Source: Octopus bimaculoides (taxonomy: Eukaryota). From it: a stretch of DNA of 37,918 nucleotides. Location: positions 122,794,231 through 122,832,148 of the forward strand of contig NC_068981.1 of NCBI RefSeq assembly GCF_001194135.2. Direction: 5' to 3'. Shown here one piece after another: positions 1-37,918 of this stretch. Both the position numbers and the translations under genes were made by a program. The notes under the pieces are model-generated. The model did no database searches. It saw nothing but the letters and a program-made list of their open reading frames with translations, and was not told the origin of the DNA. Every line of letters starts with the position of its first letter. Within the stretch, counting starts at the first letter, position 1.

Positions 1-1152
1 TATATATATATATATATATATATATTAACAGTGGCAGTATGGTCACACACTCAGTCTGCTGCTGTAGAACGAATGTAAGACCATACTATGCATGCGGTTG
101 CTTTCTCAATTTTGTGCTTACGTTATAACTGTAAAATATGTATCGGCGAACCATTTCTTTGTCGTACGAAAGAATAAGAACGCTTTGTCCTAGATTGCAG
201 GAAAGCAGTATCTACATCTGTGGATTGTTTACATTGAACTCGTCATTTTATTTTACCCGAATGTATCTTTCATCTACATAAGTTCATTTTCGACCCCGTT
301 TTCATTACTGTTGTCGTGTTTTTATGATATCCTATTGATATTTTCTCTCTTCTTCAACGTGTTCTAAGCAAGTCCTCGGCGGTAGTGATGAACTTCAAAC
401 TCTCTCCAGTCACACCGACACTAATCCTTTCATTTGACTCTCATTCTTTCACTCTTCTTTTCCCCCTTCCTAAATAATTATTTGTATTCTAGTATCTCCT
501 GGAACATATGTTTTATGGCACCCATTTCCTGTTTCCTTCCAAAGTAATCATAGACTTATTGCTTTAGATCTGTTGATCGCTTAATGATTCTCAGTAGAGT
601 GTGTCATTGGATAAATCTCTCCCCTTCTTTAGTAACATGCAAAATACAAAGTCATTCTGTGAGTTTTATTTTATTGTTGATTGCTTCACACCTTGTTAAA
701 AGCGACACCGAATCAAAGGAAAAAAGTTTGTTATCCATTTTATCGGGTACCAGTTTATTTGTTCGTATTTTTCATTATTTTTCATTTTTGGCATTAAATT
801 TAAATTTTCCTCCACCAAACAACGTAGTTTGCTATTTTTTCTGTGGAGTATTTATCTTTTCTTAGTATTTATTTGCCTTGCATGTTGTTGATGTTTTCAC
901 GTGTTAGCTAATTGATGATTAGTGAGAACATTTGCATTGCATTACTTAGAATGCACCAAATCAATGTTAATGCATTACTTACACGTGAATGTTGACTTTT
1001 TCGTTGATTCTTTACGATTTTCTGAGGTATTATTTCGTTTATATGAATGTTGGAGTAAAGAGGTAGCGATAATCTGTTTTTACTATCATCTTAATACGTG
1101 GCTTGATACCACTACCATTCCAAATAATAATAATAATAATGATAACAATAAA

Positions 1153-2381
1153 GTTATAAAAAAAAGCTTTTGATAGCCTACCACATAGCTAGATTAAGAA
1201 ATGTCTGGAAATGTATAAAATAGCACCTACTCTGCGAAACTTTTTGTCTAGAAGTATGAGATCATGGAGAACCACACTAACTTTGAACAGTGACAATGAA
1301 TCTCTTAATGCTGGAGATGTAAGAATTCCATGTGCCATTTTCCAGAGTGACTATCTATCACCACACCTCTTTTGTCTAGATTTCACAACTCTCTTGAAAT
1401 TGCTCAATGATGTACAGTACGGTTATAAAATGTTTGATAGAAATATATATCATCTCATTTACAAGGGTGATTTAAAGCTCTTTGCAAAAAAATTACCATC
1501 GATTGTTAAACAATTCAGTAATGACATCAGGATGCAATTTGTCTTCGATAAATGTGCAAAAGCTACCTTTATCAAAAGGAAAATGATAGAAACATCTAAC
1601 GTTAACCTTGACCAGCAGAATGGCATAAAAGAGTTAGAACCAGCGAGAGCTACAAATACCAAGGCGTATTTGAAGGGGACGGAATCAAACATTCAGTGAT
1701 GAGGGAAAGGATCAGGAGAGAATGTTATCGCAGAGTAAGAGCAATACTCAAGACAGAGCTGAATGCAACAAACAGGATCGAAGCGATCAATACTTTAGCC
1801 GTACTAGTCGTGACTTAAAAACCATCTCCAGTACTTGAAAATGATCACATCTCACTCCGCTGGAACTTCACCATTCAAACTGACAGAAAGATAGATGCAA
1901 ACACGCCAGACATATTGAAAGATTTTGTACAAAAATCATGCCTCCTCATTGATATGCCTGTCCAATGGATATAAAGATATCCGTCAAAACCTACCAAAAA
2001 CTGAGCAAGTATAAAGATCTTGAAATAGAAATTGTCAAAATGAAGAACCTGAAGACTAAAACAATAGTTGTTGTCATAGGTGCCCTAGGAATGATAGCTC
2101 AGATACCAGAAAACCCCAAAATGGCAGAAATTCAAAAGACAGTACTCTTGGAAACTGCCCATATCCTACGTAAAATACTTTCTTTGTAATCTCAAATTTT
2201 AAAACAAACTCTAAATTTTCTTGTTTTCTTATATATTTTTTCTAAAATAATACTATGTGCAAATCCAAATATATGACACCCAAGGCATAACACCAACACG
2301 CATTTCTAACTTGTTGTCTCTTGAGTTCTCTGGGTGAGACTTGGATCTAACTTGTACAAATACAAAGCAAAAGTCAAACAG
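1153..2381 (+). mobile_element. R4/Dong-type RLE LINE copy A; 5'-truncated, internally deleted, decayed
   Basis: RT remnants KKAFDSLPH and HLIYKGDLKLFAK (degenerate YMDD), KAYLKG (YKYLG), then a jump near 1816 to the RLE tail IQTDRKIDAN..IDMPV..KLSKYKDLEIEI..VIGALG. Preceded by (AAT)n at about 1123-1150 and followed by (ATA)n at 2382-2469. Confidence 0.88.
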
Positions 2382-2460
<79 letters not shown>

Positions 2461-2469
2461 TAATAATAA

Positions 2470-2818
2470 TGCAACACATATGCTATACAGTTGATGTTGC
2501 ATGTCCCTTGGACCTGCGAATAGTCAAGAAGGTAGTCGAAAGGAGAGATAGATACCACCCTCTTAAGTACGAAATAGACCGGCTATGGAAAATGAAGAAG
2601 GTGAAGACAGTGCCAATCATTCTTGGCACAGTATCAGAAAGTATCGTGAGGAATATAAAGGAAATTAGAATAGTGTGAAGAGTAGAACTGTTACAAAGGG
2701 TTTGCCTCCTTATAATCAGGAAAGTATTAGATAACTGAAAAGAGTGAATAACATGGTACCGTAGGATGCATGTAGTAAAACTGTAGGAGCCCCAACAAAA
2801 CCTGTGATAAGGAGAAAA
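2470..2818 (+). mobile_element. R4/Dong-type LINE copy B (3' end only, distinct subfamily)
   Basis: ICYTVDVACPLDLRIVKK..RY..LKYEIDRLWKMKKVKTVPIILG..VELLQRVCL is an RLE C-terminus; both sides are trinucleotide tracts. Confidence 0.78.
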
Positions 2819-2851
2819 TAATAATAATAGAAATACTACTACTACTACTAC

Positions 2852-2945
<94 letters not shown>

Positions 2946-3034
2946 AAGAAGAAGAAGAAGAAGAAGAAGAAGAAGAAGAAGAAGAAGAAGAAGAAGAAGA
3001 AGAAGAAGAAGAAGAAGGAGGAGGAGGAGGAGGA
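2819..3034 (+). repeat. Compound trinucleotide microsatellite (AAT/ACT/AAT/GAT/GAA/GGA)
   Basis: Read directly from the sequence. Confidence 0.97.
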
Positions 3035-3608
3035 TTGTCCATTGGACACTTTGCAACAAGTATGAACTTGACAGAACAAAAATGTGGTACGAACATAAAC
3101 GTGAAGGTATATCATCGAAAATGATAATGCAAAGGTGCTATGGGATTTTATGATTCAGTGCGACCATGAGATAGAGAATTAGAAACCAGACATAGTATTA
3201 ATTAAGAAAGAAAACAAACGATACTGGATCATAGATATAACATGCCCAGCTGACAAGATATGTGATAAGTAAAAAAGAAAAGTCAATAGATATGACAAGG
3301 AAGTTAAGCAGTTGTGGTCGATTAAAAAGTCGGTAGTAGTACCAATATTTGACGGAGCCTTGGGAACAGTAAGCAAAAATCTTCAGAAGTATAAGGAACA
3401 AAGAGATTGATGGTGTCTAGCTTAAAATCAGAAAGAGAAGGGTTTATCATAACAATAAGGCTGGAACACTTGCAGAAAACAGCACTGCTTGGAACCACTC
3501 GAATACTTCGAATGGTGCTCGAAAAATAAGGGGTGTTCCTTTAATTCAGTGGTACTGAACAGCTGACGCTGTAGTACATCTCCAGCGTTAGAAGCTGTGC
3601 AAAGTCAA
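3035..3608 (+). mobile_element. R4/Dong-type LINE copy C (3' end, third subfamily)
   Basis: IVHWTLCNKY..WYEHK..VLWDFMIQCDHEIE*KPDIV..IIDITCPAD..GALGTVSK..LQKTALLGT, followed by (AAT)n at 3609-3693. Confidence 0.85.
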
Positions 3609-3618
3609 TAAATAATAA

Positions 3619-3695
<77 letters not shown>

Positions 3696-3773
3696 CATTT
3701 CTTTTCTCAGACAGAATAGTACTTTCATGAAATATTTAAACTTCTATATTTAACTACTTAATTCAGCTGTATT

Positions 3774-3776
<3 letters not shown>

Positions 3777-3844
<68 letters not shown>
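3777..3844 (+). repeat. (CT)n microsatellite
   Basis: Read directly from the sequence. Confidence 0.95.
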
Positions 3845-3846
<2 letters not shown>

Positions 3847-4209
3847 CTCTCTATGTGATGCTGTTTCTTGTTTGTTTTGTGGTTTCTAACACACTGATGT
3901 AGCATTCTCCTTCGTTGTTGATATATTTTTGCCACTTTTAAATTCTCACTTTTGAATTCTCAAATCTGGTAACTCAAGACCGCAATGGAAATATCTACAT
4001 CTCCACCATGTAAATCGAAATGATCTCTTAAGTTTCTTTCTTTTTTACTTTTTTGATTCTCTGTAAGAATAGTCTTGTTTTACGAGATATCTAAACTTCT
4101 ACATCTAAGCTACTAAATTCTATTGTTTTCCCTCATTCTTCCGCTCCCACTCTTTTTCTCTCTTTCACTCTCTCAATAATGCTTTTCTTATTTCTTTTGT
4201 GTCGTTTAC

Positions 4210-5620
4210 GGAAGAAGAAATTAACTTACACCTGAATAAAGCGCGAAATAGCAAAAGAAAGAAGCTACCCTCTCTCAAAGTAATCAAAGTAGCAAAACTA
4301 AACAAAGTAGTGAAAAAGGTGGACGAACTGTTAACGAAAATATAACCGAATTAAACGACCTATACAGACTCTGTAGCTGCTTGCGGTTAAAAGTGAAAGA
4401 AAAACAAAGGACAAAGCCCCTTGGTGGAAATGAAGGCTTGAGAACTAAAGAGATTTTGCACAGATGAATGCAATGATAGGGAAGTGGGTGAAGGAGAGAC
4501 GCGGGAACGAACTGTAAAGGAAACGCAACATAAGACAGAAAGGAGTGCAGGTTGTTGAACAATCACTGAAACAAAAAAATTCCAAGTCGAGCCGGGTAAA
4601 AATATTTATCAATACTGAATAAATATTGAACATATCAGAATAGAAAACTCTCCAAGAATGTAAAAATAAGCAACTGAACAATGAAAAATAGCATCAAGTA
4701 AATGATATGCTTGATGCTAAGGCAGCAAGATAAATATGGGCAAACATCTGAAGCAAATAATATAAAGGGAGACTACTAACGAGAATTTAAAAGAGAAATG
4801 GAAGATGCAGCGATACAAGAGAATATAAAAGTCATGGACGAAGAAGTAAAAGAGATGGTTAGAAAATACCAAACTGGAAAGCCCCCGGACCAGATGGTAT
4901 CGAAGGATTCTGGCTCAAAATCCTTTCACGTTTAAACACTTATATACGACCGTTTCTTTTTATTGACCACCTAGAAAATGGAACACCAACATGGATGACA
5001 AAAGGAAGGGCGGTGCTGGCACAGAAGGACAAAGCAGAGAGAGTCAGTAATTATAGACCTATTACTTGCTTACCATTACTACGGAAACTGTTAACTGGCC
5101 TCATAGCAGTTGAAGTGAATAATTTTCTGGAAAAGGAGAACCTACCGCCACAAGAGCAAAAAGAATGTAGGAAGAAATCAAGAGGAGCTGCTGATTTGCT
5201 ATGTATATATACAGCAGAGTGTTAATTGAGGTACAAGTAAAGAAGAAGAATTTAACCGTTGGATGAATAAATTACAGGAAAGTCTACGACAGTGACCCAA
5301 GAAGCAGGAATATGTGAGGTCGCTTGAAGAAGACAATGAGGAGATAAAGAACATTTTAAAGAACACAATGAGAGACCCCTTCATTTCTAAGTGACACGTG
5401 GAAGGATTACTTACTTTGGGATAGGAACCGGTATGTGCTAATTAACCGCTAAGTAATTAAAACTAGGGTATGAAAACTTTAAAGTTTATGCTTGTAATGA
5501 TTGGTGCTTTGGAAATTGTGAATAATGATATAGACAAATGTTTGAAGGAAATTGTTGTAGAGCTTCTACAGAAAGTTTGCTTCTTAGGGACAAGAAAAAA
5601 TTATCAGAAGGCTTTTGATC
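4210..5620 (+). mobile_element. R4/Dong-type LINE copy D; old, with N-terminal, early RT and 3' parts and a large internal deletion
   Basis: Motifs KKLPSLK, NITELNDL, PWWK, NWKAPGPDG, WMTKGRAVL..NYRPITCLPLLRKLLTG..EQKECRKKSRG, then MIGALEIV..VELLQKVCFLGT. Multiple stops and frameshifts; boundaries approximate. Confidence 0.8.
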
Positions 5621-5736
5621 CTTTGAAAGATTAATGGAAGTTTCTGGTTTAATGAAAGCTTGTGCTCATAATGTCGTTAACAACTAATTACATAAATTCT
5701 ACCATGAATAAGAATAAACACGACTTAGATAAAATA

Positions 5737-5790
5737 TTCTTCTTCTTCTTCTTCTTCTTCTTTTTCTTCTTCTTCTTCTTCTTCTTCTTC

Positions 5791-5828
<38 letters not shown>
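5737..5828 (+). repeat. (TTC)n(TTA)n microsatellite
   Basis: Read directly; forms the tail of copy E. Confidence 0.95.
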
Positions 5829-5844
5829 NNNNNNNNNNTTTTAT

Positions 5845-7166
5845 GTTTGACTTTTGTTTTGCATTTGTACAAGTTGGATCCAAGTCTCACCCAGAGACCT
5901 CAAGAGACAACAAGTTAGAAATTCATGTAGGTGATAGGCCTAGGGTACCATATATTTAGATTTGTACATAGTCTTGTTCTAGAGAATGTTTAAGAAACCA
6001 TAAGGAAATTATGTTTGTTTTAAAATTTGAGATCACATAGACAGTATTTTACGTAGGATATGGGCAGTTCCCATGAGCACTATCTTTTGAAGTTCAGCCA
6101 TTTTGGGGTTTCCTGGTATCTGAGCTAGGTAGTAATCAGCCCATTTTACTGTCATTCCCAGGGCACCTATGACAATAGGTATTGTTTTTGTCTTCAGGTT
6201 CCACATTTTGCTAATTTCTATTTCAAGATCTTTATATTTGCTCAATTTTTGGTAGGTCTTGGCAGATACGTTTATATCGATTGGGACAGTCATATCAATG
6301 AGGAGGCATGATTTTTGTCTAAAGTCTTTCAGTATGATGTCTGGCCTATTTGCATCTATCTTTCTGTCAGTTTGAATGGNNNNNNNNNNNNNNNNNNNNN
6401 NNNNNNNNNNNNNNNNNNNNNNNNNNNNNNNNNNNNNNNNNNNNNNNNNNNNNNNNNNNNNNNNNNNNNNNNNNNNNNNNNNNNNNNNNNNNNNNNNNNN
6501 NNNNNNNNNNNNNNNNNNNNNNNNNNNNNNNNNNNNNNNNNNNNNNNNNNNNNNNNNNNNNNNNNNNNNNNNNNNNNNNNNNNNNNNNNNNNNNNNNNNN
6601 NNNNNNNNNNNNNNNNNNNNNNNNNNNNNNNNNNNNNNNNNNNNNNNNNNNNNNNNNNNNNNNNNNNNNNNNNNNNNNNNNNNNNNNNNNNNNNNNNNNN
6701 NNNNNNNNNNNNNNNNNNNNNNNNNNNNNNNNNNNNNNNNNNNNNNNNNNNNNNNNNNNNNNNNNNNNNNNNNNNNNNNNNNNNNNNNNNNNNNNNNNNN
6801 NNNNNNNNNNNNNNNNNNNNNNNNNNNNNNNNNNNNNNNNNNNNNNNNNNNNNNNNNNNNNNNNNNNNNNNNNNNNNNNNNNNNNNNNNNNNNNNNNNNN
6901 NNNNNNNNNNNNNNNNNNNNNNNNNNNNNNNNNNNNNNNNNNNNNNNNNNNNNNNNNNNNNNNNNNNNNNNNNNNNNNNNNNNNNNNNNNNNNNNNNNNN
7001 NNNNNNNNNNNNNNNNNNNNNNNNNNNNNNNNNNNNNNNNNNNNNNNNNNNNNNNNNNNNNNNNNNNNNNNNNNNNNNNNNNNNNNNNNNNNNNNNNNNN
7101 NNNNNNNNNNNNNNNNNNNNNNNNNNNTATTGTCCCCTTCAATTACCCTAGATATTTGTAGCTCTC

Positions 7167-7167
<1 letters not shown>
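5845..7167 (-). mobile_element. R4/Dong-type LINE copy E (same subfamily as A), spanning the N gap 6380-7127
   Basis: RLE segment IQTDRKIDANRPDII..LIDMTVP..KLSKYKDLEIEISKMW..IGALG..LQKIVLMGTAHILRKILSM*. The 3' end matches copy A (..CTTGTACAAAT(G/A)CAAA..AAAAGTCAAACA). The 5' end at about 7167 reads ESYKYLGVIEGDN. Confidence 0.88.
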
Positions 7168-7242
<75 letters not shown>

Positions 7243-7244
<2 letters not shown>

Positions 7245-7909
7245 CAGTAGTTTTATTTATATAACGTGGTTTCACTTTACTACCGAGCGCAGCTCTGTGT
7301 GCCTTCAATATGTGCTGTGGTTTGCTGTGATCCTCTTATGGTCACTGTATTGGAAGTGTTTTGCGTAGGATGTGTGCAGTGCCCAGTATTGCAATTTTCT
7401 GTATGTTATATATATTTGTAAGTCCTGGTGTTTTTGTTATGTATTTGTGTAAATATTATTTTATCATACCTAAGGCTCCTACTATGATAGGAATTGTTTC
7501 TGTTTTTAGATTCCACATTCGAGTTACCTCTATTTCCAGGTCTTTGTATTTTGAAAGTTTTTCCATTTCTTTTAGGGAAACATTGTCATATGCTGGTATT
7601 GATACATCAATTAGAAAGCAGATTTTTCTTCATGATCTTTGACAACTGTACCTGGTCTATTTGCCTTAATTTCTCTATCTGTGTGTATTGGCATATCCCA
7701 GAGCATGGTTGCTTTCTCGTTTTCTATGACCTTTTCTATCGTGTGTTTATACCATCTTTTTTCTGTTGTTATTCCATAGTGCTGGCATAGCTTCCAGTGT
7801 ATATAGGTCCCAGCTCTGTCGTGTCTGAATATATTTCTTCTTAGCCAGGAATGGGCAGCCAGAGATAATATGATTTATTGTTTCTTGTCCATCTCCACAT
7901 ATTCTACAG
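7243..7909 (-). mobile_element. R4/Dong-type LINE copy F (about 670-bp 3' fragment, near-duplicate of the 3' end of copy G)
   Basis: Aligns by eye to 8041-8711 with scattered substitutions; (TTA)n on both sides (7168-7242 and about 7915-8040). Confidence 0.88.
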
Positions 7910-7912
7910 CTA

Positions 7913-7978
<66 letters not shown>

Positions 7979-7993
7979 CATTATTATTATTAA

Positions 7994-8040
<47 letters not shown>

Positions 8041-8042
<2 letters not shown>

Positions 8043-9700
8043 CAGTAGTTTTAGTTTTATAACGTGCTTTCACTTTACTACCGAGCGCAGCTCTGTGTGC
8101 CTTCAATATGTGCTGTGGTTTGCTGTGATGCTCTTATGGTCACTGTATTGGAAGTGTTTTGCGTAGGATGTGTGCAGTGCCTAGTAGTGCAATTTTCTGT
8201 ATGTTATATATATTTGTAAGTCCTGGTGTTTTTGTTATGTATTTGTGTAAATATTATTTTATCATACCTAAGGCTCCTACTATGATAGGAATTGTTTCTG
8301 GTTTTAGATTCCACATTCGGATTACCTCTATTTCCAGGTCTTTGTATTTTGGAAGATTCTCCATTTCTTTTAGAGAACCATTGTCATATGCTTGTATTGA
8401 TACATCAATTAGAAAGCAGTTTTTTTTCTTCATGATCTTTGACAACTATACCTGGTCTATTTGCTTTAATTTCTCTATCTGTGTGTATTGGCATATCCCA
8501 GAGCATGGTTGCTTTCTCGTTTTCTGTGACCTTTTCTATCGTGTGTTTATACCATCTTTTTTCTGTTGTTATTACGTAGTTCTGGCATAGCTTCCAGTGT
8601 ATATAGGTCCCAGCTCTGTCGTGTCTGTGAATATATTTCTTCTTAGCCAGGACTGGGCAGCCAGAGATAATATGATTTATTGTTTCTTGTCCATCTCCAC
8701 ATATTCTACAGTTACTTGTTATATTTCTTTTCATTATGTGTTTTTGGTAATTTCTGGTGGAGAGGCTTTGGTCTTGTGCAGCAATTAAAAATCCTTCAGT
8801 CTCTGCTTTGAGTTCTGAGTTTCTCAGCCATTGCTGGGATTTTTCTCTGTCTATTTCTTTCGCATTTAGTTTAGCCCAGTATTTACCATGTAGGGGCTTT
8901 TCTTGCCATCGTTTTATCATGGNNNNNNNNNNNNNNNNNNNNNNNNNNNNNNNNNNNNNNNNNNNNNNNNNNNNNNNNNNNNNNNNNNNNNNNNNNNNNN
9001 NNNNNNNNNNNNNNNNNNNNNNNNNNNNNNNNNNNNNNNNNNNNNNNNNNNNNNNNNNNNNNNNNNNNNNNNNNNNNNNNNNNNNNNNNNNNNNNNNNNN
9101 NNNNNNNNNNNNNNNNNNNNNNNNNNNNNNNNNNNNNNNNNNNNNNNNNNNNNNNNNNNNNNNNNNNNNNNNNNNNNNNNNNNNNNNNNNNNNNNNNNNN
9201 NNNNNNNNNNNNNNNNNNNNNNNNNNNNNNNNNNNNNNNNNNNNNNNNNNNNNNNNNNNNNNNNNNNNNNNNNNNNNNNNNNNNNNNNNNNNNNNNNNNN
9301 NNNNNNNNNNNNNNNNNNNNATTTTATAATAGTTTTCTAGCTGTATAAGACCCCTGACACCTTCTGTGCGTTGTATATATAGCCTTTCTATGTCAGATTT
9401 TGGGTGGTGCATCCTATATCCTGTCATTATTTTTCTTGTTTTCCTGTCTATTTTACATAGTTCGTTTAGTGCCCAGTTAAGGATGTTGTAGCTGTAGCTT
9501 ATAACTGGGACAGCTAAAGTGTTGATACCCATTATCTTGTTTTTAGCATTGAGCTCTGTTTTTAGTATTGATCTAACTCGTCTATAGTACTCTTTCTTTA
9601 TTTTTTCTTTCATTTGTGTATGTTGTATCATATCTAGTTCGTCCATATCCAGAATATAGTTCATTGCCTTCTAATAAGAGATATTTCCGAGTCCTGTTCA
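8041..9700 (-). mobile_element. R4/Dong-type LINE copy G (RT thumb to RLE, N gap 8923-9320)
   Basis: KEKIKKEYYRRVRSILKTELNAKNK..NTLAVPVISYS..DRKTRK..RLYI..GRGLIQLE; W..KPLHGKY; ETEGFLIAAQDQ; CCHC knuckle CRICGDGQETINHIISGC; RHD; LWDMPIHTD; KYKDLEIEV..IVGALG. Confidence 0.92.
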
Positions 9701-10205
9701 ATTCCACATGTCGAATACTTTAAAGTGTGGTGCCTGACAGAAAAGGATTAACAAACTGGATTCCTTTAGGAATATTCTTCTAATAAAGAAAGATTTCGTT
9801 TTGATAATTCCTTGTGAAATTGTTTTGCCTGTTATTTGCTAGGGATTTTTATATCCTTATTTAAGTAAATCTCAGGAAATACTCCATTTCCATTATAACT
9901 ACCGTAGCTACTGCATATACGTTTTTATCCAGCCTAATGTTATTGATATTTGTGCTTGTTTCAATTAAGTATGCAATACCTGGATTTACTTACTTATTGC
10001 TGCTGCTATTTTATTGTTCAGTTTTATAAACGAGTGGTGCAATTATTGATTCTTAGGAAGATCTATCTTTTGGTATTTTTTGTTTTATTTCTGCCATTAC
10101 GTTGTCATGATTTCCAGCTTCAGTATTTCCTAATCTTATATATTCCTCACATTTGCTTCCATTTATATTGTTACTTTCTGTTGCTCGTCTTTGATTTCTG
10201 AATGC
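9700..10205 (-). mobile_element. Highly decayed N-terminal R4-type LINE remnant
   Basis: Minus-strand fragments resemble PRL.KL..K..AISKVN and T.NI..L.K.VYAVATVV, as seen in the R4 N-terminal region (compare copy D). Very degenerate. Confidence 0.35.
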
Positions 10206-10426
10206 CAGTAGTCTGTAGGTGTTTTGATGTTTAGGATTTATTATATGTTATTCATTTTCAAGCCCCTTTTCTATGAATACATTGGCCATAGTTGAAGACG
10301 GTATTTTGGAAAAGCTGTTAGAGTCTCGGAGAGTACAATTTGCGATATTCGTTCCAACAGTGTATACTGCTTCAACATTCTCCCCACTCTTCGCGTACTC
10401 TTATTACATTATGACTTGTTCTGGGC

Positions 10427-10734
10427 CAGGCCTGGTTAACTCGAAATACATTGCGAGCCACTTTAACCACAGAAAGTCTTTTGAGGGCCGCTTTATACTG
10501 ACAGAATTGAAAGTAATTTGATTCCTCATGCTATTATTACAATAAGGAACGAATGATCGTTGATTCAACATAAAATATTATCGCTGCAAAGACAGTAGTA
10601 TCTTTCTTTTTTACTTTTCATTACAATCTCTAATATTTGATAAAATTTTAAAAACGTTTGTGTAAATAAACCCATCTCAAGAAAGTATCAAGCGGGTCGC
10701 ATGCGGCCCGCAGGCCTCAGGTTGACTAGCTCTG
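10427..10734. mobile_element. hAT-type MITE (308 bp)
   Basis: Ends CAGGCCTGGTTAAC and (reverse complement) CAGAGCTAGTCAAC match 10/14. Flanking 8-mers TTCTGGGC (10419-10426) and TTTTGGGC (10735-10742) match 7/8, an 8-bp TSD typical of hAT. Subterminal GCATGCGGCCCG motif. Confidence 0.68.
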
Positions 10735-10888
10735 TTTTGGGCACTCCTTTAATGTTGTTGGTAATTTGCATAATGGGAATATATATCCTATGTAATTTTT
10801 TCCTTTGCTAGACACCGTGTAGGTAATTTAATTACCTTATAAAATTTCCACGGCATCTATGTAATCCTGGCAGTAATACATACATACA

Positions 10889-10934
<46 letters not shown>

Positions 10935-11393
10935 NNNNNNNNNNNNNNNNNNNNNNNNNNNNNNNNNNNNNNNNNNNNNNNNNNNNNNNNNNNNNNNNNN
11001 NNNNNNNNNNNNNNNNNNNNNNNNNNNNNNNNNNNNNNNNNNNNNNNNNNNNNNNNNNNNNNNNNNNNNNNNNNNNNNNNNNNNNNNNNNNNNNNNNNNN
11101 NNNNNNNNNNNNNNNNNNNNNNNNNNNNNNNNNNNNNNNNNNNNNNNNNNNNNNNNNNNNNNNNNNNNNNNNNNNNNNNNNNNNNNNNNNNNNNNNNNNN
11201 NNNNNNNNNNNNNNNNNNNNNNNNNNNNNNNNCAATGTTTATATACCAAAAAGATTTTATAACATTTTTCTAACATTTTTCTGACATAATTTAAATATAT
11301 ACTTTAACCAAGTAACACAAGCCTTTTGTAGTTTTTTCACTCTTATTATCTTTTATACATCCAACCACGTGCTTTCACATACCAACTTTCTCA

Positions 11394-11431
<38 letters not shown>

Positions 11432-11494
11432 TATATGCACAATCAATTTCATGCAGATTGTATTTGACACATTCCGCTCGCAAAACATTTATTA

Positions 11495-11592
11495 ACGGAA
11501 GGCTACTCTACGGAACATGTGCCCAATCTGTTATGCAAAGGGATCGAACTCGAAATCATGTGGGTTCAAGTGGACTTTTACACAAAAACGCT
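11495..11592 (-). mobile_element. Degenerate tRNA-derived SINE head
   Basis: Minus strand carries ..CCACATGATTTCGAGTTCGATCCC.. (B-box-like) and resembles the SINE at 25838. Confidence 0.4.
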
Positions 11593-11806
11593 GATGCTAA
11601 CGATCTTTAATTTGGTTTTAGATTGTTCTTTTCCATTAAAACATACACTTTCAAATCGGAATTCTTTTTAATGTCCAGCCTGTGCTAAAAATGTTTTATG
11701 ATTAATTTTAACACAATTTATGTCTCCGCTGAGAATGTTTTATGATTATGTTTGACTCTATAAATCCTTGCCCATCACTTAATGAATCCTTCCTGTTCTA
11801 ATGTAG

Positions 11807-11916
11807 GTTTGGTTAGACGTTAATCTGCGATGGGATCCTGACAAATACAACGGTATCAAAGTGGTCCGGATTCCTTTTACAGATGTCTGGAAACCTGATA
11901 TACTACTATACAATAA
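11807..11916 (+). CDS. CHRNA9/10-like: nAChR alpha subunit, internal coding exon (110 bp; extracellular domain up to loop A)
   Basis: Flanked by ..atgtAG and GTaagt. Translates [36 protein letters not shown] plus 2 nt, the classic WxDxxLxWxP..[10 protein letters not shown] segment. The trailing AA joins T24091 to give AAT (NNAD). Not in the ORF track. Exact orthology is not established. Confidence 0.95.
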
Positions 11917-11934
11917 GTAAGTAGCTTTCATGTT

Positions 11935-11974
11935 TTCTTCTTCTTCTTCTTCTTCTTATTATTATTATTATTAT

Positions 11975-12018
<44 letters not shown>
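11935..12018 (+). repeat. (TTC)n(TTA)n(CTA)n microsatellite 18 nt downstream of the splice donor
   Basis: Read directly from the sequence. Confidence 0.95.
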
Positions 12019-12028
12019 TTTTTATTGA

Positions 12029-12146
12029 CCCTTTGAGCGCGTCACACCAGTTTACCGGTGGATGGCTTATTTTTCTCTCTACTGTAGCACTCGTGGAGCG
12101 CCAGGTATATGATAAAATGACGCTCAGGAGGTCAGCGCTCAAGCGG
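12029..12146. mobile_element. piggyBac-like MITE (118 bp)
   Basis: TTGA|CCCTTTGAGCGC ... GCGCTCAAGCGG|TTAA: 13/16 inverted match including a TTAA-like TSD and CCC..GG ends. Confidence 0.55.
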
Positions 12147-12150
12147 TTAA

Positions 12151-12385
12151 GGTGGTGAGCTGGAATAATACTTAGCATTTCGAGTAAAATGTTTCACAGC
12201 ATTTCTCCGATTTACACGTTTTGAGTTCAATGTCCGCCGGGGCCGACTTTACGTTTCATTCTTTCGGGGTCGATAAAATAAGTGTCATCCAGTACAAGGG
12301 TCGATATAATTAACTCATCCCTTACCCGCAAAATTGCTGCTCATGTGTGGCAAAATTTGAATCCATTATTATTATTATTATTATT
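12151..12385 (+). mobile_element. tRNA-type SINE (GGYGGTGAGCTGG.. family) with (ATT)n tail
   Basis: Homologous to copies at 23682 and 27283: GAGCTGG head, GAGTTCAA B-box, GTCGACTTT..TTCATCCTTTCGGGGTCGATAAA core, AAATTGCT..TGTG..AAAATTTGAA end. Confidence 0.8.
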
Positions 12386-12388
12386 GTT

Positions 12389-12820
12389 CAGTAGTTTTAT
12401 TTTTATAACGTGCTTTCACTTCACTACCGAGCGCAGCTCTGTGCGCCTTCGGTATGTGCTGTGGTTTGCTGTGGTGCTCTTATGGTTACTGTATTGAAAG
12501 TGTTTTGCGTAGGATGTGTGCTGTGCCCAGTAGTGCAATTTTCTGTATGTTATATATATTTGTAAGTCCTGGTGTTTTTTGTTATGTATTTGTCTGAATA
12601 TTTTTTTTATTATACCTAAGGCACCTACTATAATAGGAATTGTTTCTGTTTTTAGATTCCACATTCGAGTTACCTCTATTTCCAGGTCTTTGTATTTTGA
12701 AAGTTTTTCCATTTCTTTTAGAGAAACGTTGTCATCTGCTGGTATTGATACGTCAATTAGAAAGCATTTTTTTCTTCATGATCTTTGACAACTATATCTG
12801 GTTTATTTGCCTTAATTTCT
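12389..12820 (-). mobile_element. R4/Dong-type LINE copy H (F/G subfamily, 5'-truncated)
   Basis: ANKPDIVVKD..LSKYKDLEIEVTRMWNLKTETIPIIVGALGIIK; same 3' end (..AAAACTACTGA) as F and G; (TTA)n on both sides. Confidence 0.9.
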
Positions 12821-14204
12821 TCTTCTTATTATTATTATGATTATTATTATTATAATTATTATTATTATTATTATTATTATTATTGTTATTATTATTATTC
12901 AAAGTTTATAAGATAAATTAACAGGTCAATTGATAAGTATATGTATGCAATGCGTAAAAATGTTCAAATGAAATAAACATTTCGAAATGTTAGTAAACCT
13001 TGTAAAATAATATCCAAGCTCTATTTGCAGATACTTGTAATGCTATTTTCTGGAACCTGCGTGTCACAATCATTATCGTTAATCTGCCATTGTCTTTCCC
13101 TACAGACATTGCGTATCATTTCAATTGCAACAATCACAACTAACACTGTAGGCCATTCCCTTATCCCTATAATCTCTCTAATCAATATCTCGGTTCTTGC
13201 AAAGTTTATATTTCAGTTTATATATGCTGACCTTTTATATTTCAGTTTATATATGCTGACCAGTTACACAATATTAATTACTAATGTAATTTCAGCCATG
13301 GAAAATTATGTCAGACTGTCTGAAAATATGCTAGAGTTCCGTAAAAATTTCATTTTTCATATCTACTCTCATTGTAAAAATATTCTTGAAAGAATTGAGA
13401 TTTTGCACCGAGTTATATCGATACCAATCAGAGTAGCTTTACTGTATTATTTTTCTAAAAATGTATTCTATTGGATCTAGTGCAGGAAATCCTGATAAAC
13501 GTCATCTCTATGTATAGTTTTCATTATTGAGAAAATGCAACATATGCAACAATAATTATCTATAATTTAAATATTGTGAGACGCTCGGCTAAGTAGAGGT
13601 ACCCTGAATAGGTAGGTATTCCATTGTTGCTTCCTTTAATCGTTAAAATAATTGCTTGCAAACTAATTCACCAATAGAGAAACATCGTTGTAGAACAGAT
13701 ACATGTTTCGTTGACTTGTATTGCTGCACTTACTTGTAATTCCTGTTGTAGAGTTACTACTGTACACAAGCACTCAATTCATGAAGCGATTCCTCTCTTA
13801 TCCGATTAACGCTAAGGACAGTGTTTATTGGGGTAAATATACGTTCAAATTTAGATGTGGTCGATTATAGTTAGTACGTTCAGTTAGGATATTGATTTTC
13901 TCGTTCGTGTTCTCTCGGAATTTGGTATCAATTGATTACTTCCATTGTGCATTTATTTCGTTATCTTTTCGGGAAATGTCTGTGTTTTCGGAAACTAAGT
14001 AATAGCTGCGACAAAAGACTATAGTTGTTGTGATCTCACTAGGCACATAAACAGCGACTTAACATATAAGTTGCTAAGTTTTAGCTTTCCTTCGGTGTGG
14101 CTTATTATGTAGCTATTATTAACAAGGTAATTCACAGACACAATGTAGTTGTGATAGTATGAACAATATTATGAATAATTACATAAGAAATCTCTTGGTT
14201 ATAA

Positions 14205-14299
14205 ATTACTCATGGATAATCCATTTAATTACATGTTATAACATATAATTAAATGGATTATCCATGAGTAATATGATTTCACTGAAATGAAATCATATT
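14205..14299. repeat. 68-bp near-perfect palindrome plus an overlapping 12-bp-stem hairpin
   Basis: ATTACTCATGGATAATCCATTTAATTA-C-ATGTTA|TAACAT-A-TAATTAAATGGATTATCCATGAGTAAT (14205-14272, one mismatch). AATATGATTTCA-ctgaaa-TGAAATCATATT (14270-14299). Confidence 0.92.
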
Positions 14300-15563
14300 G
14301 CTTTCCTCAGTACTAATCTAAATTTTTCGATAATAATCTACCTTCAGTAAGTCGTCTCAATAAAAGAATTGAAAGTAAATATTTCACATGCGTGCGACTG
14401 AAAATCAATTTTAATCTAAAGATTGGCTCCATTTGCTCACATTTTCAAGTATTATTTGATTAAGAGTGATTTCATCGATTATACACGCATACGAAGGCAT
14501 TACAATGTGCACATAGAGCATACACACCTGTCTATAACCACGCAGTCAGTCGTTCTTTTGTTCATTTTAGGACTTGATATCCGTATTATGAACCTGTATT
14601 ATAAATCTCGCAAGAAATAAAAAGTTTCAAACATGACGTGTATGTATATACAATCAAGAGAATAGTTACTACTTATATTGAATTCGACCATTACTGCTAG
14701 AACTAATACAAACATTATGACCAAAATATATATCACCTTAGGACTAATAGCTGCTAAATAATCCTTTAATAAGAAAAAGGTCAACTGTCTTTCAAAATAC
14801 GTTCTAACCATCCATATAGAAGTATCACATATGCAATCAATATAATTAGTACCATTGTTACGCAATATATTTCTGAGCAGAAAGAGAATAGTTAATTTCC
14901 CCGCTCTTTAGTAAATGGATGTATTGAGAAAAGCGATTTTGAAGCAAAATAAAAAGAAATCCAGTGAATAATAGAAAAATATAATCCAACTGGCTTACTT
15001 CTCTTACAAGCATGAATGAGACCCCTGCACGCAAACGGATATTTTCATTGTTGATCAAAGACAATTCTTCACTGCATACGGATAATTGTTTAATAAAAGC
15101 AAAATTAACCAAGATCTATCCTGTGTCAACATCCCGCTATATTAGTAATTCTGTACTAAGCTAATTGATTCTCATTTCCAAATCAATGAATTTAAGAGAG
15201 GTAATTAAACCTACTCTGCACCAAGACTAATGACTAAACAAGACACAAAATTTCCTCGACCAACAAGAGAAAACAAGTTCAAGTCCTGTTTCACAGAAAC
15301 TAACTTCTTATAAAAGACTTTCTATTATGTGTATGCACGTATTAATAAATAGCTAATTCACTCAAAGAAGTTTCTGTGAAAGAGTGGTTATGGGTGTGTA
15401 CGCTTGTAGATAGGCTGAAATTTTTTAATAAAAATTTCGTATAGTTATGTTGTGTCGACGCTCCCAGACGATGAAGTAGGCTAGCCCAATACGTAGATAT
15501 AGAGGGAGAAGTCTAGACGTCGGGAGAGTTGAGTAGAGGTCAACCGAACGTGCGATGTAACAG

Positions 15564-15593
15564 TGGCGACGAGGATGAGATTCGAACTCACGC
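15564..15593 (+). other. tRNA-Ser(GCT)-complementary primer-binding-site-like sequence (30 nt, includes the CCA complement)
   Basis: The reverse complement GCGTGAGTTCGAATCTCATCCTCGTCGCCA matches the 3' end of eukaryotic tRNA-Ser(GCT) (GCGTGGGTTCGAATCCCATCCTCGTCG+CCA) with a compensatory A:U pair in the T-stem. It follows ..TAACA-G, as a PBS follows an LTR. Confidence 0.8.
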
Positions 15594-15603
15594 TGGAACA
15601 TCT

Positions 15604-15730
15604 CCACTGTTATATCGCAATACTATAGAGTGGCTGTGTGAGCTACGAAATACTCGTCACCACTGTTATATCGTAATACTACACAGTGGCTGTGTGAGCT
15701 ACGAAATACTCGTCGCCACTGTTATATCGC
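15604..15730 (+). repeat. 56-bp tandem repeat (2.3 units) in the foldback spacer
   Basis: CCACTGTTATATCG starts at 15604, 15660 and 15716. Each unit holds a CCACTGT..ACAGTGG-type hairpin and, on the minus strand, an LTR-end/PBS junction (GATATAACAG-TGG(C/T)GACGAG). Confidence 0.9.
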
Positions 15731-16128
15731 ACGTTCGGATGACCTCTACTTAACTCCTTTCTTTATTTGGCACTACGGCCACAACACAGAGGGGGACACT
15801 ACAAGGACAGACACAACACCACAATGGGGACAAAAAAAAATAAAACGATAATGAGATGTTATATAAAAATGAAGAAATGAAATGGCTGCATGGGCCCCAT
15901 TCCCATGCAGTACCATTTGAACATTTATATATACTATTTCTATTTAGCATCGTTCACTTTTTCTATTGTTTGTTTCTTAATTATCTTTTTTTCCCTCTTT
16001 TTTTTTCCAGAAAATGCTTTTGCTTTTCTTGGGCTCTTTTGTTCATTTTTTTCCTTTGTTTTTTCCTTTTGCTTTTTCTTTTTTCCCCAACAAAACAATT
16101 TTACTCTTTTTTCTTTTTTTTTTCCTTT

Positions 16129-17547
16129 TTAATACCTCATGAAAGGTTCCAAGTCTTTTACCTCGACTTCTGGTGGACGTTTGTCGAACTCCACCAACAC
16201 TCCTGACGGGTCAATCTTGTCTCCGTACATGTCTCTCAGTCTCTTGTCTGTGTCCTTATCGACAACAATGGCCTTCTCATTCTTGGAGTACACATCCGTG
16301 GGTAACTTCACTCTTATAATAAGTTTGATATTTACAAATTTTCTCTCCGTCTCCTTGTTTTTTGCATGTGTCACAAAATTCCATTTGTTTTTTCCTCTTC
16401 TTGGTTTTTTCTTTTCTTCTTCCACTACTGGTGTCTTTTCCTTTTCAACTCTGAACAATCTCTCCATTTCACCCTCGCACAGTTGCACTCCCGAATCTTT
16501 TACCTTCGCTGGGACAACCGGCGTCTTTAGCACTGTTTCCTCCTTCTGTAACTCCTTCTCGAACACCTTTTCAATTACTTTCTCGCTTTCTTTTTCCACC
16601 ACCCCTTCGTCTGCCTTTCTTCTAGTCACAGCTTTCCTTTCCACCTCTTCTTTCTCCTGTTTCTGGTTTTCTGGTGGCGGGCTCGTTCTTCCACTTCTTT
16701 TTCTTTCCGCCACTGTGTATCCCACCTTCGTTGTATTTTCTTCTATCTCCACCTGTACTACCTGGTTCATGTTCTCCTGCTTCTCCGTCTGTTCTCTCTA
16801 TAGGCACCTCACCTTCATGTGGCCTTTCTCCCCATATGCAAAACATATAGGCGGCCTGCCCTCCACTTCCAATCTCAATCTCAAGTCGTCGAGCAGCACT
16901 ATATACTCAATGATTCTATTTAAATCTTCTACTGTTGCTTGGATAATGAGCTCAATCCCATATCCCCAGTAATCTATACTTTGTGTCCATATGGCCTTCA
17001 GTATCTTGGCCTCCTCCTTCATGCTGAACATTATTGCTGTCAGCAGCCATGATTCTTTTAGTTCTGGAGGCACTTTGCCTACTCGCACTCTGGCCACACG
17101 TTTGCCACAGTTCGAAGGCAAAAACACTCCCCTCTTCCGACCTTATTGCCTCTGTGGAGTGCTTAATTGCTTCTTCCTCTATTGCAAAACGTACCTCCAC
17201 GGTAGCATACTTTATTCCTTTTGTTATAAATTTGTTTCCTTATACTTTTCAAACATTTGTTTCCTTATACTTTTCAAACATTCCTCAATCTCCTCCACTG
17301 TCGCGAGCTCTATCTTTCTTTCTGCGATGTTCATTGTTTTGAATACCACAGTTCTTTTTATTACACAGCTTGTCAGTTCTGCAGGCAGCGTCAACTTCAA
17401 CGTCTCTCCGACTTTCTCCAGCAACTTCTCATATTTTTTCATTTTCTTCGGCTCCATCTTAATTTCAATTGTTACCAATTTTCCCTCCTCTGTTCCTCTT
17501 CCAGTTGCGGCCGCATAACTGTGGCCATCCACCGGCGTTTTCTCCAT
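16129..17547 (-). pseudogene. Disrupted LINE ORF1-like (L1/Tx1-type, zinc-knuckle) protein of roughly 470 aa; no ORF2 present
   Basis: MEKTPVDGHSYAAAT..; RVRVGKVPPE..W; LEVEGRPPICFAYGEKGHMKVRC (CCHC with the second Cys changed to Tyr); long K/E-rich tail ending at the stop at 16129. Disrupted by a 25-bp tandem duplication (17231-17280), a +1 shift in a G-run near 17130 and an in-frame TAG at 16798-16800. Confidence 0.8.
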
Positions 17548-19064
17548 TTTTCCCCCAATGGGAAGAGAAAAAAAAAACAATTCACGAACAATATCAACAA
17601 TCAAACAGCAATAATTAACAACCAATTTTTCAACAAACAAATATTCAACGTTCCGACTTACTTCAAAATACTCCGCTTTCGACAACTCAACTCTGAAGAA
17701 CTCTTCTCAACTCTCCTGATGTCTAGACTTCTCCCTCTATATCTACGTATTGGGCTAGCCTACTTCATCATCTGGGGGCGTCGACACAAATTATAATTTA
17801 ATTTCACATCTAGATACAAACGTTATGATCTCTGAAGAAAACGGAATTAGATATAGTAGCATTCATACATTCTACTGAAATTAATGGCAAAGGTGTAGAG
17901 AAATGACTTCAGACAATCATTTAAATTTGGTTGGTATTTCTAGCAGCCAGAAGATTAATATTTTCATAATTCAAAAGACAATAGCGCTGTATTGCCTATA
18001 CAGTAAAATGTTAGTTTGCGCCAAACCTATGCGGTTCCAGGTTTCTCCACATCGCGTCGGGGATTGGTTAATTAATGCTGGTCGTAAACTGGGTTCGACA
18101 CATGACCTGTGATATGCAAGAATATAAAGTATGTGAAATGGTGCCATCTTTTTTTTGTGTGTGTGTGTTTGGTTTAATCCATCATATATTCGGTGCATTT
18201 AGTAGATTTCACGACGTCTACCGTCTGAGACGACTTGGTAACTCTGGATTTCTTCTTCATAGAAAGCCTATAAGTCGTTGTTTCTTAGCCTTTTCTCCCA
18301 CAAGACGGTGATTAAAAATTAAACACACTTTCGTTCTTCCTTTTAGCAACCGATATGCAAAATAAGAAGAATGAACTACTATATTTGTGACGTTTTCAAA
18401 TTTATGAGTCACACATAATGCATTGGTTTGACAGAGTATATTATTGGTAGTCTATCGAATCGGGATGAAGACTAAAAACTTCCAACACATTGGATTATGT
18501 AACTACAAGACTACAGGCCTCACATTTTATATTTCTACAACGATGAAACCATTTCACAAATAACAATCGATAATTACTATGCGCAAATACTGTTAATTAT
18601 GCCCATTCATAACTTTATATACATTATTTCTTCCTATATACTATATGTATTAGGATATTTTGTTAATAAACAGAACAATCTGATCATGAACATAAATTTC
18701 TCACTCATAACTAAGGCAATCATTTTCCTGTGATTAGAAGTTTCAGTATGACGTCTTAAAGTTAGAATGGACACGTGTATCCGTTAAATGAAAATTAATT
18801 TGACCTGCAGCACAGGAGGATAGTTATAATAACAGAGAAATAAAAGCGCAACGTATCTTTAGCTGCAAGTAGAAATAATTAATCTTTTGAATCAAATTTA
18901 ATTATGCTAATAACAAAATAAAAGATTTGTTTACCATTTTTTATATATTTTAGTGAACGTGCAATTTCAGCTTCCTAGAGGTAATTTTTCAATCAGTTAA
19001 ATTGTAAACTAACTGTGTGTATGTGTGTGAGAGAGTGAGAGAAAAAGAGAAATAATATATATAA

Positions 19065-19225
<161 letters not shown>

Positions 19226-20199
19226 ACAGGGAATTTTGTAATATTGGTATTACAGAAAAGACAGAAAAGATATCTGCTTGAGGATACAATTTTTCTTCAG
19301 TAACATCACATTTTTTAACTCATAAATTGTGTTGAGTTGAAATTTATAAAGATTTTGTTGTTTTCATAACTAAAATACCGCTAGGAATCTTTAGGCATCC
19401 CGCAATTGATTTTGTTGGCTCATTGTTTACCTCAGTTAAATTAATATAGAGAAATATAAGAAGGCGGATATATATGCACATATTCACATACAAGCATACA
19501 CTTACAAATAAATACAATAATATACGTGCAGTCTCATAAGAACAGTTATCGATTAAGATTTTTACAAACTACAAATGCTAGTCTCCTCTGTACTTCAACC
19601 ACTTTCAGAATGATATGTGTCATCATTCTATATCTATAAACAAGTACTACAATAACATAGTTTTTGCCCCGATGAACTACCAAAATATATACACTTAATT
19701 TATTTGTAGCTATTCATCTTATTTTTTCTAAACAGTTTCTTATTACGAAAGACATCAAATCTTCCTCCACATTTCCCACACAATAGCCATTCCTCAAGTG
19801 CTCTGCTTGTTATTTCCAGATATGGCTCTGACGAAAGTAGCATTAAATTTCTTAGGTCGTTCAATTTACCTCAATTGATCAAGAGACTAATTGATTAGAC
19901 TTATCAATAATGTAATTCTAATAACTACTGGAAACAGCTGTAAGCCAAATTTGCTCCAATAAAGGAATTATATGTAATGACCACTAGTTTAAACTTGTTT
20001 CTTATATATCAATCAGTAAAAACCAGTTTATCTGGAGCTCAGCCACGGAATTACAATATAGAATTGTGATGAATCATAACTTGGAAACCGACCAAAAGAT
20101 TATCTAACTAATATTGATATTCTGGTGTGCCAACAGAGACCATATGAAGGATTTTTCCCGGAATGATAATCCCTCACTATTTGTTGTTGTTGTTATGCG

Positions 20200-20256
20200 T
20201 GAGTGTGTGTGTGTGTGCGCGTGTGTGTGTGCGTGTGTGTGTGTGTTTGTGTATCT

Positions 20257-20313
<57 letters not shown>

Positions 20314-20320
20314 TTTGTTT
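20200..20320 (+). repeat. (TG)n microsatellite
   Basis: Read directly from the sequence. Confidence 0.95.
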
Positions 20321-21559
20321 ACAATTACACTATAGACTGGCAACATAATCGTGCAATGTTTGTTCTCCAAAGAATACTAGAATCACATCAAAATTGTATC
20401 ATGGCAATGTAGTGGATTATTTTATACCTGAAACTACACGTATTGGCAAAACAAATAGCTCCCGATTTTATAAGGGCTACAAAATACAATCTTTTGCAAA
20501 CGATGTCGAGAACATAAATGTTGACACGAAACTTTTATACTGTAATAAACATTGCAATTAGACCGTCAGAAATATTAATCAGCAAACTATAGTAAATAGA
20601 TGACAAGGTGATATTTATTCAGATACATCGATACTTGTCAAACAGTATGCCAATAGTATAATAGTAAATAGATGCATAGAACTTTTCAGGAAAAATCCTA
20701 GAGAAAAATATTAAACCAATTAATTATTCTTCTGTTACTAGACGTATTAAAAGAAAGGAGTACATAATCTTTAAAAGAACCTCATATTGAATAAATAAAC
20801 AGAAAAATATAAATAGTTCTGGGAAAATGATGTACATATCAATTTTATTGTTTCCCAGTAAAGATTTACCGATATATATGGATTATTGGATGTAATATTA
20901 AAAAAGGAATCACAATGTAAACCTATTTCCTCTATATTTTATAAGTTTATGGATCAGTAAACAGGGTGTAAATGCATTTCTTCCTCAGATCACTACATCA
21001 GTTAACATGCATAAGTGTAACTACAGCTTTTGGTATAAATCTAAATGTGCAGCATCGAAGTATCATCTTCAACGTGTACTGATATCATAATACTTAAAAT
21101 ATTAATATACTATTTCATTGTATTTTTTGTTTATGCTGCTTATTCACCTGTAACAATATATATATACATCTTAAATATACAATAGCATTATTCTACACAA
21201 TAAATGTTTATTATGTGCAATATAAACAGTTCATGAATATAAATGATACACGTACATATACTATTAGGTGTGTCGTCTGATAAATTTTTATATTACGTTA
21301 TATAAACATAGTTGTTATATTCTAAGTAGCTTACCAGAAATACGCATTCCCTATCTATACAAGATAAACTTGATTAAAAGCTTATTTGAATATTTTGATT
21401 AATGTTGAACATACAAATTAATAAATTTGAAATTTAAATATTATGAAATCTAGATTAAATATAAATGTGGATATTTAAATTAATGTCGATACAGAAAATG
21501 ACCTAATGTGAAAGGTTATATTCTATGAATGTTCAAAAGAAATACTGGGCAAAACCTCC

Positions 21560-22225
21560 AGATGTAAGTGGAGCAGCACATGTTCTGATGATCTTTCGTC
21601 TCCCTAAAACGCAAACTTTCTGTAGAAGCTCCACAGGACATTCTATCCCAATCTCCTTCAATCATTTGTTTTTCATCCTCCTTCTTTAAAATCCTAGAAT
21701 CAAACGAACATGATGGAGCAATTAGTAAAAAACTTCGCATTTCCTTATCTGCGTTTGTTATGTCTGGTCTATTATTTCTAACTTCTTATAGGAAAACCCC
21801 ATATAATTTTGCATTTCCCTGAATCCAGCACTCTTTCGACTGACGATCATACCATGTACCTCCAGCTTTAAATCCCCATTTCTGACAAAGCTTCCAGTGT
21901 AGAAATTTCACAACTTGGTCATGACTCAATTTCTTACATTCTCCCTGGACCAAACTGGGACATCCTTCAACAATGTGTGTCACTGTCTCATTCCAAATTC
22001 TACAGTCTCTACATTTTTCTGATACCTCTTCATACATACACTTTCTAAAGTAATTTGTTTTTATCGATTGAGCTTGATCTGCTATAACTGGGCTTTTTGC
22101 TTCATTTTTAATTGCCGTTTTTTTAAACCAAGCCCAGGATTTTGTTCCACATACATCTGCAGTGGCTTTCCAAAACTGACAATGCAGTTTAGTTGAAAAT
22201 GGGAATACGTATCTGGACATGATGA
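21560..22225 (-). mobile_element. R4/Dong-type LINE copy I (old; resembles copy D)
   Basis: KLHCQF..AQSIKTNY..CRDC...ETVTHIVEGC..SHDQVVKFLHWKLCQKWG..NNRPDI; the 3' segment GAGCTTCTACAGAAAGTTTGC is shared with copy D (about 5560-5580). Confidence 0.8.
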
Positions 22226-22953
22226 CTATTTTGTTAATAAGAAATAATCACGAAAACTACGATTCTAGAAATAAATTCCAATGGTGATTCTGATAACATA
22301 GATATATGGAAATGAATAAGCAAATTAAATGTAAACTTTTAGAAAGGAAGCGGCTTCGCAAAATATGCATTTTTATGCTTGTCTATCGTCTTTGAGTTAC
22401 AGCTTTTTTTTTCAAAATAACCGTAAAATTTCCAACATCAGAATTAGATAGGCTACTCTTACCATTGTTTTATTTCCATTTTACAACTGAAGATATGTGA
22501 GGAATGGCATAAATTTTCGTTGGAAATCAGAGTTAAATTTACTCTTAAATATCATTTTTCTGTTCAAGATAGTATAGGTAATACTTGGTAGCATGTCTTT
22601 ATCCATTGAACCCTAAAAGTATTTGGCGGGCGATGAGCGCTTCTTCGGACGAACGTGTTGAAAACTGATCTAAGTTTGTGCAAGCGGCTTTGAGTGAATG
22701 AACTGAGTCATATGCTGCGCTATTTCTTATATTGACTACCTGGACAAACTTAACCAGATATATTTCCAGTATTCTTACAATTCAGCTGGAATGAAAACCT
22801 ATAACAGAATAACATCTGACGTAATATTTGATGTACAGGCAGCAGTGTAACAAGAGTAGAGATTAAATATATATTTGTGATGACGATCACTGGAAACTCT
22901 TAACGAATTTGTGTACTATTGTACGTGTATGTTTATTTGTGTGTGACTGTATT

Positions 22954-22954
<1 letters not shown>

Positions 22955-22992
<38 letters not shown>

Positions 22993-23105
22993 CTGTATAT
23001 GTATATATATATATATATATATATAATATACATACGTACACAGATATATATATATATATAAATACACACACACATACACACATACACACACACATAAACA
23101 TACAT
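22955..23105 (+). repeat. (TG)/(TA)/(CA) compound microsatellite
   Basis: Read directly from the sequence. Confidence 0.93.
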
Positions 23106-23681
23106 GCATCCTGGTTCAATATTGTCAAGTTATATGACTGTAGTACACAAATTCATACAACAGTTGCATTACGTTTCCTGCACAACAAATATTTAGATGC
23201 CATTCTATTCTGGTTTGCATTCCCGTCGGAAAAATAGGCAGTTAAATACTCCTGCATATAAATAAATGGTTTTTTGTTAGTTTTTCAAAATCCTCGCTTG
23301 AAAACTATTACTTGAAAAAAGACGATATGTCGACGAAAATTTTCTAAAATACACAGTGAAGTGAATTATTGGCAAGTAATCGAATTACGTAATACAAGCT
23401 AAAAGGAAAATATTTATGCTATCACTCTTTATCAACATGTTTTATTTAAATGAACAATTTACATCATATAAAATCCTTCGTTATGGTGAATATATTCAGA
23501 TGTATGTCTGTAATATCTATGTTCTAAGTCAAAACACACTGGTTTCTAAACACTAGTAAGGTAACTAACAAACATACATAACAAACATACATATAAACTA
23601 TACGACAATTTATAATGAAAATATTTTAACAGTACGAAACTATATAACCTTACTTTTATATTTAATATTTCCTGTAAATAA

Positions 23682-23896
23682 GGCGTCGAGCTGGCAGGTT
23701 TCTTAACCCACCAGACAAAATGATTAGAGGCATTTTATCCATTTTTTTTCGTTCTAAGTTCCAATTCTGCCAACGTCGACTTTACTTTTCATCCTTTCGG
23801 GGTCGATAAATTAAATACCAGTGGAACACTGGGGTCGATGTAATCGACTTATTCACTGCCCCGAAATTGCTAGCCTTGTGCAAAATTTGAAATCAG
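23682..23896 (+). mobile_element. tRNA-type SINE, same family as 12151
   Basis: GGCGTCGAGCTGGCAG..GTCGACTTTACTTTTCATCCTTTCGGGGTCGATAAATTAA..GGGGTCGATGTAATCGAC..AAATTGCTAGCCTTGTGCAAAATTTGAA; ends about 195 bp before the exon acceptor. Confidence 0.8.
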
Positions 23897-24090
23897 TATT
23901 TTTTCTAAATATCTTGTTATTTCCTATAATTCAATTAATAGTTCATTCGAACAACTGCGATCAGTTGTTTTTTATATATAAACTTTTCGGCGAAGTGCAT
24001 TTTGATCAAGTGTATGACATTGTCGTATATTTTTTGTTCACCTAACATTCATTGTAATGTATCATTAACTTTTCTCTTCCTATTTTGCAG

Positions 24091-24629
24091 TGCCGACGTG
24101 ACTTCTTATTTTTCTTCATTAAGTTCAAATGTTATCGTTACAAGTGAAGGCAACGTCACGTGGTTGTCAATGGTGATATTCAAAAGTTCGTGCAGGATAG
24201 ACGTTCGTTACTTTCCTTTTGATGAGCAAAATTGCTCGATGCAGTTTGCTTCGTGGACTTACGACGGTTTCCAGCTGCAGCTGCGCATGAACTCTGAAGA
24301 AGGAGATATCTCCAACTACATCCGTAACAGCGAGTGGGTCCTCATTAAGCTTCACGTTGAATGGAATTTAGTCTACTACTCTTGCTGCATTGAACCTTAT
24401 CCGGATATCACTTACTATATTCAAATACGTCGTAGACCTTTGTTTTACGTCTTCAACATGATTCTTCCCTGTATTCTCATTACGTTAGTGGCTCTCCTTG
24501 GTTTCTATATTCCATCGGATTCTGGCGAGAAAGTTACCATGGGTATTACAACACTGCTGTCCATGACAGTATTTATGATGCTTGTTGCCGAAAATATGCC
24601 GCCCACGTCAGACGTTTTGCCACTTATTG
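24091..24629 (+). CDS. CHRNA9/10-like: nAChR alpha subunit, coding exon (539 bp; Cys-loop, loops B and C, TM1, TM2, TM2-3 linker)
   Basis: Polypyrimidine tract plus cAG acceptor at 24089-24090; donor G|GTAAGT at 24630. Encodes the Cys-loop CRIDVRYFPFDEQNC, loop B SWTY, loop C YYSCCIEPY with vicinal cysteines, RRRPLFY-TM1, and DSGEKVTMGITTLLSMTVFMMLVAENMP (TM2). In frame with exon 11807-11916. Confidence 0.97.
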
Positions 24630-25049
24630 GTAAGTTTTTATTACAGTTATGTTTCACTGTATTAGTCACTAATATTGTTAGCGTGCTATTAAATGTTTGT
24701 GTTGTGTTAGACGCTGCATGGATTTAAACAATAAGAAGAATATATTTCAGCATTCTGTCCTAAAGTGAACATTAATACATCATACGTTTATGCGGAGATC
24801 AATAAATTTTAGTTGCGACAATTTTGATGACAATAGCGTATGGTACAAAGTGAAACCAATAACATTTTCTGGGTTGTAAGAAATGTAAGAATCTCGGGAA
24901 AAATATCTTGCAGTATTTCTTCTAACGCTTTCACTATTTTTGAGTTCGAAACAAGCTGCTGTCAAATTTGCCCTAACAATCCCTGTGTTGAGTCTCTAAA
25001 TTAGAAATTGTTATTAGCGTTCCTGTTTTATTGTTGTTTATTTCCAGAT

Positions 25050-25125
25050 ATGTAGACACCGTGTGGTCGGATTGTTAAGAGGTTTGCTTCGCAAACACGA
25101 GTCCCGAGTTCGATTCCAACGATTC
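25050..25125 (+). mobile_element. Degenerate tRNA-derived SINE head
   Basis: A-box-like TGGTCGGATTGTTAAG and B-box-like GAGTTCGATTCC at tRNA-like spacing. Confidence 0.4.
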
Positions 25126-25837
25126 GCATTTTTGAAGGATGTATTTGTGAAATTGTTGGGAAACTACATAAACATCTATGAAGTAGATTCTACCTGTAAT
25201 TATACGGAAGACATAGCAGAAAGTTTCTCACTTGTTTTGAGAAAGATGCCATAGGTACAAGTATCTGAGAAATACACGACCAGTTTCATATTAATCTATG
25301 CGCTGTTAATTTAGTTGATCGAACGACTCATTTACCTACGTCACATGGTGGAAATTCATTGCTTCCAACACGAACGGTTCCAGATCAACTCACGTTGGGA
25401 AGATACACCAATAATGATATTACAAAGGAAAAGAGATTGTCTAGCCTTTCTTTTCATTTCCGACATAATTGATCCAAGGCTAAATCACCCAATATTCCTC
25501 TAGTCTAATAAAACAATGTACGATATAAAATGAAGCAAATTACACAGCAATTTCTAACAGAAATAATAACTATATAGAGGCTCATTCGATGTCGTGGAAA
25601 GCTTACTCACTCATTTTCTTATTAGAATTGTTATTGGTAATTTATTTTCTATTGTTGTTTTCTCGTTGTCTTTTATTGCACATGATTTACGTTGATGTTC
25701 ATATTCGTGCATTTAATTAAGTTGATATCAATCATAATTTAGCATGTAATATATGAAACCTATGAAAGTCAATGAGTAAAAATACAGCAAATTAACACCG
25801 AAATGAACATATATTAGATATGTTGTTATCGTGTTTG

Positions 25838-26035
25838 TGCGCAGGCGACGCTGTGTGGTAAGAGGTTTTCCACGAAATGACATGGATCTGGGATCAGTTA
25901 CACTGCGTGAGACTTCTGGAAATCGTGTTTTACTAGAACCTTGTACGGACCGTCATATATATATACTATTGTGTGTGCGTGTGTGTGTGTGTGTATATAT
26001 ATATCTATACTATTCTCTCTATATATATATATATA
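25838..26035 (+). mobile_element. Degenerate tRNA-derived SINE with TA/TG-rich tail
   Basis: GCGCAGGCG..GCTGTGTGGTAAG head, degenerate B-box (GGGATCAGTT), followed by TA/TG repeats. Confidence 0.5.
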
Positions 26036-26214
26036 TGCTATTGTGTCTGAGCAGAGTCATTCTCATTTGGTGCCTTTTAATTTAACACATTCACCGGTAA
26101 AATTTCCACTCATTTACTTATTTTTCTAAAATTTCCGTTGCGTCTTGGAATCTTTTCAATAGTTGTTGACTCTGTCCGTTATTCAAGCTGCGTTCGTTTT
26201 ATTTTTCGTGCGCA

Positions 26215-26565
26215 TGTGTGCGGGTCAGTGCATGTGCGCATACACATATATGTATGTGTATATGTGTGTATGTATGTATGTATGTAGGCATGCATGCAAG
26301 TGTGTGTGCGTTCGTATGTATGTATTCTGCAAATTCCTGTGTTATTGTGTTTGCGTGTTCCTGTTTACGTGCTTTTATGTGTGTGTATATGTGTGTATGA
26401 GGTCATGTGTTTCAGTCTTCATTTGTGTATATGTTTGTATGTGCGCTTGGCTGTTCATATAACCTATGTACTTTTCCGCCTCTATGTCTATCTGTTTACT
26501 TTCATATCCATATGCCTACATATATGTGCATATACATATACACATACACACACACACACATACAT
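26215..26565 (+). repeat. Degenerate TG/CA-rich low-complexity tract
   Basis: Read directly; source of the spurious Cys/Val-rich ORFs. Confidence 0.9.
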
Positions 26566-26727
26566 CTATCTTCATAACAGCCCACTAACTATTCTAGCTG
26601 TATATAAATATAAACTGTGACTGTGAGGGTATGATTATCTACTATGTATATTTCCTATTTAGTACTGGGGATGTTTCATTTATGAGTACGTACTCCTATT
26701 TTTGTCTGAGTGTTGAGTCCGTCTGAT

Positions 26728-27191
26728 AAGAGTATACCAGGCACATGCATCACTACTATATGTGCGCGACATGATGATCTCATTTCAAGATAAAGGGCGC
26801 ATGACCTTGCAGGTAGGGCCCAGTTGGAGTTTTATTCAGGTCGAGTAGCCCATCTTGTTCAAAAGATCCCTGAATAAAGTTTTGTTAGGGATGTTGAACG
26901 AATTAAACATGTTTCCAGAGATGAATTATTCAAACCCCAAAAACTTTCTCTCAACACATGGCTATGACGCTTCCCGCTACCTCCGCACATGATGAGAGAT
27001 GCACATACCGTCAACCACCAAAGGAAATGTTCACTGGTTACGGTCAAGCAACTGACAAGTAAATCTGGTGGTAGAGTCGAATATTTGATGTAGCCCTTCT
27101 TTTATACCAAGACAAATCATATACATGATGTCACTTCCAATCCCTTAAGATCAAAAGCCATGATAGCCAGTACCTAGTAACGTATCAGGGC

Positions 27192-27263
<72 letters not shown>

Positions 27264-27282
27264 CATTATTATTATTATTATT
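26728..27282 (+). mobile_element. Probable retroposon 3' end or SINE with (TTA)n tail (27194-27282)
   Basis: GC-richer block ending ..ATCAGGGCAT-(TTA)n. No ORF. The repeat call rests on the tail and my recollection of similar octopus repeats, and needs a library search. Confidence 0.42.
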
Positions 27283-27388
27283 GTGAGCTGGCAGAATTGT
27301 TAGTGCGCTAGACAGAATGCTTAGCGGTAGTTCACCCGTCGCTAGGTTCTGATTTCAAAATCTACCACAATCGACTTTGCGTTTCATC
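27283..27388 (+). mobile_element. Same SINE family, 5' part, cut by an N gap
   Basis: GTGAGCTGGCAGAATTGTTAG..AATGCTTAGCGG..TCGACTTTGCGTTTCATC directly after the (TTA)n tract at 27194-27282. Confidence 0.72.
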
Positions 27389-27546
27389 NNNNNNNNNNNN
27401 NNNNNNNNNNNNNNNNNNNNNNNNCCCTACGCCTCGCCACCACCACCACCACCACCAACAACAACAACATCAATACCTTTGTAAAACATCTAAATGCTAT
27501 TTTGCTAAAGGGCTTCCCTTTTTTCTTTTACTTCATGTTCTGTTTC

Positions 27547-27585
<39 letters not shown>

Positions 27586-28607
27586 NNNNNNNNNNTTATT
27601 ATTATTATTATTATTATTATTATCATTATTATTATTATTATCACTGTTATTATTATCGTGAGATGTGCTAAAATTAACAGGTAAATAGGCCTCAAATCAT
27701 GAACCCAAAATACTTTTCGTTTTGATTTTTGCATAATTGTATGAATTAACGTGCGTAGAATACAAATTTACAAAACTTTTCTAAAAAATCCCAAGAAAGA
27801 AGAAAATTATGTCATGCGTAAAGCAGAATTCCACCAGTATCTTATTTGTTTACAGGTGACATCATGTGCTGTCACGCACAAAATGACAGCTTCTAAGTCT
27901 TGTTTTCGGACTGGGTAAAAATCATCAACATTTAAACTTCTATAACTTGTTTTTAAATTTTCCTGGGAAAAGTTAAATATTCCCCGAGATTCAGCATGGA
28001 AAATTACATCATTACACCAAATCTTAAAATTTTCACTAAATTTTAAAATTTCCACAGGTGCGGCCAAACAGTAAAGATCCTCAATGCCAATAAAATAAGA
28101 ATCAGTTGATCATTCACGTAATCTATCGACTCCTTCCCCACGTAATTCCAGGCCTTGTGCTTATTGCAGAAAGGATTATAAGAAGGGAAAATAACAAATA
28201 TAGCAAGTAAAGCTTAAAAAATCGTTCTAATATTCACATACAATCATTAACAATCCTTTAAACTCTCAGAAGCGATTTAAAAATGAATATATATGTGTGT
28301 GTTATGTATGTGTTCGGTAATAGTTTTTTTTTATTTATTTCACACAGAGTGAACAGTTATGTAACTCCTACGCTGTGGATCGTTAAAATAAAGGATTTTA
28401 ATCTTTTTAAAAAGAATATTTCTTAACCAATTCATTTTCCTTCTGCTATGCTGTAGATACAGTTGACTACAGGAATAACTTCACTGAATATTTATCTTGT
28501 ATTTTACAACTCTCTGACTGTAAGCGGGAATTTGAAATACTCTGTAGTATGAAATGGAGGAAAATTGTGAGACAACTGAATTTAGCAATTGAGTAAGATT
28601 TATTTTA

Positions 28608-29105
28608 GGGTAGAATTCTGCTTTACGCACGCCATATAACTCCTCATAACTATTTATTTTGAAAATTTTTCAAAAACGTGTTGAGAATTGTTGTTCTACA
28701 CAACGAATTTCATACGACTATACAACAACAAACAATGTGTGATTTAAGGGTCATTTGGTTATTATTTTTAGCACATCTTATGACCACTTCATATCCTTTT
28801 TGTCTGTTTGTCAGTCTGACGTATTGATGTTTTCCAATATTTTTCTCCGCTTAAACACATTTAATGGTCTATTACTGAGATCTAAGCCAAAACTTCAGTG
28901 TCCGTATTTTAAACTGATTAAAAAAAATGTTCGAAAAAATAGAAAAAAATTAAAGATCAATTTCGAAAACTTAAAAAATTAAAATTTACATACTCAGGCA
29001 AATTTCCGAGTGGACAACACAAATTCACAAAAATTACCTGAAAATTTTAAAAAATAAAAAAAGTAGAGAGGGATTATATGCCGTACGTAAAGTAGAATTC
29101 TGCCC
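28608..29105. mobile_element. MITE of about 500 bp with long imperfect TIRs; a further partial copy at 27662-27836
   Basis: GGGTAGAATTCTGCTTTACGCACGCCATATAA (28608-28639) vs reverse complement of 29074-29105 GGGCAGAATTCTACTTTACGTACGGCATATAA (4 mismatches in 32); looser pairing continues inward. The same terminus (TATGTCATGCGTAAAGCAGAATTC) occurs at about 27807-27830. Confidence 0.65.
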
Positions 29106-31579
29106 ATTATAGTTCGAGCAAAATTATTTTAGTTCCAACACTGCTGTCAACACTGCTGTTCTTTATATAAAGTATCAAGGTCTACACTTATAAAATAGTA
29201 ATTAGTTACGGTTTTAAGTAAGTTTTGATCCACTATATTAAAAGAAGTCCTCAACATTCTATAAAGGTAAATTGAGATCAGTGAAATAATTTTGCACATA
29301 GCGAGATTGTACATTGTGACATTTAAACTTTTATAATAAGTTAAGTTGTATTTACCTTCACATGCAAATATGCAATAAAAGTACTAAACTTATCATTATT
29401 TTTTTAACAACATGACCGACAATTAAAATGCAACCTATTCATAGAGCTGGAAGTATTAAGGAACAATGTGAGTTGAAAAAAAGTGATTAGAATATATTTT
29501 ATGTGCAAAATCCAAACCAACTTACAATGTACTTTATACTGAATTTAAAAGAATGTTTATTTTTTTTTATTATACTATGACGATATACTCAGGTAAAGAA
29601 TACATATATTTTCAGTTCTTCGTATGTGTCCTCAGTCATCAATTTCTACTACATATATGCTTCAAAATTTCCTGAATGCCTAATTACAATTTGATATCCT
29701 ACTTGGGAGTCATTTACAGATATTAAGCTCTTCATACAATATCGAATTAATGTTAGCTTACATGGACATAATAATTTGATATTTCATTGAAGTAGATATT
29801 CTGTGTAATTGCTTATTCTAGATAAATTTAAAATGAAGAAGAGAAAATATATACAGGCATTCATAATGCATCTCATACAAAGAAAATGGGAGAAACATTA
29901 TGTCATCTTCAGAAGTTCAGTAACACATTTAAAGAAAGCTAATGTTATCAATCTCCTAATGAGGCAGCATCCACCCAATTTCTGATACATTATGTATAGC
30001 AGAAAACTCTTGTCTTAGTCGTTGTTTCAGTTTGGCTGAAAGGAATATATGTTGAGCAAGGCAGACCTGGAACAAGTTTCGTAAAAGCTCTGTTCAATCC
30101 GAAATGAACAATAACAAAAGAAAGCTAATTACAGTTAGAAGCAAATAGTTTTTCTTCCTTTAAAGCAAACAAATATTCATTGGCATACTATACATCTTGT
30201 TCATGTTTTTACTCACAGATCAGCCTGTTTCAGCTTAAGTATGATCAAAGGTAATCCCTTACGTATTTTACCCCAGACAGATTGGTACTCCAAAGTACAT
30301 TCTCCAATGAGTCTTTTAGGAAGTCAATAGATGTTTAATAGATATACGGTTGTTATTTCTAGACTGAACAACTAATTATATCTTCTTAGCTGAAATTTTA
30401 CCATGCAAATTTTGCGGATGCTATCAACTTGAAATATTAACATAAATGATAAAAAATATATGATACTTCATGAAAATGACATATCTTTATGCGATTTAAA
30501 ATGGAAACATGTCAACTTTGATTGGGATTTAGAGCTAAACAGTAAATTTCTATATGAGACTTCTTATTGCTCTAAATTCCTTTCATAACTTTATAAGATT
30601 TGCGCTAACTATTGTAATTTAAACAATAACATTCTCATTTAAAAAATCTACAGTCATTACCATATAGGAGTGAAGTGTGTACATATCCTACTGAATAGTT
30701 TTCGTGTCTTTTACAAACATTGCTTGAGTAAGACCTTGAGAGTTAGATATGCTAGCGACGAGATATGTAGGGATTGTGGGGGTATTCAAATAGAGAATCG
30801 CTGGACAAGAAGAATATAATTGAGGAATTTTCCTATTCTAATAATTTGCACATAGCAAAAACTGATAAATATCAACTTAAGTTAATGGAAATGTATTATT
30901 TAGATATTTCCGTAGCGTATGATAATTATTCATGCAAGATAACGTAGAGAAAATCAACTAGTTTGATTCCTACAAGCTAGCAAATGAAACTGTAAGAAAA
31001 TGTAGAAAGCTACACAGCTTGGTAGTGCACATTTTTACATTAAATTTAATTAAGATAGCATGCCATCTGTAATAAAAATACATGCAAATATAGTGAGTTT
31101 CCATCCGTTCCTGACCTTTGTAAAAATTAAAGACAATTAGCAGTATATTGTTATATAAATGAATACATTATTGCACAGTAATTTATTAGTAACTTGCAAT
31201 ATCAAATTGGAACGATCAAACTCTGAGACAGAACAATGAAACCTCCCTTTACAAAGTTACATTTGACATTTGTAAGATATTGATAACAGACAAATATTAC
31301 TGGATTTCGTACATCTTTTTGGCAATTCAATATGGTAGAAAAAGGCCCTCTAGTTTCCTTTGCTCATATTTTATATGTGACTGATTTCCAATCTCTAAAA
31401 AAAAGAAGAAAACTGCGAGTTTTGTGTGTTTCTAATACAAGAAGTGAAATCTCTTGATTTCTTCATTAATATTTAGGAAGTAAATAACAGGATACTAATC
31501 TACCTTTATATTCTCAATGGTTGTGTTGTCAACTTTGCACCATTATTTCTGTATGTTTAGGTTTCTTTTCTGTAATCTT

Positions 31580-31839
31580 TAGTGAAGTAGCGAGTTGGAC
31601 GGAACTGCACTTCGTCTTACCACCTGGCGTGATGTGGATTCATCTGTTACCTCAGATAAATCTCCACCAAGCAAATCTCTGAGGTTGCTTAGCAGAACGA
31701 TGTTTTGGTCCCTTGAAATCCAAGCTGGGTCATTATTCGAGATGTAGAGGTGCGGATCCTTGGTACTATCCAGTGCCGTCCAGTTTAGTGGTTGGTATAG
31801 CTTTCATTGCCAAAGATGGATGCTAGAAATTCTAGAATC

Positions 31840-31874
<35 letters not shown>

Positions 31875-32660
31875 TGCGTATCTTTCGGGCTTCAGTTCGT
31901 TTAGCCTCTCCAAGTAGCTCATCTGTTTCAGCGAGTCAGCCTTCAGTGTGTAGTGGCTCTGAATTGTCTCAAGTTCCACTACCAGTTTGACGCTCTGTAG
32001 GGATCATAGTACTCGCGACCGCTGAGGACGAAAGTTCTCCATATGAGTAGCCTGATATCCCTGTTACTGGTTGTAAATTATCTTAGAATCTATCCAGCTG
32101 CTCGCCTGCATAGTGTGGCCATTTTGGTAATGTACACATAGAATGATGCATCATTGATCATGTGAATTCTCAGGTCACACACGGACTCTAACTCTAAGAT
32201 TGTACTACATTCTTGGTCCAGTGTATTCAAATTGTCGTCTGTTTCAGGGACGTTAGTGGTGTTCTTCAAAACTTTCGTATATAGTACTACCTTGTTTTGC
32301 TAGTTTAGTATGTCAGCAGGGACCATGGCCGCTCGTGATACTTTTGTAGTTAATGGTAGTACCTGTGTGAGGCAGCTCCTCTCCGTACAGATACCACGTT
32401 GTGTGTTTGTGAACAAGACATTTTCTTCCAGGAACGTAGTCGGCCACCTCCTGACAATGGATTCTATGACCTTGCTAACCTGTAATTTTAACATCTCCTC
32501 TAATTGCTCATTTATACGCAGGGTAATGGGTATGTACAATAAGAGTTTAGTTTGATTTACTACTAAAACTCCGGCTTCAAATGCATCTGTAAAATGTGGT
32601 TCTGAAATTGGCTTCAAGATGGCTGGAAGTGATATCTTCTTGAGCGGGTGGATATAGTTT
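31580..32660 (-). mobile_element. Decayed CR1/L2-clade LINE (RT to 3' end, internally deleted)
   Basis: YIPITL..VSKVIESIVRR..FLEEN..TNTQRG....RSCLTQ (RT domains 1-2); V.DL.IHM..DA.F..ITKMA; MSYLERLNELK.ERYAVIY..KILE. Explains ORF 32300-32686. Confidence 0.82.
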
Positions 32661-33103
32661 AAAATGGAAAATGAAAAGAAAAACAAATATTTGGCATCTC
32701 TCGGAAAATATTTAATATAAATACACGATATAAACAGAGCATAATATTTATAATCAAAACATAAATTAACTTACAGCTAATGGACTTTATCTTTTCCCTA
32801 TAACTTTAATCCTTTGATCATGAAACTACTAAACGCATATACTTTTCTTTCTGATCGTTCCTTCATTTCTTGGTGAAATGGATAGTATTACTATCCTCAA
32901 TGGGGATATTCTGCAATTTTATATTTTCTGACTTCACTCTCCTCAGTAAGGGGAGTACTTAGCTTATGTAGATGCTTTACTTAATATCGTGATCCATCCT
33001 CTTGGCTATCCAAGAAAAAGCTGTAAGAGACTGTGTCTCTTAACTACTCTGTACTATGCTTATATTATATACAATTGAATGCTTCTACTTTAATCTCCCT
33101 GTT

Positions 33104-33138
<35 letters not shown>

Positions 33139-33169
33139 TTCTCTCTCTCNNNNNNNNNNTATATATATG

Positions 33170-35943
33170 TCCCCATTGACAAGAAAAGAAATGTAAGTCA
33201 CGGAAAGTTGACATAAGTTTATGGTGAAATTAGGATCATATTACATCATTACATCAGTACAAATTAAATAAGTACCGGTTTCACGATCAAACGATTGTTA
33301 GCTTATATAGCGAAAACTTTTTTGCTGCTAATAGGACGCCATCTTTGAAAAAAGAAACAGGGACTGTTGAAAACACCAGGCACTATACACAATAATCAAC
33401 AAGACTACACCTCATTCGATAACATCCACCACTCCCGGGGATTATTAAAAACACCAGGGACTATACAAAATTATGAACATAGACTCTACAAACACTCATA
33501 CAATCATAACAACCTAATCCCTCACCTTCACCACTCACACAACGGAAATCCTCATTTTTACATGAACAACCCATACACACACAAAAACAACCAACATCTC
33601 ATAACCACTTACCAGAGTAAAGAGGTTCTATTCTGGGCCGCACCTAACACCACACACCCATACACACGAGACACTCCAAAACAACAAAGTTACCACACAC
33701 TACCTCCCCTCCCCACAAGCAACCCATACCCAAACAACCGACGTTTTTTAGTCACACACCAGAGGAAACAGATAACAAGGTGAAACCCGAGACACAGGAG
33801 AAACCCAAGGTAATCAATCTCTCCCACTTATCCTTATCCGACATTAAGATAGACATCCTCTCCAAAGGACTCAAATTCACACCGACTCCCTTCAGAGTCA
33901 ATCAAAGTGAAATTAAAGACAGTGCCTCAAAGTTCTGCAGGAAATTGAGACTTTCAGAGTTACTGACCGATTTTTATGATCAGGATGAATCACTGGTCAA
34001 AAACAAAACTGAATACACTCCCCACAAAGAAAGAAACAAAAGACTTGATGAATTTTGCAAACACTTCGAACACTTTCCCTATCACATCCTGCACAAACAA
34101 AAGAACATCTCAAACCTCAACAAAATCCAATCGAAAGGAATTAATGAACTGCAAAACAATAAAGAAATTACAATCAAAGAAGCAGACAAAGGCAGCGCAG
34201 TGGTAATTATGGACACATCCTAACACAGAAATCTAGTCCTGTCCTTACTAAACAACAATGAGTTTAATGAAGAAATCAACAACTACAATCCCCCAAAAAT
34301 AATGAAAATCCTTTTCTCATTAATACATACACACGGGAAAGACCTCACAAAAATGTAAGTAGATTTCCCAACAAATTTCAAATACAAACATACCTTTTTC
34401 TATGGCCTCCCTAAAATCCAGAAAAGCTCAACCATAATGAAGCCATCAACAACTCACCACATACATGCATACATACGCCAGGAAACCTTAGTTTACGACC
34501 TATCATAGCTGGTTCATCCTGTGAGACTCACAGATTAAATTACTTCATGGACATTCTCCAGAAGCCATATCTAAAACATATTAGAAGCTACATCAGAGAT
34601 GATTTAGACATGCTAAACCATCTCCTAGAACAGGTTGGGGAAGAATCCCTCATGGTCTCCTTCCATGGTATTAATCTGTACTCCATCATTCCATATAATT
34701 ATAGAATGGAAGCGATTCGATTCTGCTTAGAACTACATCCAGAGTAAATACGGGAACGGATAAACATGACCTTCATCATTGAATCAAATATTTTGCCAGA
34801 ATAATCATTTCATTTTTGACACCAACTGCTACCGCGAAATATCGGAAATTGCGATGGGAACGAGAGCAGCACCTACCATTGCCAACCTCACAATGGGATT
34901 CTAAGAGAAAAAATGTATCAGAATTCACTGCGAGAATTTGTAGACTCTCTTGCCCAATACATTAAAAAGAACTGGAAGAGATACCTGGATGACTGTTTCA
35001 TACTCTGGAATAACAACTTAAACGAACTCCTAGAATTTAAAATACTTCTGAACAGCATCCACACAAGTATTCAATTCACAATCGAATACAACCAGGAGGC
35101 ACTTCCATTCCTAGACATTCTAATTTTTAAAAAAAATAACAACAAAATCGAAACAGACATATTTTATAAAACAGCAGATGCAAAACAACACCTTCTCTTT
35201 AGCTCTTGCAACCCTAGACACACAAAAACAAACATCCTCTTCAACCTAACAAGAAGCATCAGCACTATTGTCTCAGAGAAAAAAAAATAGAGATTTAAGA
35301 TTACAAGAACTGAAAAACGTCTTCCTGGATAGACACTACCCAATCCAACTCATTAATGAAGGAATAAAACGTACAAAATCCATCAACATCGAGACATTAA
35401 GAAACACCAAAGACATTAAGAATCCTCTCCTTAAAACACTACAATACATTTCTACATATAACCCCAGAAACGAAGAAGTATTCAGCACAATCATACAAAA
35501 CCTACCAATACTACACAAGGAACCAAAACTAAAAAGAATTTTACGTGACATTAAAATTGTCAAAAGCAACAAACAACCTAAGACATTAAAGAAACTACTA
35601 CCTAATGCAAAATTATTCCCCTCCACAACTTCCCCAAAGTAAAATATATAATCGCTCCAACTGTGGTATATGCTCCAAACTTGTGAAAGGGTCAGAATAC
35701 TATTTAAAACAAAGGCAACACTTTAATATTAAATCAAATTTCACTTGTGCATCCGAAAATCTGATCTACATAATCAGATGCTCGGGCTGCCAGAAAGATT
35801 TATTTAATGTGTTATGATGTAATGGTGTGATATGATCCTAATATCACCATAAACTTTATTATACAAACTTTCTGTGACTTTTACTTTTCTTTTCTTTCTT
35901 ATACACTTATCCCACGTGTATACAGAACTTCCATTTTTCACTT

Positions 35944-35945
<2 letters not shown>
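33170..35945 (+). mobile_element. Penelope-like element (probably Neptune clade), pseudogenised and truncated in the GIY-YIG domain, with inverted terminal copies
   Basis: VINLS..LSKGLKFTPTP, TIKEADKGSAVVIMD, YGLPKI, AMGT..APTIANL, KRYLDDCFILW, LPFLDI, TDIFYK; Cys-rich linker CGIC..FTCASENLIYIIRCSGC; many stops and frameshifts. 33181-33271 and 35799-35897 are inverted homologues. Confidence 0.9.
33268..33306 (-). ncRNA. Decayed minimal type I hammerhead ribozyme
   Basis: Minus strand: ATAAG-CTAACAA-TCGTTTGATCGT-GAAA-C-CG-G-TA-CTTAT. Stem I pairs (ATAAG/CTTAT), stem III is palindromic (ACCGGT) and the triplet is GUA. The core CUGANGA carries two G>A changes. Confidence 0.55.
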
Positions 35946-35976
<31 letters not shown>

Positions 35977-36669
35977 CTGTGCGTGTGTGTGTGTGTGTGT
36001 GTGTGTAGTTAGAGAGAAAGAGTGGGAGAGAGGAATATCTATATGTATATCTTTTTACATCTCTTTAAACACAATGAAACACGCACACACACGCATATAT
36101 ATATNNNNNNNNNNNNNNNNNNNNNNNNNNNNNNNNNNNNNNNNNNNNNNNNNNNNNNNNNNNNNNNNNNNNNNNNNNNNNNNNNNNNNNNNNNNNNNNN
36201 NNNNNNNNNNNNNNNNNNNNNNNNNNNNNNNNNNNNNNNNNNNNNNNNNNNNNNNNNNNNNNNNNNNNNNNNNNNNNNNNNNNNNNNNNNNNNNNNNNNN
36301 NNNNNNNNNNNNNNNNNNNNNNNNNNNNNNNNNNNNNNNNNNNNNNNNNNNNNNNNNNNNNNNNNNNNNNNNNNNNNNNNNNNNNNNNNNNNNNNNNNNN
36401 NNNNNNNNNNNNNNNNNNNNNNNNNNNNNNNNNNNNNNNNNNNNNNNNNNNNNNNNNNNNNNNNNNNNNNNNNNNNNNNNNNNNNNNNNNNNNNNNNNNN
36501 NNNNNNNNNNNNNNNNNNNNNNNNNNNNNNNNNNNNNNNNNNNNNNNNNNNNNNNNNNNNNNNNNNNNNNNNNNNNNNNNNNNNNNNNNNNNNNNNNNNN
36601 NNNNNNNNNNNNNNNNNNNNNNNNNNNNNNNNNNNNNNNNNNNNNNNNNNNNNNNNNNNNNNNNNNNNN

Positions 36670-37062
36670 CGGGGTCAGCCACATTTAAGTGGCAAATATA
36701 CTTCACTTTATCCTGCAGTTACTGTTAATACCTCGTTCAGAGATTTAACATTGCTTGTTTTCAGTTTTTCGATATCAGTGAATAATTTCACTGGAAAAAC
36801 TCATATATATTTGCCAAGGGATGCCTTTTGCATCGAAGGTCGGCGATTGTCGTACGCTGAAGAAGGGAAATAACCCTGAAACTCGAGTTCGTACGTATCG
36901 TAGATCAAGATGAGAAGGATAACTTCCCTTGGAAAATACAGACAGGACACAGAAGTGTGTCGATAGCCAGCTGGAGGAGATGTCCTCCTGGGGCTAAAAG
37001 CAACAGTAACATCCACCCCTCGGGGTCAGCCACATTTAAGTGGCAAATATACTTCACTTTAT
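36670..37062 (+). mobile_element. 351-bp direct-repeat unit (Penelope pLTR or non-LTR retrozyme) in a (TA)n tract
   Basis: An identical 42-bp segment occurs at 36670-36711 and 37021-37062 (period 351) with one hammerhead between them. (TA)n lies on both sides, and the left part is lost in the N gap 36105-36669. Confidence 0.78.
36844..36900 (+). ncRNA. Minimal type I hammerhead ribozyme
   Basis: CGATtgtCGTACG-CTGAAGA-AGGGaaataaCCCT-GAAA-C-TCGA-G-TT-CGTACGtATCG. Intact core, 4-bp stem II, palindromic stem III (AACTCGAGTT), stem I with a bulged extension, and a GUU triplet with cleavage predicted after 36889. Confidence 0.88.
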
Positions 37063-37710
37063 ATATATATGCATAATGTGTAATAATGCCCTGTGTAATA
37101 ATGTTCAGAGATAGAGAGGGCAGAGAGAGAAAGGAAGTTTAAGAGCAAGAGAGTGGAAATATTTAACAGATGTTAAGGTATAATGCGGAAATGTATAAGT
37201 GTATGTGTGTAAATAAGGATAGATAGTGGAATATATAATTTGAGAATAGAACGGGAAAACAGTGACTAAATGATGGAAATTATGTTACAAAATGCATCAT
37301 ATAAGAAAGGAATTGTTTATGATACGCTAGCAGTAAGAGGAGATGCACCTAACTTTTCTAAAAGTGCATTAGTATGACAGTTGATGAGGTTCAGAAACAA
37401 GCCTTAAAGTAAATATTTGAAAAACAACACTACAAATGACAGTTTATTGAAATATAATGAATATACTTGATATTAGAAAACAAAACCGCTAGAAATGAAT
37501 TAAATTAGATCAAAATGCAATATAATGTATTAGATATTTTTGCAATAATAAAGGGAGTAAAAATATACCTTTGCCAGACAGTATATAAAACGGCTAAGAG
37601 AAAAAAAAATTAATAATGATATTGTTGATAAAATTAAAAAAGAAACTTGTAATCTAAGGTTTAAAATAGGAATTTTCAGATAATGAGATTGAGGATATGA
37701 TTAATCAAAA

Positions 37711-37758
<48 letters not shown>

Positions 37759-37918
37759 TAACTAGATACACATACACAAAAATTCTAGAGCATTCATACT
37801 GAACTTCATATATAATTTTTATAATTGCACGTATATACATGTATGTGCGTGTTTGTGTGTGTGTGTGTGCGTGCGTCTGCGTATATATATGAATATATAT
37901 ATATATATACATATATAT

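Follow-up and report, generated by a model that had tools for sequence, protein, structure and literature searches.

An inverted pair of LTR-like arms with tRNA-Ser primer-binding sites in an octopus receptor intron, apparently a rare side product of reverse transcription

How does a chromosome come to hold two repeats that look like the ends of an LTR retrotransposon, each followed by a tRNA primer-binding site (PBS), yet inverted with respect to each other rather than direct as in an LTR retrotransposon or a TRIM? Here we analyse such a locus in Octopus bimaculoides, within a stretch of DNA of 37,918 nucleotides (hereafter the window; all positions count from its first letter). Judged from their sequence, the arms look like short LTRs with a tRNA-Ser primer-binding site, and the structure as a whole resembles something that reverse transcription rarely yields as a side product; we regard the locus as an unusual and mechanistically informative fossil that does not yet have the status of a new class. 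Both the foldback formed by the arms and a retroposon nested within it are intronic, lying in a nicotinic acetylcholine-receptor gene of which two alpha7/alpha10-like exons are found on the plus strand (~11806-11916 and ~24002-24727). The closest receptor exon that we found is on ENA contig ERZ21867824:ctg121649l (86% protein identity); alignment of that contig to the window is confined to the two exons, and the intron, ~3 kb long there and ~12 kb here, is not alignable.

The first-pass annotation had described inverted arms at this place, and they are borne out by two inverted pairs, by BLAST and by a 127-nt alignment. Specifically, 15450-15541 pairs with 17698-17789 over 92 nt at 93% identity (BLAST E 5e-33), and 15526-15576 pairs with 15706-15756 over 51 nt at 92% (BLAST E 1e-13). 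Once the nested insert is taken out, the left arm (15450-15576) aligns with the right arm over 127 nt at 94%, with 8 mismatches and 0 indels; six of the eight mismatches are transitions, and three fall at CpG sites. Allowing one 1-nt gap extends the arm homology to 15447/17791, and the outer tip of the right arm has one G fewer than that of the left. Taking out the insert does restore a foldback, as that annotation proposed, at revised dimensions of ~388 bp with 127-nt arms in place of 383 bp with 124-bp arms. These ~388 nt are predicted to fold as a single long hairpin (-164 kcal/mol), and the predicted single-stranded DNA fold of the central 206 nt reaches z = -11.5 against shuffles. The element has its terminal inverted repeats and, with stops in every frame, no coding capacity. 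G+C content is 51% in the arms and 33% in the surrounding intron and flanks, which marks the arms as foreign sequence. A foldback artefact of the assembly is ruled out, since the arms are 6% apart and only one of them carries the nested insert. The features are collected in Table 1.

Table 1. Features of the foldback and of the retroposon nested in it, with positions in the window.
Feature	Position	Strand	Evidence
Left LTR-like arm, 115 nt, TGTTGTGTCG...CGATGTAACA	15448..15562	+	Inverted-repeat pairs, alignment, composition
One G plus 30-nt tRNA-Ser(GCU) 3' end, GCGTGAGTTCGAATCTCATCCTCGTCGCCA	15563..15593	- sense	Alignment, shuffles
10-nt filler TGGAACATCT	15594..15603	.	Read from sequence
56-bp unit, 2.3 copies, 93%	15604..15731	+	TRF, exact repeats
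Right module PBS core TGGCGACGAGT, after G and LTR end	15709..15719	-	Exact inverted match
Right LTR-like arm, inner part, to insertion point	15720..15756	-	Inverted-repeat pairs, alignment
Single-ORF retroposon, CCHC zinc-knuckle gag-like protein	15757..17697	-	Three-frame translation, protein relative
Right LTR-like arm, outer part, opening with the second TSD copy (16 nt)	17698..17790	-	Inverted-repeat pairs, alignment	

Copies of the arms were sought more widely. BLAST and repeat comparison found no further arm copy, direct or inverted, in the 37.9-kb window, and a protein-level search with an open frame spanning both arms gave 0 matches. In metagenome contigs, an exact-pattern scan with the first CpG-free arm core found no match, and the second core returned two chance matches of 19 nt with no similarity beyond them; patterns for the arm, the PBS and the junction had no match in viral and prokaryote genomes.

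The right arm lies in two pieces (15706-15756 and 17698-17789), separated by an insert of 1,941 bp (1.94 kb). Because the pieces share 16 nt of the left arm, an insertion with a 16-bp duplication must have split the right arm; indeed, the insert is flanked by an imperfect 16-bp target-site duplication (TSD), GACCTCTACTTAACTC (15741-15756) and GAACTCTTCTCAACTC (17698-17713), identical at 13 of 16 positions. Within the insert, an open reading frame on the minus strand runs from 17547 to 16129 and is broken five times by stops and once by a tandem duplication of 25 bp; an AATAAA lies near the 3' end of the insert. The sole relative found for this frame among 5.8 billion proteins is A0A0L8I9B4 of Octopus bimaculoides (57% identity, E 3e-113), a ‘CCHC-type domain-containing protein’ in which zf-CCHC is detected and whose N and C termini are the same as those of the insert's frame. 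A relative with the same termini and a zinc knuckle identifies the insert as a complete, decayed, single-ORF gag-like retroposon. Since this retroposon is nested in one arm and carries a target duplication, the foldback must formerly have been contiguous.

What, then, are the arms? Read inward, both end in ...AACA, one G and then TGGCGACGAG, and the TG...AACA-G-TGGCGACGAG layout attributed to each arm by the first-pass annotation is confirmed by the sequence and by exact-repeat comparison. The outer and inner tips, TGTTGTGTCG and TGTTACATCG, read as a terminal inverted repeat matching at 7 of 10 positions, and the outer limit of the inverted homology falls on the very TG that pairs in this way with the inner CA end. 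As tip repeats of this kind are found at LTR tips, the sequence supports a building block that would be a complete ~115-bp LTR; whether it is a whole LTR or R-U5 only is judged from this weak tip repeat together with a TATA-like motif. TG...CA tips and a PBS one nucleotide after the repeat are both present, as in LTR elements and TRIMs, and together with the tip repeat and the tRNA match described below (30 nt) they support the earlier reading of each module as an LTR with a tRNA-Ser PBS. The arm contains no AATAAA, and no polypurine tract stands beside either outer TG end, the flanks there being AT-rich and mixed (TATAGTTA and ATTATAAT). A scan for TSDs at every boundary offset and at lengths of 3-12 bp gave, as the best candidate of the foldback, TATAGTT/TATAATT (6/7), which 11% of random window site pairs equal. 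Hence there is no significant TSD at the outer ends, and no 4-6-bp TSD compatible with the TG/CA boundaries, in agreement with the earlier remark that none is clearly visible.

Just inside the left arm, where the first-pass annotation had recorded a PBS of 10 nt, the complement of the 3'-terminal 30 nt of tRNA-Ser(GCU), with its T arm and CCA, occupies positions 15564-15593. Identity to the same segment of human tRNA-Ser-GCT-1-1, CCA counted in (reference sequence from PMC10359600), is 27/30; the match occurs once in the window and in 0 of 100 window shuffles. On the plus strand, this stretch with its leading G forms an extended PBS. Two of the three differences from the human tRNA lie opposite each other in the T stem with pairing kept, GTGGG/CCCAC in human becoming GTGAG/CTCAT here, and a T-arm hairpin GUGAG/CUCAU is predicted; the third produces a G-U pair, a variant that is also found in a tick tRNA-Ser fragment, ...CCCATCCTCGTCGCCA (CGAATCCCATCCTCGTCGCCA) (PMC4592253). 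The paired changes in the T stem indicate that the source was a real tRNA, and together with the 30-nt match they make the PBS assignment secure. It is not, however, a tRNA gene: alignment to the full human tRNA covers positions 55-85 only, no complete cloverleaf is present, ARAGORN finds 0 tRNA genes in the window, and Rfam finds 0 both at its gathering threshold and at E up to 10. A tRNA gene is thereby ruled out, as is the flank of tandem tRNA-Ser genes that had been named as an explanation that would refute the LTR reading. Hammerhead, Penelope and retrozyme identities are likewise ruled out, as none has an Rfam match. In a literature search, matches to the PBS/tRNA string were limited to primers and tRNA tables.

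CCA is absent from eukaryotic tRNA genes, so the tRNA stretch must have passed through RNA, and a PBS encoded in a genome usually spans ~18 nt. On both counts, the most likely template of the 30-nt copy is the primer tRNA itself. In the normal course of reverse transcription, plus-strand strong-stop DNA ends at m1A58, 18 nt into the tRNA; on hypomodified or unmodified tRNA it reads further, and the over-extended products serve poorly in the second strand transfer (review PMC13191261).

Towards the centre, the tRNA copy is followed by the 10-nt filler and the 56-bp units. The filler, taken with the bases that precede it, bears no match to the variable arm that is conserved in tRNA-Ser(GCU), judged by the human tRNA, and that identity is ruled out. 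Every 56-bp unit opens with CCA-C-TGTTATATCG, that is, with the tRNA 3' end and the complement of the LTR end, and holds a mini-hairpin, ACACAG-TGG-CTGTGT. The junction CCACTGTTATATCG is found three times in one sense, at 15604, 15660 and 15716, with a single copy the other way round at 15558; the bases before it are CCA only at 15604, CTCGTCACCA at 15660 and CTCGTCGCCA at 15716, where it belongs to the right arm proper. Thus, of the spacer's supposed LTR-end/PBS junctions in 56-bp tandem units, the units are real (TRF) and the first junction (15601-15617) has CCA only. On the minus strand, the right module reads LTR...GATATAACA-G-TGGCGACGAGT-ATTTCGTAGCTCAC..., and an exact 16-nt inverted match, TAACAGTGGCGACGAG, joins 15558-15573 to 15709-15724. 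Past its PBS core, the continuation of the right module resembles the left T-arm copy weakly (TTCG-AACTCAC / TTCGTAGCTCAC, shuffle p ~0.10) and shows no similarity to the human tRNA. A PBS in both modules, as first annotated, therefore holds to the extent that CA-G-TGGCGACGAG stands on each side, with the right core just 11 nt long. The two modules are unequal at the centre, with 30 nt against 11 nt of tRNA complement, although the arms match at 94% without indels; and the end of the primer copy coincides with the centre of the palindrome.

We tentatively read the locus as the fossil of an aberrant reverse-transcription product, formed when a short-LTR retroelement primed by tRNA-Ser(GCU) underwent a strand switch, and give this reading a probability of roughly 0.45. 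Plus-strand strong-stop DNA (U3-R-U5-PBS) would have run past m1A58 into the primer tRNA, and the over-extended strand would have been incapable of the normal second jump. Its 3' end could then have made a strand switch, with either the same molecule or a second plus-sense element copy as the new template, and outward copying through the PBS and LTR would have yielded LTR-PBS / PBS'-LTR'. Such dead-end DNA may have been captured in the germline, in the nicotinic-receptor intron, either by integrase acting on the two U3 ends or by break repair; from then on the element would only have decayed. The retroposon split the palindrome at a later time, and a 56-bp duplication is present at the palindrome's centre. 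A single strand-switch event would account for the whole-LTR arms, for the two PBSs, for the central primer copy and for the lack of both an internal domain and a polypurine tract. On the other side, the model gives no reason to expect the 10-nt filler or the 56-bp units, and the modules are not mirror images at the centre (30 versus 11 nt). The unequal centre might reflect later remodelling, by deletions and the 56-bp duplication, or a second arm drawn from a different copy, in which case the second template would have been one whose own leader follows an 11-nt PBS. Entry by integrase is unsupported given that no TSD is significant, and we know of no parent element with direct LTRs. The snap-back or template switching during tRNA-primed synthesis that the first-pass annotation put forward is therefore a plausible origin, strengthened by the 30-nt primer copy at the centre and weakened in its pure self-copying form, which does not predict unequal modules.

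Of the rivals, the one that survives best, though we consider it unlikely, places the inversion at the level of the host: a solo 5' LTR-PBS would have been inverted and duplicated, possibly by fold-back repair or by a replication template switch of an LTR or TRIM remnant, or else two head-to-head insertions would have lost the DNA between them by deletion. Inverted microhomologies at the centre, TAACAGTGG/CCACTGTTA, could seed fold-back priming, the unequal centres (30 and 11 nt) agree with an origin from two distinct copies, the lack of a TSD is also in keeping, and mollusc TRIMs do exist in tandem and rearranged forms (PMC6934838). Such a rearrangement nonetheless asks that the parent already carried the 30-nt tRNA complement, that the outer limit of the duplication coincided with an LTR tip, and that its centre coincided with the end of the tRNA copy; these are three coincidences, all of which one reverse-transcription event explains.

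Lower again, we place the view that the locus belongs to a multi-copy family of non-autonomous foldback elements, in which LTR-PBS modules serve as long terminal inverted repeats and are moved in trans by an integrase or a DNA transposase. The anatomy is that of foldback or MITE-like elements, with long terminal inverted repeats, a short spacer with tandem units and no coding sequence; the two outer limits fall at the same base, and TATAGTT/TATAATT could be read as a weak 7-bp candidate TSD. This candidate is, however, at background level, there is no second copy within the 37.9-kb window, a transposase-type tip is not recognisable in the terminal inverted repeats, and reverse transcription copies a perfectly palindromic transcript poorly. 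A related and distinctly doubtful proposal is that over-extended strong-stop DNA has founded a so far unrecognised class of palindromic LTR-PBS / PBS-LTR mobile elements in the octopus, to which the locus would belong and which would spread by virtue of valid integrase (U3) ends at both termini; if true, this class would be a retro-derived analogue of foldback elements.

The remaining rival starts from tRNA-derived SINEs, for which Ohshima, Koishi, Matsuo and Okada in 1993 (PNAS) reportedly proposed strong-stop DNA joined to its primer tRNA as the origin in some cases, the squid SINE included. That two such SINEs, each truncated at its 5' end, inserted here head to head is very improbable: each arm does read outward as tRNA 3' end-CCA-C-TGTTA..., like tRNA-linked minus-strand strong-stop DNA, and a B-box-like GAGTTCGAATCTC is present, but the A box and the 5' two-thirds of the tRNA are absent, the outer ends (...GTCGACACAA(CA)) carry no tail, whether poly(A), simple repeat or LINE-derived end, no LINE-like 3' end is held in common with anything in the window, no TSD is found, and two independent abutting insertions truncated at the same point would be unlikely.

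Returning to the fossil of an aberrant reverse-transcription product, its age can be approached from the arms. In Octopus vulgaris, a repeat clock equates a JC distance of 0.065 from consensus with ~18 My (PMC13282606). Set against that clock, the 6.3% divergence of the arms puts the age of the structure at a minimum of roughly ten million years. With its arms 6% apart, the element is old and decayed, and its sequence gives no sign of present function. For the host, one decayed copy in an intron carries no evident consequence. Were our main reading true, the locus would be a germline fossil of a step in the life of LTR elements that is normally seen only in vitro, namely read-through of m1A58 followed by a strand switch, and would imply that dead-end products of reverse transcription can enter a chromosome. 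The locus has a bearing, too, on a long-standing proposal according to which certain cephalopod tRNA-related retroposons began as hybrids of primer tRNA and strong-stop DNA. If the element should instead belong to a family, it would mark a new route by which retroelement ends become mobile units of the foldback type, and would be a source from which long hairpin RNAs arise within genes.

Several known systems share part of this architecture. Foldback and MITE-like elements such as Drosophila FB and Galileo have long inverted arms and a short spacer with tandem repeats and are non-coding. The octopus element is like FB and Galileo in its long arms, its short, repeat-bearing spacer and its lack of coding capacity; it differs in that its arms are retroelement ends with a PBS, and in having no recognisable transposase-type tip or TSD. 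DIRS-type retrotransposons have inverted terminal repeats in common with it, but are otherwise set apart, being several kb long, with a tyrosine recombinase, an internal complementary region and no tRNA PBS. The tRNA SINEs of the type described by Ohshima likewise join a tRNA with its CCA directly to U5-like sequence, and do so in a cephalopod; the octopus element, by contrast, has only the last 30 nt of the tRNA, lacks the Pol III A box and a tail, and is an inverted dimer. LTR retrotransposons, retroviruses and TRIMs (e.g., the bivalve biv-TRIM, PMC6934838) share with it the TG...CA tips and the short terminal inverted repeat, as well as a TGG... that stands one base after the CA and is complementary to the 3' end of a tRNA with CCA; at ~115 bp, the octopus repeat is also inside the TRIM range of 100-250 bp. 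Against these elements, it has neither a polypurine tract nor an internal domain nor a 4-6-bp TSD, and its repeats are inverted, with two PBSs and a tRNA complement of 30 nt instead of ~18. Finally, the ‘primer over-extension sequence’ of lentiviruses and spumaviruses is likewise a copy of the primer tRNA that passes position 58 into the T arm, there amounting to a few nucleotides, observed in vitro or encoded beside the PBS (PMC13191261), whereas the octopus copy runs over 30 contiguous nucleotides, is fixed in the germline and sits at the centre of a palindrome.

Each 56-bp unit of the tandem repeat at the centre of the palindrome harbors a mini-hairpin, reading ACACAG-TGG-CTGTGT in unit 2, which resembles the LTR-end/TGG/LTR-end' junction in collapsed form. 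The retroposon nested in the right arm is complete but decayed; its single ORF, which carries a 25-bp tandem duplication, encodes a gag-like protein with a CCHC zinc knuckle whose sole relative found is O. bimaculoides A0A0L8I9B4, and the element is accompanied by a 16-bp TSD and an AATAAA close to its 3' end.

Other repeats are present in the window (see table). A near-perfect, AT-rich palindrome without spacer may represent either a hairpin or a very small foldback or MITE element, and two inverted repeat pairs are probably oppositely oriented TE copies. Overlapping the ~760-bp direct repeat, a 419-aa ORF with a weak zf-RVT match is probably a LINE remnant. Trinucleotide arrays (TTA, ATA, AAG, ATG) are very frequent, at many sites.

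Features of the window
Feature	Positions	Strand	Detail
Inverted repeat pair	1871-2469 / 5755-6379		82% across 629 nt
Trinucleotide arrays (examples)	2382-3017, 7168-7242, 7915-8040, 27194-27656		
Low-G+C stretch	6001-7000		1 kb, 14% G+C
~760-bp repeat, tandem copies	7168-7922, 7966-8725		96%
419-aa ORF	8405-9664	-	
Receptor exons	11806-11916, 24002-24727	+	
~760-bp repeat, partial third copy	12365-12820		93%
68-bp palindrome	14205-14272		34+34 nt, 97%
Mini-hairpins	15624-15638, 15680-15694		
Nested retroposon	15757-17697	-	
Tandem duplication	17230-17282		
Inverted repeat pair	33181-33271 / 35800-35896		85% across 97 nt

The two host-gene exons in the window belong to an alpha7/alpha10-like nicotinic acetylcholine receptor subunit, covering Neur_chan_LBD plus the membrane region, with human alpha-7 as the best solved relatives. 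Their nearest database relative (86% identity) lies on ENA contig ERZ21867824:ctg121649l, on which the intron separating the exons spans ~3 kb, compared with ~12 kb in the window.
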